Sequence record: PZ452583.1 | Reading direction: 5' to 3' (one strand) | DNA from: a phage | Length of the DNA: 64,000 nt | Part shown: positions 1 through 64,000 of the stretch, one piece after another | How the letters are laid out: every line of letters starts with the position of its first letter | Position numbering within the stretch: the first letter of the stretch is position 1 | Position numbers and translations under genes: made by a program | Notes under the pieces: model-generated | Told to the model about the DNA's origin: nothing | What the model saw: the letters and a program-made list of their open reading frames with translations, nothing else | Databases searched by the model: none

Positions 1-799
1 AAACTGCTTCTTGACCGATTTTATTAAATGCATCAGTCGGGTCTTCGTCTAAAACAATATTAACTAATCTTTCATTAGCTTCTTCTATTTCCGATTTTAG
101 CGTTCTAGCTTCTTTTGCCAAATCATCATACATATTTTGCAGACGAGTAAGATTGTCACCCGTTAATTTTTTCTGGCGTTCAACGTTATCATTATATATT
201 TTAATTTGTTGGATAATACTATCTTTTTTAACATCAAGCACTTGGTTTTGTGAATTTAATTCACGTATTAGTGCTTTATTAAGCTTATCCATTTCAGCTA
301 ATGTTCCTACCTCAAGCAGGTCTTCCACAAGCTTTCTTCGTGCAGGGGTCGACAAACCCATGAAAGGGGTATACCCTGCTGTACCAAGGACAACAATCTG
401 CTTGAAACTGGCATATGACATTCCGATAAGCTGTTCAAATTCTGCTTGGAAATCTTTACTGCTGGCAGATTCATTAAGACGTGTACCGTTAACGGTGATT
501 TCGAAAACGTTTGGTTTTTGTCCTCTTTTGATATAGTACTTTTTCTCATCATATTCCATCCACAGTTCAACTAAAAGTTCTTTCTTATTTGTGCTGTTTA
601 TTAATTGACCTTTCTTTACATCACGAAATGGTTTGCCAAAAAGCCCAAATGTGATGGCTTCTAACATAGTAGACTTACCACCGCCATTTCGGCCAGTAAT
701 AAGAGTTTTTTGAACCTTATCTAATTGAATGTCAATAGGATTTCCACCTACTGACATTATATTTTGATACCTAACTCGGTTTAATTTAAAATTCTTCAC
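1..799 (-). CDS. 46: Recombination endonuclease subunit gp46 (SbcC/Rad50-like ATPase), N-terminal part; gene continues past window start
   Basis: Minus-strand frame open from 799 to position 1; GTG start; N-terminus VKNFKLNRVRYQNIMSVGGNPIDIQL...GRNGGGKSTMLEAITFGLFG (Walker A) matches T4 gp46 as recalled; sits next to gene 47. Confidence 0.88.
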   Translation of the reverse strand, partial: MKNFKLNRVRYQNIMSVGGNPIDIQLDKVQKTLITGRNGGGKSTMLEAITFGLFGKPFRDVKKGQLINSTNKKELLVELWMEYDEKKYYIKRGQKPNVFEITVNGTRLNESASSKDFQAEFEQLIGMSYASFKQIVVLGTAGYTPFMGLSTPARRKLVEDLLEVGTLAEMDKLNKALIRELNSQNQVLDVKKDSIIQQIKIYNDNVERQKKLTGDNLTRLQNMYDDLAKEARTLKSEIEEANERLVNIVLDEDPTDAFNKIGQEAV

Positions 800-1059
800 A
801 AAAGATTCCTTTTAATGTATCTTTTAGACCATTCTATCATATCATCATAATCTAAAAAGTATTCATCAAATTCAGCCATGCAAACAACACCTTGTGCTGC
901 TTTTGATGTGATATAAATTATTCCAACATATCTAGAATCTTCTTCGGTATAATCAATATTTGCTATGAATTCATCATTAATGTCAAATGTCGAAAACTTC
1001 ACAGTATGCATCCTTAATACAAGATACAGCCATATCTTGTAATGATTTAGGTGTGTCAT
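796..1059 (-). CDS. Hypothetical small protein (46.1-like position); start uncertain (ATG 1059, ATG 1011 or GTG 1002)
   Basis: ORF between genes 47 and 46, stop overlaps the gp46 start; overlaps the neighbouring ORF 983..1246 in another frame so one start is over-called. Confidence 0.4.
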   Translation of the reverse strand: MTHLNHYKIWLYLVLRMHTVKFSTFDINDEFIANIDYTEEDSRYVGIIYITSKAAQGVVCMAEFDEYFLDYDDMIEWSKRYIKRNLL

Positions 1060-1246
1060 TATCTAAAATGTTGAAGTTAAAAGATACAGCCCAGTCAGTG
1101 CAGACCGTAACCTTTTTAATACAATTATCTTCAACCTCTAACGGTTCAAACCAATATTCAATAATTTCTTTATGACCAATATCATCTTTTACTTCGCATT
1201 CAAAATGCTGACTCATCATAACATTTTTAAATTCATCAAAAGTCAT
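983..1246 (-). CDS. Hypothetical protein, 87 aa
   Basis: ATG start overlapping the gene 47 stop (coupled); coding strand of operon. Confidence 0.5.
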   Translation of the reverse strand: MTFDEFKNVMMSQHFECEVKDDIGHKEIIEYWFEPLEVEDNCIKKVTVCTDWAVSFNFNILDNDTPKSLQDMAVSCIKDAYCEVFDI

Positions 1247-2262
1247 TGTGTTGCCTCTACATATAGCTGGTTTGCATATTGAATAAGTGCTTCACGGTCA
1301 GAATCAGTGATGTCTGGAATTGCATTAATGTATTCTTCCATCAACGTCTGAAGAGATTGAACTTCAACTTCTTCACTGTCATCTGACTCGACAGAGTTAT
1401 CAATCTTTGACACAACTCGTAATGAATGCACAACTTTTTCTAGTTCAGATTCGAACTTCGTCAGATTTTTGTCTACTTCAGTTACTATAACACGTACTGA
1501 TAGATTTGTAAAATCTTTATAGTCAATTTTTCCTTTAAATGGATAATGAATTCTACGATGCCAGGTAGTATTGTTTGGAATAAATTCCATTCGTTCTGTT
1601 TCTGTATCAAACATCCAGAACCCACGAGGGTCATTCTCGTCACCTGCAGTTAGTGTCCATGGTGTCCCAATATATCTGACGTTAGCAGCCTCAGAGATAG
1701 TATGGAAGTGACCAGACCACACTTCTTTATAAGTCTTAAGGAAATCAGGTTCAAGACCATGAGATTTCATTCCTTTATAAAAATAAAATCCGTTCAGTTC
1801 CCAGTGACCAACGCAAAAAGAAGCAGATGAAGTTTTGATGTGTTCAAGAATTTCACCAGTATTTTCTTCACACATCCAAGGAATTAAATCAATTAAACAT
1901 CCGTCAAAATCTACTGTAGTAGGCTTATCATATACTTTAACATTAGGATATTTAGCCAAAAGCTCAGTAGAGGCATTTGGATGCATTACATTTTTGTAGT
2001 GGAGATCGTGATTTCCTACAATAGTATGTAATGTGATTCCAGCATCATCAAGCATTTGAACTATTTCGCGAGCGAACTCCATAGTTTTATGCGTGATTGC
2101 TTTTCGCACATCAAAAATATCGCCGTATTGAATCCATGTAGTAATTCCATTTTTCTTAGAATATTCTATTGCTTGTTTAATTCCATCAATTTGAATACCG
2201 CGAATCCACTCATCATCAGCTTTAACGCCTAAATGCCAATCACCTAAATTTAAAATTTTCAT
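1243..2262 (-). CDS. 47: Recombination nuclease subunit gp47 (Mre11/SbcD-like)
   Basis: 339 aa, same length as T4 gp47; N-terminal metallophosphatase motifs (LGDWHLG, GDIFD, GNHD); ATG verified. Confidence 0.93.
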   Translation of the reverse strand: MKILNLGDWHLGVKADDEWIRGIQIDGIKQAIEYSKKNGITTWIQYGDIFDVRKAITHKTMEFAREIVQMLDDAGITLHTIVGNHDLHYKNVMHPNASTELLAKYPNVKVYDKPTTVDFDGCLIDLIPWMCEENTGEILEHIKTSSASFCVGHWELNGFYFYKGMKSHGLEPDFLKTYKEVWSGHFHTISEAANVRYIGTPWTLTAGDENDPRGFWMFDTETERMEFIPNNTTWHRRIHYPFKGKIDYKDFTNLSVRVIVTEVDKNLTKFESELEKVVHSLRVVSKIDNSVESDDSEEVEVQSLQTLMEEYINAIPDITDSDREALIQYANQLYVEATQ

Positions 2263-2399
2263 ATATCAAGAACCGTCATTGAAATGCAAAATAAAATTAT
2301 TGAAATAAACCCATCTGGTGTGCTAAAGAACCCAATCCAACATGCTCTAGTGAATAGATAAAATGCAAGAAAAAGTATCACATATCCAAGAAATATCAT
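2259..2399 (-). CDS. Small hydrophobic protein, 46 aa (below ORF-track cutoff)
   Basis: Hand-translated MIFLGYVILFLAFYLFTRACWIGFFSTPDGFISIILFCISMTVLDI; TGA overlaps the gene 47 ATG (ATGA coupling). Confidence 0.35.
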   Translation of the reverse strand: MIFLGYVILFLAFYLFTRACWIGFFSTPDGFISIILFCISMTVLDI

Positions 2400-2422
2400 T
2401 ATATCAAACTCCGTATAAAGCT

Positions 2423-2440
2423 AAAGGGCCGAAGCCCTTT
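2423..2440 (-). other. GC-rich tetraloop hairpin (AAAGGGC-UUCG-GCCCUUU on the transcript) at the a-gt stop
   Basis: Perfect 7-bp stem read in sequence; no clear U-run after it, so more likely an RNA stability/processing element than a terminator. Confidence 0.4.
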
Positions 2441-3641
2441 ATTTTGTAATAATGTCAAACTGTTCTTTAAAGCAGAAGCTTGAATCTTGATGCTGATACA
2501 AAAATTCATAAGCTTTTTCGCGTTCACGGTCATAAAGAGTTCGGTCAGATGACAGTTCTTTAATACGCTCGAATGTTGATTCCATGTCATTTTCATCAAA
2601 CCAAATGATACCGCTATCATGCGAGGTCAAAGGAGTATTATCAACACGGAATTTTAAATTTTCGCCAGTAGATTTCCAAAATACCGGAATTGTTCCACAT
2701 GCACCAAGCTCGAGATGAGTATATTCTAAAGAACGTTGTAGATATTTTTTGTCCAACTTACTCAGCTGATAACCAAAACCGGATTTACTCATGCGTTCAA
2801 GCATTTCGCTATTTACATAACGGTCAAGAATTTGCGTTGGCAAATTAGGAGCAATTTTAATTTGGTCTACTTGATGAAGACGATAATACTCGTATGGAAT
2901 TCCTTTTTCTTTAATAGGAATGAACGCTGGAGAACGTTCCAGACCTTCCATAATAGTACTTAGTCCTGCAGGTTTAAGATGTTTTTCATGAAAATCAAAC
3001 ATCTGATAAAAACCTTTCCATGTAGTCGTACGACCAATCCAACGGTTGATATTCATGTTAATTTCAGAAACATCTTTCCAGTAGGTTGACCGAACCTTCG
3101 CAATATCCATAGGAGGCTGAAAGTTATATACTGTCGGTGCTTCTTCAATATCATCAAACAGAGAAACTGTTTCAGGATACCATTCTTTCATCAGAACTTT
3201 ATTAAAATCACCATTATCAGAATGGCTAAAAATAACATCAGCTCGACGAACAGTTTCTTCTAATCCCAAATTTCGGCGCAAAGAAAGAGAAGAATGGTCA
3301 TGTTGATAAACTACAACACGAACAGAAGGTTTAATGTTATCAATAATTTTTTTATAGTTATTAATAGTGTCTTCTTCAACCGAAGTAGCAGGAACTGAAT
3401 TGATAATTAGAATATCACAATCATTTACCAGCTTAAGTGTTTTATCATATTCTTTTGCCAATAAAACCGGAATTGAAAATGATTTATAATCATGCGCGCA
3501 ATTACGAGTAAATGATTTATCTTTAGCATAAACCAAAGTTACTTCATGACCATTTTTAATAAACCAATCACGTTGCTCGAGTGAGAATTTTGTTACACCA
3601 CAACCTTCAAGACCTCGAGCCATAAAAATACATACTTTCAT
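2439..3641 (-). CDS. a-gt: DNA alpha-glucosyltransferase
   Basis: 400 aa; N-terminus ...CIFMARGLEGCGVTKFSLEQRDWFIKNGHEVTLVYAKDKSF matches T4 alpha-gt as recalled; position between 47 and 55. Confidence 0.88.
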   Translation of the reverse strand: MKVCIFMARGLEGCGVTKFSLEQRDWFIKNGHEVTLVYAKDKSFTRNCAHDYKSFSIPVLLAKEYDKTLKLVNDCDILIINSVPATSVEEDTINNYKKIIDNIKPSVRVVVYQHDHSSLSLRRNLGLEETVRRADVIFSHSDNGDFNKVLMKEWYPETVSLFDDIEEAPTVYNFQPPMDIAKVRSTYWKDVSEINMNINRWIGRTTTWKGFYQMFDFHEKHLKPAGLSTIMEGLERSPAFIPIKEKGIPYEYYRLHQVDQIKIAPNLPTQILDRYVNSEMLERMSKSGFGYQLSKLDKKYLQRSLEYTHLELGACGTIPVFWKSTGENLKFRVDNTPLTSHDSGIIWFDENDMESTFERIKELSSDRTLYDREREKAYEFLYQHQDSSFCFKEQFDIITK

Positions 3642-3692
3642 TTAATATCCTCTTTGTTTTGGTTTATTTTACCAAAAATTTATAAAGCAATA

Positions 3693-3710
3693 TAGGAGCC
3701 GAAGCTCCTA
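3693..3710 (-). terminator. Tetraloop hairpin (UAGGAGC-UUCG-GCUCCUA) followed by a U-rich tract, upstream of a-gt
   Basis: 7-bp stem read in sequence; U-rich run downstream on the minus strand. Confidence 0.45.
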
Positions 3711-3821
3711 TCCACATAATACGCCATACAGAGGCTCATTAGAACTTTTAAATTTTATGCGCTTATATTTTATAGTTCCTTCTGCTTTAGCTTTATCATG
3801 AGACTCTTTAAAGAGTCTCAT
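3708..3821 (-). CDS. Possible 37-aa basic small ORF starting inside a 30-bp palindrome
   Basis: Hand-translated MRLFKESHDKAKAEGTIKYKRIKFKSSNEPLYGVLCG; SD GAGGAA 3 nt upstream; could be non-coding. Confidence 0.25.
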   Translation of the reverse strand: MRLFKESHDKAKAEGTIKYKRIKFKSSNEPLYGVLCG

Positions 3822-3824
3822 GAT
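3795..3824. repeat. Perfect 30-bp palindrome ATCATGAGACTCTTTAAAGAGTCTCATGAT, followed at 3825-3840 by a second inverted repeat TTCCTC-TTTA-GAGGAA
   Basis: Read directly; both 15-nt halves are exact reverse complements. Confidence 0.8.
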
Positions 3825-3884
3825 TTCCTCTTTAGAGGAACGAATTTTATTATAATCTATTTCAGAAGTCTGGGTGTTCATCTT

Positions 3885-4088
3885 TCATAACTGCCACCAT
3901 TTTTTGACTTGATAAGAATCAACCCACACTTTCATATTAGGGTCTGCTCTTACAATAGGAGGATTAACTTCTTTAATTGAACTATCATGGTATTCTTTTT
4001 CAGAAATTTTCACACAAAGATGACCATTCAAAGATTCAGTAAATCCTGCATTAATTTTAAGACGCTTGAATTTTACGTGTGTAAGCAT
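3885..4088 (-). CDS. Hypothetical protein, 67 aa
   Basis: ORF-track start is TTG at 4091; first ATG is 4088. Confidence 0.45.
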   Translation of the reverse strand: MLTHVKFKRLKINAGFTESLNGHLCVKISEKEYHDSSIKEVNPPIVRADPNMKVWVDSYQVKKWWQL

Positions 4089-4374
4089 CAATCATATCCT
4101 CAATTTGCGATCTAGTAGTCTTCCAAAGAATACTGATGAGTTCATCGTTATATGGCTGTTTTAGAATATCCCGACTTTTCTTGATAGCATATTCGTATTG
4201 AGCAAAATTATTGTTTTCAGCTGCGATCTGAGCGTGCTTATAAAGACGATTCAGTTCGCGTTTGTTTTTAGACAATAACTTATTTGCTTTTCTTTCTGCT
4301 TCAAGACGGTTCTTTTCTTCAATAGAAGAAATAAGCTTTTCCACTTCATCATTAATTTCGGGTTTATCAGTCAT
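4057..4374 (-). CDS. Hypothetical protein, 105 aa, helical/charged
   Basis: ATG verified; coding strand between a-gt and 55. Confidence 0.55.
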   Translation of the reverse strand: MTDKPEINDEVEKLISSIEEKNRLEAERKANKLLSKNKRELNRLYKHAQIAAENNNFAQYEYAIKKSRDILKQPYNDELISILWKTTRSQIEDMIDAYTRKIQAS

Positions 4375-4375
4375 A

Positions 4376-4594
4376 TTATTTCTCTAATATAAAATAAAAA
4401 TCATCATCTGTTAAATGATACCTGTAATTTAATTCTACACCATTAGATTTAAAAGCGGTATCATACGGATTTTCTGGATCAATATCAATGTCAAGAGCTA
4501 AAACTTCCCTGAGATACATTTTAAGTAAATAGGGAATAGCTTCAACTTCAGGTATTTCTTCCAAGAATCCGGAGAGGTTAATCGTTAGCCTCAT
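4376..4594 (-). CDS. Hypothetical protein, 72 aa
   Basis: ATG verified; short overlap with gene 55 stop. Confidence 0.5.
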
Positions 4595-5135
4595 ATAAAA
4601 AATCCAAACTAGGAGAATCGTCTACAACACTTTTCTTTTCAGCCCCCGGTGTTCTATAGGTTGATTCTTCGTAATGCGTCATTTTATCGTAGATGTCTTG
4701 AATAAAAGTTTCATCTACTAACGCAACCATATCGTCGTCACGACTGTCATAGACATTGTGAACGAAGTAACTATATTTCTTTGCAACTTCCTTACGTTCT
4801 TTTTTAATACGCTGGACGAATGCATTAAAACAAGCTTGAGTTATATATGCATGTGGGTTTTTATATTTCGTTTCATCAAAATTATGAAGCCCCTTAATAG
4901 AAGCTTCTATACCATCTGCAATCATTTCTTGTTTCCAAGACTGGGTGTATCCTGAAAAGTTGAAACGTTTAGATAAGCCTTCTGCAATAAGCATAATGGC
5001 TAATCCGATAGTATCATTCTGACGAACTACTTTATTTGGGTCTTTATTATTTGCTAATTCTGTTTTCCAATCAATAATAGCTTGTAAAAGCTCTTTATTG
5101 TTTACGTAATTATATTTAGGCTTAGTTTCTGACAT
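4578..5135 (-). CDS. 55: Late-transcription sigma factor gp55
   Basis: 185 aa from ATG 5135 ([23 protein letters not shown]...YEAND) matches T4 gp55 as recalled; the ORF-track start at 5141 is an upstream GTG. Confidence 0.93.
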
Positions 5136-5213
5136 TTTCACCTCTTAGCTCAATTCATAGATCTATTATATCATAATATTTGAAGATCTATCTTAAAGCA
5201 TAGAGGATATCAG

Positions 5214-5483
5214 TTATCTAAGTAAACAGTATGCTTGGAACACTTTCTCCATCATCTTTTTAAATTCATGAATATCTATATAATGACTAGTTAAATCAGC
5301 ATGATATAAAAAGTCTAAAAACTTTTCATGTGTGCTAACATATTCACTTTCATTTAATTCAGAAACATGACTTTCCCAATATCCAACACCAGTCTTATTT
5401 GGGAAAAATGAAATTTTCATGTATTGGTCAACATAGAAAATGCCATAATTTTCAATAGTAATAGAAATATTAATAAATTTCAT
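5214..5483 (-). CDS. Hypothetical protein, 89 aa (55.x region)
   Basis: ATG verified; ATGA coupling with upstream ORF. Confidence 0.55.
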   Translation of the reverse strand: MKFINISITIENYGIFYVDQYMKISFFPNKTGVGYWESHVSELNESEYVSTHEKFLDFLYHADLTSHYIDIHEFKKMMEKVFQAYCLLR

Positions 5484-5695
5484 ACATTCATCAACTTAGC
5501 CGCTTCAAGAGCTGCATCTAGTGAATCAAATTGGTCAACATATTCAATCAATTCGCCATAATTGGCATATAACCACCATTGGCTAAATTCATACTCAAGG
5601 ATGAATCCGTTTCCTTCAATTTGAGTTAAACCAATGCCATTTGTATTTACTTCATACCCAGCAAGACGTAAATCGTTAATAAGAGCTTCGTTCAT
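5480..5695 (-). CDS. Hypothetical protein, 71 aa
   Basis: ATG verified; coupled to neighbours. Confidence 0.55.
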   Translation of the reverse strand: MNEALINDLRLAGYEVNTNGIGLTQIEGNGFILEYEFSQWWLYANYGELIEYVDQFDSLDAALEAAKLMNV

Positions 5696-5697
5696 AA

Positions 5698-6024
5698 TTA
5701 TACCTTAGTAATTTTCAGGTCTGCAAATTTTTTCTTGCGTTGATTTTTCATACGACGAATAGTTTTATCGGAAATTTCATGCTTTTGATAAGCTTTAGAT
5801 TCTACGCCAAAAGCTTTAACATCAAATTCTGACAAGATATATTGAACCAACAATTCACGGACAGTATTGCGTCCAATCTTCTGATCATTCTGTTTCATCG
5901 TCTGATGAAGCTCTTTTTCCCATTTATCCAAAATTTGAGGAGTTACAATATCGCCTTTTTCTAGCAAAGAAACTACTTTATCATATGCGTAAGAATTGAT
6001 GGCGTTTTTAATTTGAATAGTCAT
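5698..6024 (-). CDS. Hypothetical protein, 108 aa
   Basis: ATG verified. Confidence 0.6.
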   Translation of the reverse strand: MTIQIKNAINSYAYDKVVSLLEKGDIVTPQILDKWEKELHQTMKQNDQKIGRNTVRELLVQYILSEFDVKAFGVESKAYQKHEISDKTIRRMKNQRKKKFADLKITKV

Positions 6025-6061
6025 ACATTATCCTCAATTGCATTAAAATTTTATTATCCAA

Positions 6062-6077
6062 AAGGGCCGAAGCCCTT
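6062..6077 (-). terminator. Tetraloop hairpin (AAGGGC-UUCG-GCCCUU) with downstream U-rich tract
   Basis: 6-bp stem read in sequence between ORFs 6076..6276 and 5698..6024. Confidence 0.4.
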
Positions 6078-6276
6078 AGCTAAACTTTTTGGCACCCTTC
6101 CAGCCTTCGTACATCATTGCGGCTGATATTAATATTGCTCCTGAGCAACTTGAATATTTGTGATTCCAAAACCAGTTTAGAAAAACTTCATCATCAATAC
6201 CTTGGGCTATCATATTTTCAAAGAACTGACGACGAGCTTCGGCAATTCGTTGTGATAATTTAGATTCAGGATTCAT
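6076..6276 (-). CDS. Hypothetical protein, 66 aa
   Basis: ATG verified. Confidence 0.5.
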   Translation of the reverse strand: MNPESKLSQRIAEARRQFFENMIAQGIDDEVFLNWFWNHKYSSCSGAILISAAMMYEGWKGAKKFS

Positions 6277-6408
6277 TTAAATTTTCCAGTTACCATTTTC
6301 ATCAATAAATTTAATCCAGTCATTTACTGACCACTTAGTTGTATCGCCTTTTGGAGTAACATTTAAAGTGTATAACCCCTGCTTAAAAAGCATTCGTTTA
6401 ATATTCAT
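6277..6408 (-). CDS. Hypothetical small protein, 43 aa (trimmed from ORF 6277..6492)
   Basis: ORF-track start is TTG and overlaps ORF 6416..6754; internal ATG 6408 has SD GAGG upstream. Confidence 0.35.
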   Translation of the reverse strand: MNIKRMLFKQGLYTLNVTPKGDTTKWSVNDWIKFIDENGNWKI

Positions 6409-6415
6409 ATTTTCC

Positions 6416-6709
6416 TCAGCTGTAACGATAACATTCGTTTGATTTGCGCTTAGCAACTCGTTGAGATGTATTATAATCAAAATCATCGTCAATGTAAACT
6501 GATTTTTTCAACTTTCTTACTTCACCACGCAGTTGACGATTCAATTCATTCTTAACCTCTGAATCAACACCTCGCATACGTCGCCATTTATCTGAACGAA
6601 AAATGTTTTCAACCATATCTTTATGACTTACCCCATCAGGAGCTTTACGCTTTCCGAAATAGTCATAATCACGAACTTTCAAGTCTTTACGACGATACGT
6701 TTTACCCAT
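6416..6709 (-). CDS. Hypothetical basic protein, 97 aa
   Basis: ORF-track start is GTG at 6754; ATG 6709 has SD AAGGA. Confidence 0.5.
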   Translation of the reverse strand: MGKTYRRKDLKVRDYDYFGKRKAPDGVSHKDMVENIFRSDKWRRMRGVDSEVKNELNRQLRGEVRKLKKSVYIDDDFDYNTSQRVAKRKSNECYRYS

Positions 6710-6884
6710 GGAGTTTAATTTCCTTAGCAACTGAACTAAATACAGCACGATCACAAATCATGTGTTTATGTAACTTAAGTATAAGATAATAAACATCATA
6801 ACCATTTACGTAAGTAACACGAACAACATTACCATTAATAAAATAATATTGTCCCTTTTTAATTTCTTTATCAACCACAACCAT
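6702..6884 (-). CDS. Hypothetical protein, 60 aa
   Basis: ATG verified with SD GAGGA; first gene downstream of early promoter 6915..6944. Confidence 0.5.
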   Translation of the reverse strand: MVVVDKEIKKGQYYFINGNVVRVTYVNGYDVYYLILKLHKHMICDRAVFSSVAKEIKLHG

Positions 6885-6914
6885 ATCAAATCCTCAAAGG
6901 CAATTCATATGTTA

Positions 6915-6944
6915 ATAATACCACGGTTTGAACTTGTTGTAAAC
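6915..6944 (-). promoter_or_regulatory. T4-type early promoter (-35 GTTTAC, 18-bp spacer, -10 TATTAT)
   Basis: Read on minus strand; conserved upstream block TTTCACAAAGTT-GTTTAC shared with other copies in the window. Confidence 0.6.
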
Positions 6945-7042
6945 AACTTTGTGAAAATTATTTTAGGGAATGATAAGAAGGGAACGATAGCTTAGAATGG
7001 TAATATACAGAATGTAAGAAAGAAAGGCCCAGAAGGCCCGTC

Positions 7043-7366
7043 TTAGTCTTCTATGATATCTCTATCATATCCAAGTGAAATGAGAGTTTCTTTGAAGTGT
7101 TTAATGTTCTTTTGTCTAGAATCATTAATGAAAATGACTGGATAACGAATGTTAAGAGATGTGAATCCAGCGCGTTTAGCAAGAGATACAATCAGCGGAC
7201 GATCATACTCAATCTTACCATTATTTGTAAGAACTTTATAGAAAGTAAAAGGAGCATTGAGCTCCTTTAGAAGTTTTGTAACTGATTGACATCCAGGACA
7301 ACGACCAACTTCATCTGGAATTCCGTAGACTTCAATCTTATTCTTTAAGTTCGAGTTTTGTTCCAC
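7043..7366 (-). CDS. nrdH: Glutaredoxin/thioredoxin-fold protein (NrdH-like), about 107 aa
   Basis: CPGC redox motif after a KIEVYG strand; ORF-track N-terminus is hydrophobic read-through; start placed at in-frame GTG 7366 (no ATG available), start uncertain. Confidence 0.55.
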   Translation of the reverse strand: MEQNSNLKNKIEVYGIPDEVGRCPGCQSVTKLLKELNAPFTFYKVLTNNGKIEYDRPLIVSLAKRAGFTSLNIRYPVIFINDSRQKNIKHFKETLISLGYDRDIIED

Positions 7367-7649
7367 GAGAAATAATTCCTTGGTAAGCCCAATAAGGAGG
7401 ATTAACAGAATCCTCACCAGAGTTTTCTTCAGGAAAATAAACCTGGATAACGAAGCCGGATTCATCAAAGGTGAAATAAGTAGTAGGCAGTTCACCTAAC
7501 AAATCGGCACGAGCGTTGATTTCTTCGAGGTCTTGTTCACGTCCAGCCCAGAAGCTTGGGTTCAGACTACATTCATAGAAATAATAGTCATTACCGAACA
7601 TATCAAAACCATTCCAACTCTCTACTACATACCGCTCAAAACTAATCAT
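7338..7649 (-). CDS. Hypothetical protein, 103 aa, aromatic-rich
   Basis: ATG verified. Confidence 0.55.
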   Translation of the reverse strand: MISFERYVVESWNGFDMFGNDYYFYECSLNPSFWAGREQDLEEINARADLLGELPTTYFTFDESGFVIQVYFPEENSGEDSVNPPYWAYQGIISRGTKLELKE

Positions 7650-7651
7650 AA

Positions 7652-7867
7652 TTAAGCCTTTTTATCAAGAACAGCATTCAGCTTGTTAGTAATTTTATCC
7701 AGACGCTTATTGAACTCACTAGAAGATAAGCCCTTTTCTGGAGAAATTAAACTAATCACGAAAAATATAGCAATAAAAGGAATAAGGAAAATAGCTCCAA
7801 CTGCCATAAACAGAAAGAATGTTACAGTTGTAAGAAAATCAGCTAAACCTTTACGAAATTTATACAT
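7652..7867 (-). CDS. Small membrane protein, 71 aa
   Basis: ATG verified; one long hydrophobic segment (FLFMAVGAIFLIPFIAIFFVISLI). Confidence 0.5.
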   Translation of the reverse strand: MYKFRKGLADFLTTVTFFLFMAVGAIFLIPFIAIFFVISLISPEKGLSSSEFNKRLDKITNKLNAVLDKKA

Positions 7868-7981
7868 ATTTACCCTTAATTAATTAACCAAGCATTGATA
7901 AGCACTAAACTATATTGCGAATAAAATTCTGGACCAAAATGAAAAATCATATCATTTATAGTATCCATAATGTAATTCAAT

Positions 7982-8452
7982 TTAATCATGTGTCCACACC
8001 CCATCGGTATTTGACCAAAGTCGCTGATTATCTGATCCTCGCCACAGCTTTTTGGTCGGAAGATTTTTCTCATACTTCCCATCAATAATAACATCAACAT
8101 ATTTAAGCATTTCTAGTTGTTTAATATCTTCAAACTTATATCCTGTCCACAACCAAATGCTTTTATTGGGATAAAGATTTTTAATAGTTTGAACCACAGA
8201 GTGAATCACGTCTCTGTTATCAGGATAAAGAGGGTCACCTCCGGTTATAGTTAATCCTTCTATATAATCATTATTCAAACATTCAATCAATTGTTCTAGT
8301 GTTTCACCAGTGAATGGAATACCATTTCTAGCATTCCATGTTGATTTATTATAACACCCTTCGCATTTATGCAAACAACCTGTAACGAAAAGAACGACCC
8401 TGCATCCAGGGCCATTCACAAAATCACAGGGATAAAATCTATCATAATTCAT
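7982..8452 (-). CDS. nrdG: Anaerobic ribonucleotide reductase activating protein (radical SAM)
   Basis: 156 aa; matches T4 NrdG as recalled; Cys cluster CLHKCEGC; ATGA coupling with nrdD. Confidence 0.93.
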   Translation of the reverse strand: MNYDRFYPCDFVNGPGCRVVLFVTGCLHKCEGCYNKSTWNARNGIPFTGETLEQLIECLNNDYIEGLTITGGDPLYPDNRDVIHSVVQTIKNLYPNKSIWLWTGYKFEDIKQLEMLKYVDVIIDGKYEKNLPTKKLWRGSDNQRLWSNTDGVWTHD

Positions 8453-10266
8453 TGGTGTTTAACCCTATGCATGATTTCTTTATTTTTACCGAGATTAAAT
8501 CCGCGCTCGTTCGGATTTCCCAAATAACCACATGTTCTTCTTATGGTATTCATCTTTTTAGGATCAGTTTCTCCACAAATAGAACAAACAAATCCGTTTT
8601 CAGTAGGAGTCATTTCATGGGTACTTCCGCATGTAAAACACTTATCTACTGGCATGTTAACACCAAAATAATCTAAATGTTGTGCAGCATAATCCCACAC
8701 GGCCTCAAGACCTTTTAAGTTATTTTTCATATCAGGAAGTTCAACATAAGAAATGTGACCACCTGTCGCAATGAAATGATATGGTGCTTCACGAGAAATC
8801 TTTTCAAACGGAGTAACATTTTCTTCTACTGAAACGTGGAAACTGTTAGTGTACCAGCCTTTATCAGTAACATCCTTTACACTTCCATATTTTTCGGTAT
8901 CAAGTTTACAGAAGCGATAACACAAGTTTTCAGCAGGAGTAGAATACAAACTAAAAGCAAATCCGGTTCTTTCAGTCCATTGTTTAAGATGAGTATTCAT
9001 TTTAGTTAAAATTTCTTGTCCAATATCACGACCGACAAGAATATTCAATTCGTGAATACCAATGTATCCTAGAGACACTGAACTTCTACCGTTTTTAAAT
9101 AACTCAATTATGTCGCCATCAGGTTTAAGACGAACCCCGAATGCACCTTCTTGGTAAAGAATAGGAGCAACAGTTGCTTTAACTCCTTTTAAGGAACTAA
9201 TTCTACACATCAAAGCTTCAAAACATAAATCCATTCGTTCATTGAACAATTCAACAAATTTCTGTTCATTGAATTGTGTTCCAATATAAGAATCTAACGC
9301 GATGCGAGGAAGATTCAATGTTACAACACCAAGATTATTACGTCCATCAAGAATTTCATTGCCAGTCGAATCTTTCCATACGCTCAAGAAACTACGGCAA
9401 CCCATCGGAGAAACAGGAACAGATGAACCAGTGATAGCTTTATTGTTCTTAGCTGAAATAATATCAGGATACATCCTTTTGCTTGCACACTCTAGAGCAA
9501 GCTGCTTAATATCATAGTTCGGATCATCTTTATAAAGATTAACACCTTCTTCGACGAACATAACAAGCTTAGGGAAAATAGGAGTTATCCCATCACGACC
9601 GAGACCTTTAATACGATTTTTCAGAATTGCTTTCTGAATCATTCGTTCAGTCCAGTCAGTTCCCGTACCAAATGTAATTGTTACAAAAGGAGTCTGTCCG
9701 TTTGAACTAAAGAGAGTATTTACTTCATATTCATACGCTTGGAATGCATCGTATACATCTTTTTCTGTTTTAGATTGAGCATAATTTAACGCATCAGCGA
9801 TTTGCCATTTTTCTGCATCCTCAATATGTTTTGCATAGGTGCGTTTAACATAAGGAGAAAGTACTTTATCTACATTAGCAAAAGTCGTTCCGCCATATTG
9901 ATGGGAAGCAACTTGCGCAGTAATTTGTGCCATAATTGCAGTAGCAACACCGATTGATTTAGGAGTTTCAATCTGCGCATTACCAAGCTTAAATCCTTTC
10001 TCAAGCATTCCTTTTAAATCTACTAAACAACAATTAGTAAATGGAAGAGCAGGGGAATAATCAATATCGTGGAAATGGATAATTCCGCTTTCATGCGCTT
10101 TCATAATAAAAGACGGGACCATATTTTTGGCAATGTGTTTAGACACAATACCAGCCATAAGGTCCCGTTGAGTTGGAAAAACACGAGAATCTTTATTAGC
10201 ATTCTCGTTTAAAAGGTCTTTATTAGTTTTATGAATCAATCCTTCAATTTCTTTTTCAATTGTCAT
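8449..10266 (-). CDS. nrdD: Anaerobic ribonucleoside-triphosphate reductase, uninterrupted
   Basis: 605 aa continuous ORF; C-terminal glycyl-radical and Zn-Cys region (CFTCGSTHEM...CSICGE); no intron present. Confidence 0.95.
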   Translation of the reverse strand: MTIEKEIEGLIHKTNKDLLNENANKDSRVFPTQRDLMAGIVSKHIAKNMVPSFIMKAHESGIIHFHDIDYSPALPFTNCCLVDLKGMLEKGFKLGNAQIETPKSIGVATAIMAQITAQVASHQYGGTTFANVDKVLSPYVKRTYAKHIEDAEKWQIADALNYAQSKTEKDVYDAFQAYEYEVNTLFSSNGQTPFVTITFGTGTDWTERMIQKAILKNRIKGLGRDGITPIFPKLVMFVEEGVNLYKDDPNYDIKQLALECASKRMYPDIISAKNNKAITGSSVPVSPMGCRSFLSVWKDSTGNEILDGRNNLGVVTLNLPRIALDSYIGTQFNEQKFVELFNERMDLCFEALMCRISSLKGVKATVAPILYQEGAFGVRLKPDGDIIELFKNGRSSVSLGYIGIHELNILVGRDIGQEILTKMNTHLKQWTERTGFAFSLYSTPAENLCYRFCKLDTEKYGSVKDVTDKGWYTNSFHVSVEENVTPFEKISREAPYHFIATGGHISYVELPDMKNNLKGLEAVWDYAAQHLDYFGVNMPVDKCFTCGSTHEMTPTENGFVCSICGETDPKKMNTIRRTCGYLGNPNERGFNLGKNKEIMHRVKHQ

Positions 10267-10736
10267 TTTAAACTCTTTCTAAGCTGCTTCTTAAATGAAG
10301 CTATTAATTGTGTTTTAGTGTCAGATTCATTATATTCAAATCCTCTTTGAAGCATCTCAGCCATCATTTCCTCTTTTCCTAAACGAGAAAATTCCTTTGA
10401 TTTATCTCCAACAAAGTTAGGGTGAATATTATTTTGGGTGTAATCGGATTTTAAATAAGTAAGTAAATTTTCTAACCATTCAAGATAATCAACACCTTGC
10501 CCCTTTAAGCCAGAACGATTAAATTTATGTTTCATTTGACCTTCTGCGGCATTGCAGAGATTACAAAGCAATCCACGTACCTTTCCTGCTTTTGGTCCAT
10601 TTAATTCATGGTCATGATCAAGATGATTAGCTTGAACATCAGGATTTAGTTCTCGTTGGCAAATTAAACATTTACCATTTTGTGCATCATAAAATTTCTG
10701 TTTTTCTTCTTTATATAATTTGCCAGTCAATAACAT
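10263..10736 (-). CDS. 49: Endonuclease VII (Holliday junction resolvase)
   Basis: 157 aa, MLLTGKLYKEEKQKFYDAQNGKCLICQREL...; matches T4 gp49 as recalled. Confidence 0.93.
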   Translation of the reverse strand: MLLTGKLYKEEKQKFYDAQNGKCLICQRELNPDVQANHLDHDHELNGPKAGKVRGLLCNLCNAAEGQMKHKFNRSGLKGQGVDYLEWLENLLTYLKSDYTQNNIHPNFVGDKSKEFSRLGKEEMMAEMLQRGFEYNESDTKTQLIASFKKQLRKSLK

Positions 10737-10777
10737 AATAAACCCTTACCTTAAATAGATAAGGGTATTTATTATTT

Positions 10778-11263
10778 TCAAGTATTGTAAAACACTTGAT
10801 TCAATCGCTTATATTGCCGAATCTTTTGGTCAGAAAAAGAAATTTGGGTTTCAAGCCATTCAATATATTCTGCCGCAGCTTGCATCAAATTTCCTTCATA
10901 GCCATCGTTATTTTCTTGTGCAGCTAATTTAGCTAATGCATATGAAATACGTTCACCTTGAAAATCGGCTTTAGGCTTCTGAACAACTTGATTAGTTCTA
11001 TCTACAACTTCTTCAATTTCGCCATTTTCTACTGATTCAGTATTCCACAAGCACCAATACGTAATTGGCTTATCGTAGATGTTAATAATCTTTCCATCAG
11101 AAAGTTCAATTTCAATAATTCCAGTATCAGGCTCTATATCATCTTCACATTCTTTTGCAAGTTCACGAACTTTAAAGACAGTACCTGCACTAAGTTCCGG
11201 CCAGTAATTACACAGCCCTGTATCAGCACGATTAATTCTAAACCACTTATCTACTGTAATCAT
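10778..11263 (-). CDS. pin: Protease inhibitor Pin-like protein, 161 aa
   Basis: Adjacent to gene 49 as in T4; ORF-track start is TTG at 11281, first ATG 11263 gives 161 aa; identity by synteny and size only. Confidence 0.55.
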   Translation of the reverse strand: MITVDKWFRINRADTGLCNYWPELSAGTVFKVRELAKECEDDIEPDTGIIEIELSDGKIINIYDKPITYWCLWNTESVENGEIEEVVDRTNQVVQKPKADFQGERISYALAKLAAQENNDGYEGNLMQAAAEYIEWLETQISFSDQKIRQYKRLNQVFYNT

Positions 11264-11386
11264 GTCCCATCTCCATATCAATTAAGTCATTTATCGTTGG
11301 TTCATTATATATTGTTTCTTCATCAGTGTAAACCGGTTCTTCCGGCTCTGGCTCTACAGTTTCCCATCTAGCCGCCCACCAAGGTT

Positions 11387-11707
11387 TTATAGCGTAATCC
11401 ATTCTCGTACTGTCTGAGTTACTACACGTTCACGGGGCTCGACTAGTTCAACAGTCGGAACTGCATAATACCAATCAGAATGATAAGAACCTGACCGAGA
11501 TTCATTTACAGCCACATGTACATTATGTTTTGGACTAAAGTAAACACACTGACGATATTGACATTTACCATCTTGCACCCAGTCTTCTATTTCGACAGGT
11601 TTAAGATAATCGGAAAAATCGAAATCATAGTTTTCCGAAAATGCATCATGGTCTTCAATGATTTCGCTCAGAACTGCATCAACATCTAATTTATTTTCAA
11701 TAGTCAT
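11387..11707 (-). CDS. Hypothetical acidic protein, 106 aa
   Basis: ATG verified. Confidence 0.55.
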   Translation of the reverse strand: MTIENKLDVDAVLSEIIEDHDAFSENYDFDFSDYLKPVEIEDWVQDGKCQYRQCVYFSPKHNVHVAVNESRSGSYHSDWYYAVPTVELVEPRERVVTQTVREWITL

Positions 11708-11717
11708 TTTTCACCAA

Positions 11718-11888
11718 TTAATTTCGCAATTTATTAAGTTCTTCATCATCAATCCAGGATTCTAGTCCTGATGGCAGGTCACATTCAATTTCCCAAAGAA
11801 GTTCTTCAATTTTCTGAAGACGATCTAGTTCTTCGGCTGGAATAGTAACCATTGACGGAGCTCGTGATACATTAATATCGTAAATCAT
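11718..11888 (-). CDS. Possible small acidic ORF, 56 aa
   Basis: Hand-translated MIYDINVSRAPSMVTIPAEELDRLQKIEELLWEIECDLPSGLESWIDDEELNKLRN; fills gap between ORFs. Confidence 0.3.
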   Translation of the reverse strand: MIYDINVSRAPSMVTIPAEELDRLQKIEELLWEIECDLPSGLESWIDDEELNKLRN

Positions 11889-11890
11889 AT

Positions 11891-12106
11891 TTACCCCAAT
11901 TTAACCATACAATCGCCGTATTTCCACTTAGAAATAGACTTTTCACCATTAGAATAATAAACTTCGAGTTTAGCACGATTATTTTTAATTTGAATAACCT
12001 TGGCTGTCATCAAAGTTCCATACCCATAATAAACTGCAACTTCATCACCTACATATACCGCGCTTCCGCGGTAATCATGAATATAGTCATTTCCTTCGAG
12101 CATCAT
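11891..12106 (-). CDS. Hypothetical protein, 71 aa
   Basis: ATG verified; coupled with nrdC. Confidence 0.5.
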   Translation of the reverse strand: MMLEGNDYIHDYRGSAVYVGDEVAVYYGYGTLMTAKVIQIKNNRAKLEVYYSNGEKSISKWKYGDCMVKLG

Positions 12107-12366
12107 TTAAAATATTCTCGCAGCTGGTCAAATCCACCAATATGACTTCCATCAGGAGCAAATACCTGGGGCATTGTCAAGCCGATTTGAGTATCACGAC
12201 CTAGTTTAGTCAGAAGCTCAGCGATTTTCTCATCATCAAAAACACCTTTTTCCGGCATAATGTTGATAAATTCAAACGGCTGTTTCTTCACGGTCAAAAG
12301 ACGTTTTGCATTATCGCAATACACACATTTATGAATGTTGCTATCATAACCATATACTTTAAACAT
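12103..12366 (-). CDS. nrdC: Phage thioredoxin/glutaredoxin
   Basis: 87 aa, MFKVYGYDSNIHKCVYCDNAKRLL... with CVYC; matches T4 NrdC as recalled. Confidence 0.92.
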   Translation of the reverse strand: MFKVYGYDSNIHKCVYCDNAKRLLTVKKQPFEFINIMPEKGVFDDEKIAELLTKLGRDTQIGLTMPQVFAPDGSHIGGFDQLREYFK

Positions 12367-12367
12367 A

Positions 12368-12610
12368 TTATTCCTTAATTCCTAGTACTTGTTTAAAAGT
12401 CTCGTCGTAATCAAGACTTTGGCCCGTTTGTTCTTTATGTTTGTATATAATATCACTTACTTCTGATAGCATATTTTTATATGAACGAGTTAAAGCAGAT
12501 TTAAGCACGCTGTATCTATCAGGAAATTTACCATGTTCATTATAATAAGCTATTGCTAATTCACGGACTGCCTTTTCAGCAGCCTCCATATATTCTTTAC
12601 GCTTGGTCAT
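12368..12610 (-). CDS. Hypothetical protein, 80 aa (nrdC.1 position)
   Basis: ATG verified. Confidence 0.55.
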
Positions 12611-12612
12611 TT

Positions 12613-13002
12613 TTAATCCAAAATATTATTAGGCATTGGTTGAACACTCACAAGTTCTTTAAAGAACTCAGTAGAGTCAGGCAATTTAACCATTTCCGGA
12701 GCATGCTTACTGAATTTATGTTTACATTGACGGCATTTATATTCAAGCTCTGGTTTACGCCAGTTAATCAATTGAACTTGTTCAGTACCGCATTCAGGGC
12801 AATTAGGAACGTTTTTAGAAGCTCTTTCACGTCGTTCAACCATAGCCATAATAGCATCCCATGCTGGAGGTTTAAAATCTAAATCGTCGCAGCCGTGAAT
12901 CTTTCCACGCATTTCCATATCATCTTCCTCACCAGCCATAATAATTTTAATTAAACTAGAATTACTTGAAGCTGCAATGTCTTCTAATAAACGCTTTTTC
13001 AT
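12613..13002 (-). CDS. Zn-ribbon protein, 129 aa (nrdC.2 position)
   Basis: CPECG...CRQC Cys pairs; ATG verified. Confidence 0.6.
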
Positions 13003-13928
13003 TTCAATACCTCAATAGCATTACGTAAACCATTTGCTTTTGCATTAAGAGCTTTTAACAATTTGGTGTGTTCTGCAATTTGGGCTTCAACTTCAATCAA
13101 ACGGGCATTGAGATATTCACGTTCTTCACTCAGATTATCAACCTTTTCTACTTTAGGCTCTTTTACAACTGTCTTATATGTATTAGGGTTCTTCAGTTTA
13201 ATTAGAATGCGTGAACTGTATAACATTGAACCATTATCTTCGGTTTCGTCATACATTTCCACTACGTCCATAATTTTTAACATCATGCGGAGTTTATAAG
13301 ACAACGAACGAATAGTTTTGTTGTGCTTATTAATTTCTTTAGCTGTCATGGTGCCAAGATTACGTGAGTAATAATAAGGAACCTGGATATTAATTAATAC
13401 TGATGAACCACCTGGCTTGTGTGTTACTTCATCAGCAATAACCCAGTCCTTAACATGAACTGTATTTGTACGGTCATCGCCCGCGGTAAATAGTTTGCGA
13501 GCATGCTTAAAAAGCATATTCACTTGGTCATTGAATTGACAAGCAAATTTATCAGCAAATTTAGTTTCAGGAATGGTAGAAAACCAATCAGCCAAATGAG
13601 TCTTTTTAACATCATTAACAATAGTAAATTCAACCAAATCGGTTATAGATGTCTCAGATTTAATGAAGCTCGGCTTCATAAAGTTTTTAATGTTCTCATG
13701 AGCTACAGTAGAAGATAACATACGAGAACGTTTAAACCATTCAAGCAAATTGCCTAACGAATGAGAATAAGCGTTTTGAGTATCTTTACAGATATGATTT
13801 TCCTGACCAACATATTGAAGGAAATCACGAAGAATATTATTGATTACTGCTCTGTGCCCGATCTGATAATTACGGTGTTTAGTAATAAGACTGTCAAAAT
13901 AATCAATATAATGTTTACGAGTTTTCAT
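12999..13928 (-). CDS. Hypothetical protein with C-terminal coiled coil, 309 aa
   Basis: ATG verified; last ~50 aa heptad-like ([42 protein letters not shown]). Confidence 0.65.
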   Translation of the reverse strand: MKTRKHYIDYFDSLITKHRNYQIGHRAVINNILRDFLQYVGQENHICKDTQNAYSHSLGNLLEWFKRSRMLSSTVAHENIKNFMKPSFIKSETSITDLVEFTIVNDVKKTHLADWFSTIPETKFADKFACQFNDQVNMLFKHARKLFTAGDDRTNTVHVKDWVIADEVTHKPGGSSVLINIQVPYYYSRNLGTMTAKEINKHNKTIRSLSYKLRMMLKIMDVVEMYDETEDNGSMLYSSRILIKLKNPNTYKTVVKEPKVEKVDNLSEEREYLNARLIEVEAQIAEHTKLLKALNAKANGLRNAIEVLK

Positions 13929-13980
13929 ATTCTTCTCACTTGGTTAATGGTTTATACTCCGAGCCATCCTTGGCTTTAAA

Positions 13981-14982
13981 TTACTTAATTAACTGTAAAG
14001 CTTGTTCAAGACGATCAAGACGATTAACAGATTCTTCCCAAATCCTTTTAGCCTGCTCATATTCTTTCTGCGCTTTATTAGAAATTTCTAGAACTTCTTT
14101 ATAAGCTTTTTCTAGTGCAATAACTTCTGGACGAATTTCTACCGGTTCAGGTGAATCGTCAAGATTATCCATTAGTTCCTCAAGGGTAGTTTCTTCTTTA
14201 GAAGTATTCACAATTTCCTCACATTTTTGTTGATAAATTTCTTTATCAGTAGGTGAATAAGCACATTTCACTTCACGAAGACTAATTACAATTTTATATC
14301 CTTCCCATCCGCATATATTCTTAAAAGGATATGTATGAATATTTTCTACTGTTTCCATACAAAGTAGTGCAGTCTCTAATTGTCGAGTTATATCACTAGC
14401 AATTGAGAAAAATTTATTAATATTCTTTTGGTTAGCGTTTGGTGTAAAAAATCCATAATTCACAAAAATAGCTACTTTATTTTCATCAAGCTCATATTCT
14501 TTTACGATAATCATATCAGAAGCCAAAGGATGAATTTGACGATAATCGCCATAACATAATTTAGAAGCTGATTTTAGAATTTGTCCTTTGAAAAGTCTGA
14601 AATTACTAATCCAACGACGAGTAAAAATATTCTCAGGGTCTTCTTTATTATTAAGATGATAAGAATTAACATCACCGAACCAATTATATCCTACTACATC
14701 TTTAGTTCGTTTAATTTCTTTCCCAAATTTACTAAGAATATCTCTGTTGACTAAGTATGAAAGAAGACGAGACCCTTTAAAGGTTTTCTTAATGTCATCT
14801 TTATCTGTACGACTAGAAATTTCACGAACTTCATGAATAAATTTGCCGGAAGAAACAATACTTGCATTAGTATTATTGAGCCATTGATTGATAATAGAAA
14901 TCACACTATTCTTACTAGACATAGGTTTAACTTTATCATCAATAACGCTGTTGAACGATTTAATATATTCGTTGCGAGTCAT
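13981..14982 (-). CDS. Hypothetical protein with C-terminal coiled coil, 333 aa
   Basis: ORF-track 5' end runs through early promoter 15011..15040; start set at ATG 14982 with SD GAGGAG. Confidence 0.65.
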   Translation of the reverse strand: MTRNEYIKSFNSVIDDKVKPMSSKNSVISIINQWLNNTNASIVSSGKFIHEVREISSRTDKDDIKKTFKGSRLLSYLVNRDILSKFGKEIKRTKDVVGYNWFGDVNSYHLNNKEDPENIFTRRWISNFRLFKGQILKSASKLCYGDYRQIHPLASDMIIVKEYELDENKVAIFVNYGFFTPNANQKNINKFFSIASDITRQLETALLCMETVENIHTYPFKNICGWEGYKIVISLREVKCAYSPTDKEIYQQKCEEIVNTSKEETTLEELMDNLDDSPEPVEIRPEVIALEKAYKEVLEISNKAQKEYEQAKRIWEESVNRLDRLEQALQLIK

Positions 14983-15010
14983 ATTAATCTCCTCAGTAGA
15001 AAGTAAGAAC

Positions 15011-15040
15011 ATTATACCACATCCTTGTGGCAAAGTAAAC
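15011..15040 (-). promoter_or_regulatory. T4-type early promoter (-35 GTTTAC, 18 bp, -10 TATAAT) with CCACAAGGATGTGG just upstream of -10
   Basis: Read on minus strand between the two coiled-coil ORFs. Confidence 0.6.
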
Positions 15041-16044
15041 TAGTTCAGTGCATTTAGTGCATTGTTCAATTTAGAACGTTGCTTCGTGAGATTTTTTACT
15101 TTTTCTTGAGCTTTTTCTAGCATCTTTTCAGCTTCTAACACTTCATTAGTTGCTTTAACGAGTTCATCATCTACTGCCTTAAGGGACTTCTCAATCGCAT
15201 CCGCGTGCCATTTTTCAACAGGTTTAAGACTCGGATTTTCAACAGGAAGAAAATTCACTTTATTGAATTTCCATGCATCTTTATTACCTGAACTATACAT
15301 CCAAAATTTAGGATCGTTTGATGAGTAATTAGTTTGGGGTTCAGGTTTTTTCTCTTGTGTAACTTCGTCCTTTCTCAAAAAATCATATTTAAATGAAACG
15401 ATCATATCAAGTTCATATGTTGTCGTATCTAATTTAAATCGTTCGAAATGCTGCGAAATCTTAGATTGAACAGCATCAACAACATCCATATACTTAAATG
15501 CTTCTGTCAACTGTGATTTAAGGCATTCACAAATTGAAAGAGAATTTTTTGTATTAGGTTTAAAGCTAATTCGTGCAGTTCTATTATTTTCTTTTAACGG
15601 TCTTACTTCCATCTGAAGAGTATAACCATCAAATTTCAGATTCTTTAAGTTAATATCAGAACCTTTTAATCGACTAGCCGTAGACAAAATTTGCTTTAAT
15701 TGTTTACGGAATAGAGCAATAAATCTCCATTCAAGACGATAATGATTTGGATTAAAAAATCCTGTTGATAAATCAACCTTACTCTGACCAACGCCTTGAA
15801 CAAATAGAGGATTTTTATAATCAATAGTTTTACAGAAATCGGTGAGCTGCTCACGAGCAGTCATTTGAGTAATATACCCTGCTTCATTAAAATGACGTAA
15901 CCATTCACTGCTATTCATATACTTAAAGTGAATATCACGATTAACTTTATCAGGGTCTAAATTATTTTGGCACAAAAATGTCATAACATTACGGGTATAG
16001 CTGGCATTACGAACCATATCTTCAATTTGAGAACGAGTTTTCAT
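15040..16044 (-). CDS. Hypothetical protein with C-terminal coiled coil, 334 aa
   Basis: ATG verified; C-terminal helical/charged tail. Confidence 0.65.
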   Translation of the reverse strand: MKTRSQIEDMVRNASYTRNVMTFLCQNNLDPDKVNRDIHFKYMNSSEWLRHFNEAGYITQMTAREQLTDFCKTIDYKNPLFVQGVGQSKVDLSTGFFNPNHYRLEWRFIALFRKQLKQILSTASRLKGSDINLKNLKFDGYTLQMEVRPLKENNRTARISFKPNTKNSLSICECLKSQLTEAFKYMDVVDAVQSKISQHFERFKLDTTTYELDMIVSFKYDFLRKDEVTQEKKPEPQTNYSSNDPKFWMYSSGNKDAWKFNKVNFLPVENPSLKPVEKWHADAIEKSLKAVDDELVKATNEVLEAEKMLEKAQEKVKNLTKQRSKLNNALNALN

Positions 16045-16052
16045 AGTGTTCC

Positions 16053-16940
16053 TTAAGATTTAAGTAAATCAACAATTTTAATTAATTTTTCACGCTCAGA
16101 TTTAGCTTTACTACTCAATCCAGATAGTCTGAAAATTTCATCGTCATACTGTTGAATAGAAATATTCAGCTCTTCAATTTGCTTATTAAAATAATCAATT
16201 TGTTCAGAATGTTTTTCGTTACTACGAACTGGTACAGGTTTTGTAGGAAATTTAGTTAAACTGGATTCATCCGGGCGATAAATTAAAATGCAATTTGAAC
16301 CAATCGAGCATTTAGCACCAGATGAATATTCTAACGTTCCAGCTTCTTTTAAAACTTCAAAAGCTAAACAGAGATGATGCCCCATATTAACATAATCAGT
16401 AGAGCGAGCTCTGATATAATAATCATCGCCGCGAATACTAAATTTAAAGCATTTAAGGTCTTCTGTATTATTGGTCTTAAAAATCATTTGTTTATCTAGA
16501 CCTTTAGCTAATCGAGCGCCTAATGCTAATAATCGTCGTTGATTTTCCCACAAATCTGCGATCATTTGGTCAAATGATAATTTCGGCATTAGTCGACCGT
16601 AAAGATCATAGCCTTTATTATAATTGCGAAGAATTTCACTTGCATTAATACGAGACAATGCTCCAATTTTATTAAGGGCTTTCATAATGCGATTAGATAA
16701 ACCCATTCCAGACCCGTTTGTTCGCTGTAAATGTTTTTCTAATCCAAATCCAATATCAACTTTAAACTTATCTAAAATTTCTGCATGAACATCTCTGTCA
16801 ATAACATTCAAATCCAAAGTTGGGTTAAATCTATGAAAAAATTTATCTGGCTCTCCACGACGAAGTACAGTCCATTCATTCAATTTTTTATTAACTAAAG
16901 ATTTAATTACTGCATTGACATTATTAATTACTACTGACAT
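16053..16940 (-). CDS. Hypothetical protein with C-terminal coiled coil, 295 aa
   Basis: ORF-track start is TTG at 16961; ATG 16940 has SD GAGGA. Confidence 0.65.
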   Translation of the reverse strand: MSVVINNVNAVIKSLVNKKLNEWTVLRRGEPDKFFHRFNPTLDLNVIDRDVHAEILDKFKVDIGFGLEKHLQRTNGSGMGLSNRIMKALNKIGALSRINASEILRNYNKGYDLYGRLMPKLSFDQMIADLWENQRRLLALGARLAKGLDKQMIFKTNNTEDLKCFKFSIRGDDYYIRARSTDYVNMGHHLCLAFEVLKEAGTLEYSSGAKCSIGSNCILIYRPDESSLTKFPTKPVPVRSNEKHSEQIDYFNKQIEELNISIQQYDDEIFRLSGLSSKAKSEREKLIKIVDLLKS

Positions 16941-16947
16941 ATTTTCC

Positions 16948-17355
16948 TCACTCAATTTCAATTTTACTAAATACGCAGAATATGATGGAAAAGACTATAT
17001 AAGCACCGCATACAGATTGAACTAATACCATTCCAAAGAACCAAACAATATTATCAAACAATGTCTGTTTTACGTCGAAAGGACGTAAACTTACAGTAAT
17101 ATTATCGCCTTTTTCTATTGATGAATACATCTCTGGGGAAATATATTCGCTAAATCTATAACCGTCTTTGAGTTCATATACGGCAATAAACGATAAACTA
17201 GACCCCTTTCCTTGAGTTCCTGTAAGGGTATTAACTACAGTAACATCATAATCTTTATAATGCATATAATCATTAATTGCGTAATAACCATATGCAACTA
17301 CTACGCATAAACAACATATCAATAAATTCAATCTTTTAATTATCAACTGTTTCAT
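16948..17355 (-). CDS. Membrane protein, 135 aa (N- and C-terminal hydrophobic segments)
   Basis: ATG verified; hydrophobic stretches at both ends. Confidence 0.55.
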   Translation of the reverse strand: MKQLIIKRLNLLICCLCVVVAYGYYAINDYMHYKDYDVTVVNTLTGTQGKGSSLSFIAVYELKDGYRFSEYISPEMYSSIEKGDNITVSLRPFDVKQTLFDNIVWFFGMVLVQSVCGAYIVFSIIFCVFSKIEIE

Positions 17356-17410
17356 AATAATCTCAATTAAAAGGGCTTAGAACCATTATACCATCCTTGG
17401 TATAAAGCGG

Positions 17411-17938
17411 TTATGCGAGTACCGTCTTTAACCGTTCTTCAAACTTCCGAAGAGTATTCTGGCGTTCAGCTCTTTGCTTTTTGTAAGTTTCAATACGCTC
17501 TGAAATGAGAGTGTATCGTTCATTTACTGATTCTTTCATAAAATCAGGAATTTCACGAGAAGCTTTAATCTCGTCAAATTTATCAATAACAGCTTGCTCT
17601 TCAGCAATTAAGTTATCATACATCAAAATATCTTTCTTGATGAACTCAATATCTTCTTGAGTTACACGAGATAATTTAGATGCTTTATCCTTTTTGTACT
17701 GTTCGTTAGTATCACGAGACCAGTGTAATGTACGATTTTTATTCGTATTCTTGTAAATTTCTACAATACCAATCTCATCGATAATAACGATCCAATTCCA
17801 ACGGGATTTGTAAATTTGTCCTCCATCAACCGTGATTTCACCACCGATTGAGACATCATTAAAGAACTTGCTTTGAGCTTCAGATTTAAATTTACCATCA
17901 TTGTAGTTTACCAAGTTGAAAATATCTTTAGCATTCAT
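17411..17938 (-). CDS. Hypothetical protein with C-terminal helical tail, 175 aa
   Basis: ORF-track 5' end is promoter read-through; ATG 17938 with SD GGAGG just downstream of early promoter. Confidence 0.6.
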   Translation of the reverse strand: MNAKDIFNLVNYNDGKFKSEAQSKFFNDVSIGGEITVDGGQIYKSRWNWIVIIDEIGIVEIYKNTNKNRTLHWSRDTNEQYKKDKASKLSRVTQEDIEFIKKDILMYDNLIAEEQAVIDKFDEIKASREIPDFMKESVNERYTLISERIETYKKQRAERQNTLRKFEERLKTVLA

Positions 17939-17966
17939 TTTCTGTTCCTCCGTAGTTGATAGTTGT

Positions 17967-17996
17967 ATAATACCACAGAGGAACAGTCTTGTAAAC
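17967..17996 (-). promoter_or_regulatory. T4-type early promoter (GTTTAC, 18 bp, TATTAT) inside a hairpin whose 3' arm is the downstream SD
   Basis: 9-bp inverted repeat CTGTTCCTC (17942-17950) / GAGGAACAG (17978-17986) brackets the -10. Confidence 0.65.
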
Positions 17997-17998
17997 AA

Positions 17999-18313
17999 CT
18001 AAAAGAAACTTCTTTCACAATTTTTTCCACTGAACCAAGCGCTCACTGCTTTCTTAGTCTCAGGAGCAGTGTTATCCATAAACCATTCAAAGGCAGCCTT
18101 TTTATGATTCTGGAGGGCTTCTCGGGCTTTAATCTGCTCACGGTCTATTAACACTAACATATGAGCCTTTCTTGTCACCAAGGGCTTCTTATGATTTTTT
18201 GAATACTCCCAATCATTTGTCCAACGCATTGTCGTTGCGAACTGATGAACCGCGTCTTTAATTTTAGTTTCATAAATTTCACGAGCTTTTGAGTATAACA
18301 TCTTTACCTCCAT
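17999..18313 (-). CDS. Hypothetical protein, 104 aa
   Basis: ATG verified. Confidence 0.55.
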   Translation of the reverse strand: MEVKMLYSKAREIYETKIKDAVHQFATTMRWTNDWEYSKNHKKPLVTRKAHMLVLIDREQIKAREALQNHKKAAFEWFMDNTAPETKKAVSAWFSGKNCERSFF

Positions 18314-18402
18314 TTACTAGTTTAATTCTAGTCATCTTTTTAATGGCAGTCCATATAATCTATTTCTGAACTGCCTTTTTGTCTTAGAAGTCCTCTTATG
18401 AA

Positions 18403-19371
18403 TTATTTCAGAAGAGTAACCTCAGCGATTTCTTCCCAACCGTTTTTGTCGGTCATAATAAAGTCAGCAAGATAAAGCGCAGTACGCAGTGAAACATTGC
18501 GTAAACGATTAACATTGACTTTCATCCATGATAATGCTTTATAAGTTTCTTCATCAGAAAGACCGCGCTTTTGCATCATGTCAGTTGAAAGAATAACATC
18601 TTCAACCCTGACCATAATTTCTTCATTAGTGTGAACACCCAAATCCAAATAAACTGAGCGGGACACTAATGCTTGTAAATGTGGAGCAAGTTTAGTACCA
18701 CGGTCTAATTCGCGGTCAATGTCAACGTTTGTGATAAAAACAATCGTTCCTTTAAATTCAAACTCACGCTCAATGCCTTTTTCTTCTAAGTAAGAAGATG
18801 CGGTGCTCCAGCAGACTTTACGGGTCTCTCCGGTGTCCAGAGCAGCTTTCAGAAGATTAAGAATGTCCATATCAGAGAAAACATCCACATCATCAATCAA
18901 AAGGACAGAATTCTCTTCACGATTATTCCAAAGCTGTTCATAAAGACCGATACCAGAGATTTTACCATTAATGCTTTTATATTCAATGTATCCAATATCA
19001 TTTGCTTTATTTAAAGCTTTATCTAAAGAATATGTTTTACCTATACCTGCCGCGCCAGAGATAATTAATGAACGAATATTTCCATTAATAATACCATTCG
19101 TCATCATTCCCATAACATTAAATCTTTTATTAATGCGGGTTTTCATATCTTCATATGATTCTTTAACTTCTTCAACTTTTACACCATCATATGAAATGTC
19201 TGATTTGTAAACCCAAACACCGCGACGTTTACCATCAATTTCAACAAAAACTTTACCATCTCCTTGTGCATCTACCGGAGCATTATCTGGGAACCATTCA
19301 CCTAAGAGCTCAAAAGTTCCAGAGATTTCTTTACCGAAGTAGATACCCTTATTGATAGTTACAGTTTTCAT
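18403..19371 (-). CDS. AAA+/P-loop ATPase, 322 aa
   Basis: Walker A GAAGIGKT and Walker B LLIDDVD in translation; ORF-track 5' extension is promoter read-through; ATG 19371. Confidence 0.75.
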   Translation of the reverse strand: MKTVTINKGIYFGKEISGTFELLGEWFPDNAPVDAQGDGKVFVEIDGKRRGVWVYKSDISYDGVKVEEVKESYEDMKTRINKRFNVMGMMTNGIINGNIRSLIISGAAGIGKTYSLDKALNKANDIGYIEYKSINGKISGIGLYEQLWNNREENSVLLIDDVDVFSDMDILNLLKAALDTGETRKVCWSTASSYLEEKGIEREFEFKGTIVFITNVDIDRELDRGTKLAPHLQALVSRSVYLDLGVHTNEEIMVRVEDVILSTDMMQKRGLSDEETYKALSWMKVNVNRLRNVSLRTALYLADFIMTDKNGWEEIAEVTLLK

Positions 19372-19405
19372 TTTATTCTCCAAATCCGTATCAGTTGATA
19401 GTTGT

Positions 19406-19435
19406 ATAGTACCATAAAGCTTTATGCTTGTAAAC
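19406..19435 (-). promoter_or_regulatory. T4-type early promoter (GTTTAC, 18 bp, TACTAT)
   Basis: Read on minus strand immediately after terminator 19466..19483. Confidence 0.6.
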
Positions 19436-19465
19436 AACTTTGTGAAAAATTTTTGAAATAAAAAA

Positions 19466-19483
19466 GGGAGCCCGAAGGCTCCC
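19466..19483 (-). terminator. Rho-independent terminator (GGGAGCC-UUCG-GGCUCCC then UUUUUAUUU)
   Basis: 7-bp GC stem and U-run read in sequence just after the stop of ORF 19486..20499. Confidence 0.7.
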
Positions 19484-19485
19484 TA

Positions 19486-20499
19486 TCATTTATAATAACT
19501 TCGATGGTTTTCAAGATAGACCTTCTCAAGGAAGTCATCCCAGAAACCCATGTCTACTGTTTTAGGCATACCATTCTTAGAAGCGTCAGTAGATGCTGCT
19601 TCTACTTGATCGACCACATCTTCCAAAAACTCTTGAACTGTTTTAAATGGATGTTTACCCAACTTCACGTCGAGAATAAATGGAGCATCTTGGAGTGGAT
19701 AAACCAAGTCACCAGTTTTGTAAATTTCCAATAGTTGAAGTCCACCACGACAAGCATGACTCAGAGCTTTCCAGTCAATACCTTCATTGGCTTCGGCCTT
19801 ACGAGCACGTTCACCATATTCAGCATCTAATTTGTTCAGTGACTGCTTAAGCTCAATAAGAGAAAGCGTTGTCTGATATTTACGACCCAACACAGTGTAG
19901 AACGTTTGTGGGCCTGTTTTCTCATGATTATGGAACACCCATTCACAGAATTCGTTTTCTGGAAGACGATGCTTAATATCTTCAACTTTAGTGCGACGCT
20001 GCTTAATGGAACCGTCTTCTTGGTAATCAACCCATTGCTCAGGGATTTGATTAACTACTTTCAATACATCACGTAATGCAGCCAAACGAGAACCCTTGAC
20101 ACCGTATTTAGAAGCTTGCTTGCGGACATATCCTAAATATGATTTCATGTTAGTCGTATAAAAACGAGAACGGTTGTCTTGAATAAACTTCCACACATCA
20201 GGCAAATCTGATTTAACTACTAGTTCAGGTGGAGTGTGAAGCATATCTAATGCTACGGTTTCACCATCTGCTGCTAATTTAAAGAAATATTTAAGACTGT
20301 ATAGTTCATGGTCAATATCATCTTTAGTGTTTTTAGATGATGTGTTGTTAGTGTTTTTACTCATGTGCTCTTTGACATTTCCGATAAGAATATCGCGAGC
20401 AGGAGGAACAAAGATTTCTTTAAAATCTACATCAGATTCTGGGGTAGAAGTTCCATAAAGATGACTACCAAAATAGCTTTTCATTACTGTTTTCATCAT
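19486..20499 (-). CDS. Nucleotidyltransferase-fold protein (pol-beta superfamily motif), 337 aa
   Basis: N-terminal GS-x10-DVD (FGSHLYGTSTPESDVDF) with a further Asp in VALDML; long helical C-terminal domain; ATG verified. Confidence 0.7.
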   Translation of the reverse strand: MMKTVMKSYFGSHLYGTSTPESDVDFKEIFVPPARDILIGNVKEHMSKNTNNTSSKNTKDDIDHELYSLKYFFKLAADGETVALDMLHTPPELVVKSDLPDVWKFIQDNRSRFYTTNMKSYLGYVRKQASKYGVKGSRLAALRDVLKVVNQIPEQWVDYQEDGSIKQRRTKVEDIKHRLPENEFCEWVFHNHEKTGPQTFYTVLGRKYQTTLSLIELKQSLNKLDAEYGERARKAEANEGIDWKALSHACRGGLQLLEIYKTGDLVYPLQDAPFILDVKLGKHPFKTVQEFLEDVVDQVEAASTDASKNGMPKTVDMGFWDDFLEKVYLENHRSYYK

Positions 20500-20957
20500 T
20501 CAGCCTTATATTCAATAACAGGACATACTTTAGCTTTACGAGCTTTTAAAAATTCAACGATAACCGATTTCTTGGGTTGAATAGGAGGTAAACCTTTATA
20601 CGCCCTATCAATATTTTCTACGTGTAAAGCATAATCCTTTTTCCATTTATAATCTTTATATTTTTCACGCAAATGTGCAGGAATAACAAATGAACCGATA
20701 ATAAGTAAAACAACCAAAAGCGCAAGTATAAATGCTGATGGAAGCAAAGTCCATAAACTACCAAAAATAAGCCAACGTTGTAGGCTTTCTGCACAAATAA
20801 TTGTTAGCCCTACGAGTATAGCACATCCAAAAATAGAAACGAAAAATGTAGGAATGGCAATAGACCAAAAATATGCGCATAGTGTCTTAGGTCGTTGCCA
20901 TTCATCGTTAAACAATTTGAATAATTTATAGTGCCAAGAGTTTTCATTAATAATCAT
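20496..20957 (-). CDS. Membrane protein, 153 aa
   Basis: ATG verified; two or three hydrophobic helices. Confidence 0.55.
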   Translation of the reverse strand: MIINENSWHYKLFKLFNDEWQRPKTLCAYFWSIAIPTFFVSIFGCAILVGLTIICAESLQRWLIFGSLWTLLPSAFILALLVVLLIIGSFVIPAHLREKYKDYKWKKDYALHVENIDRAYKGLPPIQPKKSVIVEFLKARKAKVCPVIEYKAE

Positions 20958-20959
20958 AA

Positions 20960-21481
20960 TTATCCTCTCATTGAAGGCGTAACAGTTGTTAAATACTTAA
21001 TCATAGCTTCAGCTTCTGATTTTGATAATGAAATTTCTCCATTGTTTTGACGAATAGAAATAAAATCCGGATGACGGTCACCACCAGCTTTTAAAACACA
21101 CATATAAGTATCAACTTCATCTTCAATATTTGAAATGATTGAAGCAGTTCCACATGAATGCGGTTTTTGATAAATCAATGCAGCTTTTCTTCCGCCATTT
21201 GACTGTTCATAAACTTTTAATACATCAAACAAATCACTTCTTTTATCAATAGCTAAAATGTTATTTTCATCTTCAATGTTAAATCCTTCGGATACTTCAT
21301 AAAGTGTCACCCATAAATCGCCAATATCAATAACAGCGTTCACTTTTCCATGACTTTCAAGAGCATGACAAATTTTCTTGATTTCGTCATAACTCATTTT
21401 AATAATATCATCTCCTTGAATAAGAAAGATGTCATTTTTAAATTCAACACGAATTAAACCACTTCCACTTGAAATAAACAT
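20960..21481 (-). CDS. Hypothetical protein, 173 aa (paralogue of next ORF)
   Basis: ATG verified; C-terminal KSEAEAMIKYLTTVTPSM resembles the neighbour's KDEAIALKTYLDSVIPTM. Confidence 0.55.
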   Translation of the reverse strand: MFISSGSGLIRVEFKNDIFLIQGDDIIKMSYDEIKKICHALESHGKVNAVIDIGDLWVTLYEVSEGFNIEDENNILAIDKRSDLFDVLKVYEQSNGGRKAALIYQKPHSCGTASIISNIEDEVDTYMCVLKAGGDRHPDFISIRQNNGEISLSKSEAEAMIKYLTTVTPSMRG

Positions 21482-21487
21482 ATTTCC

Positions 21488-22030
21488 TCACTTTGAAATC
21501 ATAGTTGGAATGACAGAATCAAGATAAGTCTTTAGCGCAATAGCTTCGTCTTTGGTAAATGTGACAATATGTGCTCGAGAATCATCATTTTGGCGAACAA
21601 GTACGACATCGCCATCTTCATAAGAAGTCTTGACATCCAAAGTCGTAGTATAATTTGCAGCTACTGGATTAATAATGTTAGCACCGCGATCTTTAGCCCA
21701 TTGAAGTTTAGCCTTTTCAGGTGTTTCGACTGTTTCAGATTCCAAGAATTCTTTCACCTTGGCAACGAATGTTGCCCAATTGTTAATAGAAAGACACATA
21801 AATTCAGTTTCAATATTACCGCCGTAAAGGCCACGATAAAAACGAACTTGGAGGTCGTCTGTAATATTAGTTACACCGGTAACTCCTGAGGGAGCATAAG
21901 ATAAAATCGCAGCCAGTTCCATAGGAAGAATAGTAATACTATCGTCTTCCTGCGTCAGAACGTATACATTACCGCGTTTTTCGATAACTAGGTCACCGAA
22001 CAAATCAGTTGTTTCAATTACAGCTTTCAT
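21488..22030 (-). CDS. Hypothetical protein, 180 aa (paralogue of previous ORF)
   Basis: ORF-track start is TTG at 22042; first ATG 22030. Confidence 0.55.
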   Translation of the reverse strand: MKAVIETTDLFGDLVIEKRGNVYVLTQEDDSITILPMELAAILSYAPSGVTGVTNITDDLQVRFYRGLYGGNIETEFMCLSINNWATFVAKVKEFLESETVETPEKAKLQWAKDRGANIINPVAANYTTTLDVKTSYEDGDVVLVRQNDDSRAHIVTFTKDEAIALKTYLDSVIPTMISK

Positions 22031-22031
22031 A

Positions 22032-22217
22032 TTATTTACCAATTAAAGTTTCAATATAAGAATCGAGATTTACTTTAGCTTCTTCCATAAGAGTTTTGTA
22101 TTTAATCTTGTTGGCATGTCCGGAAAAAGCTGATTCATCAATAATTGTTGATGTATGAACAGCTTTACTATACGTCTCAATTAATTCTCTTAATTTAAAA
22201 GCCTGCTCACTTGTCAT
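22032..22217 (-). CDS. Hypothetical protein, 61 aa
   Basis: ATG verified. Confidence 0.45.
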   Translation of the reverse strand: MTSEQAFKLRELIETYSKAVHTSTIIDESAFSGHANKIKYKTLMEEAKVNLDSYIETLIGK

Positions 22218-22321
22218 TACATACTCCTCTGAATCATATCAATAATGTTATTCACCAAATTATAAGTAAACATTGGGTAATTATATTGAATCATTACATA
22301 CACAACAAACAAAACTTTCAT
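22217..22321 (-). CDS. Possible 34-aa hydrophobic ORF downstream of an early promoter
   Basis: Hand-translated MKVLFVVYVMIQYNYPMFTYNLVNNIIDMIQRSM; SD AAGGAG; stop overlaps next ATG. Confidence 0.3.
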   Translation of the reverse strand: MKVLFVVYVMIQYNYPMFTYNLVNNIIDMIQRSM

Positions 22322-22349
22322 TCTCTTCTCCTTGACAGTTGACAAGATT

Positions 22350-22379
22350 ACTATACCATAACCTTGCCAACTTGTAAAC
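22350..22379 (-). promoter_or_regulatory. T4-type early promoter (GTTTAC, 18 bp, TATAGT)
   Basis: Read on minus strand. Confidence 0.55.
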
Positions 22380-22381
22380 CG

Positions 22382-22537
22382 TTAAATGTTGTTTTCAATA
22401 AAATTTTGAAGCTTTGTGTGAGCATCAACCATGATTTTCATTTCTTCCTTTGCGAAAGCTGTACCTCTTTCCCGAGAAGAACACTCATAGTCAGAAACTG
22501 CATTAGCATATTCTTCAATTAGTTTCATTAAAAACAT
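22382..22537 (-). CDS. Possible 51-aa ORF
   Basis: Hand-translated MFLMKLIEEYANAVSDYECSSRERGTAFAKEEMKIMVDAHTKLQNFIENNI; below ORF-track cutoff. Confidence 0.35.
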   Translation of the reverse strand: MFLMKLIEEYANAVSDYECSSRERGTAFAKEEMKIMVDAHTKLQNFIENNI

Positions 22538-22544
22538 CTGCTTT

Positions 22545-22739
22545 TCAGTTTTCATTATTCCACCTAATCATTTCAAGATATTGAACTAACTTAGCTTTAG
22601 ATTTGTCCAAATCCTTTTTAGCTGCTTCTATACCGTCGTATGAATATCCTTCACAATGCTCAACTGCTAATTGGTATGAATCTATTTCAATATCATGCGC
22701 TAATTTAATGATTTTTTCAAACTGTTCGCGTGTTAGCAT
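22545..22739 (-). CDS. Hypothetical protein, 64 aa
   Basis: ATG verified. Confidence 0.45.
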   Translation of the reverse strand: MLTREQFEKIIKLAHDIEIDSYQLAVEHCEGYSYDGIEAAKKDLDKSKAKLVQYLEMIRWNNEN

Positions 22740-22741
22740 AA

Positions 22742-22945
22742 TTAAACTCTCGTATTATGATCGATAATTTCATCAAGAAACATATCTAACGCTTCTAAAG
22801 CATTATCAACTTTAGCTTCAAGTTCATCAATGCCTTTATTTGCAATGCCTGACGAAAACCAAGCAAAGTCACTAAGTTCCTCGTCTGCTTTACGAATTAA
22901 AGCTACCAATTCCTTAATTTTATCCGCTTGTTCGATACTAATCAT
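22742..22945 (-). CDS. Hypothetical protein, 67 aa
   Basis: ORF-track start is GTG at 22981; ATG 22945 overlaps upstream stop (TAATG). Confidence 0.45.
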   Translation of the reverse strand: MISIEQADKIKELVALIRKADEELSDFAWFSSGIANKGIDELEAKVDNALEALDMFLDEIIDHNTRV

Positions 22946-23133
22946 TATTCCACCACATATGAAAGAGAGAATATTGCACACGCCATGTGAGTTGCAACTT
23001 CATCACACATATTATAACGTTTCTTAAGAAGTTCTACAAGTTCTTCACTAGTAACTTCATCCATGTCGACGAAAAAATCACCATTAATGATGACGTAGAT
23101 ATTTCCTTCTTGATTAAGTGCTTCAATTTTCAT
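22945..23133 (-). CDS. Hypothetical protein, 62 aa
   Basis: ORF-track 5' end is promoter read-through; ATG 23133 with SD GAGGAG. Confidence 0.5.
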
Positions 23134-23161
23134 GATGTTCTCCTCTTTATCCGATGGTTGT

Positions 23162-23191
23162 ATAGTATCACAGCTCAAATGGAAAGTAAAC
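23162..23191 (-). promoter_or_regulatory. T4-type early promoter (GTTTAC, 18 bp, TACTAT)
   Basis: Read on minus strand directly after terminator 23202..23223. Confidence 0.6.
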
Positions 23192-23201
23192 CGGTAAAAT
23201 G

Positions 23202-23223
23202 AAAAAAGTCTCCCGAAGGAGAC
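23202..23223 (-). terminator. Rho-independent terminator (GUCUCC-UUCG-GGAGAC then UUUUUU)
   Basis: 6-bp GC stem and U6 run read after the stop of ORF 23229..23615. Confidence 0.7.
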
Positions 23224-23228
23224 TAACG

Positions 23229-23615
23229 TTATTCGAGGGAAAGAAGATATTTACTCTGGTAAAACATTCCAGTAATATCATCTATCGTGCTTTGAATGGC
23301 TGGAGGCATTTCTTTGTAAATGCTGTTAGATTGGTCTAGTATGCGATCAATCATTTTAATTGTGTCGGTAGGAAGTTTACTGGCATCTGGAATTGAAGGT
23401 GTGTATTTTCTACCAGAATACCCCAAATATTGCTCACCAAATTTATCAATCAAATCTGGCAACTCGGAGAAAATAAAATCGTATGCTTTGTGTCTAGCAT
23501 AACTTTTAGTTTCAAAATGTGCAGAATGAAAATAAGTTTGTGCAGCCATTAATAAACCTAAGTATTCATCTGCCTTTGAAGGTTTTCCACTTTGTGAAAA
23601 GTCGCTGAATTTCAT
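23229..23615 (-). CDS. Hypothetical protein, 128 aa (rI.1 position)
   Basis: ATG verified; ATGA coupling with rI. Confidence 0.6.
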
Positions 23616-23905
23616 TCAGTCTCCAATTTAATGTTCATAATTCTAGCGTATGATTGTGCCATCTCCGCGCATCGCTCTATACATTCAAAATCAGAAGAGC
23701 ACGGGTCATTTTTATAGGTCGTTCTCATAAAACTATAGAATTGTTCAGACGATTCTACGCTTTTATTTTCAAAAAGCATATAAACGTGCCTAATACCAGA
23801 TTCCATAAATTTATCAAAATGAGGATCGACATTCGCTTCAATCGATGGAGATAAAACAAATGACAATCCTAGCATGGCAAATAGTGCCGTTGCTTTTAAG
23901 GCCAT
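23612..23905 (-). CDS. rI: Lysis-inhibition regulator RI (periplasmic antiholin-binding protein)
   Basis: 97 aa, MALKATALFAMLGLSFVLSPSIEANVDPHFDKFMESGIRHVYMLF...; matches T4 RI as recalled; signal-anchor N-terminus. Confidence 0.9.
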   Translation of the reverse strand: MALKATALFAMLGLSFVLSPSIEANVDPHFDKFMESGIRHVYMLFENKSVESSEQFYSFMRTTYKNDPCSSDFECIERCAEMAQSYARIMNIKLETE

Positions 23906-23917
23906 AAAGGCCTCCTA

Positions 23918-24130
23918 TCATTTTTGTCCTGTATTTACTTTATGCCGGTGCACGGCCTTAACTTTATCAAGGTATTTTTCAAAATTTCGCAATCTAGTAT
24001 AGTCTGCCGGAGATTGGTTGAGCGATACTTCTCGACGCAAAGCTGAAATGATATTTCCAACTTCCCTACGAATTTCATCTAATTGAAGCACAGTAAGATT
24101 GCGAAGTTGCTTTTCAGTTAATTGTAGCAT
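23918..24130 (-). CDS. Hypothetical protein, 70 aa
   Basis: ATG verified. Confidence 0.5.
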
Positions 24131-24172
24131 ATATACCCCTTTAGTTAGATAAACCTATTTATAACTTTTGCA

Positions 24173-24754
24173 CTAACCAAGCTTTTTAGTTAATTCATTC
24201 CAATGTTTTCTGCACAAAGAAACATAAATTTCATCACCAATACAGATTTGATTACCTTCTTTAACTGGTGTTCCATCTTCCATTAATCGAGCTGTCATAA
24301 TCGCTTTTTTGCCGCAATGACAAACTGCCTTTAGTTCAATAAGTTTATCTGCAATCGCTAAAAGTTCTTTAGAACCTTCAAACAATTTTCCAGCGAAATC
24401 AGTCCTTAATCCATAAGCCATAACAGGAACATTATATGTATCAACAATTCGGCTTAATTGGTGCACCTGTTCAGTTTTTAAAAACTGAGCTTCATCTACA
24501 AATACGCAATGAATATCTTTTTGTGCTTCAGCCCATTTATAGAACTCGAAAATATCCATATCATCTGTAATAATATTCGCTTCCTGTTTAATTCCAATGC
24601 GAGAAACAACTTCACAGACAGAATCGCGAGTATCAATAGCAGGCTTAAGAACTAATACACTCATTCCACGTTCTTTATAATTATGTGCAGCAGTCAAAAG
24701 AGAAGCAGATTTTCCAGCATTCATTGCTGCATAAGTAAAAATTAAACTCGCCAT
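24173..24754 (-). CDS. tk: Thymidine kinase
   Basis: 193 aa; P-loop AAMNAGKS; Zn-ribbon CHCGKK...C; matches T4 Tk as recalled. Confidence 0.95.
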   Translation of the reverse strand: MASLIFTYAAMNAGKSASLLTAAHNYKERGMSVLVLKPAIDTRDSVCEVVSRIGIKQEANIITDDMDIFEFYKWAEAQKDIHCVFVDEAQFLKTEQVHQLSRIVDTYNVPVMAYGLRTDFAGKLFEGSKELLAIADKLIELKAVCHCGKKAIMTARLMEDGTPVKEGNQICIGDEIYVSLCRKHWNELTKKLG

Positions 24755-24763
24755 ATCACCTTC

Positions 24764-24949
24764 TTAAAGCGTATTCACATAAGCTATTAATTCATTTTCT
24801 TTCTTATCAAACCGATCAGCAAATTCTTCCTGCTGTTCGGGAGATAGCGGGCCGTATTCATCATAAAAGGTGTTTGCTTCTGCATGCTCATCTAGAAGTT
24901 CATGGATAAGCTCAAACAATTTATCTTTTTGTTCTTTGCTTAGGCTCAC
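24764..24949 (-). CDS. Hypothetical acidic protein, 61 aa (GTG start)
   Basis: Only available start is GTG at 24949. Confidence 0.45.
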   Translation of the reverse strand: MSLSKEQKDKLFELIHELLDEHAEANTFYDEYGPLSPEQQEEFADRFDKKENELIAYVNTL

Positions 24950-25118
24950 AGTATGTCAATCCCCAAAAGTTTTAAAATGACTCGTTTCTGATTCATAACC
25001 GCTACGATTGAATGACCGTTGGGGTCTTTTTGACCCGATCCAATTATAAATCCTTTTTGTGCAGAAAGTTCAATCAAAACATCAAGTTCACGTAATAATT
25101 GATATTTTAAATCATCAT

Positions 25119-25331
25119 TCATTTTGGTTTACCTTCTTTAACGAAATCAGGATAAGGATAAAATCCCGAATAAAATCCTTCACCTTTATGATTGATGCAT
25201 CCTTTATTAGAACAATAGCACCAATAATCGAAATCACAAGCCATTTCATCATTACATAAAGCAAAAACAACAGGCCACTTACACTTTTCACAGTGGGCAT
25301 TTTTAAGAATACTAGTTTGGCTCATAACCAT
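25119..25331 (-). CDS. Cys-rich small protein, 70 aa
   Basis: ORF-track start is TTG; first ATG 25331; Cys pairs CEKC...C..CNDEMAC...CYC..KGC. Confidence 0.45.
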   Translation of the reverse strand: MVMSQTSILKNAHCEKCKWPVVFALCNDEMACDFDYWCYCSNKGCINHKGEGFYSGFYPYPDFVKEGKPK

Positions 25332-25534
25332 GTAACCTTTAAGCAATATTCTTCTACATGTTGTTTACGACCTTTCTTATCAATAAAGGTATATTCAACG
25401 AATGTTCCAATGTAGTCTTTATCTACATCATGTGGACTATTAATTGGACATTTAGTACGGCAAATGCGTTCCCATTGACGAATAATTACTGCTTTGTTTT
25501 TAGGATCAAACGGATGCGGGTAATGTACTTTCAT
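25322..25534 (-). CDS. Hypothetical protein, 70 aa
   Basis: ATG verified. Confidence 0.45.
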   Translation of the reverse strand: MKVHYPHPFDPKNKAVIIRQWERICRTKCPINSPHDVDKDYIGTFVEYTFIDKKGRKQHVEEYCLKVTWL

Positions 25535-25985
25535 AATCCACCACTATTAAATCAATATCAGGAGTAAACATGTCGATTAATTTAGAAACCTTATCCCAAT
25601 CGCCGCCAGCAATACCACAACCTATGCGTGGAATGTAAATTACCGGTTTAAACAAAAGGGTTTCTGCCTGTAGATTTAATTCTATCATGCAGTTTACTAA
25701 AGCACCATAATCAAGATTAGGACCTGGTTCGTATTGCGTATACAAGTTATAACATATGCCAAAACCATTAGGTTTATGTTTAAAAACAATAGACATATCG
25801 CCTAATTTATCACGAGAACCGTACTCAGTAGTGGTTTTATCTATTTCTAAAATTTTGGGATAGGCTCTTGCTAATTGACCCGCTACACCTGAACCCATAG
25901 TATGAAAACAATTGCACCCGTGCGCAATAATATTACCTTGAAGAAATAGGGCGACAATATCGCCCTTGATATATTTTACAATCAT
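25506..25985 (-). CDS. Macro-domain-like protein (putative ADP-ribose binding/hydrolase), 159 aa
   Basis: Macro-domain-like elements in translation: N-terminal GDIVAL, glycine-rich MGSGVAGQL, C-terminal IPRIGCGIAGG; assignment by motif pattern only. Confidence 0.6.
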   Translation of the reverse strand: MIVKYIKGDIVALFLQGNIIAHGCNCFHTMGSGVAGQLARAYPKILEIDKTTTEYGSRDKLGDMSIVFKHKPNGFGICYNLYTQYEPGPNLDYGALVNCMIELNLQAETLLFKPVIYIPRIGCGIAGGDWDKVSKLIDMFTPDIDLIVVDYESTLPASV

Positions 25986-26323
25986 CTAGTACTCAATCCT
26001 CGATTATAAGAATCTACCAAACGGTCAACCATTGAATGACAAGCGGCTTTATCTTTCTCCTCCGCAACTGAACATTCTAAGGTATTCCACTTTTTAGCAT
26101 ATCGTTTTAACAGTGTATCATTTTTGTATCTGCTTGATTTATCTCTTTCTCCGTCTTTATATGCATATATTAATTTCTGCGCAAATTCAGCTTGGCATGC
26201 TTTATTTTTCCCGCAATAATCCGCTGCAGTACGGTTTACATACTCTCTAATTTCAGTATATGATGTATCTGCTAACGCAGAAAATGAAATTAATCCTATA
26301 CATAAAACCAAAATTTTAGTCAT
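25982..26323 (-). CDS. Secreted Cys-containing protein, 113 aa
   Basis: N-terminal signal peptide MTKILVLCIGLISFSALA; four Cys in mature part; T4 vs slot by order only. Confidence 0.55.
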   Translation of the reverse strand: MTKILVLCIGLISFSALADTSYTEIREYVNRTAADYCGKNKACQAEFAQKLIYAYKDGERDKSSRYKNDTLLKRYAKKWNTLECSVAEEKDKAACHSMVDRLVDSYNRGLSTR

Positions 26324-26861
26324 TTACTATTTCCAAAAGTTTATTATTTTTAAGGTAATTAGCCTTTTCTAGGACTTCAGAAGCATATTTAGAACCTGCT
26401 TTAACATTCCATCCCGAATTATAAGAGGATATTGCTTTTCTTATATCGCCCTTATGTATATTTAACCAATAAGAAAGTTCAATGTACGCCCAGGAAGCTG
26501 AATTGGACCGTTTATTCAACATTCTTTTTATTTCAGCATCGGTCATATTATAACCAAGTTCCTTAACTCTTGCTCGCATAGTAGGCAAATAATTTTGGAA
26601 CATTCCATAAGCGTGATGCTTTGGTTTAGATTTTAAATTAACTCCGCCAGAGCTTTCTTGCCATAAAATAGCAGCCATTATATGACCTAATCCGCTCTTG
26701 TGGATATTTTTGTGTGTTTTATATTTTCCATCCTTAGAAAATTGTTCCCCGAATTGATACGCGTAACGCATGTTATCGAGTTGGACATTACTGAAAGTAT
26801 GCTCGGAGCTATGTGCCATCATTGAAATGGCCAATAGACCAGCGAGTAGTGCTTTTCTCAT
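26316..26861 (-). CDS. Secreted lytic-transglycosylase-like protein (GH23/SLT fold), 181 aa
   Basis: Signal peptide MRKALLAGLLAISMMAHS; catalytic-type ILWQESSGG and YGMFQ motifs. Confidence 0.65.
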   Translation of the reverse strand: MRKALLAGLLAISMMAHSSEHTFSNVQLDNMRYAYQFGEQFSKDGKYKTHKNIHKSGLGHIMAAILWQESSGGVNLKSKPKHHAYGMFQNYLPTMRARVKELGYNMTDAEIKRMLNKRSNSASWAYIELSYWLNIHKGDIRKAISSYNSGWNVKAGSKYASEVLEKANYLKNNKLLEIVND

Positions 26862-26868
26862 GCTTACC

Positions 26869-27330
26869 TCATTGAGTTTTAATTACTGCTTTAGAAGCCT
26901 TTCCTGGTAAACGACGACTGTTGATAATTGCCATCCTGCATTGAAGTGACGGGTTTTTGAACTTCTCATTAGGCTTACAAACCGTAAATCCAAGCCAAAG
27001 ATTTCCATCTGTGATTTCTAAACGTCCAGGACGATATTCAACCCCATCAATAAAATCCTCGTCAATGTCAGGACGCGGAGGCATACTCAGGAATTCATTA
27101 ACTTCTAAAACATGGTCTTTTATTTTATGGAATAATTCAAAAACATATGTCTCATCAATCTCCCGTTGAATTGCACGATCAAGAAGATGCTGAGAATATT
27201 TTAGATGAAACGATGAGACCCCTGCTGCTTTTGATGCCTCACGAATCTCATTGTTAATTTGACGAAACTCCGACTCAAAGTGACGACGAAGCTTATTTCG
27301 ACGGATAAAAACTTCTGTATTGATAGTCAT
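26869..27330 (-). CDS. regB: RegB site-specific endoribonuclease
   Basis: 153 aa, MTINTEVFIRRNKLRRHFESEFRQINNEIREASKAAG...; matches T4 RegB as recalled. Confidence 0.92.
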   Translation of the reverse strand: MTINTEVFIRRNKLRRHFESEFRQINNEIREASKAAGVSSFHLKYSQHLLDRAIQREIDETYVFELFHKIKDHVLEVNEFLSMPPRPDIDEDFIDGVEYRPGRLEITDGNLWLGFTVCKPNEKFKNPSLQCRMAIINSRRLPGKASKAVIKTQ

Positions 27331-27338
27331 GTTATTCT

Positions 27339-27377
27339 CCTCTTAACTGATAGAAAAATTATACCACAGTCAAGAGG
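27339..27377 (-). promoter_or_regulatory. regB: Hairpin enclosing the regB early promoter -10; its 3' arm contains the regB SD (AAGAGGAG)
   Basis: Arms CCTCTTGACTG / CAGTTAAGAGG pair at 11 positions including one G-U; loop carries TATAAT. Confidence 0.6.
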
Positions 27378-27387
27378 AAAAGTAAAC
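27358..27387 (-). promoter_or_regulatory. T4-type early promoter for regB (GTTTAC, 18 bp, TATAAT)
   Basis: Read on minus strand 28 bp upstream of regB ATG. Confidence 0.65.
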
Positions 27388-27389
27388 AG

Positions 27390-27668
27390 TTATTCTTTAA
27401 ATCTAATCAATTTATTCATAGACTTTGAAACTTCTGCACGAACCTCATGTAAGTTTTTAAGCTGTTCAAGACGCTGCTCATAGTAAGCAATTTCATCTTC
27501 TTCGAGACAGTCCTGTGAATCTTCTTTAAGATAACGTGCATAGTCCTGAAAAGCTTTACGGACTACTTCCTGGAAGTCATCAAGACTTTGAATTTTCTTA
27601 GGAGCGGCAGATACACGACGAGGTGCAGTATAATACTCATAACCAAACCCTGCACTTAATTGAGCCAT
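27390..27668 (-). CDS. Hypothetical protein, 92 aa (vs.3 position)
   Basis: ORF-track start is GTG at 27710; ATG 27668 overlaps upstream stop (TAATG). Confidence 0.5.
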
Positions 27669-27934
27669 TAGTATTTTTCCTCTGGTTGGAACACTGCACG
27701 ACAAGCCCACATACTGGCTTCTTTGAGTTTCGTTTTAGCAATAGTTAACTGATCGAGGCTTTCAGCATAATTCTTCGCGAGTTCATCATCTTCACAATTA
27801 TCTAGTGCTTCCCAGAATTCATCGTATAAAGCGTCAAAGATAAGTCCTAAACGAACTTCAGCGTCTTTAATAGCATTCACTTTACCGATTTTCTCTTCAG
27901 TATGCGGCTTATAACCTTTAATGTCTTCAATCAT
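27668..27934 (-). CDS. Hypothetical helical protein, 88 aa, at the T4 vs.4 position (possible Acb2-like)
   Basis: ORF-track start is TTG at 27970; ATG 27934 has SD GAGGA; Acb2 suggestion is synteny-only and rests on my recollection that T4 Acb2 is vs.4. Confidence 0.45.
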
Positions 27935-28148
27935 ATTTGACTTCCTCACCAGTACATAAATCATATTCAACTAAACGAATAGGTTCATGAATGCCATATC
28001 CTTGAACAGAAATTTCTGTCGTAGGATAAATTCCATCAATATCACCCATATTCCAGGCTTCATTAAATTGCTGTTCGCCTGAATTACTAAACCACTCGGC
28101 GAAAGCATTTAGCACATCTTTAGAACCTTCAATAATTATCTTTGCCAT
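27927..28148 (-). CDS. Hypothetical protein, 73 aa
   Basis: ATG verified. Confidence 0.5.
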   Translation of the reverse strand: MAKIIIEGSKDVLNAFAEWFSNSGEQQFNEAWNMGDIDGIYPTTEISVQGYGIHEPIRLVEYDLCTGEEVKYD

Positions 28149-28510
28149 TACAAACTCTCAGTAAAGGTACGAGCAATAACGTCGCGCTGCTGTTCCGGAG
28201 TCAGAGAGTTAAAGCGAACTGCATAACCTGATACACGGATGGTCAGCTGCGGATATTTTTCCGGATGCTTAACTGCATCTTCCAGAGTTTCACGACGCAG
28301 AACGTTAACGTTCAGGTGTTGACCACCTTCAATTTTAACTGTAGGCTGTTGCTCAATTTCAATTTCACGGGCATGCAAACCATAGAAAATTTCTGGGTCT
28401 ACAAAAGAGTCCTCTTTAAAGGTTTTAGAGACAATAATTCGTGCTTGAATACCATCTTCAAAATAAATAGTACCTTTATGTGTGCCTTCAAGAATTTGAT
28501 ATGCTTTCAT
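28148..28510 (-). CDS. Autonomous glycyl-radical cofactor (GrcA/YfiD-like; T4 Y06I-like)
   Basis: 120 aa; C-terminal glycyl-radical signature RVSGYAVRF; a T4 YfiD homologue (Y06I) is known. Confidence 0.85.
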
Positions 28511-28517
28511 ATAAACC

Positions 28518-28847
28518 TCAATTAGAAAATAAATTTATCCAAGATTGTTCTTTAATTAAAAATGGCTCAGAATCATATGCCATTAAACTTTGGGTGATTA
28601 GTCCTTTAAAAGGCCCATCAATAAATTCCATGGTAAAATATGGAATTTTATTCATTAGCCGTGCATTAGGAGCAGTACACAAAACTCTGCATCCTTTGAA
28701 TACGCCTTTTTGTAATTTGTATTGCTTGGGATAAAATTCGCTCAAAATGTTATTATTTGCTAAAATTTCAAAATGATTCACCAATTTATTTTTAATAGTT
28801 TTTGGCGAAAAATAAAGATATTCGAAAAGCTGAGTGTCTGTCATCAT
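28518..28847 (-). CDS. Hypothetical protein, 109 aa
   Basis: ATG 28847 forms ATGA overlap with upstream stop; alternative ATG 28898 would overlap the upstream gene by 55 nt. Confidence 0.45.
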
Positions 28848-29440
28848 TGCATTCCGATTACGAAAAACTGTGGACGAGTAATACCACCAATGCAACATTT
28901 ACTATTGCAGCAGTGTTGCACAGTTTCAATATGAATATCGTAAATTTTATCCATATCAGGAGATTTAACAGGCTCATCAATTATATACAAAATTCGTGAA
29001 AGCGATAAACCTCTGAACTTGCTACCTCTATTACCAATAAAACTGCGCACAGAATCAGTAAATAAACGAAAACGTATATCATCATTAGAATAACGCGAAA
29101 ATTCCTTTTTAATGTTATTTGCAGAAATTTTAGCGTAAGCTGAAGTATTAGATAGAACAATAACTGTTCCGCCATCATACAGCCAATTAGCAGCAAAGTT
29201 AGTCACAGCAATTGATTTACCGGATTGACGTCCACCATCTATACGAAGTGTACAGTACTGTTTAAGTAATTCTTCAAATGGCGGGATATATTCGTTTTTA
29301 CAAATTTCTTCTACTCTAGCATCAGAATGGTGTGTAAAAGCATTCATCAGGGATAGATACGGGCCAGTTAAAAATGTTCTCATATTTTCTCTCTTAATTT
29401 TTGGGCCATTCCATGGCACATGAGTTGTCCATTCCTGCAT
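28844..29440 (-). CDS. Small P-loop NTPase-like protein, 198 aa (alternative start ATG 29383)
   Basis: Walker A GGRQSGKS and Walker B-like YIIDEP. Confidence 0.55.
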   Translation of the reverse strand: MQEWTTHVPWNGPKIKRENMRTFLTGPYLSLMNAFTHHSDARVEEICKNEYIPPFEELLKQYCTLRIDGGRQSGKSIAVTNFAANWLYDGGTVIVLSNTSAYAKISANNIKKEFSRYSNDDIRFRLFTDSVRSFIGNRGSKFRGLSLSRILYIIDEPVKSPDMDKIYDIHIETVQHCCNSKCCIGGITRPQFFVIGMQ

Positions 29441-29518
29441 TACCCATTACCGCGCTTTGGCTCGACCTTATCACAGGTTGGCGGGAATACCTCAAATGAG
29501 GTCCAGGCTGTTCCCATA

Positions 29519-29992
29519 TTATTTGAACGATTTAACGTACTGAATAGAACCCTTACTATTCACAAAGGCAATTTTACCATTTTTATTATACATGGTAGCA
29601 GTACGCTGATAACCATAGGTTTGTTTACCAGATTGATAACCAACTAATGCAAAATTATCTTCACCCATTTTATTCTGTTTAGCGCGAATGCGTTCATGAC
29701 CATGTGCCATAAGAACCTTAGCATCACCAGTTGCAATGGATCGACGAGTTTTTTCATCTTCAACTGTATTAACAAAGTCGTCAAATGAATCAAATTTAGC
29801 ATGAGATTTATTATACAGTTTTCCATCTACTGCATAATTATATCCTTGTACATCCATCTCAACTTCTGTACCATCATCCAATACAGCAGTGATTTTTTGA
29901 CCTTTTTTAAATTTCAAAAGATCAGTAAAAGATTCAGCAATAATTTGAGAATTAATAGCTGCTTCAGTAATAAATTCTTGATATGTTTTCAT
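29519..29992 (-). CDS. Internal-protein-like capsid-packaged protein, 157 aa
   Basis: N-terminus MKTYQEFITEA is the T4 IP capsid-targeting sequence with a gp21-protease-type cleavage motif; 9 bp downstream of denV. Confidence 0.7.
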   Translation of the reverse strand: MKTYQEFITEAAINSQIIAESFTDLLKFKKGQKITAVLDDGTEVEMDVQGYNYAVDGKLYNKSHAKFDSFDDFVNTVEDEKTRRSIATGDAKVLMAHGHERIRAKQNKMGEDNFALVGYQSGKQTYGYQRTATMYNKNGKIAFVNSKGSIQYVKSFK

Positions 29993-30001
29993 GGGTTTCC
30001 T

Positions 30002-30418
30002 TTAAATGTAAATATTTTTACCGTAATACTTATACCAATGTGGTTTCATTAAAATTTTTTCATCAAGTCGTTGTTGACTCAATTTAATAGCTGATTTGCA
30101 TGGATTATAATCATTTTTCCATTCTACTGGAATATCGCTGATGTCAGGAACTTCAGTATCTTTTATACTGAACCCGCGTTTTAAGCATTCCGTTATAATG
30201 TCTAATTGACGCTTTCGCAAAAATTCTAACTTATCGTAAAAGAACGTAACATGACCAGAACCTAAAATAAACTCGGAAGATATTTTAAAATCTTTAACGC
30301 GCTTACCGTTTGCCACATGCTTACGAACTATACCAAAAACACGCGGCAATTCACGGTATTCTGCGATTAAATGTTGATCAGCAAGTTCAGATACTAAAGT
30401 CAAATTAATACGAGTCAT
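30002..30418 (-). CDS. denV: Endonuclease V (pyrimidine-dimer DNA glycosylase), diverged from T4
   Basis: 138 aa; [29 protein letters not shown]... matches T4 DenV N-terminus, C-terminal half diverged. Confidence 0.9.
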
Positions 30419-30443
30419 TTTATCCCTCCAATTAACTGTGAAT

Positions 30444-30473
30444 ATACTATCACAATTCTAGGAGAAAGTAAAC
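30444..30473 (-). promoter_or_regulatory. T4-type early promoter upstream of denV (GTTTAC, 18 bp, TAGTAT)
   Basis: Read on minus strand; -10 flanked by TGTGA / TCACA inverted repeat. Confidence 0.55.
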
Positions 30474-30477
30474 AACT

Positions 30478-31446
<969 letters not shown>

Positions 31447-31465
<19 letters not shown>

Positions 31466-31935
31466 TCAGTGATAAAGTTATTTAAATTTTGAGTATATTT
31501 CTTTTCATCAAAAATCTTTTGCTGTCTGCGTAACCGCCATGGCATTTCAATGAACACGCACCATATCCCAGATAATATTGCTGCTGTAAAAATATTAACA
31601 AGTATGGTTAAAAGAATCCAATCTCCTATTCTGTCCATTGGATTTTTTATAAAAAAGTAAAATACGAATGATGTCACAGGAAGACTAATAATATACCACA
31701 GAATCATAATTTTATCTGTGAACCAATCAGCGTTCGTTAACTTAGCGCGACCATTATGAATACATACGAACTTATCATCTGTTATAGTAGATGGCTTAGC
31801 TGCTTGATATCCCATTCTAAACTCCCTAATTAACATTTTTTTCATATCTTCGGAACAGCCACTCCAGTCAACTCTATCAACTGAAATGCCATCATCCCCA
31901 TCATCTAAATCATACCAGCGAGTTTTTAAAATCAT
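31447..31935 (-). CDS. Membrane protein, 162 aa; first of four tandem ORFs sharing a C-terminal F-x-x-E-C-R-K-type motif
   Basis: ATG verified; two hydrophobic helices; C-terminus NNFITECRKLK. Confidence 0.55.
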
Positions 31936-32306
31936 TTAATTTTCCTACAATCACTCACAAACTCTTCCATTGATTCTTTTTCAATATAAGACATGTAGCT
32001 ATTATATTCCTTTAATTGTATTTTGTAATCCTTTTTTCTTTGCCAATTTATTTTAAAATTATCATAATGAAAATATAACATTGTACCAAAGAATGAAAAT
32101 AATGAAATCGCTATAGTATAATGAAGTTCACTCCAAACTTCTATTATATCTATTATACCGCTGACGTTACTACGGATGTTTAAAATAAAACAGTCAATTA
32201 ACAATCCAATAAGACTACCTGCAAGAGCTGCAAATGCTGATACGGCAAGAATTAATAGTGCCTCTGGAAACGAATATTTAACTTTATTTAGTTTTGGCTT
32301 TTGCAT
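31932..32306 (-). CDS. Small membrane protein, 124 aa (family member)
   Basis: ATG verified; TM hairpin; C-terminus EEFVSDCRKIK. Confidence 0.55.
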   Translation of the reverse strand: MQKPKLNKVKYSFPEALLILAVSAFAALAGSLIGLLIDCFILNIRSNVSGIIDIIEVWSELHYTIAISLFSFFGTMLYFHYDNFKINWQRKKDYKIQLKEYNSYMSYIEKESMEEFVSDCRKIK

Positions 32307-32680
32307 CGTGATTCCTTAACAAATTTCATAATTTCATCAAATTCATACGCAGCAAGTTTAAGCTGGTGTTCATTTTTAATCTTTTTACACTGAGCTTTCC
32401 ATTCGCGTACGCGTTTACGATAATGTCTTCCTTGATACCAGTATCCTACCCAATTTATAGGTACTAATAAAAATGGAACTACTAATGGAAGAATTAATAC
32501 TAACAGAAATATTACGCCAGATTCAATATCAGTCATAAAGTCTATAATCATTCCAACAATCAATAGAATTACAAATGATATAGCTGTCACAGGACCTATT
32601 AATACATCAGTAGAAATTAGCTGGCGCTTTAATTCATACTTTAAGGGTTTACTTGGAAGATACATTGATGGCTTTGACAT
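32288..32680 (-). CDS. Small membrane protein, 130 aa (family member)
   Basis: ATG verified; TM hairpin; C-terminus MKFVKESRCKSQN. Confidence 0.55.
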   Translation of the reverse strand: MSKPSMYLPSKPLKYELKRQLISTDVLIGPVTAISFVILLIVGMIIDFMTDIESGVIFLLVLILPLVVPFLLVPINWVGYWYQGRHYRKRVREWKAQCKKIKNEHQLKLAAYEFDEIMKFVKESRCKSQN

Positions 32681-33257
32681 ATTCTCTGCATTCCTTCACA
32701 AATTTTTCTAGTAATAAATCGCTTTCAAAATTGGGATTTTCTACGAATTTATCAAAAAGATCATCAACAATAGTTAAGATATTCTTTTTACTAAGAATAC
32801 GTTTATTTTCATGCTTCGTTTCAGAATCAACTATAAGAGTAAAGAAATATTTCTTGCCCTGAAATTTTACAGTAGTATCAATATAAAATAAATTTGACTT
32901 TTGTAAATTACGTTTAAACCGTGCATCACTTAAACTATAAACGCCAAGATAATCATAATCGTCGTTTAAATAACAGACCGTCCATTCAGGAGAAACAAAA
33001 TCAGTAAATTCAACGTCAAAATCGCATGTTAATAAATGAATTGATTCAATACTGTTAATAAGTATTCCAGGACGTATTAAAGACTTTTTACCTCTAGAAA
33101 ATCCTCTAGAAAGACTTTCATCAGTTTCATATGAAGAACCCCAATAATAATTACGTCCTTCTGCCATACGTTTAAGAGCATTTAATAATTGATCTGGAAC
33201 ATCAACCTGTCTTTGGAACTCTTCAAACATTGAATTGAAATCACTTTGCATTTTCAT
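32649..33257 (-). CDS. Hypothetical protein, 202 aa (family member by C-terminus)
   Basis: ATG verified; C-terminal EKFVKECREYVK. Confidence 0.55.
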   Translation of the reverse strand: MKMQSDFNSMFEEFQRQVDVPDQLLNALKRMAEGRNYYWGSSYETDESLSRGFSRGKKSLIRPGILINSIESIHLLTCDFDVEFTDFVSPEWTVCYLNDDYDYLGVYSLSDARFKRNLQKSNLFYIDTTVKFQGKKYFFTLIVDSETKHENKRILSKKNILTIVDDLFDKFVENPNFESDLLLEKFVKECREYVKAINVSSK

Positions 33258-33277
33258 TCCTACTTACTCCAAGTAAT

Positions 33278-33293
33278 AGGGGCCGAAGCCCCT
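33278..33293 (-). other. Tetraloop hairpin (AGGGGC-UUCG-GCCCCU) between ORFs
   Basis: 6-bp stem read in sequence; no U-run. Confidence 0.4.
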
Positions 33294-33298
33294 TATCA

Positions 33299-33892
33299 TT
33301 ATTTCAGAGAATTAATATATTCCTGAACATCGGCAGAGGTAGTTTCAACCCCAGAAATATTGCCATTAAAGGTTTCAACTCGGGCAAGAGTATCTTCAAT
33401 ATCAACCTTAGTCAGCGCTGCAATTTCAACTACATCATCAGCAGTACTAATTCCGAGGGCATTCGCAGCACGAGTTTCACGGATATATTCCAATTTAACT
33501 GCAAGTTCTTGGCGAGCATCATCTAACTCAACTACTTTCTTGGCAATTTCAATTCGCATTTCAGCATAACCATCAGCTTTAGTAGTCAACTGCTCAGCTG
33601 TTCGACGATATAGTAAACCGAGTTTAGCATGCATTGTTACATCTTGACCTTCAGAAAGAAGCTTGCGAATTTCACGCTCTTTTGATTCGGCCTGCTTATT
33701 CTTTTCGACAATAAGTTCACGAATACGCTTTTCTTCATTAATAGATTTAACAGAAGCAGTTTTTAGATCTTTAATCTTATCAAGTAGTTTTGCTGCCGCA
33801 GCAGTATACTGTTCTTCAACAGATAGATTTTTAGCCATAGCAGAACCAAGTTTAGTGCGAATAAACTCAACAATTTTCTTCAGCATGTTCAT
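33299..33892 (-). CDS. Coiled-coil protein, 197 aa, possible PspA/IM30-like fold
   Basis: All-helical heptad-rich sequence; local resemblance to E. coli PspA ([12 protein letters not shown] vs DDTLARMKKEI); weak. Confidence 0.55.
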
Positions 33893-33966
33893 AGCATTTC
33901 CTTTAGTTAATTAAGGGTTTTATAATCCGTGGGAGTATTATACTCTACTCCCAAGAGTTTGTAAAC

Positions 33967-34299
33967 TTATTCTTCGTCCAATTCATCAATAAATTTATCG
34001 ATACTACTATTAATAGACTCATCAATGATTAACAAAGCATCATCATCCATAATATTAATATTTTCTAAAGCATCAATATAAGCTTGATTGACTGTAGACC
34101 ATGCCCTTTGAAAATATGGGGCTTCATCATCAGGACTGAACCAACGCACACCTTCAAAGATACGTTTGGCATAATCTAACACCCATTGTACAGGCATGTT
34201 TTGAGAGCGTTCATTAAACTCTTCAAAGTCCTTAGATTCAAAAAGCTCTTCAGGATAATAATTTCTATTACAAAAAGCTTTACTAAAGTTGCGTTTCAT
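33967..34299 (-). CDS. Hypothetical acidic protein, 110 aa
   Basis: ATG verified. Confidence 0.5.
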   Translation of the reverse strand: MKRNFSKAFCNRNYYPEELFESKDFEEFNERSQNMPVQWVLDYAKRIFEGVRWFSPDDEAPYFQRAWSTVNQAYIDALENINIMDDDALLIIDESINSSIDKFIDELDEE

Positions 34300-34355
34300 A
34301 ATGTTCTCCTCAAAGTTATAGGCTCATAATATCTCAATCATGAGCCTGTGTAAAC

Positions 34356-34619
34356 TTATTTCATATTATTGAAATATTCTTCAGCAATTTCATCATTATC
34401 ATGATAAACTTTAGAAGACAGTTTAACATAACTTTCAGCAGTGAACATGTTAATCACAACCTTTACAGTATACCACTGACCGTCTTCATTACCCATTACT
34501 GCGTAAGTTTCAAACATCGGATGATCAGGACCGATAACTTTAATATCATTCACTGTACGACCAAAATCTTCTGAAACACATTTCATAAAGAAGTTGAACA
34601 GTTCACCATAATTATCCAT
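34356..34619 (-). CDS. Hypothetical protein, 87 aa
   Basis: ORF-track 5' extension is promoter read-through; ATG 34619 with SD GGAG. Confidence 0.5.
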   Translation of the reverse strand: MDNYGELFNFFMKCVSEDFGRTVNDIKVIGPDHPMFETYAVMGNEDGQWYTVKVVINMFTAESYVKLSSKVYHDNDEIAEEYFNNMK

Positions 34620-34662
34620 TTCATTCTCCAAGTTGTTTTCTGTATCAGTAGTTGATAGTTGT

Positions 34663-34692
34663 ATAGTACCATGGAAGGACAAGGATGTAAAC
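34663..34692 (-). promoter_or_regulatory. T4-type early promoter (GTTTAC, 18 bp, TACTAT)
   Basis: Read on minus strand; same downstream ACAACTATCAACTAC block as the 17967 and 19406 copies. Confidence 0.6.
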
Positions 34693-34824
34693 CGTTTTGT
34701 GAAAAAAATTTTTAAAAAGTTTTGGGGAATTCTAGGGCAGGGAGGGGAAATCAAAGGATAGGATAATATATTATAAAGGGTAGAAACTAAATGATGTCTA
34801 GAGAGGCCTGGAAAGGCCTAGATA

Positions 34825-34853
34825 CCAAAAAGCCCCAACCTTTCGGCTAGGGC
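34825..34853 (-). terminator. Rho-independent terminator (AGCCCUA-loop-UGGGGCU then UUUUU) downstream of the IP-like gene
   Basis: Stem and U-run read in sequence; part of a ~36-bp direct repeat with 35377-35412. Confidence 0.65.
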
Positions 34854-34861
34854 TAAGAATG

Positions 34862-35335
34862 TTATTTGATTTGTTTAGCAGACCAAATGCGGTCTTTAAT
34901 AATTTTTTGGATGTCTTCAACATACTCAAGAGAGTGAGCATGTGGGTTATCTTTGAAACTATAAGCACGAGCTAGCTTTTGGCCTTCAGTTTTGATTACT
35001 AAAAGCTCTTTAAGGATAGCTTCATATTTGGAGATAATTCCTTTAACAATATTTTTCTCTTGTGCGACTTTAGGATCTGCTTTAGGAGCAGGTTTACCTG
35101 AAGCCTTTGCAAAAGCAGCGCCAGTAGCAACTAAACTTTTCCAGGCCATACTAACAGCATTCCCCGTAAATCCTTCTGCTTTCATGTCGCGAGCAAATTG
35201 GAATCGTGATTCATCAGAAGCATCTTTATAGGAATATTTACCCGCTGCAATGGCTGCTTTTGCGACAGCTTGAATTTCGGTGCTAGACGCTTCATTTAAC
35301 ACCGCTTCATTTAAAAATTGAGCATATGATTTCAT
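34862..35335 (-). CDS. Internal-protein-like capsid-packaged protein, 157 aa, in a repeat-flanked cassette
   Basis: N-terminus MKSYAQFLNEA resembles the IP capsid-targeting sequence; own late promoter; near-identical terminator hairpins on both sides. Confidence 0.65.
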   Translation of the reverse strand: MKSYAQFLNEAVLNEASSTEIQAVAKAAIAAGKYSYKDASDESRFQFARDMKAEGFTGNAVSMAWKSLVATGAAFAKASGKPAPKADPKVAQEKNIVKGIISKYEAILKELLVIKTEGQKLARAYSFKDNPHAHSLEYVEDIQKIIKDRIWSAKQIK

Positions 35336-35371
35336 CTTATTTCCTGTTTTAATTTGTAGATTTAATATACT

Positions 35372-35379
35372 TATTTATA
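35372..35379 (-). promoter_or_regulatory. Late promoter TATAAATA for the IP-like gene
   Basis: Exact TATAAATA on minus strand about 37 nt upstream of ATG 35335. Confidence 0.6.
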
Positions 35380-35380
35380 C

Positions 35381-35409
35381 TAAAAAGCCCCAACCTTTCG
35401 GCTGGGGCT
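35381..35409 (-). terminator. Rho-independent terminator (AGCCCCA-loop-UGGGGCU then UUUUU) upstream of the IP-like gene
   Basis: 7-bp stem and U-run read in sequence; near-identical to the 34825-34853 copy. Confidence 0.65.
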
Positions 35410-35439
35410 AAGCCTTGCGGCAACCTTGTCGGGGTTCCA

Positions 35440-35610
35440 CCTGCTAAGGCAAGTGTTTGTACGAAACGCCGGGATTCGAACCCGGTTATCAAGCAGTTGA
35501 CGCTACTCAATATTTTTAAAAGGCCATATCTCGACCATATCCGAACGTTCCGTCAAAAACGCTACTCGGCTTACGGCAAAGATATTTCCTCGAATCGATA
35601 ATTCGGTGCG
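35440..35610 (-). ncRNA. Candidate structured small RNA with a tRNA-like T-arm (possible counterpart of T4 stable RNAs rnaC/rnaD); boundaries approximate
   Basis: About 300 nt without an ORF; contains CCGGG-TTCGAAT-CCCGG followed by a 7-nt strand complementary to upstream AGAAACG; no canonical cloverleaf could be drawn. Confidence 0.3.
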
Positions 35611-35720
35611 CCGTTTCTGCTGTGATATAAGGGGACATTAACAAAACATAAAGATTTATTAATGCCAGTCCTTAAACAGGGAACATCAGTCCGACGACTT
35701 ACCGGTAGCGACCCGGTTTC

Positions 35721-36071
35721 TTAATATTCTTTTAAAGCATCAATCTGTTCACGGCGTTTACGCCATAAATCAATTGCTTCATACGCAGATTCAGCATTTC
35801 GAATTAGCCGGCATTTATGTAAAGACTTATGATTTTGATATTGTGTAGATAATGGAATTGTATCTAAAAGGTCTTTACGATCAAAGTATTCGTAACCATC
35901 TAAACCAAATGAACGATTTTTGAGAAATTGCCAATGGCCAAATTCATTTTCAACATAAACATAATCTGCATGCTGATAAAGTAAATTAATTACACGTTCA
36001 GAAATAACAGTATCATTATGATTAAAATAGAATGTTAAATCATGAACTACTAAATAAACATTACCTTTCAT
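35721..36071 (-). CDS. Hypothetical protein, 116 aa
   Basis: ATG verified; between tRNA-Arg and the candidate small RNA. Confidence 0.55.
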   Translation of the reverse strand: MKGNVYLVVHDLTFYFNHNDTVISERVINLLYQHADYVYVENEFGHWQFLKNRSFGLDGYEYFDRKDLLDTIPLSTQYQNHKSLHKCRLIRNAESAYEAIDLWRKRREQIDALKEY

Positions 36072-36089
36072 ATTTTCCTCACTTATAAT

Positions 36090-36165
36090 TGGTCGAGGCA
36101 GTAGGGATCGAACCTACGACCTAGGACTTAGAAGGTCCTTGCTCTTCCTTCTGAGCTATGCCCCG
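36090..36165 (-). tRNA. tRNA-Arg (anticodon TCT)
   Basis: Hand-folded cloverleaf, 76 nt, CCA encoded; anticodon loop CTTCTAA; T-loop GGTTCGATCC. Confidence 0.85.
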
Positions 36166-36169
36166 TAAT

Positions 36170-36245
36170 TGGGGTGACCGATGGGAGTCGAACCCATGAC
36201 TACGAGAATCACAATCTCGAGTTCTACCAACTGAACTACGGCCAC
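36170..36245 (-). tRNA. tRNA-His (anticodon GTG); no encoded G(-1)
   Basis: Hand-folded cloverleaf, 76 nt; anticodon loop TTGTGAT; CCA encoded. Confidence 0.8.
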
Positions 36246-36359
36246 ATTAATATCTACTCCAACAATCATGATGTCTTCACACGAAATTAAGAGAAGAGTG
36301 ATCAGTTAAACCCTTATAATCGCGTCAAGTAGATATTAATGTGACAGTTGTCACAAATT

Positions 36360-36434
36360 TGGCGGACGTGATAGGATTCGAACCTATAACCAATCGCTTA
36401 ACAGGCGATCGCTCTGCCATTGAGCTACACATCC
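36360..36434 (-). tRNA. tRNA-Asn (anticodon GTT)
   Basis: Hand-folded cloverleaf, 75 nt; anticodon loop CTGTTAA; CCA encoded. Confidence 0.8.
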
Positions 36435-36438
36435 AAAT

Positions 36439-36525
36439 TGGTGGGGAGTGGTGGAGTCGAACCACCCGAGTCGCAATGACAATGAATTTACAGTCCACAC
36501 CGCTACCTCTACGGGATAACTCCCC
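36439..36525 (-). tRNA. tRNA-Tyr (anticodon GTA), long variable arm
   Basis: 87 nt; acceptor GGGGAGT/ACTCCCC; anticodon loop CTGTAAA; CCA encoded. Confidence 0.75.
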
Positions 36526-36537
36526 TAATTCATAATT

Positions 36538-36612
36538 TGGTGGCCCTGGGTGGAATTGAACCACCATCTGGCGATTATGAGTCGCTTGCTTGAACCTTCC
36601 AGCTACAGGGCC
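36538..36612 (-). tRNA. tRNA with anticodon CAT (elongator Met, or Ile if lysidine-modified as in T4 tRNA-Ile)
   Basis: 75 nt; acceptor GGCCCTG/CAGGGCC; anticodon loop CTCATAA; CCA encoded. Confidence 0.75.
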
Positions 36613-36613
36613 T

Positions 36614-36689
36614 TGGTGCTGATTGACGGAATCGAACCGCCGACCTTCTCATTACAAGTGAGTTGCTCTACCTACTGAGCTAAATCAGC
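36614..36689 (-). tRNA. tRNA-Thr (anticodon TGT)
   Basis: 76 nt; anticodon loop CTTGTAA; CCA encoded. Confidence 0.85.
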
Positions 36690-36694
36690 AAAAC

Positions 36695-36784
36695 TGGCGG
36701 AGGCGATAGGATTTGAACCTATGAGTCGCCGGAGCGACTGCCGGTTTTCAAGACCGGTGCATTAAACCACTCTGCCACGCCTCC
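36695..36784 (-). tRNA. tRNA-Ser (anticodon TGA), long variable arm
   Basis: 90 nt; anticodon stem-loop CCGGT-CTTGAAA-ACCGG; CCA encoded. Confidence 0.85.
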
Positions 36785-36786
36785 AG

Positions 36787-36860
36787 TCTCCATACAAGGA
36801 TTTGAACCTTGGACCTCCTGATCCCAAATCAGGCGCTCTACCAAACTGAGCTACACGGAG
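36787..36860 (-). tRNA. tRNA-Pro (anticodon TGG); 3' CCA not encoded, 2 nt from tRNA-Ser
   Basis: 74 nt; anticodon loop TTTGGGA; Pro-Ser dimeric arrangement as in T4. Confidence 0.8.
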
Positions 36861-36870
36861 TAAATTAAAT

Positions 36871-36944
<74 letters not shown>

Positions 36945-36949
36945 AAATT

Positions 36950-37036
36950 TGGTGCGAGAAGTGGGACTCGAACCCACAAGGAAATCATTCCGCAGCATTT
37001 TAAGTGCTGTGCCTTTACCAATTTGACCATTCTCGC
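36950..37036 (-). tRNA. tRNA-Leu (anticodon TAA), long variable arm
   Basis: 87 nt; anticodon stem-loop CAGCA-CTTAAAA-TGCTG; CCA encoded. Confidence 0.85.
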
Positions 37037-37042
37037 GTTATA

Positions 37043-37651
37043 TTATTTATTACGTGAAAAAGACTGTTCTATCAATTCTGGACACTTTCGTTCTATCCAT
37101 TTTCTAGCTTTTTGTGGGCTTATACCTATTATTTTAGCAGCTTTACTAACCCATCCAAATTTAGAATAATCGATTTTAACTAATTCTTCGTAAATTTCAT
37201 TAGTTAAAATCTTTTCATTAATATTTACCAGTAAATGATATAATTTGTTATCATTAGCAATTTTAATGAATCTTTTATAGTTTCCGCCTTTACTTAAACC
37301 TAATGAAGTAATTGCAGATGATATAGTAGCCGAATTTAATAATGCGTTTAAAATTTCTTCATCACTAACATTATAACGCTTTTTATTATTTTTAATATTT
37401 TTACCAGCAAAAGTATCAGTTTGCGAATGACAGTTTGGACATAATAATCTTAAATTTGATTTAAGATGATTTTTGTTATTTCCATCAATATGGTCTAATT
37501 GCAGAACAATATGCTTATTTTGCCATTTTGAAATTTTACAAATTGCACACTCATATGGAAAAATATTTTCTTTTATTATTTTGTCTTTCAGCTTTCCTGT
37601 ACTAAAATTTGGATGTTTTCCTTCAAAAATTTCAGCTAATTTAGTATCCAT
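37043..37651 (-). mobile_element. HNH homing endonuclease, 202 aa, 7 nt upstream of tRNA-Leu
   Basis: HNH core CAICKISKWQNKHIVLQLDHIDGNNKNHLKSNLRLLCPNCH plus C-terminal helix-turn-helix-like region; ORF-track start is TTG at 37675, first ATG 37651. Confidence 0.8.
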
Positions 37652-37750
37652 AATATGATTCCCAATTATTAACAAAGGCTCTCAAATAAGAACCCTTGAT
37701 GATAGAGGGTATTAATCAGTGCGGTATGAGTTAATAATAACAAATAATTC

Positions 37751-38266
37751 TTAAAGCAAATCAACCATTTTAACAGTCGGCAAAACAATTTCTTCTTCGA
37801 TATAAGCAAATTCTACATGTTCAACTACACGCAAGAAATCATATTCATAGTATTCAGAAGCATGACCAAGAATATCAATGAGGCCTTCAGATATCTTATT
37901 ACCATTCACAAAGAATAAATCAAATACACGTTCTTCATCTTCTTCGGATTTATTACCAAGGTCAACTTCTATATCAAAGACCTTTTTAATGAATTCTGGA
38001 TAAAGTTGGTCTGAGAACAGTCCTTCAACCAAATATTCATATATAAAAAGCTCTTGCTCGCTGAACAACCCATTACCACAATAACGGTCAGCTTTAGTGC
38101 TAGAATGACGACTCTTAAACTTCTTCAAAAGATATTTAAATTGTTGGAGCTCATGCTCTTCTACGCCAAACAGTGTTTTGGTTTTATAGTTATCACCATC
38201 ATTTTCCCAGGTAGTGACATCAATTACGTAACCCTTAGGAATTGTGCTGCCTAAACGAATATTCAT
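37751..38266 (-). CDS. Hypothetical acidic protein, 171 aa
   Basis: ATG verified. Confidence 0.55.
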   Translation of the reverse strand: MNIRLGSTIPKGYVIDVTTWENDGDNYKTKTLFGVEEHELQQFKYLLKKFKSRHSSTKADRYCGNGLFSEQELFIYEYLVEGLFSDQLYPEFIKKVFDIEVDLGNKSEEDEERVFDLFFVNGNKISEGLIDILGHASEYYEYDFLRVVEHVEFAYIEEEIVLPTVKMVDLL

Positions 38267-38556
38267 TTGCTCACCATATTAATGTAAGTATATTCAATAC
38301 ATTCAAGACCCAAAGGATTCTTGAAAATATCATATTCAAGAGGACCTTTTTCTGTTTCAATAAAGAAATCAAAATTTACTGTATTAAATTTACGGTCTTC
38401 CTTCACTAATTTAACTTGAGAAGATGAACGGTCAACATAAACCTTTTCAACTTCAAAACACGTTAAAACGCCATAATCATCAATCAAGGCTTTAGCCGCG
38501 TCTTGATCATATTTATATCCATTTTCAATGGATGATACTTTTGCATAAAGAATCAT
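38263..38556 (-). CDS. Hypothetical protein, 97 aa
   Basis: ORF-track start is GTG at 38562; ATG 38556 (MILYAKVSS...); its 5' end is duplicated at 38991-39016. Confidence 0.5.
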   Translation of the reverse strand: MILYAKVSSIENGYKYDQDAAKALIDDYGVLTCFEVEKVYVDRSSSQVKLVKEDRKFNTVNFDFFIETEKGPLEYDIFKNPLGLECIEYTYINMVSK

Positions 38557-38561
38557 TATCA
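38536..38561. repeat. 26-bp direct repeat, copy 1 (24/26 identical to 38991-39016); spans the start of ORF 38263..38556
   Basis: Read directly: TACTTTTGCATAAAGAATCATTATCA versus TACTTTAGCATAAAGAATCATTGTCA. Confidence 0.7.
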
Positions 38562-38939
38562 CACTCCGTAGTCTATCTTGACCAATCTACCTTTGTAGTA
38601 GCCAAAGTTCTTTGGAAAGGCATCATACTCAAAGAAATCACGGTCAAGCGTTCTACATTCATCACCATCAACATCATTATAGAGCTTTTGCAAATCAGAT
38701 TTAAAAAGCTCCTTATCCTCAACTGGCTCTGCTTTGTGCATCACAACCATGAGACCAAATCTGTTTGAGTATGCTATTGGGCATAGGTGCTTGTTATCAT
38801 ACCCCTTCCACTGACCTTCTGTAAGATTGCTGAGCATACCCTGCACGAAGTATTTCCATGTCTTGGGGATAGGGAACTTAATAGCATACTTACGTGTTAG
38901 TAGTACCCATCTGGTTCCACCCGATTTAATTAATTTCAT
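38559..38939 (-). CDS. Hypothetical protein, 126 aa, between the two 26-bp direct repeats
   Basis: ATG verified. Confidence 0.55.
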   Translation of the reverse strand: MKLIKSGGTRWVLLTRKYAIKFPIPKTWKYFVQGMLSNLTEGQWKGYDNKHLCPIAYSNRFGLMVVMHKAEPVEDKELFKSDLQKLYNDVDGDECRTLDRDFFEYDAFPKNFGYYKGRLVKIDYGV

Positions 38940-38990
38940 AGTCTCAGCTACCTCAATATTAATTTAAGCAATATCATTCCTATAAGGTAG

Positions 38991-39016
38991 TACTTTAGCA
39001 TAAAGAATCATTGTCA
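38991..39016. repeat. 26-bp direct repeat, copy 2; encodes a vestigial 14-codon duplicate of the MILYAK start
   Basis: Minus strand reads ATG ATT CTT TAT GCT AAA ... then stop after 14 codons. Confidence 0.7.
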
Positions 39017-39424
39017 GCCTCTATCAACGATAGCATGAGTATGGGCATTTACGATTTGCCACCAGTCGAAACGATTGGAACCATAATCTGGTTTATTTTC
39101 ATTTTCTTTAATGATATCACGCAGCTTATCTTCTGTTTCAGCATACGCAATTAAATCATCATATCCACCGCAAGGATAATAATTATCACCTGCGAATAAA
39201 AGAAAATTTACCTTAGATGGATTTACGTAATAATGGTCTTTAGGATATTTAGTTCCTCTCCAATCAGTTACTTCAACATAACGGTAAGAAAATCCATTTT
39301 TACTTTCAATCCAACTCCACGCTTCAAAAGGAGTATTAAAAACTTTATCAGGTATTAAATTACCTTCAAAATGAGAAGGATTTGCATAATCCCCGGCATA
39401 AACATAATATTCGTTAATACTCAT
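39014..39424 (-). CDS. Hypothetical protein, 136 aa
   Basis: ATG verified. Confidence 0.55.
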   Translation of the reverse strand: MSINEYYVYAGDYANPSHFEGNLIPDKVFNTPFEAWSWIESKNGFSYRYVEVTDWRGTKYPKDHYYVNPSKVNFLLFAGDNYYPCGGYDDLIAYAETEDKLRDIIKENENKPDYGSNRFDWWQIVNAHTHAIVDRG

Positions 39425-39610
39425 TTATTCACCTTTAGAAATTTTATCCATAACGATAGCGATTAAACCAATTAAAAATGCTACTACAAGCGAAAACACA
39501 TTTTCTGCTGTAGTTAATAATCCGCATATAAATCCAACAAACATTGAAAAACTAAAAGCGGAAGCAGAAATTGCAATAGCAACATTTCGAATTAATTCAC
39601 AACGTTTCAT
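39425..39610 (-). CDS. Small membrane protein, 60 aa
   Basis: ORF-track 5' extension is promoter read-through; ATG 39610 with SD GAGGAG; one TM helix. Confidence 0.5.
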   Translation of the reverse strand: MKRCELIRNVAIAISASAFSFSMFVGFICGLLTTAENVFSLVVAFLIGLIAIVMDKISKGE

Positions 39611-39634
39611 TTTATTCTCCTCAGTAGTTGATAG

Positions 39635-39690
39635 GGTAATAGTATCACTACTAAAACCCCGTGTAAACAACTTTGTGAAATTATTTTAAA
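39635..39690. repeat. Promoter-plus-stem-loop direct repeat, copy A (47/56 identical to 39966-40021), downstream flank of the IPI-like gene
   Basis: Shares GGTAATAGTATCACTAC and GTGTAAACAACTTTGTGAAATTATTTTAAA with copy B; contains early promoter 39639..39668. Confidence 0.7.
39639..39668 (-). promoter_or_regulatory. T4-type early promoter (GTTTAC, 18 bp, TACTAT)
   Basis: Read on minus strand; -10 flanked by AGTAGT/ACTACT inverted repeat. Confidence 0.6.
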
Positions 39691-39938
39691 TCTTCTAATC
39701 GTTTCTTCATCTTAGAACCATTTTTAGCGATTTCTCCTGCGTCAGAGCATAATGCTAAAAGTGCTTTAACTTTAGTTTGGTCTCCTTTAAAAGACGAAGG
39801 ATCGACTGCAGCAGCAAGTTCTTTAATACGAGAGAAAAGACGCTCAGCTTCAGCTAAAGCCATTCCAAGCTTTACTTCCATACCATGAGAAGATTCAGTG
39901 ATAATAGTTTCTGTAGCAAACTCTTTATAAGTTTTCAT
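39681..39938 (-). CDS. Internal-protein-like capsid-packaged protein, 85 aa, at the T4 ipI position
   Basis: N-terminus MKTYKEFATE matches the IP capsid-targeting consensus; adjacent to 57B; flanked by promoter-containing direct repeats. Confidence 0.65.
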   Translation of the reverse strand: MKTYKEFATETIITESSHGMEVKLGMALAEAERLFSRIKELAAAVDPSSFKGDQTKVKALLALCSDAGEIAKNGSKMKKRLEDLK

Positions 39939-39965
39939 TTTATTTTTCCTAATTAATTTTGATGA

Positions 39966-40708
<743 letters not shown>

Positions 40709-40709
<1 letters not shown>

Positions 40710-41434
40710 TATAGTACCTTTAGTGTATTTTTAATTTTAGAAAAAAGTTCTTCAAGAGAACCATCGTTTGTAATTACTAAATCGCCATCACGAATTGGCA
40801 ATCCAGCTTCTGTAATATGTGTATCATTGGATTTTTGACCAGGACGAACTACATGAATTACTGTAGCACCCATCGCCCTAGCCGCATCCATTTCATGATC
40901 TTGACGAGTATCAGGAACGATATAATAATCATAACCTGAGTTAAATTTATCAAGATAATCTAAAGCAAATAATTTTACCCAGTACATGCGGTCGAAGTTA
41001 TTAACAATCAAATCCGTACCTAGGGCTTGCATCAGACGACGGACTGACCATTGATCTTCAATATTATTTATAACGTCAATAATCTTGTTAAATGCTACGG
41101 AATTAACTGATTCTTGTCCTTCGTCATCAAAAACAAACACACCTTTAATCGGGCTTTTACCATTAAGATAGCAAAATGCTTGTTCCATAATCGTGATTAC
41201 TTCTAATTTAGTCAGATTTAAATTAGTCTCACGATCATAGTCAATTCCTTCAAACTCTTTACGAGTTAAGCAAGGATAGTCAGTGTTTGCTGCAAATACT
41301 CCCCATGCATAAGCCAATGCATCCTTAATAGGACCAGCAAGTTGGTATTTAACTGCAGAATAATTGCTCATGATAAAATCAGCAGTAGTATCTTTTCCAC
41401 TACGCTTTACACCGCTTAAAAAGATTAGTTTCAT
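40709..41434 (-). CDS. 1: Deoxynucleoside monophosphate kinase gp1
   Basis: 241 aa from ATG 41434 (MKLIFLSGVKRSGKDT...); P-loop; ORF-track 5' extension removed. Confidence 0.92.
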
Positions 41435-41483
41435 GTGTTTCTCCTCAAATTTAATTAAGATTATAACACACAAAACTGAAGCA

Positions 41484-42014
41484 TTAAACTTCTGCTATAA
41501 TTTTTCCATCTTTTTCTACTTGAAAATAGGTGTAAGGAATCGTTGCAGTACATACTAAAGCCGGGTCTGAATCTTCCGTATAGCTAAATTCTACTTCAGA
41601 TAGGTCAGAAACCCAAGGCTTATAAAAATTTATTGACATCACGATTTCAGTTTTGCTATTATCTAAGATGTAAAGCGTAATGTACTCAGGACCTGTTTTT
41701 TGGGCAGTATTTTCACCTGTAAGATAGTTGCTAGTTCCTAGCATCCATTCATACATTCCTATCCACGACTTAAGTTCTTCATCAACTATAAATCTCACAA
41801 TGAGTGGATCATACTCAAATGTAACACCTGGACGTTGTGCTCGACCCAGTCCAAACGGCCCAGTCACGGTATCAGTAACAGGTATTCTAATTCCTGGAAT
41901 AGGAACTGACTGAGCATTTAAAGTAAAAGCAGATGTAGTATTACTATGTGGTATTGATACTACAAAGTTAGTTGTATTTGCTTGGTTAAAAATTTGTTGC
42001 AGAGCTTGCGACAT
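41484..42014 (-). CDS. 3: Tail completion / sheath stabiliser gp3
   Basis: 176 aa from ATG 42014 (MSQALQQIFNQANTTNFVV...); position between genes 1 and 2. Confidence 0.85.
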   Translation of the reverse strand: MSQALQQIFNQANTTNFVVSIPHSNTTSAFTLNAQSVPIPGIRIPVTDTVTGPFGLGRAQRPGVTFEYDPLIVRFIVDEELKSWIGMYEWMLGTSNYLTGENTAQKTGPEYITLYILDNSKTEIVMSINFYKPWVSDLSEVEFSYTEDSDPALVCTATIPYTYFQVEKDGKIIAEV

Positions 42015-42120
42015 ATATTCCTCATAATGCTTTATAACTGTTGGTGGTATAATGGGTCTAAGTCCCTTCCATTCAATTCCATTTAGAACAAACAACAGAA
42101 AAGAATGGAAGATAATAGAA

Positions 42121-42945
42121 TTAGATATTTGACCAGACTTTGTTTGCAGAGAAACGTTTTCCTTTTGAAACGAACTGCTGAAGTGGCATCAACACAACGT
42201 TCGCCCAGTCTTTCGGGGCGATTTCAACAAGACTACCCATAATATTACCGGGTATATATGCCTTAATCATTTGGTCTGCACCCCTAAATCCTTTCACTTG
42301 ACTCCAATCAATTTTTAATTTCGTTTTATTAGTAATAGTAGGTGTATTTGAATATTGCTTTAAAAGCTCTTCTAGAAATTGCTGACGAGCTTTAGGTGGA
42401 ATATAGTGCAAGTTCAATCCGTACATTAAATTATGCTTACCTAAACCAAGGTAAATTATCAAAGGAAATTTATCCCAGTAAGGAAGAGTTTCCTTGTGTT
42501 TAGCATCATAAGCAAAAGCATATATTCGTCCCGGCTGCGGGCGAACAACTTTATGTCCTTTTACTTGCTTAATAGTTTCAGCAAACCATTTTCTGGTTTT
42601 ATTATTAATTGCTGCGCCTTCATTACGAATTTTATCGCGCAATGTTTGTCTGAATGAATTTATCATAAGCAGTTGTCTTTCTTGCTTATTGAGCTTATTC
42701 ATTGGTTTTGATTCAAGCTTTTGAATCTTTTCAGCCGTTTTAATTCCTGAAGCATATTTTGACATTGCCGAAGTAAACGTAGAGTATTTGATTCCTCTTT
42801 CTTCAGCAAATTGTTTTCCTGTCATTCCTTTTGCTTTGGCCTTTTTATATTCAAGACCTATCTGAATCCATTTCTTTTCGTTTAATGATTGCTTAACCTT
42901 TGGAACTTGGGGAGTGCTTTCATTAATTATTTGAAAAATAGCCAT
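42121..42945 (-). CDS. 2: DNA end-protector protein gp2
   Basis: 274 aa; position and size as T4 gp2; coupled to gene 4 stop. Confidence 0.85.
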
Positions 42946-43397
42946 TATGCCCCCTTAAAGCCAAGAGCTCGTAATCCATCTTCTGTTAGAATTCTAAATT
43001 TTATTCCACGCTTTTCAGCTAAAGATTGTGCTGCTTTCCATTTGTCAGTGTTCACAGACCAGGTATAAATTTCATTCATAAATCTTTTCTTCGCTGCGGT
43101 TGTTAGATGTGCTGGTTTAACTGGTGGTTGTGTTTCTTTTTTAGGTTTTATTTCAATAAAAAATTCTTGTCCAGAAGAATCTTTCATCCAAATATCCATG
43201 AAGTATCTACGTTTTTTCCCTTCTGCATTACAAAAATAAGGAATTACTGCTGTTTCACTACCCCATGCAATAATTTCTGGATTTTTATCTAACCATTCAA
43301 AAAAGAATTTTTCCCAATTTGATCTATACGTAATTTTTTTAGGGTCACCTCTATACTTTGATATATTTTTAGGAACCCATTTTCCAGAATATGCCAT
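42945..43397 (-). CDS. 4: Head completion protein gp4
   Basis: 150 aa; first gene of the minus-strand 4-2-3 unit, divergent from gene 53. Confidence 0.88.
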
Positions 43398-43408
43398 TGG
43401 ATTCTCCT

Positions 43409-43416
43409 TATAAATA
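43409..43416 (+). promoter_or_regulatory. Late promoter TATAAATA for gene 53
   Basis: Exact TATAAATA 29 nt upstream of the gene 53 ATG. Confidence 0.65.
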
Positions 43417-43423
43417 GATAATA

Positions 43424-43431
43424 TATTTATA
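43424..43431 (-). promoter_or_regulatory. Late promoter TATAAATA for gene 4 (divergent from the gene 53 promoter)
   Basis: Exact TATAAATA on minus strand 27 nt upstream of the gene 4 ATG. Confidence 0.65.
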
Positions 43432-43444
43432 AACAGGAGGGCCC

Positions 43445-44035
43445 ATGCTCTTTACATTTTTTGATCCGATTGAATATGCGGCCAAAACGGTGAATAAAAA
43501 CGCGCCGACTATTCCTATGACAGATATTTTTAGAAACTATAAAGACTATTTTAAACGCGCTCTTGCGGGATACCGCTTACGTACTTATTATATTAAAGGT
43601 TCACCACGCCCGGAAGAATTAGCAAATACTATATATGGAAATCCACAGTTGTATTGGGTTTTATTGATGTGTAATGATAATTATGACCCGTATTATGGAT
43701 GGATTACTTCACAAGAAGCTGCTTATCAAGCATCTATACAAAAATACAAAAACGTAGGTGGAGACCAAATAGTATATCATGTGAATGAAAACGGTGAAAA
43801 ATTTTATAATTTAGTATCATACGATGATAATCCATATGTTTGGTATGATAAAGGCGATAAAGCTAAAAAATATCCTCAATATGAAGGAGCGCTTGCTGCG
43901 GTCGATACGTATGAAGCTGCTGTTCTTGAAAATGAAAAACTTCGTCAAATAAAAATAATAGCAAAATCAGACATCAATTCATTTATGAACGACCTTATAC
44001 GTATAATGGAGAAATCTTATGGAAATGATAAGTAA
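43445..44035 (+). CDS. 53: Baseplate wedge protein gp53
   Basis: 196 aa; first plus-strand late gene; precedes gene 5. Confidence 0.9.
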   Translation: MLFTFFDPIEYAAKTVNKNAPTIPMTDIFRNYKDYFKRALAGYRLRTYYIKGSPRPEELANTIYGNPQLYWVLLMCNDNYDPYYGWITSQEAAYQASIQKYKNVGGDQIVYHVNENGEKFYNLVSYDDNPYVWYDKGDKAKKYPQYEGALAAVDTYEAAVLENEKLRQIKIIAKSDINSFMNDLIRIMEKSYGNDK

Positions 44036-45746
44036 TAACCTTAATTGGTTTGTTGGTGTTGTTGAAGATAGAATGGACCCATTAAAATTAGGTCGTGTTC
44101 GTGTTCGTGTTGTTGGTCTGCATCCACCTCAAAGAGCACAAGGTGATGTAATGGGTATTCCAACTGAAAAATTACCGTGGATGTCAGTTATTCAACCTAT
44201 AACTTCTGCAGCAATGTCAGGAATTGGAGGTTCTGTTACTGGACCAGTAGAAGGAACTAGAGTTTATGGTCATTTTTTAGACAAATGGAAAACTAACGGA
44301 ATTGTCCTTGGCACGTATGGTGGAATAGTTCGCGAAAAACCGAATAGACTTGAAGGATTTTCTGATCCAACTGGACAATATCCTAGACGTTTAGGAAATG
44401 ATACTAACGTACTAAACCAAGGCGGTGATGTAGGATATGATTCCTCTTCTAATGTTATTCAAGATAGTAACTTAGACACTGCAATAAATCCTGATGATAG
44501 ACCACTATCAGAGATTCCAACTGATGATAATCCAAACATGTCAATGGCTGAAATGCTTCGCCGTGATGAAGGATTAAGACTAAAAGTTTATTGGGATACT
44601 GAAGGATATCCGACAATTGGTATTGGTCATCTTATCATGAAGCAGCCAGTTCGTGATATGGCTCAAATTAATAAAGTTTTATCAAAACAAGTTGGTCGTG
44701 AAATTACAGGAAATCCAGGTTCTATTACAATGGAAGAAGCGACGACTTTATTTGAGCGTGATTTGGCTGATATGCAACGTGATATTAAATCACATTCTAA
44801 AGTAGGACCAGTCTGGCAAGCTGTCAACCGTTCTCGCCAAATGGCATTAGAAAATATGGCATTTCAGATGGGTGTTGGCGGCGTAGCTAAATTTAACACA
44901 ATGTTAACTGCTATGTTAGCAGGAGATTGGGAAAAAGCATATAAAGCCGGTCGTGATTCATTGTGGTATCAACAAACAAAAGGCCGTGCATCCCGTGTTA
45001 CCATGATTATTCTTACGGGAAATTTGGAATCATATGGTGTTGAAGTGAAAACTCCGGCTAGGTCTTTATCGGCAATGGCTGCGACTGTAGCTAAATCTTC
45101 TGATCCAGCTGATCCTCCTATTCCAAATGACTCAAGAATTTTGTTCAAAGAACCAGTTTCTTCATATAAAGGCGAATATCCTTATGTGCATACAATGGAA
45201 ACTGAAAGTGGACATATTCAGGAATTTGATGATACCCCTGGGCAAGAACGATACAGATTAGTTCATCCAACTGGAACTTATGAAGAAGTATCACCGTCAG
45301 GAAGAAGAACAAGAAAAACTGTTGATAATTTGTATGATATAACCAACGCTGATGGTAATTTTTTGGTAGCCGGTGATAAAAAGACTAACGTCGGTGGATC
45401 AGAAATTTATTACAACATGGATAATCGTCTTCACCAGATAGATGGAAGCAATACAATATTTGTACGTGGCGATGAAACTAAGACGGTTGAAGGTAATGGA
45501 ACTATCCTAGTTAAAGGTAATGTTACTATTGTAGTTGAAGGTAATGCTGACATTACAGTTAAAGGAGATGCTACCACTTTAGTTGAAGGTAATCAAACTA
45601 ACACAGTAAATGGAAATCTTTCTTGGAAAGTTGCTGGGACAGTTGATTGGGACGTTGGTGGTGATTGGACAGAAAAAATGGCATCTATGAGTTCTATTTC
45701 ATCTGGTCAATACACAATTGATGGATCGAGGATTGACATTGGCTAA
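44019..45746 (+). CDS. 5: Baseplate hub / cell-puncturing protein gp5 with lysozyme domain
   Basis: 575 aa; internal lysozyme domain (MAEMLRRDEGLRLKVYWDTEGYPTIGIGHLI); C-terminal beta-helix VxGN repeats. Confidence 0.95.
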   Translation: MEMISNNLNWFVGVVEDRMDPLKLGRVRVRVVGLHPPQRAQGDVMGIPTEKLPWMSVIQPITSAAMSGIGGSVTGPVEGTRVYGHFLDKWKTNGIVLGTYGGIVREKPNRLEGFSDPTGQYPRRLGNDTNVLNQGGDVGYDSSSNVIQDSNLDTAINPDDRPLSEIPTDDNPNMSMAEMLRRDEGLRLKVYWDTEGYPTIGIGHLIMKQPVRDMAQINKVLSKQVGREITGNPGSITMEEATTLFERDLADMQRDIKSHSKVGPVWQAVNRSRQMALENMAFQMGVGGVAKFNTMLTAMLAGDWEKAYKAGRDSLWYQQTKGRASRVTMIILTGNLESYGVEVKTPARSLSAMAATVAKSSDPADPPIPNDSRILFKEPVSSYKGEYPYVHTMETESGHIQEFDDTPGQERYRLVHPTGTYEEVSPSGRRTRKTVDNLYDITNADGNFLVAGDKKTNVGGSEIYYNMDNRLHQIDGSNTIFVRGDETKTVEGNGTILVKGNVTIVVEGNADITVKGDATTLVEGNQTNTVNGNLSWKVAGTVDWDVGGDWTEKMASMSSISSGQYTIDGSRIDIG

Positions 45747-45756
45747 TATACTTCCA

Positions 45757-46275
45757 ATGAGCGCTGATTTAGGAGAATCCATGGAAGGTTCTTCTATCGA
45801 CGTCACCTTTACCGCTCAATTAGAAACAGGTGAAACGTTAGTATCTATAAATATAACTAGTTACGAAGAAACTCCTGGGGTTTTAGTAGAAGAAAATCGC
45901 TTATACGGAACATATGAATCTGTGTTTGGATTTGGAAATGACGCGTTGAAATATCGTTTAGGTGATGAATTTAAAACTGCTGCTTCATGGGAAGAACTTC
46001 CTACTGATTCTGACACTCAGTTGTATTTGTGGAAAGCTCCTAAAAACCTCCAGAAGACATTCACTTACGAAGTAACATTAATATATGACTACCAAGAACA
46101 AAGTGAATCTGGAGGTTCTGGCAGTAATTCTAGGTCATCTTCTGATACTACTGAACCAACGGATCCTCCTGCTCCAATAAGAAAAACTCTCGTTAAAAAT
46201 TATACTAAAACTATAGTTGGAAATTGGAGTCGTTGGGCTAATAAATTGAGAAGCTATGTGTATGAGAGGCCATAA
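45757..46275 (+). CDS. 5.1: Hypothetical protein gp5.1-like, 172 aa
   Basis: ORF between genes 5 and 5.4; start placed at first ATG after the gp5 stop. Confidence 0.6.
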
Positions 46276-46569
46276 ATGTCAGGATTAAGTTATGATAAGT
46301 GTGTTACTGCTGGCCATGAAGCGTGGCCTCCAACAGTTGTGAATGCTACACAAAGTAAAGTATTCACTGGAGGAATTGCTGTTCTAGTAGCAGGCGATCC
46401 AATTACAGAACATACAGAAATTAAAAAGCCATATGAAACACATGGCGGAGTGACACAACCTAGAACTTCTAAGGTATATGTCACAGGAAAGAAAGCTGTT
46501 CAAATGGCTGATCCAATATCATGCGGTGATACTGTGGCTCAGGCATCATCTAAAGTATTCATTAAATAG
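46276..46569 (+). CDS. 5.4: PAAR-repeat spike-tip protein gp5.4
   Basis: 97 aa; position and size as T4 gp5.4. Confidence 0.85.
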
Positions 46570-46577
46570 GATTTAAA

Positions 46578-48560
46578 ATGGCAAATACCCCTGTAAATTA
46601 TCAATTAACAAGAACAGCAAATGCTATTCCCGAGATATTCGTCGGGGGTACGTTTGCTGAAATAAAACAAAACCTCATTGAATGGCTTAATGGCCAAAAT
46701 GAATTTTTGGATTATGATTTTGAAGGCTCAAGATTAAACGTTCTGTGTGACCTTTTGGCTTATAATACGCTGTACATTCAGCAGTTTGGTAATGCTGCTG
46801 TGTATGAAAGCTTTATGCGTACTGCTAACTTACGAAGTTCAGTTGTTCAAGCTGCACAAGATAACGGATATTTACCTACTTCAAAATCCGCTGCGCAGAC
46901 CGAAATTATGTTAACATGCACCGACGCATTGAATAGGAATTACATTACTATTCCTCGCGGAACTCGCTTTTTAGCATATGCAAAAGATACTTCTGTTAAT
47001 CCATATAACTTCGTTTCTACCGAAGACGTTATTGCTATTCGTGATAAAAATAACCAATATTTTCCACGTTTAAAATTGGCCCAGGGACGTATAGTAAGAA
47101 CTGAAATCATTTATGATAAATTAACACCTATTATCATTTATGATAAAAATATTGATAGAAACCAGGTTAAATTATATGTTGATGGAGCGGAATGGATTAA
47201 CTGGACGAGAAAGTCAATGGTTCATGCTGGTTCAACATCAACGATTTACTATATGCGTGAAACTATTGATGGAAACACTGAATTCTATTTTGGCGAAGGT
47301 GAAATTTCTGTTAATGCTTCTGAAGGAGCTTTGACCGCTAATTATATCGGAGGTCTTAAACCTACCCAGAACTCTACGATTGTTATTGAGTACATCAGTA
47401 CTAACGGTGCAGATGCGAATGGCGCAGTCGGATTTTCATATGCAGATACATTAACAAATATAACTGTCATCAATATTAATGAAAATCCAAACGACGACCC
47501 AGATTTTGTCGGAGCAGATGGCGGCGGTGATCCAGAAGATATTGAACGTATTCGCGAATTGGGTACTATTAAACGCGAAACTCAGCAACGATGCGTAACT
47601 GCGACTGACTACGATACATTCGTTTCAGAGAGATTTGGTTCTATTATTCAAGCTGTTCAGACTTTCACTGATTCTACTAAACCTGGGTATGCATTTATTG
47701 CTGCTAAACCTAAATCAGGTCTGTATTTAACTACTGTGCAACGTGAAGATATTAAAAATTATCTCAAAGACTATAATTTAGCTCCTATTACGCCATCAAT
47801 TATTTCTCCTAATTATCTTTTTATTAAGACTAATTTAAAAGTCACATATGCTTTAAATAAGCTGCAAGAATCCGAACAGTGGCTCGAAGGTCAAATAATT
47901 GATAAAATTGATCGTTATTATACCGAAGATGTAGAAATTTTCAACTCGTCTTTTGCCAAGTCTAAGATGTTGACATATGTAGATGATGCAGATCATTCTA
48001 TCATTGGTTCATCAGCGACAATTCAAATTGTTCGTGAAGTACAAAACTTCTATAAAACGCCTGAAGCGGGTATTAAATACAATAATCAAATAAAAGATCG
48101 TTCTATGGAATCTAATACGTTTTCATTTAATTCTGGACGAAAGGTTGTAAATCCTGATACTGGTTTAGAAGAAGATGTATTATACGATGTTCGTATAGTA
48201 TCAACAGACCGAGATTCTAAAGGAATTGGTAAAGTTATTATTGGTCCATTTGCTTCTGGCGATGTTACAGAAAATGAAAACATTCAGCCGTATACAGGCA
48301 ACGATTTTAACAAATTAGCAAATTCTGATGGACGCGACAAATACTATGTTATCGGTGAAATAAATTATCCAGCTGACATGATTTATTGGAATATCGCTAA
48401 AATTAATTTAACATCTGAAAAATTTGAAGTTCAGACTATTGAATTATATTCTGACCCAACCGATGATGTTATCTTTACTCGCGATGGTTCACTGATTGTA
48501 TTTGAAAATGACTTACGTCCACAATACTTAACTATCGATTTGGAGCCTATATCACAATGA
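46578..48560 (+). CDS. 6: Baseplate wedge protein gp6
   Basis: 660 aa, T4 gp6 size; synteny 5.4-6-7. Confidence 0.93.
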   Translation: MANTPVNYQLTRTANAIPEIFVGGTFAEIKQNLIEWLNGQNEFLDYDFEGSRLNVLCDLLAYNTLYIQQFGNAAVYESFMRTANLRSSVVQAAQDNGYLPTSKSAAQTEIMLTCTDALNRNYITIPRGTRFLAYAKDTSVNPYNFVSTEDVIAIRDKNNQYFPRLKLAQGRIVRTEIIYDKLTPIIIYDKNIDRNQVKLYVDGAEWINWTRKSMVHAGSTSTIYYMRETIDGNTEFYFGEGEISVNASEGALTANYIGGLKPTQNSTIVIEYISTNGADANGAVGFSYADTLTNITVININENPNDDPDFVGADGGGDPEDIERIRELGTIKRETQQRCVTATDYDTFVSERFGSIIQAVQTFTDSTKPGYAFIAAKPKSGLYLTTVQREDIKNYLKDYNLAPITPSIISPNYLFIKTNLKVTYALNKLQESEQWLEGQIIDKIDRYYTEDVEIFNSSFAKSKMLTYVDDADHSIIGSSATIQIVREVQNFYKTPEAGIKYNNQIKDRSMESNTFSFNSGRKVVNPDTGLEEDVLYDVRIVSTDRDSKGIGKVIIGPFASGDVTENENIQPYTGNDFNKLANSDGRDKYYVIGEINYPADMIYWNIAKINLTSEKFEVQTIELYSDPTDDVIFTRDGSLIVFENDLRPQYLTIDLEPISQ

Positions 48561-51500
48561 CAGTAAAAGCACCTTCAGTCACTAGTCTCAGAATTTCCAA
48601 GTTATCCGCAAATCAGGTGCAAGTACGCTGGGATGACGTTGGTGCTAATTTCTACTATTTTGTAGAAATCGCTGAGACAAAAACAAACTCGGGGGAAAAT
48701 CTCCCGAGTAATCAATACAGATGGATTAACTTAGGATATACTGCAAATAACAGCTTCTTTTTTGATGATGCTGATCCATTGACATCATATATTATCAGAG
48801 TAGCTACAGCTGCGCAAGATTTTGAGCAGTCTGATTGGATTTATACTGAAGAGTTTGAAACTTTTGCTACGAATGCTTACACATTTCAAAACATGATTGA
48901 AATGCAATTAGCCAATAAATTCATTCAGGAAAAATTTACTCTTAATAATTCTGATTATGTTAATTTTAATAATGACACTATAATGGCTGCATTGATGAAT
49001 GAATCATTTCAATTCAGCCCATCGTATGTTGATGTCTCATCAATCAGTAATTTTATTATTGGTGAAAATGAGTATCATGAAATACAAGGTTCTATTCAGC
49101 AAGTATGTAAGGATATTAACCGAGTTTATTTGATGGAATCAGAAGGAATTCTATATCTTTTTGAGCGCTATCAACCTGTAGTTAAAGTATCCAATGATAA
49201 AGGACAAACCTGGAAAGCTGTAAAGCTCTTCAATGACCGTGTAGGATATCCTCTATCTAAGACAATATATTACCAATCTGCGAACACAACATACGTTCTA
49301 GGATACGACAAGATTTTCTATGGCCGCAAATCTACTGATGTTAGATGGTCAGCCGATGATGTCAGATTTAGTTCTCAGGATATAACATTTGCTAAACTTG
49401 GCGACCAACTTCATTTAGGATTTGATGTAGAAATTTTTGCCACTTACGCGACTTTGCCAGCGAATGTATACCGCATTGCAGAAGCTATTACTTGCACCGA
49501 TGATTACATTTACGTTGTCGCCAGAGACAAAGTTAGATACATAAAAACGAGTAATGCACCTATAGATTCTGATCCATTATCTCCAACATATTCGGAAAGA
49601 CTTTTTGAACCTGATACTATGACTATAACCGGAAATCCTAAAGCGGTATGCTATAAAATGGATTCTATCGGTGATAAAGTTTTTGCTCTTATTATTGGTG
49701 AAGTTGAAACATTAAATGCTAATCCTAGAACATCAAAAATAATTGATTCCGCTGATAAAGGAATATATGTTTTAAATCATGACGAAAAAACATGGAAAAG
49801 AGTTTTTGGTAATACCGAAGAAGAAAGAAGACGTATTCAACCCGGATATGCGAATATGTCAACTGATGGTAAATTAGTTTCTCTGTCTTCGAGTAATTTT
49901 AAATTTTTAAGTGATAATGTTGTTAATGACCCTGAAACTGCAGCAAAATATCAGTTAATTGGTGCTGTCAAATATGAATTTCCTCGTGAATGGCTAGCTG
50001 ATAAGCATTATCATATGATGGCATTTATAGCGGATGAAAAATCTGATTGGGAGACTTTTACTCCTCAACCAATGAAATACTACGCAGAACCGTTCTTTAA
50101 CTGGTCTAAAAAATCTAACACACGCTGTTGGATAAACAACTCCGATAGGGTTGTAGTAGTTTATGCTGATTTAAAATACACTAAAGTTATAGAAAATATT
50201 CCGGAAACATCACCAGATAGATTAGTTCATGAATACTGGGATGATGGCGATTGTACTATAGTAATGCCAAATGTTAAATTCACTGGATTTAAAAAATATG
50301 CATCTGGGATGCTTTTCTATAAAGCCTCTGGTGAAATAATTTCTTACTATGATTTTAACTATCGTGTGAGAGATACAGTAGAAATTATTTGGAAGCCAAC
50401 TGAAGTATTTTTAAAAGCATTTTTACAAAACCAAGAGCGTGAAACTCCTTGGTCACCAGAAGAAGAACGTGGATTAGCTGACCCTGATTTAAGACCATTA
50501 ATTGGCACAATGATGCCTGATTCTTATTTGTTACAAGATTCTAATTTTGAGGCATTTTGTGAAGCATATATTCAATATCTTTCTGACGGATATGGAACTC
50601 AGTATAACAATTTACGAAATTTAATTCGTAACCAATATCCACGAGAAGAGCATGCGTGGGAATATTTGTGGTCAGAGATATATAAAAGAAACATTTATTT
50701 AAATGCTGACAAACGTGATGCTGTTGCAAGATTTTTCGAATCACGTAGCTATGATTTTTATTCTACTAAAGGAATTGAAGCATCATACAAATTTCTTTTT
50801 AAAGTTCTTTATAATGAAGAAGTCGAAATTGAAATTGAATCGGGAGCAGGTACTGAATATGATGTAATCATTCAATCTGATTCTCTTACAGAAGATTTAG
50901 TAGGACAAACGATTTATACAGCTACAGGAAGATGTAATGTTACTTATATAGAAAGAAGCTATTCTAATGGTAAATTGCAATGGACCGTAACTATTCATAA
51001 TCTTTTGGGACGATTAATTGCTGGCCAAGAAGTTAAAGCAGAAAGACTTCCTAGTTTTGAAGGCGAAATTATTCGTGGGGTTAAAGGAAAGGATTTGCTT
51101 CAAAATAATATAGACTATATTAATAGAAGTCGATCATATTATGTAATGAAAATTAAATCCAATTTACCTTCTTCTCGTTGGAAATCTGACGTTATTCGTT
51201 TTGTTCATCCAGTAGGATTTGGATTTATAGCAATTACCCTTTTAACGATGTTTATTAATGTCGGTTTAACTCTTAAACACACAGAGACAATAATTAATAA
51301 ATATAAAAACTACAAATGGGATTCTGGATTGCCTACTGAATATGCTGATAGAGTAGCTAAATTAACTCCTACCGGTGAAATTGAACACGATTCAGTAACA
51401 GGCGAAGCAATTTATGAGCCTGGCCCAATGGCTGGTGTAGAATATCCTCTTCCTGATGACTATAATGCTGAAAATAATAATTCAATATTTCAAGGTCAAT

Positions 51501-51655
51501 TGCCGTCTGAACGACGTAAATTAATGAGTCCTTTATTTGATGCATCTGGAACAACATTTGCGCAATTTAGAGATTTAGTTAATAAACGTCTAAAAGATAA
51601 TATAGGAAATCCAAGAGACCCTGAAAATCCAACACAGGTTAAAATAGATGAATGA
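48557..51655 (+). CDS. 7: Baseplate wedge initiator gp7
   Basis: 1032 aa, T4 gp7 size; ATGA coupling with gene 6. Confidence 0.93.
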   Translation: MTVKAPSVTSLRISKLSANQVQVRWDDVGANFYYFVEIAETKTNSGENLPSNQYRWINLGYTANNSFFFDDADPLTSYIIRVATAAQDFEQSDWIYTEEFETFATNAYTFQNMIEMQLANKFIQEKFTLNNSDYVNFNNDTIMAALMNESFQFSPSYVDVSSISNFIIGENEYHEIQGSIQQVCKDINRVYLMESEGILYLFERYQPVVKVSNDKGQTWKAVKLFNDRVGYPLSKTIYYQSANTTYVLGYDKIFYGRKSTDVRWSADDVRFSSQDITFAKLGDQLHLGFDVEIFATYATLPANVYRIAEAITCTDDYIYVVARDKVRYIKTSNAPIDSDPLSPTYSERLFEPDTMTITGNPKAVCYKMDSIGDKVFALIIGEVETLNANPRTSKIIDSADKGIYVLNHDEKTWKRVFGNTEEERRRIQPGYANMSTDGKLVSLSSSNFKFLSDNVVNDPETAAKYQLIGAVKYEFPREWLADKHYHMMAFIADEKSDWETFTPQPMKYYAEPFFNWSKKSNTRCWINNSDRVVVVYADLKYTKVIENIPETSPDRLVHEYWDDGDCTIVMPNVKFTGFKKYASGMLFYKASGEIISYYDFNYRVRDTVEIIWKPTEVFLKAFLQNQERETPWSPEEERGLADPDLRPLIGTMMPDSYLLQDSNFEAFCEAYIQYLSDGYGTQYNNLRNLIRNQYPREEHAWEYLWSEIYKRNIYLNADKRDAVARFFESRSYDFYSTKGIEASYKFLFKVLYNEEVEIEIESGAGTEYDVIIQSDSLTEDLVGQTIYTATGRCNVTYIERSYSNGKLQWTVTIHNLLGRLIAGQEVKAERLPSFEGEIIRGVKGKDLLQNNIDYINRSRSYYVMKIKSNLPSSRWKSDVIRFVHPVGFGFIAITLLTMFINVGLTLKHTETIINKYKNYKWDSGLPTEYADRVAKLTPTGEIEHDSVTGEAIYEPGPMAGVEYPLPDDYNAENNNSIFQGQLPSERRKLMSPLFDASGTTFAQFRDLVNKRLKDNIGNPRDPENPTQVKIDE

Positions 51656-52652
51656 TTCAAGTGTTATCTATCGTGCGATAGTTACTTCAAAATTTAGAAC
51701 AGAAAAAATGTTGAATTTTTATAATTCAATTGGAAGTGGTCCGGATAAAAACACTATCTTTATCACATTTGGAAGATCAGAACCGTGGTCATCAAATGAA
51801 AATGAGGTGGGCTTTGCCCCACCTTATCCTACCGATTCTGTATTAGGTGTAACTGACATGTGGACTCATATGATGGGAACAGTAAAAGTTCTTCCATCAA
51901 TGCTTGATGCTGTTATTCCTCGCAGAGATTGGGGAGATACTAGATATCCGGATCCATACACATTTAGAATTAACGATATTGTAGTGTGTAACTCAGCTCC
52001 TTACAACGCTACTGAATCAGGCGCAGGCTGGTTAGTATATCGTTGTTTAGATGTTCCTGATACCGGAATGTGTTCAATCGCATCTTTAACTGATAAGGAT
52101 GAATGCCTTAAGTTAGGTGGAAAATGGACTCCTTCTGCTAGGTCAATGACTCCTCCTGAAGGTCGAGGAGATGCTGAAGGAACAATTGAACCTGGGGACG
52201 GGTATGTGTGGGAATATCTATTTGAGATTCCGCCTGATGTATCTATAAATAGATGTACGAATGAATATATCGTGGTTCCTTGGCCTGAGGAATTAAAAGA
52301 AGACCCGACTAGATGGGGATATGAAGATAATCTCACTTGGCAACAAGATGATTTTGGATTAATTTACCGTGTTAAGGCAAATACTATCCGTTTTAAAGCA
52401 TATTTAGATTCAGTTTATTTTCCTGAAGCTGCATTGCCAGGAAATAAAGGATTTAGACAAATATCAATAATCACGAATCCTCTTGAAGCTAAAGCTCATC
52501 CAAATGACCCAAACGTTAAAGCTGAAAAGGATTATTATGATCCGGAAGATTTAATGAGGCATTCGGGCGAAATGATTTATATGGAAAATAGGCCACCTAT
52601 TATTATGGCAATGGATCAGACAGAAGAAATCAATATTCTGTTTACATTTTAA
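51648..52652 (+). CDS. 8: Baseplate wedge protein gp8
   Basis: 334 aa, T4 gp8 size; overlaps gene 7 end. Confidence 0.93.
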   Translation: MNDSSVIYRAIVTSKFRTEKMLNFYNSIGSGPDKNTIFITFGRSEPWSSNENEVGFAPPYPTDSVLGVTDMWTHMMGTVKVLPSMLDAVIPRRDWGDTRYPDPYTFRINDIVVCNSAPYNATESGAGWLVYRCLDVPDTGMCSIASLTDKDECLKLGGKWTPSARSMTPPEGRGDAEGTIEPGDGYVWEYLFEIPPDVSINRCTNEYIVVPWPEELKEDPTRWGYEDNLTWQQDDFGLIYRVKANTIRFKAYLDSVYFPEAALPGNKGFRQISIITNPLEAKAHPNDPNVKAEKDYYDPEDLMRHSGEMIYMENRPPIIMAMDQTEEINILFTF

Positions 52653-52657
52653 ATTAA

Positions 52658-52680
52658 GGGAGCCCATGGGCTCCCTTTTT
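52658..52680 (+). terminator. Rho-independent terminator after gene 8 (GGGAGCC-CAUG-GGCUCCC then UUUUU)
   Basis: 7-bp GC stem, 4-nt loop and T5 run read in sequence. Confidence 0.75.
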
Positions 52681-52683
52681 CTT

Positions 52684-52691
52684 TATAAATA
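52684..52691 (+). promoter_or_regulatory. Late promoter TATAAATA for gene 9
   Basis: Exact TATAAATA 25 nt upstream of the gene 9 ATG. Confidence 0.65.
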
Positions 52692-52715
52692 CTATAAACT
52701 CATAAGGAAACCGCT

Positions 52716-53582
52716 ATGTTCATTCAAGAACCAAAGAAATTGATTGATACCGGCGAAATTGGTAACGCTTCTACTGGTGATATCTTATTCGACGGTGGTA
52801 ATAAAATTAATAGTGATTTTAACGCAATTTATAATGCGTTTGGCGATCAACGTAAAATGGCAGTAGCAAATGGCACCGGAGCAGATGGTCAAATTATCCA
52901 TGCTACTGGATATTATCAAAAACACTCTATTGCAGAGTATGCAACTCCAGTAAAAGTTGGCACTAGGCATGATATTGATACCTCTACTGTAGGTGTTAAA
53001 GTTATCATTGAAAGAGGCGAACTCGGCGATTGTGTTGAATTCATTAATTCTAACGGATCAATATCAGTTACTAATCCTTTGACAATTCAAGCTATTGATT
53101 CAATTAAAGGTGTTTCAGGTAATTTAGTAGTAACTAGCCCATATAGTAAAGTTACTTTACGCTGTATTTCATCTGATAATTCTACGTCGGTTTGGAATTA
53201 TTCTATTGAAAGTATGTTTGGACAAAAGGAATCACCAGCTGAAGGTACATGGAATATTTCTACATCTGGATCAGTTGATATTCCACTATTTCATCGCACT
53301 GAATACAATATGGCTAAATTACTAGTTACATGCCAATCGGTAGATGGAAGAAAAATTAAAACAGCAGAAATAAATATTCTTGTGGATACTGTCAATTCAG
53401 AGGTAATTTCTTCTGAATATGCTGTCATGCGAGTTGGGAATGAAACCGAAGAAGACGAAATCGCTAATATTGCATTTAGTATTAAAGAAAATTACGTAAC
53501 GGCGACTATAAGTTCTTCAACTGTCGGTATGAGAGCAGCAGTTAAAGTTATCGCTACGCAGAAAATCGGGGTGGCTCAATAA
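52716..53582 (+). CDS. 9: Baseplate wedge / long-tail-fibre socket protein gp9
   Basis: 288 aa, T4 gp9 size. Confidence 0.93.
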   Translation: MFIQEPKKLIDTGEIGNASTGDILFDGGNKINSDFNAIYNAFGDQRKMAVANGTGADGQIIHATGYYQKHSIAEYATPVKVGTRHDIDTSTVGVKVIIERGELGDCVEFINSNGSISVTNPLTIQAIDSIKGVSGNLVVTSPYSKVTLRCISSDNSTSVWNYSIESMFGQKESPAEGTWNISTSGSVDIPLFHRTEYNMAKLLVTCQSVDGRKIKTAEINILVDTVNSEVISSEYAVMRVGNETEEDEIANIAFSIKENYVTATISSSTVGMRAAVKVIATQKIGVAQ

Positions 53583-55390
53583 TGAAACAAAATATTAATA
53601 TCGGTAATGTTGTAGATGATGGTACCGGTGACTACCTGCGTAAAGGTGGTATAAAAATAAATGAAAACTTTGATGAGCTTTATTATGAACTCGGTGATGG
53701 TGATGTTCCATATTCAGCCGGTGCCTGGAAAACTTATAATGCTTCATCAGGACAAACATTAACAGCAGAATGGGGAAAATCATACGCTATTAATACATCT
53801 TCTGGAAGAGTGACTATAAATCTTCCAAAGGGCACAGTTAATGATTACAACAAGGTAATTAGAGCTAGAGACGTATTTGCTACATGGAACGTCAACCCAG
53901 TTACACTAGTAGCTGCTTCCGGAGATACGATTAAAGGGTCTGCAGTACCAGTTGAAATTAATGTTCAATTCAGCGATTTAGAACTAGTGTATTGTGCCCC
54001 AGGACGTTGGGAATATGTCAAAAATAAACAAATTGACAAAATTACCAGTTCAGACATTAGTAATGTAGCTCGTAAAGAATTTTTAGTCGAAGTCCAAGGA
54101 CAAACAGACTTTTTAGATGTTTTCCGTGGAACCAGTTATAATGTAAATAACATCAGAGTAAAACATCGTGGTAACGAATTGTATTATGGCGATGTGTTTA
54201 GCGAAAACAGTGATTTTGGCTCTCCAGGTGAAAATGAAGGAGAACTGGTTCCTCTTGATGGATTTAATATTCGATTAAGACAGCCTTGTAATATTGGTGA
54301 CACTGTTCAAATTGAAACATTTATGGATGGTGTATCGCAGTGGAGAAGTTCATATACAAGACGTCAAATTAGATTGTTAGATTCAAAATTAACGTCAAAA
54401 ACTTCTTTAGAAGGAAGCATTTACGTTACTGATTTATCAACAATGAAATCAATTCCATTTTCTGCTTTTGGATTAATTCCAGGAGAACCTATTAATCCTA
54501 ACTCTCTTGAGGTTCGTTTTAACGGGATTTTGCAGGAATTGGCTGGCACAGTTGGAATGCCATTATTTCATTGTGTTGGTGCCGATTCAGACGATGAAGT
54601 AGAATGCTCTGTTTTAGGTGGAACTTGGGAACAATCTCATACCGATTATTCAGTTGAAACTGATGAAAACGGCATACCGGAAATTTTACATTTCGATAGA
54701 GTATTTGAGCATGGTGACATTATCAATATCACCTGGTTTAATAATGATTTGGGTACATTATTAACAAAAGATGAGATTATTGATGAAACTGATAATCTCT
54801 ATGTATCGCAAGGACCAGGGGTAGATATTTCAGGTGATGTAAATTTAACAGACTTCGATAAAATTGGTTGGCCAAATGTAGAAGCAGTTCAATCTTATCA
54901 ACGCGAATTTAATGCTGTTTCAAATATCTTTGATACGATTTATCCTATTGGAACTATATATGAAAACGCTGTTAATCCAAACAACCCTGTTACATATATG
55001 GGATTCGGCTCATGGAAATTATTTGGGCAAGGAAAAGTTTTAGTTGGATGGAATGAAGATATTTCGGATCCGAATTTTGCTCTAAATAACAACGATTTAG
55101 ATTCTGGCGGAAATCCTTCGCATACTGCAGGTGGAACAGGTGGTTCTACTTCTGTTACATTGGAAAATGCTAATCTTCCTGCAACTGAAACAGATGAAGA
55201 AGTTCTAATAGTTGATGAAAATGGATCAGTCATTGTTGGTGGGTGTCAATACGATCCAGATGAATCCGGTCCAATTTACACTAAATACCGTGAAGCTAAA
55301 GCATCTACTAACTCTACTCACACTCCGCCAACATCAATAACTAACATTCAACCATATATTACAGTTTATCGTTGGATAAGGATTGCATAA
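53582..55390 (+). CDS. 10: Baseplate wedge and tail-pin protein gp10
   Basis: 602 aa, T4 gp10 size; TAATG overlap with gene 11. Confidence 0.93.
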
Positions 55391-56049
55391 TGAGTTTACT
55401 TAATAATAAAGCGGGAGTTATTTCCCGCTTAGCCGATTTTCTTGGTTTTAGACCTAAAGCTGGTAATATAGATGTAATGAATCGTCAATCAGTTGGGTCA
55501 GTGACAATTTCTCAATTAGCGAAAGGATTCTATGAACCAAACGTAGAATCAGCTATTAATGATGTTCATAATTTTTCTATAAAAGACATTGGTACAATTA
55601 TTACTAATAAAACTGGTGTTTCTCCTGAGGGTGTTTCTCAAACTGATTATTGGGCATTTTCTGGAACTGTAACAGACGATTCTCTTCCTCCGGGTTCTCC
55701 TGTCACAGTATTAGTATTTGGTCTTCCAGTTTCAGCAACAACTGGAATGACGGCAATTGAGTTTGTTGCAAAAGTTCGTGTTGCCCTTCAAGAAGCTATT
55801 GCGTCATTTACTGCTATCAACTCATATAAAGACCATCCGACAGATGGTAGTAAATTAGAAGTTACTTATTTAGATAATCAAAAACATGTATTAAGCACAT
55901 ATTCTACATATGGAATAACTATTTCACAGGAAATTATTTCTGAGTCTAAACCTGGCTACGGTACATGGAATTTATTAGGCGCACAAACTGTAACTTTAGA
56001 TAATCAGCAGACTCCTACAGTACTTTATCATTTTGAGAGAACAGCATGA
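55390..56049 (+). CDS. 11: Baseplate wedge / short-tail-fibre attachment protein gp11
   Basis: 219 aa from ATG 55390 ([20 protein letters not shown]...); ORF-track start 55372 is an upstream alternative. Confidence 0.9.
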
Positions 56050-57629
56050 GTAATAATACATATCAACACGTTTCTAATGAATCTCGTTATGTAAAATTTG
56101 ATCCAACTGGTACAAATTTTCCGGAAGAGATTACTGATGTTCAGGCTGCTATAGCAGCCATTTCTCCTGCTGGCGTAAATGGAGTTCCTGATGCATCGTC
56201 AACAACAAAGGGAATTTTATTTCTTGCCACTGAACAGGAAGTTATAGATGGAACTAATAATACCAAAGCAGTTACACCGGCAACGTTGGCAACAAGATTA
56301 TCATATCCAAATGCTACCGAAGAAGTTTATGGACTTACACGTTATTCAACAGACGATGAAGCTGTAGCTGGTGTTAATAATGAATCATCTATAACTCCGG
56401 CTAAATTTACTACAGCAATTAATCACATTTTTGATACACGAATTTCTTCTGAAAGTTCACTTGGCGTTATTAAGTTATCATCTCTACCGCAAGCATTAGC
56501 TGGTGCAGATGATACTACTGCAATGACTCCATTAAAAACGCAGCAGTTAGCTATTAAATTAATTGCGCAAATTGCTCCTTCTGAAACCACAGCTACCGAA
56601 TCGGACCAAGGTGTTGTTCAATTAGCAACAGTAGCTCAGGTTCGTCAGGGAACTTTAAGAGAAGGCTATGCAATTTCTCCTTATACGTTTATGAATTCAT
56701 CTGCTACTGAAGAATATAAAGGCGTAATTAAATTAGGAACACAATCAGAAGTTAACTCGAATAATGCTTCTGTTGCTGTTACTGGTGCAACTCTTAATGG
56801 TCGTGGTTCTACAACGTCAATGAGAGGCGTAGTTAAATTAACTACAACTGCCGGCTCACAGAGTGGAGGTGATGCTTCATCAGCACTAGCTTGGAATGCT
56901 GACGTTATCCATCAAAGAGGCGGTCAAACTATTAATGGAACACTCCGCATTAATAACACGCTTACAATAGCTTCAGGTGGAGCAAATATTACCGGAACAG
57001 TTAACATGACCGGTGGTTATATTCAAGGTAAGCGTGTCGTAACACAAAATGAAATTGATAGAACTATTCCTGTCGGAGCTATTATGATGTGGGCCGCTGA
57101 TAGTCTTCCTAGTGATGCTTGGCGTTTTTGCCACGGTGGAACTGTTTCAGCATCAGATTGTCCATTATATGCTTCTAGAATTGGAACAAGATACGGCGGA
57201 AGTTCATCAAATCCTGGATTACCTGATATGCGTGGTCTTTTTGTTCGCGGCTCTGGTCGCGGCTCTCACTTAACAAATCCAAATGTTAATGGTAATGACC
57301 AGTTTGGTAAGCCTAGATTAGGTGTAGGTTGTACTGGTGGATATGTTGGTGAAGTACAGAAACAACAGATGTCTTATCATAAACATGCTGGCGGATTTGG
57401 TGAGCATGATGATTCTGGAGCATTCGGTAATACCCGTAGATCAAATTTTGTTGGTACACGTAAAGGACTTGACTGGGATAACCGTTCATACTTCACCAAT
57501 GACGGATATGAAATTGACCCGGCATCACAACGAAATTCCAAATATACATTAAATCGTCCTGAATTAATTGGAAATGAAACACGTCCATGGAACATTTCTT
57601 TAAACTACATAATTAAGGTAAAAGAATGA
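56046..57629 (+). CDS. 12: Short tail fibre gp12
   Basis: 527 aa, T4 gp12 size; ATGA coupling with gene 11. Confidence 0.93.
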
Positions 57630-59089
57630 CAGATATTGTACTGAATGACTTACCATTCGTTGACGGCCCTCCTGCGGAGGGCCAGAGCCGCATTTCCTGG
57701 ATTAAAAACGGCGAAGAAATATTAGGAGCTGACACACAGTATGGAAGCGAAGGTTCAATGAATAGACCTACAGTTTCTGTACTAAGAAATGTTGAAGTTC
57801 TTGATAAAAACATTGGAATACTTAAAACATCTTTAGAAACCGCAAATAGTGATATTAAAACCATCCAGGGCATCTTAGATGTATCTGGTGATATTGAAGC
57901 TTTAGCGCAAATAAGTATCAATAAAAAGGATATTTCTGACCTCAAAACGCTAACCAGTGAACATACAGAAATATTAAATGGAACTAATAGTACTGTTGAC
58001 AACATTCTTGCTGATATTGGTCCATTTAACTCCGAGGCCAACTCTGTATACAGAACAATCAGAAATGATTTACTGTGGATAAAGCGTGAACTTGGACAAT
58101 ACACTGGTCAAGATATTAATGGTCTTCCTGTTGTAGGAAATCCTAGTAGTGGAATGAAGCATCGCATTATTAATAATACTGATGTCATTACTTCACAGGG
58201 AATACGTTTAAGCGAATTAGAAACAAAATTTATTGAATCTGATGTAGGTTCTTTGACTATTGAAGTTGGTAATCTTCGCGAAGAGCTTGGACCGAAACCG
58301 CCGTCTTTTTCACAAACTGTTTATAGTCGTTTAAATGAAATTGACACTAAACAGACAACAGTTGAGTCTGATATTAGTGCTATTAAGACCTCAATAGGAT
58401 ATCCGGGAAATAATTCGATTATTACGAGTGTTAATACAAACACTGATAATATTGCATCTATTAATTTAGAGCTAAATCAAAGTGGAGGTATTAAACAGCG
58501 TTTAACCGTTATTGAAACTTCTATTGGTTCAGATGATATTCCTTCGAGTATTAAAGGCCAAATCAAAGATAATACAACTTCAATCGAATCTTTAAATGGA
58601 ATCGTCGGTGAAAACACTTCATCTGGTTTAAGAGCGAATGTTTCGTGGTTAAACCAAATTGTTGGAACTGATTCTAGCGGTGGACAACCTTCTCCTCCTG
58701 GGTCTCTTTTAAACCGAGTTTCTACAATTGAAACTTCTGTTTCAGGCTTGAATAACGATGTTCAAAACCTACAAGTAGAGATTGGTAATAACAGCACAGG
58801 AATTAAAGGGCAAGTTGTAGCGTTAAATACTTTAGTAAATGGAACTAACCCAAATGGTTCAACTGTTGAAGAACGCGGATTAACCAATTCAATAAAAGCT
58901 AACGAAACCAACATTGCATCAGTTACACAAGAAGTGAATACAGCTAAAGGCAATATATCTTCTTTACAAGGCGATGTTCAAGCTCTCCAAGAAGCCGGTT
59001 ATATTCCTGAAGCTCCAAGAGATGGGCAAGCTTACGTTCGTAAAGACGGCGAATGGGTATTGCTTTCTACCTTTTTATCACCAGCATAA
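57626..59089 (+). CDS. wac: Fibritin (whisker antigen control)
   Basis: 487 aa; C-terminal foldon [27 protein letters not shown]. Confidence 0.95.
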
Positions 59090-59092
59090 CAT

Positions 59093-59108
59093 GGGGCCGC
59101 AAGGCCCC
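59093..59108 (+). other. GC hairpin after wac (GGGGCC-GCAA-GGCCCC); no clear U-run
   Basis: 6-bp stem read in sequence. Confidence 0.4.
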
Positions 59109-59120
59109 AAAGGATTTTAA

Positions 59121-60822
<1,702 letters not shown>

Positions 60823-60863
60823 TAAATATTATAAACTAATTAAAGCCCAGATTAGGAGAAATC

Positions 60864-64000
<3,137 letters not shown>

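Follow-up and report, generated by a model that had tools for sequence, protein, structure and literature searches.

Four tandem early proteins of a T4-like phage, including the orthologue of an anti-Dsr1 factor, form a superfamily with variable heads and predicted coiled-coil tails

Introduction

The T4 gene nrdC.5 restores infection and plating on cells that carry Dsr1, a sirtuin defence (Srikant et al., 2022; PMC9391042); that study offers neither a structure nor a mechanism, and draws no link to NrdC.3, NrdC.4, or NrdC.6. The sensor of Dsr1 is a TPR superhelix that binds the phage major capsid protein (PMC12803255). Two neighbours of nrdC.5 in the same phages also act against immunity: published work describes gp49.2 and NrdC.1 as inhibitors of OLD and Septu. 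A functional analogue is DSAD1 of SPbeta: according to the available account, a SIR2-type NADase defence is blocked there by a phage protein that binds it, although the target is DSR2 and not Dsr1. We know of no coiled-coil tail architecture for DSAD1.

The relatives of nrdC.3 to nrdC.6 are scattered over the databases as three separate families with no assigned function: PF26897 (“Phage_T4_Y04OP”) labels the NrdC.3/4-type and PF26899 the NrdC.6-type (both precomputed, on relatives), and DUF7235 (PF23882) covers NrdC.5; here we join them as one superfamily. The closest described relatives of the elements between these genes are the promoter-early stem-loop (PeSL) cassettes of T4-type phages (Arbiol, 2010, PMC2839356; Comeau, 2014, PMC4122927).

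Results

The window (the whole stretch of 64,000 nucleotides that was analysed, record PZ452583.1) is from a Tequatrovirus, a T4-like coliphage; the region studied here belongs to its hyperplastic early region and shares 97% identity with Tequatrovirus genomes, where the annotation reads nrdC.3-nrdC.8. An earlier note on this DNA had described a run of five ORFs, four of them consecutive. They are where it placed them, all on the minus strand, and correspond to nrdC.3, nrdC.4, nrdC.5, nrdC.6, and nrdC.8; nrdC.7 (16948-17355, minus strand), between the fourth and the fifth, was not mentioned there. nrdC.3 (12999-13928, 309 aa; head residues 1-235, tail about 266-309) carries the same annotation in phage KMB22 and T4, and nrdC.4 (13981-14982) starts at an ATG behind a GAGGAG ribosome-binding site, giving 333 aa; both products match phrog_1435 (E = 8e-116 and 2e-166, respectively). 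nrdC.5 (15040-16044, 334 aa) encodes the orthologue of the T4 anti-Dsr1 factor, the activity having been shown for the T4 protein: the two are 90% identical and occupy the same place between nrdC.6 and nrdC.4, and the protein matches DUF7235 over its full length with 387.7 bits (cut-off 30). nrdC.6 (16053-16940, 295 aa; phrog_2257) encodes a divergent superfamily member. The two remaining genes are unrelated neighbours of the array: nrdC.7 (phrog_2547) encodes a predicted membrane protein of 135 aa and in RB69 and CC31 is found elsewhere, between nrdC.2 and nrdC; nrdC.8 (17411-17938, 175 aa; phrog_2274) belongs to a separate, highly conserved family.

NrdC.3, NrdC.4, NrdC.5, and NrdC.6 come together in one superfamily by profile-profile comparison, by two AlphaFold2 models, and by Foldseek searches. 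The profile alignments, a check that the earlier note had proposed, linked these four and left NrdC.8 apart; the “diversified paralogue family” of that note thus stands for four of its five proteins. The hhalign probability was 97.7% between NrdC.3 and NrdC.4, 96.7% between NrdC.3/4 and NrdC.5 (E = 3.7e-10 for 244 aligned columns that take in the tail), and 93.8% between NrdC.3/4/5 and NrdC.6 (E = 1.7e-7), and the three pairwise alignments agree mutually. In HMMER cross-searches the NrdC.6 profile found JD18 gp070 (E = 1.8e-5), and NrdC.6 orthologues made up five of the six best non-member matches of the NrdC.3/4/5 profile (E between 0.008 and 0.06). P0195 combines a head of the NrdC.4-type (E = 1.2e-5) with a tail of the NrdC.5-type (E = 4.3e-7). 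The independent models of NrdC.5 and NrdC.6 have an identical order of secondary-structure elements, and against BFVD both matched the same protein of Erwinia phage Cronus (E = 4e-8 and 4e-4). The membership of NrdC.6 is the more provisional, as it rests on thin alignments and on this predicted order of elements.

The four proteins share a helical N-terminus, a two-layer alpha/beta core (αα-ββ-α-ββ), a disordered linker, and a C-terminal amphipathic helix of 45-58 residues with heptad periodicity. Their N-terminal domains look unrelated and are in fact homologous, and the M-D/E-V-V-E/D pattern pointed out from the sequence is genuine in three of them (MDVVE in NrdC.3, METVE in NrdC.4, and MDVVD in NrdC.5, at positions aligned by hhalign); it is only loose in NrdC.6 and is absent from NrdC.8, so it does not extend to all five. 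A Klebsiella phage JD18 relative has it as well, in the form HMDVV. As had been remarked, no catalytic motif is visible, which holds for NrdC.3-NrdC.6. Tail terminator/completion proteins (lambda gpU, SPP1 gp17, DUF3168) and RNA polymerase alpha N-terminal/RPB11-like domains gave scores in the range of a common fold, and even a sub-threshold sequence match to them was seen in only one of 21 family members; unlike them, the members of the superfamily are early and non-structural, and they carry an extra helical region at the N-terminus as well as a coiled-coil tail.

Heptad tails had been proposed for all five proteins. Scoring hydrophobic periodicity at 3.5 residues against 5000 shuffles supported them in NrdC.4, NrdC.5, and NrdC.6, marginally in NrdC.3, and not in NrdC.8. 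The NrdC.3 tail (residues 266-309; 13002-13133, minus strand, as are all features below) has a 3-4 hydrophobic spacing readable in the sequence (p = 0.043, best period 3.45) and was aligned to the NrdC.5 tail by hhalign. The NrdC.4 tail (residues 288-333; 13984-14121) gave p < 0.0002 with a best period of 3.50. In NrdC.5, a disordered linker (residues 226-273; 15226-15369; pLDDT below 50), the most variable segment across Tequatrovirus copies, is followed by a single modelled helix (residues 276-333; 15046-15219; pLDDT 71-84) with p < 0.0002, which also matches the coiled coils of Smc and keratin weakly. The NrdC.6 tail (residues 245-294; 16059-16208; p = 0.0004) is modelled as two helices, 245-271 and 277-294, with a break at SGLSS; there, too, a low-confidence linker precedes the C-terminal helices. 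The tails are conserved inside each orthologue group and distinct between paralogues: tail and head identities are 77-85% vs. 61-78% among NrdC.3 orthologues, 61% vs. 40-50% for NrdC.4, and 60-70% vs. 31-44% for NrdC.6. In the T4 reference genome the NrdC.6 tail is truncated by a 1-nt deletion, so under laboratory conditions the phage can do without it. Self-association has as its signature a 3.5-residue periodicity in which the a/d positions are hydrophobic; from the periodicity and a monomer model only, we infer that the tails may oligomerise.

The junction motif beside a TATAAT or TATAAA box, noticed earlier, is real: exact copies of CCAAGGATGG stand at 13964-13973 and 17391-17400, a variant, CCACAAGGATGTGG, lies near 15020, and one of the two boxes adjoins each of the three copies. 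AGGATG-N1-12-TATAAW has four matches where 0.6 are expected, a number reached in none of 100 shuffles; the fourth match (26718) was taken as chance, since it lies inside a coding region. The motif represents an early-promoter cassette whose spacer contains a hairpin. The copy upstream of nrdC.4 (15011-15040) reads GTTTAC, TTTGCCACAAGGATGTGG, TATAAT, with 10 of 12 consensus matches and a TG preceding the -10 hexamer; the stop codon of nrdC.5 lies within its bounds, its hairpin has a predicted energy of -8.2 kcal/mol, and the element is conserved in T4, KMB22, VR7, and RB69. Upstream of nrdC.3 (13951-13974) lies a degraded copy, in which the GCCAAGGATGGC hairpin (predicted -5.8 kcal/mol) is followed by TATAAA, without a good -35 hexamer; it is present at the same junction in T4, KMB22, and Manna. 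Upstream of nrdC.7/nrdC.6 (17385-17408), the ACCAAGGATGGT hairpin (predicted -6.3 kcal/mol) runs into TATAAT; in VR7 and JS98 the same cassette lies immediately before nrdC.6. Overall, the cassette is kept at paralogue junctions in four phage genera, with compensatory changes in the stem. nrdC.8 has an ordinary T4-type early promoter (17967-17995; GTTTACA, 17 nt, TATTAT) without the CCAAGGATGG hairpin. Similar to PeSL, these elements join an intergenic early promoter to a stem-loop and are repeated between accessory genes of the hyperplastic region; their promoter agrees with the T4/PST consensus from the literature (TTTACW-N17-TAYWAT), and some copies are degraded. In contrast to PeSL, the hairpin (loop AGGA, stem CCA/TGG plus covarying pairs) sits within the spacer of the promoter and not upstream of the -35 hexamer.

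nrdC.4 was found by tblastn in 554 phage records, and of the genomes with NrdC.6 and NrdC.8 about one in four lacks NrdC.4 and NrdC.5. Deletions in Manna and P0057 have their endpoints within coding sequence, not at the cassettes. Between close relatives, NrdC.3, NrdC.4, and NrdC.5 are much more variable than the flanking genes. Variation between close relatives falls in the N-terminal helices, one beta-hairpin (residues 190-215), and the linker, and not in the tail. NrdC.6 is 95-99% conserved inside Tequatrovirus.

Discussion

Two other groupings of these ORFs were weighed. They could be unrelated orphan genes whose similarities reflect chance or composition (an AT-rich genome, coiled-coil bias), and pairwise BLASTP indeed detected only NrdC.3-NrdC.4, with weak tail-only profile comparisons; yet head-only profiles are significant (9e-13 for NrdC.3-NrdC.4, 5e-5 for NrdC.4-NrdC.5), the independent models concur, and because the hhalign controls are clean (P between 0.3 and 0.5 for unrelated proteins and reversed alignments) this reading is effectively refuted. 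We also regard as very unlikely a single family of variable heads and coiled-coil tails that takes in NrdC.8. Its C-terminal half is helical, charged, and nearly free of Pro and Gly, and a 175-aa protein of Klebsiella phage KPV15 weakly matched both models in Foldseek (E = 0.02 and 0.12); but hhalign detected no relationship of NrdC.8 to any other family or superfamily profile (P between 0.06 and 0.47), its periodicity is not significant (p = 0.14, best period 3.6), its small beta-rich head (about 90 residues) has neither of the two conserved head motifs, there is no hairpin cassette in its promoter, and it follows a very different pattern of conservation (at least 68% identity across all 742 records carrying it). 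Failing every test, NrdC.8 is ruled against as a member, which leaves a family of four.

For the function of these four paralogues, a non-immune role is unlikely but deserves mention: the tails would dock onto one common host or phage partner (e.g., the transcription machinery), the heads would deliver different activities, and the anti-Dsr1 effect would be a special case. Rather doubtful, too, is that the long C-terminal helix is itself the inhibitory element, inserted for example into the TPR sensor groove of Dsr1-like proteins, with the head as scaffold or oligomerisation module. Helices and extended peptides are common ligands of TPR domains, the Dsr1 sensor is a domain of this type, and the tails are conserved per orthologue group and distinct between paralogues; but the periodicity signals self-association, and close relatives vary outside the tail, so a head-mediated arms-race interface fits better.

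We therefore favour, with a probability of roughly 0.6, a tandem Straboviridae superfamily of early immune inhibitors with variable, target-choosing heads and conserved coiled-coil tails. NrdC.3, NrdC.4, NrdC.5, and NrdC.6 are tandem paralogues of a fast-evolving, Straboviridae-specific superfamily. They are transcribed early from the repeated cassette, which probably moved along with its gene in duplication and shuffling. The array may be a battery of stoichiometric inhibitors against host immune proteins, in which target choice would fall to the variable head, while the conserved tails of each paralogue would pair in a coiled coil specific to it and so make a multivalent inhibitor by oligomerisation. 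The conservation of NrdC.6 is unlike that of a typical arms-race gene and counts against such a battery, as do the truncated NrdC.6 tail of the T4 reference genome and the marginal periodicity of NrdC.3. Only the function of NrdC.5 is experimentally supported, through its T4 orthologue and not in the present phage. The genes themselves are already known; what appears to be new is their link in one superfamily and the function predicted for NrdC.3, NrdC.4, and NrdC.6. Since one paralogue, NrdC.5, is known to disarm Dsr1, good candidates for new anti-immunity factors are to be seen in these three.

The nrdC.3-nrdC.8 locus

The 5-kb stretch at 12999-17938 shares 97% identity with many Tequatrovirus (T4-like) genomes, and the annotated KMB22 and T4 records provide the names of its genes (nrdC.3, nrdC.4, nrdC.5, nrdC.6, nrdC.7, and nrdC.8), so that the identities of the genes in the array are established. 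The five ORFs described here in an earlier note are all present with the lengths claimed, when they are read from the ATG behind a good ribosome-binding site: NrdC.3 (309 aa), NrdC.4 (333 aa), NrdC.5 (334 aa), and NrdC.6 (295 aa), in tandem at 12999-16940, and NrdC.8 (175 aa) at 17411-17938. That note omitted nrdC.7 (16948-17355), which encodes a predicted 135-aa membrane protein and lies between nrdC.6 and nrdC.8. The genes nrdC.3-nrdC.8 are on the minus strand, with nrdC.11, nrdC.10, and nrdC.9 upstream and nrdC.2, nrdC.1, and nrdC downstream; nrdC.5 is placed between nrdC.6 and nrdC.4, and the gene order is that of T4 and KMB22. The plus-strand ORFs here are short and antisense, and the negative GC skew from the start of the window to ~44 kb, nrdC region included, fits minus-strand transcription.

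We also made several observations on the neighboring genes. Many GenBank phage records label nrdC.1 through nrdC.11 as "thioredoxin", an annotation error derived from the gene symbol; among the nrdC-named genes, only nrdC itself encodes thioredoxin. NrdC.2 (12613-13002) is 129 aa here vs. 104 aa in T4, and its four-cysteine pattern (CPECG...CRQC) suggests a zinc ribbon. At 18403-20499, nrdC.10 (AAA+ ATPase-like) adjoins nrdC.11 (nucleotidyltransferase), with a strong GC-rich terminator hairpin between them (19465-19484); NrdC.11 is far more widely distributed than the paralogue array, being found in 1505 phage records, including those of Vibrio, Acinetobacter, and Sinorhizobium phages.

A proposed superfamily of NrdC.3, NrdC.4, NrdC.5, and NrdC.6

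Database families cover the proteins piecemeal: NrdC.5 matches Pfam DUF7235 over residues 1-334 (387.7 bits; cut-off 30), NrdC.3 and NrdC.4 both match phrog_1435 over their full lengths (E 8e-116 and 2e-166), and searches of Pfam, NCBIfam, and PDB sequences returned nothing informative for NrdC.3, NrdC.4, NrdC.6, or NrdC.8. BLASTP among the proteins detected only the NrdC.3-NrdC.4 pair (24% identity over 226 residues). We compared profiles, collecting orthologues from T4, VR7 (Gaprivervirus), JS98 (Dhakavirus), RB69 (Mosigvirus), and large protein databases. Two positional homologues were found directly upstream of nrdC.2 in other phages, Klebsiella phage JD18 gp070 (which has an HMDVV motif) and Enterobacter phage CC31 p082, both with heptad-rich C-termini; their neighbors JD18 gp071 and CC31p085 (~260 aa) were rejected as family members.

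Profile-profile comparison with hhalign joined NrdC.3 to NrdC.4 (probability 97.7%) and NrdC.3/4 to NrdC.5 (E 3.7e-10, probability 96.7%), the latter over 244 columns that span the head (the N-terminal part, including an alpha/beta core) to the last residue of the C-terminal helical tail. The loose M-D/E-V-V-E/D pattern that the earlier note had seen at the N-termini holds in this alignment, where MDVVE, METVE, and MDVVD are mutually aligned. A profile of NrdC.3/4/5 with JD18 gp070 in turn matched one of NrdC.6 with CC31p082 (E 1.7e-7, 128 columns, probability 93.8%), and controls with the unrelated NrdC.10 and NrdC.11 and with reversed alignments gave P of 0.3-0.5. The three pairwise alignments agree mutually, and in them the helices of the NrdC.5 model fall on those of the NrdC.6 model. 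Two head motifs, S-R-x-L-S...A...L-x-N-F/Y and F...L-L-x-x-A-x-R-L-x-x-G-D, are found in all four proteins with significant profile-profile support. In addition, plain HMMER with the NrdC.6 profile matched JD18 gp070 (E 1.8e-5), and five of the six best non-member matches of the NrdC.3/4/5 profile were NrdC.6 orthologues. A metagenomic relative, P0195, has an NrdC.4-type head (E 1.2e-5) and an NrdC.5-type tail (E 4.3e-7). Comparison of the tails only was weak between paralogues (P 5e-4 to 0.3), so these matches alone do not prove tail homology.

NrdC.8, by contrast with these four, showed no head homology: nothing was found in any comparison with the other families or the superfamily profiles (P of at least 0.06), nor were relatives of it found in the JD18 and CC31 loci. 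The proposal of a diversified family of five paralogues thus holds for NrdC.3, NrdC.4, NrdC.5, and NrdC.6, with profile matches and clean controls, and fails for NrdC.8; we propose a superfamily with four members at this locus, whose homology the profile comparisons demonstrate. As had been noted, no catalytic motif is visible, and we detected no enzyme family in any of the four paralogues.

Predicted heads, linkers, and heptad tails

We built AlphaFold2 models of NrdC.5 and NrdC.6 on alignments of 26-28 homologues. In the NrdC.5 model (pLDDT 73.9), N-terminal helices precede a core of helices (H) and strands (E), H104-114, H116-127, E143-150, E154-161, H168-183, E189-199, and E209-218, followed by a linker (226-273, pLDDT below 50) and a single helix (276-333). 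The NrdC.6 model (pLDDT 76.7) has H123-132, H134-146, E167-170, E173-176, H186-199, E204-210, and E216-221, then a linker (226-240) and two helices (245-271, 277-294). Both models therefore have the same order of elements: an alpha-alpha, beta-beta, alpha, beta-beta core, a disordered linker, and a long C-terminal helix. With these two proteins as the modeled representatives, a head, linker, and tail make up the predicted architecture of all four paralogues.

The tails had been described as heptad-like in all five proteins. A crude score of a/d positions, which failed to pick up NrdC.3 and NrdC.4, was replaced by Fourier analysis of hydrophobicity at period 3.5, compared with 5000 shuffles. 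The resulting p-values (NrdC.4, p<0.0002; NrdC.5, p<0.0002; NrdC.6, p=0.0004; NrdC.3, p=0.043; NrdC.8, p=0.14) indicate real heptad helices in three of the proteins and a probable one in NrdC.3, and leave the description unsupported for NrdC.8. Taking a coiled-coil tail as a long helix free of proline and glycine with a 3.5-residue periodicity, such tails are present, the AlphaFold2 helices being 50-58 residues long.

Foldseek searches of BFVD with both models retrieved uncharacterized proteins of 300-375 aa from other T4-like phages, including Erwinia phage Cronus, Klebsiella phage Mineola, Serratia phage CBH8, Citrobacter phage Merlin, and Aeromonas phage 65.2 for NrdC.5, and Enterobacter phage IME523 and Acinetobacter phages Acj9, Acj61, and fHyAci03 for NrdC.6. 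One Cronus protein (A0A2S1GM98) was a significant hit of both models (E 4e-8 for NrdC.5 and 4e-4 for NrdC.6), an indirect indication that the two heads would superpose in 3D. One of 21 family members had a sequence hit to a tail-terminator/tail-completion fold; the hit was sub-threshold, and the link could not be strengthened.

Promoter-hairpin cassettes at the paralogue junctions

The earlier note had pointed to a motif repeated at the junctions beside TATAAT/TATAAA, and this motif is indeed enriched (four matches vs. 0.6 expected); the fourth match, at 26718, is the only one outside the cluster, and was discounted as intragenic. As judged from their sequences, the junction elements are T4-type early promoters with an AGGA-loop hairpin in the spacer. 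On the coding (minus) strand, the element upstream of nrdC.4 (15011-15040) reads GTTTAC-TTTGCCACAAGGATGTGG-TATAAT, that is, GTTTAC-N18-TATAAT with an internal hairpin. The other two are partial copies on the same strand: the one upstream of nrdC.7/nrdC.6 (17385-17408) has a weak -35 hexamer followed by ACCAAGGATGGT, which overlaps TATAAT, and the one upstream of nrdC.3 (13951-13974) reads GCCAAGGATGGC-TCGGAG-TATAAA, without a good -35 hexamer. The cassette is found at equivalent paralogue junctions in T4, KMB22, Manna, VR7, JS98, and RB69; its stems show compensatory changes in five phages (GCCA/TGGC, ACCA/TGGT, AACCA/TGGTT, TCCA/TGGA, and CCACA/TGTGG), with predicted hairpin energies of -5.8 to -8.2 kcal/mol. 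The promoters of nrdC.8 and nrdC.10 are of the ordinary early type, without a hairpin. The ribosome-binding site of nrdC.8 (17939-17960) contains GGAG (ACGGAGGAAC); moderate cleavage of the GGAG of T4 nrdC.8 by the RegB endoribonuclease has been reported (PMC1702504).

The closest described element is the promoter-early stem-loop (PeSL), for which the T4/PST consensus is TTTACW-N17-TAYWAT and degraded copies lie at ~43-51 kb of phage PST, the same region (Arbiol 2010, PMC2839356; Comeau 2014, PMC4122927). Similar to PeSL, the cassettes join a T4-type early promoter to a stem-loop, and are intergenic in a hyperplastic region; the stem-loop of PeSL, however, is upstream of the -35 hexamer, whereas the hairpin here is inside the spacer. 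Recombination endpoints at the cassettes, in the manner of PeSL, were not found in the fusions of Salmonella phage Manna and the metagenomic protein P0057 (see below), whose junctions are intragenic. Differences in gene content do border cassettes: nrdC.7 has been inserted behind one of them, and the presence of nrdC.3 or nrdC.4 varies beside one. We also noticed that RB69 (9248-9661 of the compared locus) and CC31 (17365-17793) carry nrdC.7 between nrdC.2 and nrdC, and that in Tequatrovirus (16948-17355 here) it is found directly behind a cassette, in the nrdC.8-nrdC.6 interval, a relocation bordering a cassette. That the paralogues have one cassette in common suggests that promoter and gene may have been duplicated as a unit.

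Variation, fusions, and distribution

At the sequence level, all four families are restricted to Tequatro-, Mosig-, Dhaka-, and Gaprivervirus; the NrdC.5 profile, run exhaustively with HMMER against 1.84 billion representative proteins, gave only 14 hits, the single one outside T4-like phages being a false positive (the repetitive protein P0192). NrdC.6 and NrdC.8 are each carried by 742 phage records, NrdC.5 by 604, and NrdC.4 by 554. In orthologue comparisons the tail is conserved above the head throughout (60-70% vs. 31-44% identity in NrdC.6, 61% vs. 40-50% in NrdC.4), and among 51 Tequatrovirus sequences NrdC.5 varies mostly in the N-terminal helices, the beta-hairpin at ~190-215, and the linker. 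The copies in the window are 90% (NrdC.4 and NrdC.5), 97% (NrdC.6), and 98% (NrdC.8) identical to those of T4, and NrdC.3 only 61%; NrdC.3 (12999-13928) shares 76% identity with Mosigvirus RB69, in spite of flanking genes that match T4 at 90-98% identity, which points to an allelic replacement between genera.

Fusions and truncations add to this variation. In Manna (locus L006, 4215-5252), one 345-aa gene takes the place of nrdC.6, nrdC.5, and nrdC.4: residues 1-269 of NrdC.6 are joined in frame, at a DDEI/CEEI microhomology, to the linker and tail of NrdC.4 (residues 251-333), and nrdC.5 is deleted. Similarly, P0057 fuses NrdC.5 (145-266) to NrdC.3 (129-309), with nrdC.4 deleted, and in NrdC.6 of Shigella phage Sf25 (P0077, 378 aa) residues 176-258 are duplicated internally. 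In the T4 reference (NC_000866, locus L002, 12067-12140, vs. 16053-16190 in the window), a 1-nt deletion in nrdC.6 changes GAGCTGAATATT to GAGCTGATATT; the frameshift cuts the protein to 275 aa and truncates its tail, the tail-coding sequence remaining downstream, out of frame. It is a mutation of the laboratory strain or else an error of sequencing.

One apparent case, P0076 (173 aa), which seemed to carry a foreign head on an NrdC.5 tail, was rejected as evidence of tail modularity. Its source is a megahit contig (k141_89665; L007, ENA, 803 bp) of which bases 480-803 are 100% T4-like and bases 1-479 match Klebsiella phages; an assembly chimera that entered the protein database is most likely.

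Function and significance

The genes have long been known, and NrdC.5 has a published function: a T4 clone whose deletion takes in nrdC.5 does not plate on ECOR17 dsr1 cells, and plasmid-borne nrdC.5 restores plating (Srikant et al. 2022, PMC9391042). This plasmid complementation demonstrates the neutralization of Dsr1 specifically for the T4 allele, the orthologue of the NrdC.5 studied here. Nearby genes are also anti-defense genes (gp49.2 inhibits OLD, and NrdC.1 inhibits Septu), and the TPR sensor of Dsr1 is reported to recognize major capsid proteins (PMC12803255). We infer that NrdC.3, NrdC.4, and NrdC.6 may have anti-defense roles as well: in our best explanation, all four paralogues would be made early and would bind host immune proteins without acting as enzymes, with specificity coming from the variable head. 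The heptad tail, judging from monomer predictions, might oligomerize each paralogue with its own kind, which would give avidity for oligomeric defense complexes; such a division of labor between head and tail is likewise inferred.

A more ambitious reading, to which as a whole we would give roughly one chance in eight, sees in NrdC.3-6 and their genus-specific relatives in Straboviridae a platform of modular inhibitors. The alpha/beta head, similar to a tail terminator, would then decoy or plug bacterial sensors of conserved phage structural proteins (for example, TPR sensors of the Dsr1/Avs type), the paralogue-specific coiled-coil tails would block cross-assembly of co-expressed paralogues and make each multivalent, and duplication and shuffling of new copies would be made possible by the promoter-hairpin cassette as their unit.

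In Pfam and PHROGs these proteins remain divided among three or four families, all of unknown function (DUF7235; PF26897, "Phage_T4_Y04OP"; PF26899), and the superfamily link of the four, their common architecture, and the shared cassette are absent from the Pfam/PHROGs assignments and from the literature that we searched by keyword. What results is an improved annotation that is useful and can be tested, rather than a system of a new kind. Although T4 serves as the reference for lytic phages, no function is known for the majority of genes in its hyperplastic regions; membership in a superfamily with the anti-Dsr1 NrdC.5 makes the orphans NrdC.3, NrdC.4, and NrdC.6 specific candidates for anti-defense screens, and the map of head, linker, and tail should aid in dissecting how NrdC.5 blocks Dsr1. 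The repeated promoter-hairpin cassette offers a concrete example of how such an array grows and is reshuffled. Finally, the structural relatives in T4-like phages of Klebsiella, Enterobacter, Erwinia, Serratia, Acinetobacter, and Aeromonas suggest that the platform may be widespread, which would bear on the prediction of host range in therapeutic phages.

Follow-up and report, generated by a model that had tools for sequence, protein, structure and literature searches.

The minus-strand open reading frame (ORF) at positions 25506-25985 of the 64,000-nt phage DNA analysed here (PZ452583.1; hereafter "the window") is the ortholog of the T4 gene tk.4 (adfM), and its product is a macrodomain of the ALC1-like class. 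We consider it probable that this protein is a counter-defence enzyme directed at DarTG2, acting as a thymidine-ADP-ribose hydrolase with a glutamine-type active site, a reading that combines published T4 genetics with analogy to the macrodomain SCO6735. The gene itself, tk.4/adfM, has been described before. What the analysis adds is an active site of the Gln rather than the DarG type, an allele that departs strongly from that of T4 although its flanks match T4, and the observation that the closest bacterial relatives, among the 80 best loci, are mostly stand-alone macrodomains with no DarT found next to them.

A tk.4 ortholog in a Tequatrovirus genome

The ORF runs from ATG to TGA and encodes 159 amino acids:

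25506-25985, minus strand: tk.4/adfM coding sequence, stand-alone macrodomain protein of 159 aa

Alignment of the window protein with T4 Tk.4 was end-to-end (57% identity, E=1e-69), and it was matched by PHROG 335 with E=1.8e-71. Together with the gene order regB-vs.1-vs-ORF-tk.3-tk, which is that of T4, homology and the position between vs and tk.3 identify the ORF as the ortholog of tk.4. The surrounding 2.4 kb matched 729 phage records (top match, 99.5% identity), nearly all of them T4-like phages (Tequatrovirus) of Escherichia, Shigella or Yersinia, and the window belongs to Tequatrovirus. More broadly, homologs of some kind were present in 2,774 of 50,697 phage records.

Existing annotations of this gene vary. 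Shigella phage A2 carries this ORF between thymidine kinase, to one side, and the vs modifier, an SLT-domain protein and RegB, to the other; there it is labelled "macro domain containing protein". The gene at this position in the T4 reference, tk.4, is labelled "phosphatase; contains A1pp phosphatase motif". An A1pp match for tk.4 orthologs already appeared in a comparative paper of 2006 (PMC1524935), and the macro/A1pp assignment of tk.4 dates from the 2000s. In the light of the present analysis, the labels "phosphatase" and "hypothetical protein" found in databases need correcting. A preliminary description of this DNA, made from the sequence alone, had rightly proposed a macrodomain and a role in counter-defence, but had not recognized the long-annotated gene tk.4.

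Candidate expression signals were located upstream of the ORF on the same strand:

25997-26001, minus strand: Shine-Dalgarno-like GAGGA, 11 nt upstream of the ATG and inside the 3′ end of vs (from the sequence; putative function)
27358-27386, minus strand: σ70 early-promoter-like site upstream of regB (TTTACT, 17 nt, TG-TATAAT; consensus scan)

The latter site precedes the regB start by about 28 nt, agrees with the consensus at 10 of 12 positions, and was the only good same-strand promoter-like site that the scan returned upstream of the regB-vs.1-vs-tk.4 block. Promoter-like sites in the region as a whole were fewer than in shuffled sequences, and the regB promoter call amounts to a single good consensus match. 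From this match, the tight packing of same-strand ORFs and the overlap of the vs stop codon with the tk.4 start codon (ATGA at 25982-25985), we infer co-transcription of tk.4 with regB-vs, in a regB-vs.1-vs-tk.4-tk.3 transcript that probably begins at 27358-27386.

Codons 7-13 of tk.4 also contain a perfect 8-bp GC-rich hairpin (AGGGCGAUAUUGUCGCCCU, 25948-25966), followed by a weak U-rich tail. This hairpin was flagged as terminator-like on both strands, and the equivalent site in phage ECML-123-2 is annotated as 'rho-independent terminator'; the 86-nt fold around it had a z-score of only -1.46.

Macrodomain fold and active-site anatomy

Every test that we ran classified the protein as a macrodomain. 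The Pfam Macro profile (PF01661) scored 33.1 bits against a curated gathering threshold of 22 bits (E=6.2e-8), the match spanning 116 of 118 profile positions. By sequence, the protein directly matched the solved structures of BT1257, yeast Poa1p, SCO6735, DarG of Mycobacterium tuberculosis (Mtb) and TARG1, and a family profile built from 83 sequences strengthened these structure matches to E-values from 4e-19 to 2e-10 (HMMER). The alignment of this 83-sequence family, leaving out the T4 sequence row, also served as input for an AlphaFold2 model (mean pLDDT 94.3, pTM 0.89), in which strands and helices alternate in the order expected for a macro fold and assemble into its three-layer α/β/α architecture. 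The first Foldseek match of this model was TARG1/OARD1 (PDB 4J5R; E=2e-10, target TM-score 0.82). The nearest neighbours by sequence and by structure all fell into the ALC1-like class (TARG1/DarG/SCO6735/Poa1p), to which we assign the protein; structurally, none of its subgroups was clearly favoured.

The preliminary description had called the protein macro-domain-like from three motifs, all of which are present (GDIVAL, residues 8-13; MGSGVAGQL, 30-38; IPRIGCGIAGG, 118-128). This reading holds up, as the fold predicted by AlphaFold2 and recognized by Foldseek is that of a macrodomain and the conserved glycine-rich phosphate-binding loop, far from being absent, is represented by two loops kept across the family. 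Both of these ADP-ribose/phosphate-binding loops (MGSGVAGQ, residues 30-37; PRIGCGIAGG, residues 119-128) line up with their counterparts in BT1257, SCO6735, TARG1 and DarG.

For residue-level comparison, PDB sequences taken from the HMMER alignments and the translated gp104 of phage PhiKZ were aligned with family members by MAFFT L-INS-i. This placed four elements in the window:

25908-25922, minus strand: codons for H22-G23-C24-N25-C26 (alignment to PDB sequences; family conservation)
25875-25898, minus strand: glycine-rich loop 1, MGSGVAGQ, residues 30-37, after strand 2 (alignments)
25734-25748, minus strand: codons for N80-L-Y-T-Q84 (HMMER profile alignment to TARG1 and BT1257; MAFFT)
25596-25631, minus strand: phosphate-binding loop 2, PRIGCGIAGGDW, residues 119-130 (alignments)

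H22, G23, N25 and C26 were invariant in 119/119 family sequences covering these positions, and G33, A35 and Q84 in 121/121; G122 and G124 of loop 2 were likewise invariant and align with G126 and G128 of SCO6735. N25 corresponds to N27 of SCO6735, to the DarG asparagine and to N23 of PhiKZ gp104, and G23 to V25 of SCO6735. Q84 aligns with SCO6735 Q85 and the BT1257 glutamine, at a position held by the catalytic lysine in TARG1 (K84), in Taq and Mtb DarG (K80) and in gp104 (FPTK), and A126 replaces D125 of TARG1. For TARG1 and BT1257, the register of the HMMER profile alignment agreed with that of MAFFT. An hhalign comparison of the family profile with gp104 shifted the motif by two residues within a low-confidence stretch; we preferred the HMMER/MAFFT register. 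ALC1, a non-catalytic ADP-ribose binder, also has glutamine at the Q84 position, but aspartate rather than asparagine at that of N25. The mobile loop of the phage family (QYEPGPN) is short, as in TARG1 and DarG; BT1257 and SCO6735 carry an insertion of 5-6 residues, including the DNA-binding Lys89 of SCO6735, that the family lacks.

Published work on SCO6735 gives this residue pattern its meaning. The equivalence of K80 (Taq DarG), K84 (TARG1) and Q85 (SCO6735) has been described, along with a mobile loop that exceeds that of DarG/TARG1 by five residues and is said to be characteristic of the SCO6735 subclass (PMC9411070). SCO6735 takes thymidine-linked, not guanosine-linked, ADP-ribose off single-stranded DNA, acts faster than DarG or TARG1 on the thymidine-linked form and rescues DarT toxicity; its Q85A variant is inactive, little or no activity is left after the Q85A and N27S exchanges, and a water molecule positioned by the V25 backbone is the catalyst proposed by the authors (PMC9411070). 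On these grounds, the T4-type family fits a Gln-type active-site pattern—the glutamine, the asparagine holding it and a conserved glycine—combined with a short loop. Judging by the residue at position 84, T4-type AdfM cannot use the lysine chemistry of DarG/TARG1, which makes N25 and Q84 direct points for mutational tests.

A divergent allele and its bacterial relatives

To locate the differences from T4, DNA identity was calculated in 60-nt windows along a MAFFT pairwise alignment. While tk, tk.3 (25322-25534), vs, vs.1 and regB were 95-100% identical to T4 and the first ~100 nt of tk.4 still 82-98%, identity fell to 38-72% in the gene body between 25534 and about 25900:

25534-25900, minus strand: divergent cassette, tk.4 body with ~40-70% DNA identity to T4 between flanks of 95-100% (sliding window)

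At the protein level, identity to T4 Tk.4 was 88% over residues 1-33 and 38-50% over residues 61-155. The window and T4 alleles share about 55% DNA identity, with synonymous sites saturated. An allele of the window type (≥90% identical) occurred in 313 phage records; the T4-type allele was found at ≥90% identity in 224 further records and at 80-90% in 159. tk.4 is thus a cassette open to exchange within a conserved backbone. Such mosaicism is typical of T-even phages; it is compatible with, yet no proof of, selection by varied DarT2 toxins. Natural T4-like phages carry several very different tk.4 alleles, which could matter for predicting host range on strains bearing DarTG2.

A second replaced cassette adjoins that of tk.4. 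At 24760-25300, the place of tk.1/tk.2 in T4, there was little or no similarity to T4 DNA save for a 68%-identical stretch at 24773-24948, and three small minus-strand ORFs (24764-24949, 24946-25122 and 25119-25346) fill this interval.

A scan of bacterial genomes, with one genome per species, returned at least 507 stretches encoding relatives, and the 80 closest of those listed were kept. These were 33-44% identical, came from many phyla and were mostly encoded by stand-alone ORFs of 140-180 aa. Using Pseudomonas aeruginosa DarT2 (PMC13309987) as the tblastn query, no DarT2 was found within 5 kb of the 80 best loci, where matches stayed at chance level (E≥2.6). Pfam matches of 120 neighbouring ORFs were spread over 117 different families, with no recurrent partner, and the 25 most frequent Pfam families listed from neighbour ORFs included no DarT family. 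Given neither a nearby DarT2 nor a recurrent partner, the tk.4 family does not resemble a DarG antitoxin that was captured recently.

In two Ruegeria genomes and one metagenome-assembled genome of Victivallales, a NADAR-domain gene lies directly upstream of the Tk.4-like macrodomain gene on the same strand:

L022, 4481-5017, same strand: NADAR-macrodomain pair
L031, 4463-4990, same strand: NADAR-macrodomain pair
L006, 4549-4986, same strand: NADAR-macrodomain pair

The NADAR genes of these three loci (E about 1e-37) weakly matched the phage gp30.3/AdfN family. Each pair would couple a guanine-type with a thymine-type ADP-ribose eraser, and no DarT was detected nearby. By analogy, such bacterial pairs echo the pairing of AdfN and AdfM activities in T4.

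Taken together, these observations allow a wider, tentative reading that we regard as possible but hold with little confidence: T4-type AdfM would form a mechanistically distinct Gln-type, short-loop subclass of nucleic-acid ADP-ribose erasers, recruited from widespread stand-alone bacterial macrodomains and exchanged as a cassette in an arms race. If so, no DarG antitoxin would have been its source, its origin would be separate from that of the AdfM of chimalliviruses, which is Lys-type and DarG-like, and exchanging the tk.4 body would alter which DarT2 variants or ADP-ribose-base linkages a phage can neutralize.

Probable counter-defence function and comparison with known systems

The counter-defence idea in the preliminary description agrees with published T4 genetics. 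T4 lacking adfA and adfN stays resistant to DarTG2, from which a further factor was predicted (PMC11825919). In a preprint of November 2025 (bioRxiv 10.1101/2025.11.20.689424), tk.4 was the single significant hit when a T4 transposon library (HIDEN-SEQ) was grown on a DarTG2-expressing host, and its clean deletion rendered T4 sensitive to DarTG2, whereupon the gene was renamed adfM; it was non-essential in T4 except under DarTG2. This support is genetic and covers one preprint, one DarTG2 system and the T4 allele; enzymatic removal of ADP-ribose from DNA was inferred rather than shown by the preprint's authors (10.1101/2025.11.20.689424). A phage macrodomain also named AdfM, PhiKZ gp104, was reported in 2026 to remove DarT2 marks in vitro, with reduced activity upon N23A exchange (PMC13309987). 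Along with AdfA and AdfN, tk.4/adfM forms part of a layered anti-DarTG toolkit of T-even phages.

We envisage the following course of events. Tk.4 would be made together with the products of the neighbouring regB-vs genes and would act on the ADP-ribose that the host toxin DarT2 places on thymidines in single-stranded phage DNA. Conserved sequence and fold suggest that the two glycine-rich loops grip the ADP-ribose diphosphate. By analogy with SCO6735, Q84, held by N25, may position the distal ribose while the G23 backbone positions the attacking water, so that the ribose-thymine bond would be hydrolysed at a site centred on Gln84/Asn25, as T4 genetics and SCO6735 biochemistry suggest. ADP-ribose would then be released and phage replication could continue. 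The window allele, at 57% identity to that of T4, presumably shares activity and mechanism, considering orthology and the invariant residues.

Some features speak against this reading. The family lacks the longer mobile loop with the Lys89 that SCO6735 uses for its activity on DNA, identity between the window and T4 proteins drops to about 45% over residues 61-155, and glutamine at the catalytic position is shared with ALC1, albeit without the asparagine there. Moreover, catalytically dead SCO6735 still inhibits DarT through binding (PMC9411070), and protection therefore need not be purely enzymatic.

The last point leads to an improbable alternative in which protection is non-catalytic, the protein binding DarT2 and blocking it or serving solely as an ADP-ribose binder or sponge. 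ALC1, with the same glutamine, is a pure binder, and the surface-forming C-terminal two thirds of Tk.4 diverge fast between alleles, as expected for an arms-race interface. The catalytically dead variants SCO6735 Q85A, DarG K80A and TARG1 K84A still inhibit DarT by interacting with it, SCO6735 most strongly (PMC9411070). Against this, more than 119 homologs from phages and bacteria all keep the residues that SCO6735 needs for catalysis (N, Q and two G), a conservation that simple binding to DarT would hardly account for, and no DarT was found near the 80 closest bacterial homologs. That same absence of DarT from widespread stand-alone bacterial homologs suggests a broader substrate range, and might mean that the main substrate is another nucleic-acid ADP-ribose mark, e.g. 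one linked to uracil on RNA and set by a defence other than DarTG2. TARG1, DarG and SCO6735 all reverse uracil-ADP-ribose on single-stranded RNA (PMC13036486), and three bacterial homologs adjoin a NADAR gene. We nonetheless judge this unlikely: the literature examined contained no bacterial defence that ADP-ribosylates RNA uracil, and the sole phenotype of the T4 ortholog is against DarTG2.

T4-type phages themselves encode ADP-ribosyltransferases, with Alt, ModA and ModB modifying arginine, and Tk.4 might be a protein de-ADP-ribosylase that resets these marks or reverses a host toxin targeting proteins. Glu/Asp-linked ADP-ribose on proteins is indeed also cleaved by TARG1 and SCO6735 (PMC9411070). 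However, these Glu/Asp-linked forms are the reported protein substrates, the arginine linkage not having been shown to be cleaved by either enzyme; the K84/D125 dyad that TARG1 uses on proteins is replaced by Q84 and A126; SCO6735 favours DNA over protein (PMC9411070); and T4 dispenses with tk.4 unless DarTG2 is present. We regard this explanation as very unlikely, and a regulatory hydrolase for T4's own ADP-ribosylation, the second option in the preliminary description, found no support. Equally remote is an enzyme of small NAD metabolites, be it a Poa1p-like ADP-ribose-1′′-phosphate phosphatase or an O-acetyl-ADP-ribose deacetylase. The database label 'phosphatase' implies such a role, but stems from the domain name and not from an assay; no phage process producing Appr-1′′-p is known in the tk.4 gene neighbourhood, and no phenotype other than the DarTG2-specific one has been reported for the T4 ortholog. 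Of the residues probed in Poa1p (H23, S30 and F152), H23 aligns with the invariant H22, whereas S30 is not conserved, its counterpart at position 29 being Thr and variable in the family; the alignment covers the N-terminal part of Poa1p. Hydrolysis of thymidine-linked ADP-ribose in defence against DarTG2 thus stays our preferred reading.

Among known systems, T4 Tk.4/AdfM (NP_049723) is the closest counterpart, sharing the place between vs and tk.3, the PHROG and all 14 invariant family residues, including H22, N25, Q84, G122 and G124. It measures 155 aa as compared with 159 aa, the C-terminus of the window protein being four residues longer (YESTLPASV vs. WEPLL); loop 2 reads GCGIAGG in the window protein and GAGIGKG in T4, and, owing to this different and longer tail, tk.4 overlaps the start of tk.3 by 29 nt in the window (25506-25534) vs. 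4 nt in T4. Of the Gln-type members of the ALC1-like class, SCO6735 (PDB 5E3B) and BT1257 (PDB 2FG1/2AFC) are about 26-29% identical to the window protein. TARG1/OARD1 resembles it in loop lengths and also removes thymidine-linked ADP-ribose (PMC9411070), yet its catalytic dyad K84/D125 is exchanged for Q84/A126.

DarG (DarG2; PDB 5M31, 5M3I) differs further. It has the catalytic Lys80 in place of Gln84 and a second, DarT-binding domain, and its gene adjoins darT, whereas the window protein is a single macrodomain of 159 aa with vs and tk.3 as neighbours. The NCBIfam DarG model NF048014 scored 27.7 bits against a cut-off of 250 bits, only the N-terminal macro part of its 338 positions being matched. 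This sub-cut-off score, the missing second domain, Gln84 instead of lysine and the lack of a darT neighbour set the protein apart from DarG antitoxins.

PhiKZ gp104 (Cell Rep 2026, PMC13309987) is likewise a stand-alone phage macrodomain countering DarTG2, with a conserved asparagine (N23), but is of the DarG-like Lys type with an FPTK motif, in contrast to the Gln type of T4. Evidence for its role is biochemical, that for T4 Tk.4 genetic. In HMMER searches, gp104 matched Mtb DarG with E=9e-25 and had no match to BT1257, SCO6735 or TARG1 at E≤0.01, and the window-family profile aligned to it only weakly (hhalign 95.7%, 22% identity). Sequence comparison thus places T4 Tk.4 and PhiKZ gp104 in different subgroups of the ALC1-like class, and their shared name, AdfM, invites confusion when annotations are transferred.

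Follow-up and report, generated by a model that had tools for sequence, protein, structure and literature searches.

The early-to-middle switch of T4 is shaped by RegB, a toxic RNase under tight control. The enzyme cuts the SD of its own mRNA, which restricts the synthesis of RegB to a short pulse, and the regB promoter was described in a 2010 review as a typical early promoter. It has been reported that RNA structure inhibits RegB and that some structured sites are cut in vivo, possibly on nascent RNA. A second type of control acts on the ribosome-binding site (RBS): promoter-dependent occlusion of the RBS has been published for e (lysozyme), soc, 49, I-TevI/II/III and segB, as well as for Aeh1 mobE. 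The late promoter of the lysozyme gene sits, according to a review, in the region encoding the 5' strand of the hairpin, and a 100-fold translational effect has been reported for this hairpin. One review states that the genes so regulated "are all late genes". Additionally, promoter-early stem-loop (PeSL) cassettes have been described in T4-type phages (Arbiol 2010; Comeau 2014). The PeSL stems were interpreted as terminators or attenuators and as recombination sites, and those of PST and T4 were drawn just upstream of the promoter.

We analyzed a window of 64,000 nucleotides of phage DNA (sequence record PZ452583.1), which is a segment of a Tequatrovirus (T4-like) genome with all of the genes concerned on the minus strand. 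Over 1 kb around the regB site the sequence identity is 100% to Escherichia phage vB_Eco_EH2 and 99.6% to phage AR1, where the matching region is annotated as regB with the flanking genes vs.1 and vs.3/vs.4, and the T4 reference shows an identical gene order in the regB neighbourhood. The ORF starting at 17938 is T4 nrdC.8. The e-denV region is a known variable internal-protein locus; denV adjoins e directly in the window (30002-30972), whereas T4 places ipIII and ipII between e and denV. A 157-aa ORF follows denV (29519-29992), and Ip4 is annotated at the matching place in AR1. The coding sequence of e contains, in its 3' part, a strong match to a sigma-70-like promoter whose -10 is extended (GTTAAC-N18-TATAAT; 30553-30582, minus strand); the denV promoter follows about 110 nt further downstream. 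At the gathering score, Rfam matched only nine tRNAs in the whole window, clustered at 36093-37036 (minus strand), and no Rfam family was matched at the regB, nrdC.8 or denV hairpins.

A preliminary description of this DNA claimed that early promoters are embedded in hairpins whose 3' arm is the downstream RBS, with examples at regB (27339-27387) and at 17942-17986, the nrdC.8 leader. Both hairpins were confirmed, as the arms pair in the way that was described and folding gives z values of about -3.8. The layout is also borne out at the two genes: the promoter spacer holds the 5' arm, the loop carries the -10 and the SD is part of the 3' arm. The coordinates of these and the related features are collected in Table 1. 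The regB leader reads GTTTAC-ttttCCTCTTGACTGtgg-TATAAT-ttttctatCAGTTAAGAGGagaataac-ATG on the minus strand, and its stem reaches approximately 18 pairs (27381-27364 with 27353-27335). The read-through RNA of regB (91 nt) has an MFE of -24.0 kcal/mol (z = -3.79) and none of 200 shuffles was as good; the stem of nrdC.8 reaches 15 pairs, and its read-through RNA (85 nt) has an MFE of -23.7 kcal/mol (z = -3.85) with 2 of 200 shuffles as good. The stabilities predicted for the early-promoter hairpins are at least equal to that of the e hairpin. The regB, nrdC.8 and denV leaders have no TATAAATA late box, and their promoters are of the sigma-70 early type.

Table 1. Positions of the promoter, hairpin and gene features in the window (predicted starts are those expected from promoter spacing)
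Feature	Sequence	Position	Strand	Remarks
regB coding sequence		26869..27330	-	153 aa; ATG 27330
vs.3 stop codon		27390..27392	-	2 nt before regB -35
regB early promoter -35	GTTTAC	27387-27382	-	18-nt spacer to -10; consensus match
regB core 5' arm	CCTCTTGACTG	27377-27367	-	within promoter spacer
regB core 3' arm	CAGTTAAGAGG	27349-27339	-	11 pairs with 5' arm, one G-U
regB extended 5' arm	UUUUCCUCUUGACUGUGG	27364..27381	-	equals promoter spacer; present only in read-through RNA
regB extended 3' arm	CUAUCAGUUAAGAGGAGAA	27335..27353	-	contains SD and the GGAG targeted by RegB
regB -10	TATAAT	27363-27358	-	in hairpin loop; predicted start, A at 27351
nrdC.8 early promoter -35	GTTTAC	17991..17996	-	18-nt spacer to -10; consensus match; -35/-10 signals annotated in T4 deposit U76612
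nrdC.8 core arms	CTGTTCCTC / GAGGAACAG	17986-17978 / 17950-17942	-	flank TATTAT
nrdC.8 extended 5' arm	CUGUUCCUCUGUGGU	17972..17986	-	in promoter spacer
nrdC.8 extended 3' arm	ACUACGGAGGAACAG	17942..17956	-	contains SD; ATG 17938
nrdC.8 -10	TATTAT	17972-17967	-	predicted start 17960
denV cassette		30419..30473	-	-35 30473-30468; ATG 30418; predicted start 30437
denV outer arm	UUUCUCC	30467-30461	-	pairs with SD GGAGGGA 30429-30423
denV inner hairpin		30457-30450 with 30441-30434	-	spans -10 TAGTAT 30449-30444
gene 1 (dNMP kinase) promoter region		41427..41489	-	spacer arm 41477-41465 pairs with 41439-41427, including AUG
e (lysozyme) hairpin		30968..31008	-	5' arm 31008-30992 overlaps first TATAAATA box; 3' arm 30983-30968 contains SD and AUG

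The design is nested at denV, where the outer arm directly follows the -35 and pairs with the SD and an inner hairpin lies over the -10. Gene 1 is a weaker, fourth case of moderate strength. The SDs of all four genes include GGAG. At regB, nrdC.8 and denV the stop codon of the upstream gene precedes the -35 by 2-4 nt, so that ribosomes translating the upstream gene would halt before reaching the stem.

Since at regB and nrdC.8 the spacer holds the 5' arm and the 3' arm holds the SD, RNA that reads through from upstream would hide the SD and RNA that is initiated at the promoter cannot. The start sites were predicted from the consensus spacing and a conserved TATCAAC-type motif, and promoter-initiated RNAs were modelled from these positions, 7 nt past the -10. 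Folding of the two kinds of 5' end agrees with what had been proposed for them: the SD is fully paired in the read-through RNA, where the probability that it pairs with sequence preceding the start site is 1.00 at regB and 1.00 at nrdC.8, and it is about 0.9 unpaired in the promoter-initiated RNAs, which fold with only about -1 to -4 kcal/mol (-1.2 for regB and -2.3 for nrdC.8).

No terminator-like hit and no U-tract was found at 27335-27381, 17942-17986 or 30423-30467, and the regB stem is followed by AUAACAUG. The reading of the regB, nrdC.8 and denV hairpins as intrinsic terminators was rejected because of the absent U-tract. Additionally, no minus-strand terminator was found between these hairpins and the co-oriented genes upstream.

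The late genes e and 49 in the window both show the layout that is known from lysozyme. The preliminary description had cited e as a further example with arms ACCTC and GAGGT around two late-promoter boxes, and both the concept and the cited motifs hold (ACCTC 31020-31016, GAGGT 30980-30976, TATAAATA boxes 31006-30999 and 30993-30986). The arms have to be corrected, since the favoured stem differs (Table 1): the ACCUC/GAGGU pairing alone gives -3.6 kcal/mol as compared to -14.9 kcal/mol for the favoured stem, and both use the same SD. The favoured fold matches the lysozyme hairpin of the review because its 5' arm overlaps the first late-promoter box. The gene 49 leader (10742-10766, minus strand) carries the published RBS-sequestering hairpin, ACCCUUAUC/GGUAAGGGU plus AAUAAAUA/UUUAUUAUG. 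An inverted repeat that is common to the divergent late genes 4 (minus strand) and 53 (plus strand) was also observed at 43398-43444, with a TATAAATA box in each arm and both SDs forming the base of the stem (CUCCUUAUAAAUA...UAUUUAUAAacAGGAG).

The frequency of the design was examined by calculating the best duplex of positions -62..-23 with the RBS (-16..+6) at 108 heuristic gene starts, and promoters were listed with the T4-early-type pattern GTTTAC-N17-19-TAnnnT. The duplex energies have a mean of -7.75 ± 3.49 kcal/mol. The strongest is that of nrdC.8 (rank 1 of 108, -21.5 kcal/mol), regB is third (-16.0 kcal/mol) and denV is sixth (-13.9 kcal/mol), directly followed by gene 49, a published case that serves as a positive control (rank 7, -13.7 kcal/mol). 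Gene 1, where the spacer pairs with the AUG, holds rank 18 (-10.7 kcal/mol). An "ORF" at 36498 with rank 2 was disregarded as false, as it is inside the tRNA cluster. The 15 promoter-proximal genes did not differ as a class from the other 93 (median -6.7 vs -7.1 kcal/mol, Mann-Whitney p = 0.53), and duplexes of -14 kcal/mol or stronger were not significantly enriched among them (2 of 15 vs 3 of 93, Fisher p = 0.14). The mean base-pair probability over -14..+3 likewise showed no difference between the promoter-proximal genes and the others; the duplex energy gave the same answer at the level of the class but revealed the outliers. The suggestion that the design is a general rule was therefore not borne out: three strong cases (regB, nrdC.8 and denV) and one moderate case (gene 1) are found among the 15 promoter-proximal genes. 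The early-promoter RBS hairpin is a feature of a few genes, at 3-4 of 15 promoters, and most early promoters in the window do not have one.

Other arrangements occur at the remaining promoters. At the promoters at 34355, 33966 and 22379 a hairpin spans the -10 and the SD is outside of the stem. These are strong early-type promoters inside stable PeSL-like hairpins (34310-34355, 33920-33966 and 22330-22379, minus strand), the stems being AGGCUCAUGA/UAUGAGCCU, GGGAGUA/UACUCCC and a 15-bp stem that ends 1 nt before the SD, respectively. A real terminator just upstream and a free SD are found at nrdC.10 (terminator 19484-19465) and mobD.5 (terminator 23224-23207), which suggests that a terminator followed by a promoter with a free SD is an alternative means to insulate a gene from upstream transcription. 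These terminator-then-early-promoter units (19406-19484 and about 23160-23224, minus strand) match terminator and promoter features that are annotated in the T4 deposit U76612. A short G+C-rich hairpin (AGGCCuuuAUGGCCU) was also observed at the start of rI (23893-23915, minus strand), with the AUG in or at the stem right after the SD GGAGG.

The regB hairpin is conserved in diverged phages. An alignment-seeded scan for regB returned 52 loci with 34 distinct leaders, and the hairpin persists across the 34 leaders with at least a dozen different arm sequences. Relatives of RegB keep the hairpin with different arms, CUCCUCUAGUUG/CAACUAGAGGAG at 77% identity and CUCCUGUAAGUUGUG/CACUUACAGGAG at 68% identity, and it is likewise kept in CF-SP2 and Cronus. 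CC31 and JD18 have a nested form in which the outer SD stem is weak, and in VR25, fHe-Yen9-01 and Muldoon the 5' arm consists of the -10 region plus spacer and the 3' arm of the SD plus AUG. The 3' arm takes in the SD or AUG in about 30 of the 34 leaders, even where the 5' arm shifts to the -10 region. Nearly all leaders with their own early promoter are predicted to have a sequestered RBS in read-through RNA (0.44-0.99 over -14..+3), and the RBS of the corresponding promoter-initiated leaders is 0.6-0.9 unpaired. One exception (L063/L065) has a hairpin over the -10 with the SD outside. Neither promoter nor hairpin is found in ECD7, PSTRCR_127 and L074-76, where regB abuts the upstream gene, and avDM2, which has a terminator upstream of regB, has no SD hairpin.

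MAFFT aligned the regB arms in shifting registers, and for this reason a register-free swap test and a count of pairs in an ungapped family were used. When the arms of 16 regB arm families were permuted (an earlier version of the test used 11 lineages), native partners averaged -17.7 kcal/mol and permuted partners -11.66 ± 0.69 kcal/mol (z = -8.8), and none of 100,000 permutations reached the native value. The native partner was the best in both directions in 11 of the 16 families. In every one of the 16 families the SD or AUG is paired by DNA from before the start site, although the sequences and even the geometries differ. Neutral drift from a shared ancestor would degrade native and chimeric pairs equally, so the advantage of the native arms points to selection for complementarity. 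Judged from these leader sequences, the arms of the regB hairpin co-evolve.

The nrdC.8 hairpin is found in Dhakavirus-type phages with the arms UCUCCAGUAG/CUACUGGAGG; in Mosigvirus it is the -10 that the main stem spans, and the SD is reached by a weaker outer stem only. The T4 reference carries an SD-sequestering leader at all three genes, with the regB and nrdC.8 hairpins as in the window and a denV leader that differs from that of the window and still sequesters the SD (UCUCCUGUAG/CUACAGGAGA). This leader of denV in T4 is almost the same as the one at regB in the L050 group and as the Dhakavirus nrdC.8 leader. A near-identical cassette of 49 nt precedes regB, nrdC.8 and denV within single genomes (L083, L086 and L088-L090, which are Dhakavirus-like contigs of IMG/VR) and is also present upstream of T4 denV (L001:6854-6925), and an exact-pattern scan found 13 copies on six Dhakavirus-like contigs, with regB, nrdC.8 and denV as the downstream genes. 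The cassettes that sequester the SDs of these genes in the window are unrelated in sequence to the Dhakavirus-like one.

All of the 80 stem cells of the ungapped cassette family pair. Double changes occur at two pairs (U-A to A-U and G-C to C-G), one U-A pair changes to U-G, and six loop positions adjoining the stem vary freely. The observed values were reached in 8 of 500 shuffles, and registers that were slid showed no double changes. A compensatory swap from U-A to A-U is seen in the copies at nrdC.8. The repetition of the 49-nt cassette at three unlinked genes points to exchange or gene conversion between their regulatory cassettes, and because whole cassettes move, some of the "compensatory" differences between lineages may be co-inherited and not independent events. 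The architecture is thus tied to particular genes across genera, with a cassette sequence that is exchangeable or homogenised between them.

We consider it fairly probable that the regB, nrdC.8 and denV hairpins are promoter-embedded translational insulators against read-through transcripts. The spacer of a sigma-70-type early promoter, or the -10 region in some lineages, is complementary to the gene's own SD and/or AUG. RNA polymerase arriving from upstream would copy both arms, 20-30 nt apart, and the resulting hairpin of 10-18 bp would block the binding of the 30S subunit. When transcription starts at the embedded promoter, approximately 7 nt after the -10 and at the beginning of the 3' arm, no hairpin would form and the mRNA would be translated. 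Translation would in this way be tied to the brief activity of the gene's own immediate-early promoter, and read-through would still transcribe the genes downstream. The hairpin would also stop translation from abundant late transcripts at denV, which follows e, and at gene 1, which follows the late genes 4-2-3. It would likewise hide the GGAG of read-through RNA from RegB, and since RegB is inhibited by secondary structure the hairpin should also protect this RNA. The start sites are inferred, and so is the view that read-through RNA exists and is poorly translated.

The same structures could be taken for PeSL-type modules in which the stem-loop mainly attenuates or terminates upstream transcription and offers homology for the shuffling of cassettes, with the SD in the stem merely as a handy purine-rich partner. 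Described PeSL stems overlap the -10 or occupy the interval from -35 to -10, one of them acted as a strong terminator in a reporter, and the class has been extended to the PST/T4 pair. The presence of the cassette at three loci per genome and the three -10-spanning hairpins that omit the SD are also in line with this reading. We regard it as unlikely, as the regB, nrdC.8 and denV hairpins show no U-tract or terminator-like score, whereas real terminators do precede the nrdC.10 and mobD.5 promoters, and the 3' arm of regB stays with the SD or AUG although the 5' arm moves. Complementarity of the arms is, moreover, not needed for homologous recombination. A stem that attenuates without a U-tract would escape a prediction of this kind.

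It has also to be considered whether the main task of the hairpin is to keep RegB, and secondary cleavage by RNase E/G, away from the leader of polycistronic read-through RNA and from its GGAG, so that the message for the downstream genes is stabilised and the translation block is a side effect. GGAG is present in the four SDs, and RegB cleaves the SD of its own message and is impeded by structure. The RegB resistance that is reported for denV RNA is attributed to a missing A-rich 3' element, independent of structure, and in VR25, fHe-Yen9-01 and Muldoon the AUG is paired to the same degree as the GGAG. As the main function such protection is quite unlikely; it is compatible with translational insulation and no exclusive alternative to it.

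An element that works in double-stranded or extruded DNA, for example in promoter opening or protein binding, would account for an inverted repeat that is centred on the -10 and for stems that are mostly Watson-Crick. The sense and antisense strands of the regB leaders fold equally well (Wilcoxon p = 0.67), which is compatible with a DNA element and is itself uninformative on whether the constraint is on RNA or DNA. The T4-type regB stem, however, has G-U pairs (sense -23.1 vs antisense -14.0), and the 3' arm is anchored on the SD or AUG, which is meaningful only in mRNA, even when the geometry changes. No need of T4 early promoters for such repeats has been described, and most early promoters in the window do without them, so that a DNA-level function is very improbable. 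An accidental complementarity of pyrimidine-rich spacers in promoters with purine-rich SDs, in favour of which it could be said that a minority of early promoters is affected and that the anti-SD core is short, is already effectively refuted by the z values at both sites, by the ranks of 1 and 3 of 108, by the swap test, by the compensatory pairs and by the recurrence of the same three genes across genera.

If translational insulation is the function, the hairpin would add a third layer of control of regB beside promoter shut-off and self-cleavage, and some of the PeSL cassettes would gain a functional reading. The arrangement, with its promoter set into the RBS hairpin, also suggests a compact and portable design for the insulation of genes in dense operons. 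More tentatively, it is possible that promoter, RBS hairpin and SD together form a self-contained and mobile "translational insulator" cassette that is kept at regB, nrdC.8, denV and perhaps gene 1 and is homogenised by recombination. Many so-called PeSL terminators would then act on translation and not on transcription, and T-even phages would be able to shield an immediate-early gene from upstream transcription in two interchangeable ways, by a terminator with a promoter behind it or by a promoter set into an RBS hairpin.

No account of the regB, nrdC.8 or denV hairpins was found in the accessible literature, and older papers may hold one. The autoregulation of RegB acts on the identical GGAG of the regB SD and likewise limits the synthesis of RegB to a short pulse. 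That control is a cut in trans by a nuclease on a free SD, whereas the hairpin would act in cis, on RNA initiated upstream only, and would protect the GGAG. The hairpins resemble PeSL cassettes in that both are composite intergenic modules, made up of an AT-rich stretch, a promoter of the early type, a stem-loop that overlaps the -10 or occupies the interval from -35 to -10, and then the SD and ATG, and in that both are repeated within genomes and linked to the exchange of cassettes, which the regB/nrdC.8/denV cassette fits. In the PeSL descriptions, however, the 3' arm is not identified with the SD and the stem-loop is given no part in translation, and the hairpins here are without terminator features. 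As in the occlusion known from e, the SD or AUG is in the 3' arm, the hairpin would form only in RNA started upstream, and the mRNA of the internal promoter would lack the 5' arm. The published cases of this occlusion use gp55 late promoters (TATAAATA), whereas regB, nrdC.8 and denV are early genes with sigma-70 early promoters. The e-type hairpin delays expression until late in infection, and the early-promoter form would instead confine translation to the immediate-early burst and insulate it from read-through. The design at regB, nrdC.8 and denV is thus probably an extension of the known lysozyme-type RBS occlusion from late to early promoters, which overlaps with the described PeSL cassettes.

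Follow-up and report, generated by a model that had tools for sequence, protein, structure and literature searches.

In phage T4, the internal protein (IP) IPI* has a capsid-targeting sequence, undergoes processing by gp21 and is injected; it inhibits GmrS/GmrD of E. coli CT596 and serves as the model for IP action. The T4 proteins Ip1, Ip2 and Ip3 each inhibit one distinct type IV restriction enzyme of the GmrSD type and do not cross-protect (PMC12373910). For IPIII, the first 10 residues are enough for packaging, and among them positions 4 and 7 are important in targeting and positions 8 and 10 in processing by the gp21 prohead protease (PMC9026906), and the annotation of GenBank X04567 marks residues -10 to -1 of both IPII and IPIII as the peptide removed. 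In the T4 reference sequence (NC_000866), IPII and IPIII begin with MKTYQEFIAEA and IPI begins with MKTFKEFTSTT. T4-like phages also possess PeSLs, mobile regulatory cassettes composed of a promoter and a stem-loop (Arbiol et al. 2010, PMC2839356).

Here we analyzed a 64,000-nucleotide stretch of phage DNA (sequence record PZ452583.1, hereafter the window), which belongs to a mosaic Tequatrovirus ~97% identical over 24 kb to phages such as AndreasVesalius. An earlier note on this DNA had pointed to an internal-protein-type gene lying between denV and the ORF in the vs.8 position, and had proposed that the IP repertoire was swapped and relocated relative to T4. Our analysis indicates that the gene is very probably ipIV (Ip4), the known internal head protein gene of T2-type Tequatrovirus phages, in its normal place within the variable e-vs.8 interval (Table 1).

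Identity and distribution of the gene behind denV

The gene opens with an ATG start codon, and an AGGAAA ribosome site is found within the 9-nt spacer behind the denV stop codon. Residues 1-157 of the product align with profile positions 1-158 of Pfam DUF7412 (319 bits, the cut-off being 27; E 5.7e-96), and the full length matches PHROG 3155, "internal virion protein" (E 6e-102), bearing out the proposal of an internal-protein-type gene; a search of NCBIfam returned sub-threshold noise alone. The gene ipIV/Ip4 was reportedly first described by Repoila et al. in 1994, and our search of the searchable literature found no functional study of, or experiment on, its product. The ipIV product of phage T2 (NC_054931, "ipIV: internal virion protein") is 100% identical to the window protein over its full length, as are Ip4 of RB32 and ipIV of Yersinia phage PST. 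RB18 is also among the carriers of an identical protein named ipIV/Ip4, and the homologues of RB51, wV7 and Kha5h display 99.4% identity. Judged by these sequence matches, the product is a member of the known Ip4/ipIV family and, judged by its sequence features, a T4-type internal protein. The gene is already known: it is named, it is represented in Pfam and PHROGs, and it occupies its usual position across hundreds of genomes.

The similarity of Ip4 to T4 IPII and IPIII is limited to the first ~11-13 residues, and Ip4 as an orthologue of either was rejected. BLASTP matches to the two proteins were carried by the N-terminus, local alignment behind residue 11 gave shuffle z values at the level of noise (1.3 for IPI, 2.55 for IPII and -0.59 for IPIII), and the mature parts of IPII and IPIII had no match anywhere in the 64-kb window. 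A profile scan revealed no match of Ip4 to Pfam IPI_T4, and membership of the IPI* nuclease-inhibitor family was discarded as well, there being neither an IPI_T4 match nor a common fold. The earlier note had set the gene apart from T4 IPII and IPIII and had looked to these two alone for a full-length match; the alignments indeed show no similarity beyond residue ~11, yet the protein is a known and named one, 100% identical to ipIV of T2.

Searching 50,697 phage records by tblastn, we found Ip4 in 471 of them, 291 at 99% identity or more and ~160 at 60-80% identity, the latter being Klebsiella and Salmonella T4-like phages. The same database held T4 IPIII in 261 records, T4 IPII in 198 and a further, 105-aa IP (described below) in 190; the IP repertoire of T4 is a minority state. 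T4 and many of its relatives lack ip4. A wide homologue search of 1.84 billion representatives yielded only three distant full-length members of the family, each of which has a targeting-like N-terminus. It returned no homologue from cellular organisms, and a weaker match, to a repeat protein of 684 aa, was ascribed to chance.

A first structural model of Ip4, built with 13 close homologues, reached a pLDDT of 50, and addition of two 34%-identical members gave a model with pLDDT 86 and pTM 0.80. The latter agrees with the independent BFVD model of UniProt Q38388, "Ip4 [Enterobacteria phage K3]", a protein 99% identical to the window Ip4 (TM 0.96). Foldseek comparison of the model with the PDB gave nothing at E <= 0.001, and a PDB sequence-profile search gave nothing below E 0.24, so the predicted fold appears to be without a convincing match to any solved structure at the thresholds used.

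Table 1. Positions of ip4, its neighbors and related features in the 64,000-nucleotide window
Feature	Position	Strand	Basis or remark
vs.8 homologue, bounding the variable interval downstream	28844..29440	(-)	PHROG 1488
ip4-vs.8 spacer with G+C-rich stem-loop	29441..29518	(-)	predicted fold -21.8 kcal/mol
ipIV / Ip4	29519..29992	(-)	157-aa precursor; ORF, DUF7412 and PHROG 3155
Linker AAINSQIIAE, codons 11-20 (low confidence); possible second cleavage site I-A-E↓S	29933..29962	(-)	E20 invariance
Capsid-targeting sequence MKTYQEFITE, codons 1-10, ending in a gp21-type I-T-E↓A	29963..29992	(-)	match to T4 IPII/IPIII
Conserved junction block	29961..30020	(-)	~60 nt: last 19 nt of denV, ribosome site and targeting codons
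denV (endonuclease V), divergent allele	30002..30418	(-)	Pfam Pyr_excise, PHROG 1183; stop 9 nt before the ip4 ATG
e-denV spacer, 59 nt, no ORF	30419..30477	(-)	GTTTAC...TAGTAT early-promoter-like sequence overlapping a PeSL-like stem-loop
Gene e (T4-type lysozyme), bounding the variable interval upstream	30478..30972	(-)	Pfam Phage_lysozyme; 97% amino-acid identity to T4 e
Two perfect late-promoter motifs TATAAATA	30986-30993 and 30999-31006	(-)	no others upstream of ip4
IP gene at the ipI locus, just after 57B	39681..39938	(-)	85 aa, MKTYKEFATETIITE... (MKTYKEFATET...); PHROG 3499

Targeting sequence, predicted processing and expression

The N-terminus of Ip4, MKTYQEFITEA, matches MKTYQEFIAEA of T4 IPII and IPIII at 10 of 11 residues, A9T being the sole change, and the near-exact match to the T4 capsid-targeting sequence reported earlier was thereby confirmed. 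Ip4 keeps Y4 and F7, the positions of targeting, together with I8 and E10, those of processing. When all six frames of the 64 kb were scanned with up to four substitutions allowed, the motif turned up only twice, at 29992 and 39938, in both cases at the ATG of a minus-strand ORF. The gp21 cleavage motif (L/I)-x-E is present in Ip4 at residues 8-10 and 18-20 only; the predicted site is I8-T9-E10↓A11, from which we infer that gp21 cleaves Ip4, and trimming after E20 (I-A-E↓S) is possible. E20 is invariant in 14 family members, including 34%-identical ones, and E10 is nearly invariant; residues 12-18 have pLDDT <50 in the predicted model. The computed mature protein has a mass of 15.5-16.5 kDa and a pI of ~9.1-9.3, basic like the T4 IPs, with 22 K+R against 17-18 D+E.

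The distant members of the family (34-42% identical, from other T4-like phages) possess an N-terminal variant, MNFxxFLNES, in which the Glu is kept, and one of them lies in a T4-like context with dNMP kinase, 57B/Acb1 and a vs-type ValRS modifier. Since these members carry a variant of their own lineage with the Glu retained, the N-terminus of the family appears to be selected and not merely copied. Mass spectrometry of virions of the purified Klebsiella phages ValerieMcCarty03 and ValerieMcCarty04 listed gp127/119, "internal virion protein", at 66/66 (PMC13119998). VMC04_119 is an Ip4 homologue (69.8% identical) encoded directly after an e-type lysozyme, and its presence among the virion proteins means that packaging of the Ip4 family is supported by published data, in another phage.

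The pair of late promoters before e is also found in T4, T2 and slur02, and no late promoter stands directly before the IP genes in these three phages. No late-promoter motif occurs between e and ip4 in the window, and a scan of the region for sigma-70 promoters and terminators, which could have revealed a promoter of ip4 itself, performed no better than shuffled sequences. The stem-loop in the e-denV spacer has a predicted fold of -16.8 kcal/mol; the same promoter/stem-loop element is located after e in T4 and T2, with a copy between T4 ipIII and ipII, and its early-promoter-like sequence would confer early-promoter activity. With no late promoter between e and ip4 and a stem-loop behind e, late expression of ip4 requires read-through, and late co-transcription of e, denV and ip4 from the promoters ahead of e is plausible.

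Besides ip4, the window carries an IP gene at the ipI locus, the product of which matches PHROG 3499, "internal head protein" (E 3.7e-50). No match of this product to Pfam IPI_T4 was found, indicating that the window phage is without a T4-type IPI, the inhibitor of CT596 GmrS/GmrD. A further minus-strand ORF of 157 aa at 34862-35335 begins with MKSYAQFLNEAVLNEA, which resembles a targeting sequence, contains two L-N-E↓A sites and is basic (pI ~9.5); a perfect late promoter TATAAATA is located 37 nt upstream (35372-35379, minus strand). Between e.8 and rnaC the window has a ~520-bp insertion that T4 lacks, flanked by 35-bp repeats; the ORF lies within it, and the product of this ORF belongs to PHROG 2280 (unknown function), with 512 matching phage records and the annotation "hypothetical protein" in every match listed. 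On these sequence features it is a candidate for an unannotated third internal head protein. The tRNA cluster of the window, which together with an adjoining ORF covers 36090-37036 and 37043-37675 on the minus strand, comprises 10 genes (Arg, His, Asn, Tyr, Met, Thr, Ser, Pro, Gly, Leu), whereas T4 has 8 and a different set, and immediately upstream of it lies an ORF with an HNH-like cysteine/histidine motif.

Probable cassette exchange in the e-vs.8 interval

The earlier note gave the T4 order as e-ipIII-ipII-denV-vs.8, which is correct in the T4 reference, and it rightly placed the gene of the window between denV and the vs.8 homologue, with an e-denV gap empty of ORFs. Its conclusion that the gene lies away from the T4 ipII/ipIII site did not hold. 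The e-vs.8 interval is the ipII/ipIII locus, and the piece that differs is denV, which lies upstream instead of downstream of the IP gene; of a repertoire swapped and relocated, the swap stands, and ip4 has kept its locus, the order differing only relative to denV. Nor did the layout prove unusual once the IP loci of other T-even phages were compared. The 2-kb block e-denV-ip4-vs.8 is covered to at least 80% in 200 phage records; among the best 30 matches, nine have the exact order of the window with no insert, and the only difference in the remaining 21 is a 334-bp insertion between denV and ip4. In Klebsiella phage ValerieMcCarty04 (Jiaodavirus), Ip4 is encoded directly after e, followed by an ipII-like gene and then a vs.8 homologue.

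In slur02, an extra 105-aa gene (3510-3827 of locus L001, MKTYQEFIAES..., PHROG 3966) is located between denV and ip4, the 334-bp IP cassette being flanked by a 49-nt repeat that is a copy of the junction block described below. The gene is absent from the window, where denV (30002) and ip4 (29992) are adjacent. Slur02 and teqsoen are among its carriers, and its annotations vary from hypothetical to "internal head protein III" (SH7) and "putative internal head protein" (teqsoen), PHROG 3966 being of "unknown function".

Alignment with T4 revealed where the exchanged pieces end. Window 27500-29519, from vs.3 to the ip4 stop codon, aligns with T4 at 95% and the alignment ends at the T4 denV stop; the homology is interrupted from the ip4 stop codon (29519) to 30429, just after e, where alignment sets in again at 96%. 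The denV of the window is 77.5% identical to that of T4 in amino acids and 78.6% over 294 aligned nucleotides, compared with amino-acid identities of 97% for e, 97% for nudE and 99% for vs.7, and by its sequence it is a separate allele or cassette. T2 is without denV and displays a clean 421-bp gap that corresponds to window 30008-30428; in that phage ipIV directly follows e. With the denV cassette absent and an e-ipIV spacer nearly the same as the e-ipIII spacer of T4, ipIV of T2 sits in the ipIII slot. Downstream, the vs.8 homologue is identical to T4 Vs.8 at 173 of 198 residues and near-identical behind the N-terminus. It has 198 aa against 219 in T4, and its first ~38 residues are unrelated although the DNA aligns throughout, which suggests a difference in frame or start site from T4. 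The same product gives weak P-loop/terminase-like matches (AAA_14, PHROG 2) and is annotated as "terminase large subunit" in some records.

The junction block at the 5' end of ip4 is 93% identical to 4688-4747 of locus L003 from T4 (NC_000866), the ipII 5' region, and 91% identical over 47 nt to the 5' end of T4 ipIII. Every IP gene of the e-vs.8 interval begins with such a block of 47-60 nt containing the ribosome site and the targeting codons. The block is probably a recombination site for IP cassettes, and the promoter/stem-loop element behind e suggests itself as the second exchange point. The e-vs.8 interval is best described as one variable IP locus, in which cassettes, including denV, appear to be exchanged by homologous recombination, and the gene order differing from that of T4 probably arose by exchange at the 5' blocks of the IP genes and at the post-e element. 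A crossover within the targeting codons themselves, which a single synonymous difference (ATT/ATC, codon 8) could have indicated, was dropped as an over-interpretation, since T2 has the same ATT.

The T4 ipIII-ipII spacer (4720-4790 of locus L003) was compared with window 29993-30020 and 30434-30471 and contains AAAAATATTTACATTTAA, which corresponds to the last codons, K-N-I-Y-I-stop, of a window-type denV and not to T4's own G-K-A-I-Y-A-stop. A copy of the post-e promoter/stem-loop precedes this denV remnant upstream of T4 ipII. The remnant of the denV 3' end together with the stem-loop copy suggests that T4 ipII probably once lay behind a window-type denV, and the order e-denV-IP may be the older one, with the T4 order derived. 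The junctions of the window offer a clean example of IP cassette exchange at a shared block of ribosome site and targeting codons.

Possible role of Ip4 and comparison with known systems

We propose that the Ip4 precursor is made late, probably from transcripts initiated at the pair of late promoters that precedes e, and that its 10-residue N-terminal targeting sequence would carry it into the prohead scaffolding core, where gp21 would cut the targeting peptide off after Glu10 (I-T-E↓A), possibly with further trimming after Glu20 (I-A-E↓S). The basic mature protein (~15.5-16.5 kDa) would remain in the head with the DNA and, as we infer by analogy with the T4 proteins, be injected with it into the next host, where it most likely blocks a host defence as T4 Ip1, Ip2 and Ip3 do. 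T2 is restricted by the GmrSD systems of ECOR17 and ECOR21 (PMC12373910), and since T2 carries ipIV, any target of Ip4 would be something else. On this analogy, the most likely role of Ip4 is that of an anti-defence protein which is injected and acts on a target other than those of Ip1-3. The fuller proposal, that Ip4 is an injected inhibitor of a yet-unnamed host defence and represents a fourth specificity beside Ip1-3 with a fold of no known relative, is put forward tentatively, with somewhat less than even confidence. If it is true, the strong conservation of Ip4 among T4-like phages of Escherichia, Klebsiella, Salmonella and Serratia would point to a widespread and slowly evolving target. 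Among the T-even internal proteins without an assigned target, Ip4 is the most widespread, while Ip1-3 have all proved to be specific type IV restriction inhibitors, and the confident model of Ip4 with an orphan fold and its natural carrier T2 make it well suited to the same genetic screens.

The same conservation, with identities of 61-82% between genera, is unusually strong for an arms-race protein, and a structural or assembly role is kept as a rival for that reason. Ip4 would in that case be packaged to serve the virion, by neutralizing the charge of the DNA or in core or head assembly, and not counter-defence. An excess of 22 K+R over 17-18 D+E in the basic mature protein would suit such a role, as would the lysine-DNA contacts documented for IPs (PMC3012670), the halved rate of head assembly on loss of IPIII in T4 (PMC9026906) and the abundance of an Ip4 homologue in virion mass spectrometry (PMC13119998); moreover, the family is found more widely than either IPII or IPIII, and identities of 99% or more in 291 records and of 65-82% in the Klebsiella and Salmonella phage genera are unusually high for a counter-defence gene. 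However, T4 and many relatives build normal heads without ip4, which rules it out as an essential structural component; the three T4 IPs tested so far are all specific restriction inhibitors (PMC12373910), and ip4 resides in an interval where cassettes are swapped, as is typical for accessory genes. We therefore regard a role confined to the virion as rather unlikely.

Two further readings deny either the packaging of Ip4 or its familiarity. The targeting-like N-terminus might be a by-product of recombination at the shared 5' block, Ip4 then being an unpackaged cytoplasmic phage protein; the block is common to the neighboring genes at the DNA level and reaches into non-coding sequence, and could spread regardless of function. 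This is very improbable given that the 34-42%-identical members have their own version of the motif, MNFxxFLNES, in which the Glu is retained, and that a 70%-identical homologue was found in purified virions (PMC13119998). That the gene is instead a novel or newly relocated IP special to the window phage, the mark of an unusual reshuffling of its IP repertoire, might be read from the order e-denV-IP, unlike e-ipIII-ipII-denV of T4, and from a similarity to the T4 IPs confined to the targeting peptide. It is refuted by the identity to the named ipIV/Ip4 of T2, RB32, RB18, PST and ~290 other records and by the e-denV-ip4-vs.8 order without insert in nine of the best 30 genomes; Ip4 is encoded directly after e, in the same interval, even in Klebsiella Jiaodavirus phages. 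An injected anti-defence protein encoded by a known cassette is the reading we prefer, and it can be set beside the described systems as follows.

Ip4 has in common with T4 IPII and IPIII the 10-residue targeting sequence (with A9T), the I-x-E↓A motif, the 5' DNA block, the e-vs.8 interval and a basic mature protein, whereas the mature parts are unrelated in sequence; the T4 genes lie ahead of denV and that of the window behind it, and the targets of IPII and IPIII are known (GmrSD of ECOR21 and ECOR17, respectively), unlike that of Ip4. IPI* of T4 is encoded at another locus, after 57B, in contrast to Ip4 between e and vs.8. As with PeSL cassettes, a promoter and a stem-loop are found at cassette borders, here after e (window, T4 and T2) and between T4 ipIII and ipII, and insertions and deletions start and stop at repeats; PeSLs were defined in RB49 and phi1 with GGGG...CCCC stems, whereas the repeat of this locus also holds the targeting-peptide codons, its promoter/terminator role being putative. 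The closest likeness is to ipIV/Ip4 of T2, K3, RB32, RB51 and PST: although T2 has a small ORF of another kind in place of vs.8, these proteins are 99-100% identical to the window protein over all 157 residues, their genes occupy the same interval after e, and the downstream neighbors are the same in most of the genomes.

What the first reader, a model, noticed from the sequence alone, without database searches (positions are those of the whole stretch)
33299..33892. All-helical coiled-coil protein with a possible PspA/IM30-like fold next to the membrane-protein cluster
The 197-aa protein is heptad-rich throughout and has local resemblance to E. coli PspA. PspA-family proteins stabilise stressed membranes; a phage copy beside small membrane proteins and upstream of the lysis genes would be unusual. 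The assignment is weak.
Basis: inference. Interest (0 to 1): 0.4.

Follow-up and report, generated by a model that had tools for sequence, protein, structure and literature searches.

The report
T4 e.6: phage-encoded PspA/IM30 homolog

Summary
The ORF is real: window 33299-33892 on the MINUS strand, 197 aa. It is gene e.6 of a Tequatrovirus (100% identical to phage TadeuszReichstein, 99.5% to AR1 e.6) and belongs to PHROG 1203, "unknown function".

The window protein alone gives no PspA hit in Pfam or PDB. The family does:
- Two distant orthologs from Vi01-like phages pass Pfam's gathering cutoff for PF04012 PspA_IM30 (39.0 and 35.1 bits against 33.9).
- A 39-sequence family profile hits Vipp1/PspA almost exclusively in PDB (E 8.5e-5 to 3e-3, collinear 1-146).
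- hhalign against PspA+Vipp1 gives 92.8% probability, against at most 1.4% for reversed or shuffled controls.
- Foldseek's top 8-11 hits are all Vipp1.

The AlphaFold model (pLDDT 83.6) shows a cationic amphipathic α0, a roughly 60+60-residue hairpin and three short C-terminal helices. The last 52 residues are family-specific.

The homology is already in print (PMC7862958, 2021; PMC9409062, 2022). T4 e.6 has early RNA, is detected as protein, and is dispensable in CRISPRi-ART.

The most likely role is stabilising the inner membrane and proton-motive force during infection. This is inferred, not shown. Verdict: interpretation supported, novelty low, interest modest.

The parts
33299..33892 (-). 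e.6 coding sequence (197 aa plus stop), a phage PspA/IM30-superfamily protein
   Evidence: ORF and translation. 100%/99.5% identity to annotated e.6 orthologs. PHROG 1203 at E 5.5e-88. PspA link.
33827..33889 (-). Codons 2-22: N-terminal amphipathic cationic helix alpha0, the putative membrane anchor
   Evidence: Helix 2-22 in both models. Family mean hydrophobic moment 0.41, in the top ~7% of 18-mers within its own protein, with mean net charge +2.8. This segment alone aligns to PspA alpha0 at E 1.2e-4. Distant members start MGILSRIKEF / MSIFQRLKSIF / MNIFKRLFRLF, like PspA MGIFSRFADIV and Vipp1 MGLFDRLGRVV.
33653..33820 (-). Codons 25-80: helix alpha1, first arm of the ESCRT-III-type hairpin
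   Evidence: AlphaFold helix 25-80 with 10-residue block means of about 80-98. Aligned collinearly to PspA/Vipp1 alpha1.
33458..33637 (-). Codons 86-145: helix alpha2/3, second arm of the hairpin
   Evidence: AlphaFold helix 86-145 with 10-residue block means of about 85-95. The hairpin superposes on Vipp1 6zvs_A at 2.9-3.3 A over 123 columns.
33302..33457 (-). Codons 146-197: family-specific C-terminal region with three short helices (151-160, 166-174, 186-196) and conserved G147, T174, F175, Y192, L196
   Evidence: No detectable similarity to PspA (hhalign 0.8%). It is as conserved as the hairpin (0.48 against 0.43-0.47 column conservation in A2). It is shared by the Vi01-type orthologs.
33937..33965 (-). 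Sigma-70/T4-early-type promoter-like site TTTACA-17-TATAAT (11 of 12), 45 nt upstream of the ATG
   Evidence: Best-scoring promoter-like site in the 5-kb region scanned. Consistent with T4 e.6 being classed as an early transcript. It is a consensus match only and is not mapped here.
33897..33903 (-). Shine-Dalgarno-like AAGGAAA, 4 nt before the ATG
   Evidence: Read directly from the upstream sequence.
33278..33293 (-). GC-rich UUCG-tetraloop hairpin (AGGGGCUUCGGCCCCU) between e.6 and e.5
   Evidence: Sequence. The inverted repeat was detected by the terminator scan on the opposite strand. On the e.6 strand it lacks a full T-run, so it may be an RNA-stability or attenuating element. Function not tested.

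Best explanation
The gene is T4-type e.6, a highly diverged, phage-encoded member of the PspA/IM30(Vipp1)/ESCRT-III superfamily. It is transcribed early from its own sigma-70-type promoter. Proposed mechanism: the cationic amphipathic N-terminal helix alpha0 docks the protein on the cytoplasmic face of the inner membrane. The alpha1-alpha2/3 hairpin then drives self-assembly into an ESCRT-III-like coat, and this coat seals or stabilises stressed membrane so that the proton-motive force is kept up during infection. A phage would need its own copy because T4 shuts off host transcription, so the host's sigma-54/PspF-dependent psp induction cannot respond to phage-inflicted membrane stress (DNA injection, insertion of many small phage membrane proteins, superinfection, holin accumulation). 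What is shown here: gene identity, family membership by profile and by fold, the predicted architecture, early expression and dispensability. What is inferred: membrane binding, oligomerisation, PMF protection, and the rationale for the phage carrying it.
For: Identity.

Homology chain:
- The close-family profile finds P0067 and P0066 at E 2.9e-20 and 9.6e-22 in 1.84 billion proteins.
- The window protein aligns with P0067 end to end (BLASTP E 5e-14, residues 2-196).
- P0067 and P0066 score 39.0 and 35.1 bits against PF04012, whose cutoff is 33.9. They align at residues 6-146 to profile positions 2-143, and their next-best Pfam families are at E >= 0.03.
- 5 of 39 family members hit PF04012.

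Direct tests:
- The A2 profile against PDB gives Vipp1/PspA at E 8.5e-5 to 3e-3, collinear from residue 1.
- hhalign A2 against PspA+Vipp1 gives 92.8% probability, E 4e-7, 156 columns.
- Reversed, column-shuffled and heptad-block-shuffled controls give <=1.4% and score <=19, against 48 for the real comparison.

Fold:
- The model has pLDDT 83.6 and helices alpha0, alpha1, alpha2/3 plus three short ones.
- Foldseek's top 8 (model 1) and top 11 (model 2) PDB hits are all Vipp1 at probability 1.00, followed by archaeal ESCRT-III CdvB2.
- Alpha0 is amphipathic and cationic.

Expression and context:
- T4 e.6 is early RNA / middle protein (PMC9697503 supplement).
- Knockdown has no fitness cost in the laboratory, as expected for a conditional accessory gene (PMC11879866 supplement).
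- Independent published HHpred results: 99.9% to E. coli PspA 4WHE_A for the e.6 homolog of phage Metamorpho, and a PspA match for phrog_1203 in Kuttervirus SeF3a.
Against: - The window protein on its own has no PF04012 hit even at E <= 10. The close-relative profile reaches PspA only at E about 1 and 14% HH probability. Membership therefore rests on transitivity through distant orthologs.
- The HH signal is concentrated in residues 1-85. The hairpin alone (25-145) scores 7.5% and the C-terminal 52 residues 0.8%. The parts that mediate inter-subunit contacts in PspA/Vipp1 polymers (alpha4, alpha5) are thus not recognisably conserved.
- No psp partner genes (pspB, pspC, pspF) are nearby.
- No neighbour is conserved across lineages.
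- There is no experimental evidence for membrane binding, assembly or any phenotype. Knockdown is neutral.
Confidence: 0.55

Rival explanations
1. Dedicated counter-defence: e.6 is a PspA-type membrane protector whose selected role is to block abortive-infection systems that kill by depolarising or permeabilising the inner membrane (Rex-type systems, transmembrane effectors of CBASS, retrons and others). This is the hypothesis of Gendre et al. 2022. It overlaps mechanistically with the best explanation and differs in the selective purpose and the expected phenotype.
For: Proposed in print for the phrog_1203 member of Kuttervirus SeF3a. The gene is dispensable on a laboratory host, typical of counter-defence genes. 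It sits in a hyperplastic accessory region whose neighbours differ between lineages. It is expressed early.
Against: There is no hit to any defence or anti-defence model (PADLOC). The gene is near-universal across more than 1000 T4-like genomes with full-length conservation, more like a core housekeeping accessory than a patchy anti-defence gene. No experimental test exists.
Confidence: 0.2
2. Molecular mimic or decoy of host PspA: e.6 uses its PspA-like alpha0/alpha1 surface to engage host partners of PspA rather than to protect membrane itself. Candidate partners are PspF, PspB/C, or immune machinery that uses PspA as a hub. The effect would be to silence or hijack host signalling.
For: The conserved similarity to PspA is concentrated in alpha0 plus the first part of alpha1. 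From established knowledge, this is the region of E. coli PspA implicated in membrane and PspF interaction. The C-terminal part that builds PspA polymers is replaced by a family-specific tail. Host PspA can act as an immune hub: a CBASS cyclase is conjugated to PspA and released upon infection (PMC11153139).
Against: T4 abolishes host transcription (established knowledge), so manipulating PspF-dependent transcription seems to gain the phage little. The CBASS-PspA link was shown in Bacillus, not in enterobacteria. No interaction data exist. The full hairpin is retained and well conserved, which suggests the self-assembly scaffold matters.
Confidence: 0.12
3. A homolog that has drifted to a non-membrane role: for example a coiled-coil scaffold or adaptor for another early phage process, or a virion or host-range factor as the 'host specificity protein' label on many database entries implies.
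Against: Nothing in Pfam, PHROGs or NCBIfam supports a tail, receptor-binding or virion role. Early transcription does not fit a structural virion protein. The amphipathic cationic alpha0, the membrane-binding element of the family, is retained across the whole family.
Confidence: 0.1
4. Not homologous at all: the PspA signal is convergent similarity between long charged coiled coils.
For: Coiled-coil families cross-hit weakly in every scan. The single sequence shows nothing significant.
Against: Reversed, column-shuffled and heptad-block-shuffled PspA templates score <=1.4% against 92% for the real one. The Pfam PspA hit of P0067 is more than 7 orders of magnitude better than any other coiled-coil family. 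All alignments are collinear from residue 1. Two independent methods (sequence profiles and Foldseek) and two published HHpred analyses agree.
Confidence: 0.04

Closest known systems
E. coli PspA (phage shock protein A; Pfam PF04012; PDB 4WHE)
   Same: The order and lengths of alpha0 (amphipathic), alpha1 and alpha2/3 (hairpin) are the same. The alignment is collinear from residue 1 to about 160. Overall size is similar (197 against 222 aa).
   Different: Only about 12-24% identity. The KAEDP linker motif is not kept in the T4 clade. The C-terminal alpha4/alpha5 region is not recognisably similar. Alpha0 is more cationic (+2.8 against 0). It is encoded by a lytic phage, driven by an early sigma-70-type promoter, and has no pspBC or pspF neighbours. 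The family profile actually scores E. coli PspA (E 1.4) worse than cyanobacterial Vipp1 (E 8.5e-5), so it is not a recent capture from the enterobacterial host.
Vipp1/IM30 of cyanobacteria (Synechocystis sll0617, Nostoc; PDB 7O3W, 6ZVR, 8QBR and others)
   Same: Best sequence-profile hits and best fold hits, with Foldseek probability 1.00. The hairpin superposes at about 3 A on 6zvs_A.
   Different: Vipp1 is longer (about 260 aa) and has alpha4-alpha6. e.6 lacks the alpha6 extension and has its own 52-residue tail. Large rmsd over full length: the monomer model's overall conformation differs from the polymer-state Vipp1 chains.
PspA/IM30-family proteins of Vi01-like phages (Ackermannviridae: Salmonella Vi01, SP1, SeF3a Gp_125; Klebsiella T751)
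   Same: True orthologs of e.6: full-length alignment including the C-terminal tail, same PHROG 1203, same size (202 aa).
   Different: 22-30% identical to the T4 clade. They retain enough ancestral signal to pass Pfam's PF04012 cutoff and to be named 'PspA/IM30 family protein' by NCBI. The genomic neighbourhood is different.
Klebsiella phage Metamorpho gp163 and T4 e.6 (UniProt P39224)
   Same: Same gene. The authors state that gp163 is the T4 e.6 homolog and aligns with PspA 4WHE_A at 99.9% by HHpred. From the guide sequence, T4 e.6 starts MNTLKKIV, against MNMLKKIV for the window protein.
   Different: Nothing substantive. The window copy is simply another Tequatrovirus allele.
Eukaryotic and archaeal ESCRT-III (CHMP3, CHMP1B, CdvB2)
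   Different: No sequence-level signal. No Vps4-type ATPase partner is evident. Whether the conserved extreme C-terminal helix of e.6 is a partner-binding motif was not tested.

Membership tests
PspA/IM30 family (Pfam PF04012) | The protein itself scores above the curated gathering cutoff of the family HMM | tested here: not met
   The window protein has no PF04012 hit even at E <= 10. NCBIfam gives nothing relevant.
PspA/IM30 family (Pfam PF04012) | Demonstrable homology to family members through orthologs and profiles | tested here: met
   Orthologs P0067 and P0066 score 39.0 and 35.1 bits against the 33.9 cutoff. They are linked to the window protein by BLASTP E 5e-14 over the full length and by profile E about 1e-20. 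hhalign gives 92.8% with controls <=1.4%. Profile against PDB gives E 8.5e-5 to Vipp1.
PspA/IM30 family (Pfam PF04012) | N-terminal amphipathic helix alpha0 (membrane-binding element) | tested here: met
   Predicted helix 2-22. Hydrophobic moment 0.46 in the window protein, family mean 0.41, within the top ~7% of its own protein, net charge +2.8. The prediction is structural only; binding was not assayed.
PspA/IM30 / ESCRT-III superfamily | Long alpha1-alpha2/3 helical hairpin as the core fold | tested here: met
PspA/IM30 / ESCRT-III superfamily | C-terminal helices alpha4/alpha5 that pack on neighbouring subunits in the polymer | tested here: inconclusive
   Three short helices are predicted (151-160, 166-174, 186-196). 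They have no sequence similarity to PspA alpha4/alpha5 (0.8%). The region is conserved within the phage family.
PspA/IM30 / ESCRT-III superfamily | Homo-oligomerisation into rings, rods or carpets on membranes | not testable with these tools
   Needs purified protein and EM. Only monomer prediction was available.
Psp stress-response system (E. coli type) | Genomic and functional association with pspB/pspC membrane partners and the PspF activator | tested here: not met
   The neighbours are e.7, e.5, e.4, e.3, e.2 and nudE, with no psp genes. The neighbours are not conserved in distant lineages. Small membrane proteins lie within 2 genes in 4 of 5 contexts, which is not above what is expected for phage accessory regions (background estimate is my own).
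Psp stress-response system (E. coli type) | Maintains proton-motive force under membrane stress | not testable with these tools
   Requires physiology (membrane-potential dyes, ion leakage) with a deletion mutant.

The most novel reading that the evidence does not exclude
e.6 would be the first functionally defined viral ESCRT-III/PspA-type protein. In this reading it is a phage-built membrane-repair coat, or a PspA decoy. It keeps the infected cell energised against membrane-depolarising abortive-infection effectors or self-inflicted damage, replacing a host stress response that the phage has itself disabled. Its family-specific C-terminal tail would recruit a so-far unknown partner.
Probability: 0.25. 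Interest if true: 0.7.

Novelty: already known. Interest (0 to 1): 0.35.

Why it matters
PspA was named for being induced by a phage protein, and here one of the best-studied phages carries its own copy. Orthologs are present in more than 1000 sequenced T4-like and Vi01-like genomes, yet almost all are still labelled 'hypothetical' or, without support, 'host specificity protein'.

If the protein really preserves membrane energisation during infection, it would explain how T4 copes with membrane stress after shutting off the host's psp response. It would add a viral branch to the ESCRT-III superfamily. It would also offer a small, genetically tractable model for PspA-type membrane repair, or a new class of counter-defence.

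As it stands, the value of this finding is annotation. The homology is solid and already published, and the biology is open.

Tried and rejected
1. Single-sequence searches of the window protein against Pfam, PDB sequences, NCBIfam and PADLOC gave nothing relevant.
2. The close-relative profile (A1) reached Vipp1 only at E about 1 and 14% HH probability. It is too shallow, and distant orthologs were needed.
4. Two attempts to build a diverse PspA reference (homolog search with E. coli PspA; genome scan) returned only relatives that are >=78% identical. The HH template stayed thin (Neff 1.8), which probably understates the probability; the published HHpred value is 99.9%.
5. The AFDB50 fold library was unavailable.
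6. I looked for a conserved partner gene. e.5 and e.7 have no homologs next to distant e.6 orthologs. The 'membrane-protein neighbour' pattern (4 of 5 contexts) is not clearly above background, so I do not use it as evidence.
7. The 'host specificity protein' label found no supporting domain.
8. Literature searches on 'e.6' as a bare term were swamped by unrelated hits. No paper testing e.6 function was found.
9. Plus-strand ORFs overlapping the gene (33360-33569 and 33663-33914) are treated as antisense artefacts of a conserved minus-strand gene.

Full report
**1. What is at the coordinates**

The plus-strand translation of 33299-33892 is full of stops. The minus strand gives one uninterrupted ATG-to-stop ORF of 197 aa. 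The surrounding minus-strand genes are the T4 order e.8 - e.7 - e.6 - e.5 - e.4 - e.3 - e.2 - nudE - e (lysozyme) - denV, with a block of 10 tRNA genes further upstream.

By tblastn the protein is 100% identical to a protein of Escherichia phage TadeuszReichstein and 99.5% identical to the gene annotated e.6 in phage AR1. 1100 of 50,697 phage records carry a homolog, nearly all full length. It belongs to PHROG 1203, 'unknown function' (E 5.5e-88).

**2. Expression signals**

The best sigma-70-type promoter match in the 5 kb around the gene is TTTACA-17-TATAAT (11 of 12). It lies at 33965-33937 on the gene's strand, directly after the e.7 stop codon and 45 nt before the e.6 ATG. An AAGGAAA Shine-Dalgarno sequence precedes the start, and a GGGGC-UUCG-GCCCC hairpin follows the stop.

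Published time-resolved omics classify T4 e.6 (P39224) as early RNA and middle protein, so the protein is detected in infected cells (PMC9697503 supplement). Genome-wide dCas13d knockdown scored T4 e.6 'Not Fit' (0.30, p 0.20), meaning it is dispensable under laboratory conditions (PMC11879866 supplement).

**3. Is it PspA-like? Sequence evidence**

The window protein by itself shows nothing:
- No PF04012 hit even at E <= 10.
- No PDB sequence hit.
- BLASTP against E. coli PspA gives E 0.03 for the single pair.

A profile of 29 close relatives (A1) gave only E about 1 hits to Vipp1. These were strikingly collinear, 4-141 against 4-143.

An exhaustive profile search of 1.84 billion representative proteins showed a compact family. 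There are 45 representatives, all about 200 aa, and none is a cellular PspA. The search also supplied distant members down to 18% identity. Scanning 39 members individually against Pfam gave 5 hits to PF04012 PspA_IM30. Two of them pass the curated 33.9-bit cutoff: P0067 at 39.0 bits (E 8.9e-10) and P0066 at 35.1 bits (E 1.4e-8). Both align at residues 6-146 to profile positions 2-143, and every other Pfam family is at E >= 0.03.

P0067 is a true ortholog of the window protein. BLASTP gives E 5e-14 over residues 2-196, including the C-terminal tail, and the profile E is 2.9e-20. It lies on a contig that also encodes UvsX-type recombinase and gp41-type (DnaB-family) helicase homologs. Its clade is the Vi01-like Ackermannviridae (Salmonella Vi01 and SP1, Klebsiella T751). 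Most members there carry a precomputed PF04012 hit, and one is named 'PspA/IM30 family protein' by NCBI. tblastn with P0067 reaches genes annotated e.6 in T4-like phages directly.

With the broad family profile (A2):
- 8 of the top 9 PDB sequence hits are Vipp1/IM30/PspA entries (E 8.5e-5 to 3e-3), each collinear from residue 1 to about 146.
- hhalign of A2 against a PspA+Vipp1 alignment gives 92.8% probability, E 4e-7, over 156 columns.
- The same comparison with reversed, column-shuffled or heptad-block-shuffled templates gives <=1.4% and scores <=19, against 48 for the real one.

Coiled-coil composition therefore does not explain the match. The reference alignment was shallow (Neff 1.8), so 92.8% is probably conservative.

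**4. Structure evidence**

AlphaFold2 with the deep alignment gives mean pLDDT 83.6 and pTM 0.67. It predicts six helices: 2-22, 25-80, 86-145, 151-160, 166-174 and 186-196. The shallower run gave the same topology.

**5. Anatomy of the similarity**

Cutting the profile shows that the signal sits mainly in alpha0 plus alpha1:
- Residues 1-85: 88% probability.
- Alpha0 alone: 55%, E 1.2e-4.
- The hairpin alone (25-145): 7.5%.
- Residues 146-197: 0.8%.

Alpha0 is amphipathic, with family mean hydrophobic moment 0.41, in the top ~7% within its own protein. It is clearly cationic, at +2.8 against 0 to +1 in PspA and Vipp1. Distant members begin MGILSRIKEF, MSIFQRLKSIF and MNIFKRLFRLF, close to PspA MGIFSRFADIV and Vipp1 MGLFDRLGRVV.

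The C-terminal 52 residues are specific to the phage family. They are as conserved as the hairpin and end in a conserved amphipathic helix (…D-x-x-x-Y-[LI]-x-S-L-K).

**6. Context**

- e.4, e.3 and e.2 are small membrane proteins, while e.5 has no hydrophobic segment.
- Neither e.5 nor e.7 has a homolog next to the distant orthologs.
- Membrane-protein genes lie within two genes of the e.6 ortholog in 4 of 5 contexts examined. Such genes are frequent in phage accessory regions, so I do not count this as evidence.
- No psp partner genes are present.
- The only lysis gene nearby is the endolysin e, 2.3 kb downstream.

**7. Prior knowledge**

- The genome announcement of Klebsiella phage Metamorpho (2021) states that gp163 is a homolog of T4 e.6 and aligns with E. 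coli PspA 4WHE_A at 99.9% by HHpred (PMC7862958).
- Gendre et al. 2022 found that the phrog_1203 protein of Kuttervirus SeF3a is homologous to PspA. They proposed that it counters abortive infection by preventing PMF loss (PMC9409062).
- The large PSP evolution and ESCRT-III papers I checked do not discuss phage copies.
- The 2025 CRISPRi-ART tables still list e.6 as unknown, and nearly all GenBank records say 'hypothetical protein' or 'host specificity protein'.
- I found no functional study.

**8. Most likely mechanism**

Shown: e.6 is an early-expressed, dispensable, widely conserved phage member of the PspA/IM30/ESCRT-III superfamily that retains the membrane-binding helix and the hairpin.

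Inferred: it binds the inner membrane through alpha0, self-assembles through the hairpin, and limits proton and ion leakage during infection. It would stand in for the host Psp response, which needs new sigma-54 transcription that T4 abolishes (established T4 and Psp biology, not tested here).

Rivals:
- A dedicated anti-Abi role (a sub-case of the same mechanism).
- A decoy of host PspA acting on PspF, PspBC or on immune machinery that uses PspA as a hub. A CBASS cyclase is conjugated to PspA in Bacillus.
- A diverged non-membrane scaffold.
- Mere coiled-coil convergence, which the controls make unlikely.

**9. Verdict**

The protein does not itself pass the Pfam family threshold, so strict HMM-threshold membership is not met for this sequence. 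Homology to the family is nevertheless well supported through orthologs, profile-profile comparison and fold. The homology is already published, so novelty is low. The unanswered question is what a phage does with a PspA. That question is directly testable and moderately interesting.

Noticed in passing
window 31447-33257 (minus strand): C-terminal ends of e.5 (about 32649-32710), e.4 (about 32288-32330), e.3 (about 31932-31970) and e.2 (about 31447-31485): Four consecutive genes end in a similar peptide: e.5 …EKFVKECREYV…, e.4 …MKFVKESRCK…, e.3 …EEFVSDCRKIK, e.2 …[11 protein letters not shown]. At the DNA level (TTTGTGAAGGAATGCAG-like) this overlaps the Shine-Dalgarno sequence and start of the next, overlapping gene. 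It could reflect tandem duplication of a gene-plus-junction module or a shared translational-coupling element.
   Followed up: partly
window 33931-33952 (minus strand): A 7-bp inverted repeat, GGGAGTA-N8-TACTCCC, lies immediately after the e.7 stop. Its loop and 3' arm overlap the -10 TATAAT of the e.6 promoter-like site. It may be a hairpin on read-through transcripts or a regulatory element. It was not folded or compared across phages.
   Followed up: no
window 33278-33293: A stable GGGGC-UUCG-GCCCC tetraloop hairpin lies in the 41-nt gap between e.6 and e.5. On the gene strand it lacks a proper T-run. It is possibly an mRNA-stabilising or processing element rather than a terminator.
   Followed up: no
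database records for e.6 orthologs (hits H3-H5, H15, H18, H21, H24; P0003, P0033, P0037): Many GenBank and UniRef entries label this protein 'host specificity protein'. No domain or family result supports that name. It looks like a propagated mis-annotation.
   Followed up: partly
window 36090-37036 (minus strand) and 37043-37675: Ten tRNA genes (Arg, His, Asn, Tyr, Met, Thr, Ser, Pro, Gly, Leu) sit in one tight cluster. A 210-aa ORF abuts it, with a Cys/His-rich segment (…CAICK…H…LDHIDGN…CPNCH…) that looks like an HNH-type homing endonuclease; this is my reading of the sequence, and no domain search was run. In phage AR1 a segD gene sits inside the cluster instead, so endonuclease content differs between close relatives.
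   Followed up: no
locus L085 (metagenomic contig carrying distant ortholog P0073), 3200-7640: In this very distant relative the e.6 ortholog again lies near a NUDIX hydrolase gene (two genes upstream) and a peptidoglycan hydrolase gene (Peptidase_M15_4, five genes downstream). This echoes the nudE and e neighbourhood of T4, although the intervening genes differ.
   Followed up: no
window 33302-33334 (codons 187-197 of e.6): The extreme C-terminal helix (…[12 protein letters not shown], family consensus D-x-x-x-Y-[LI]-x-S-L-K) is conserved and confidently predicted. In eukaryotic ESCRT-III the C-terminal helix carries partner-binding motifs. The pattern loosely recalls those motifs, but that comparison is from memory and was not tested.
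   Followed up: no
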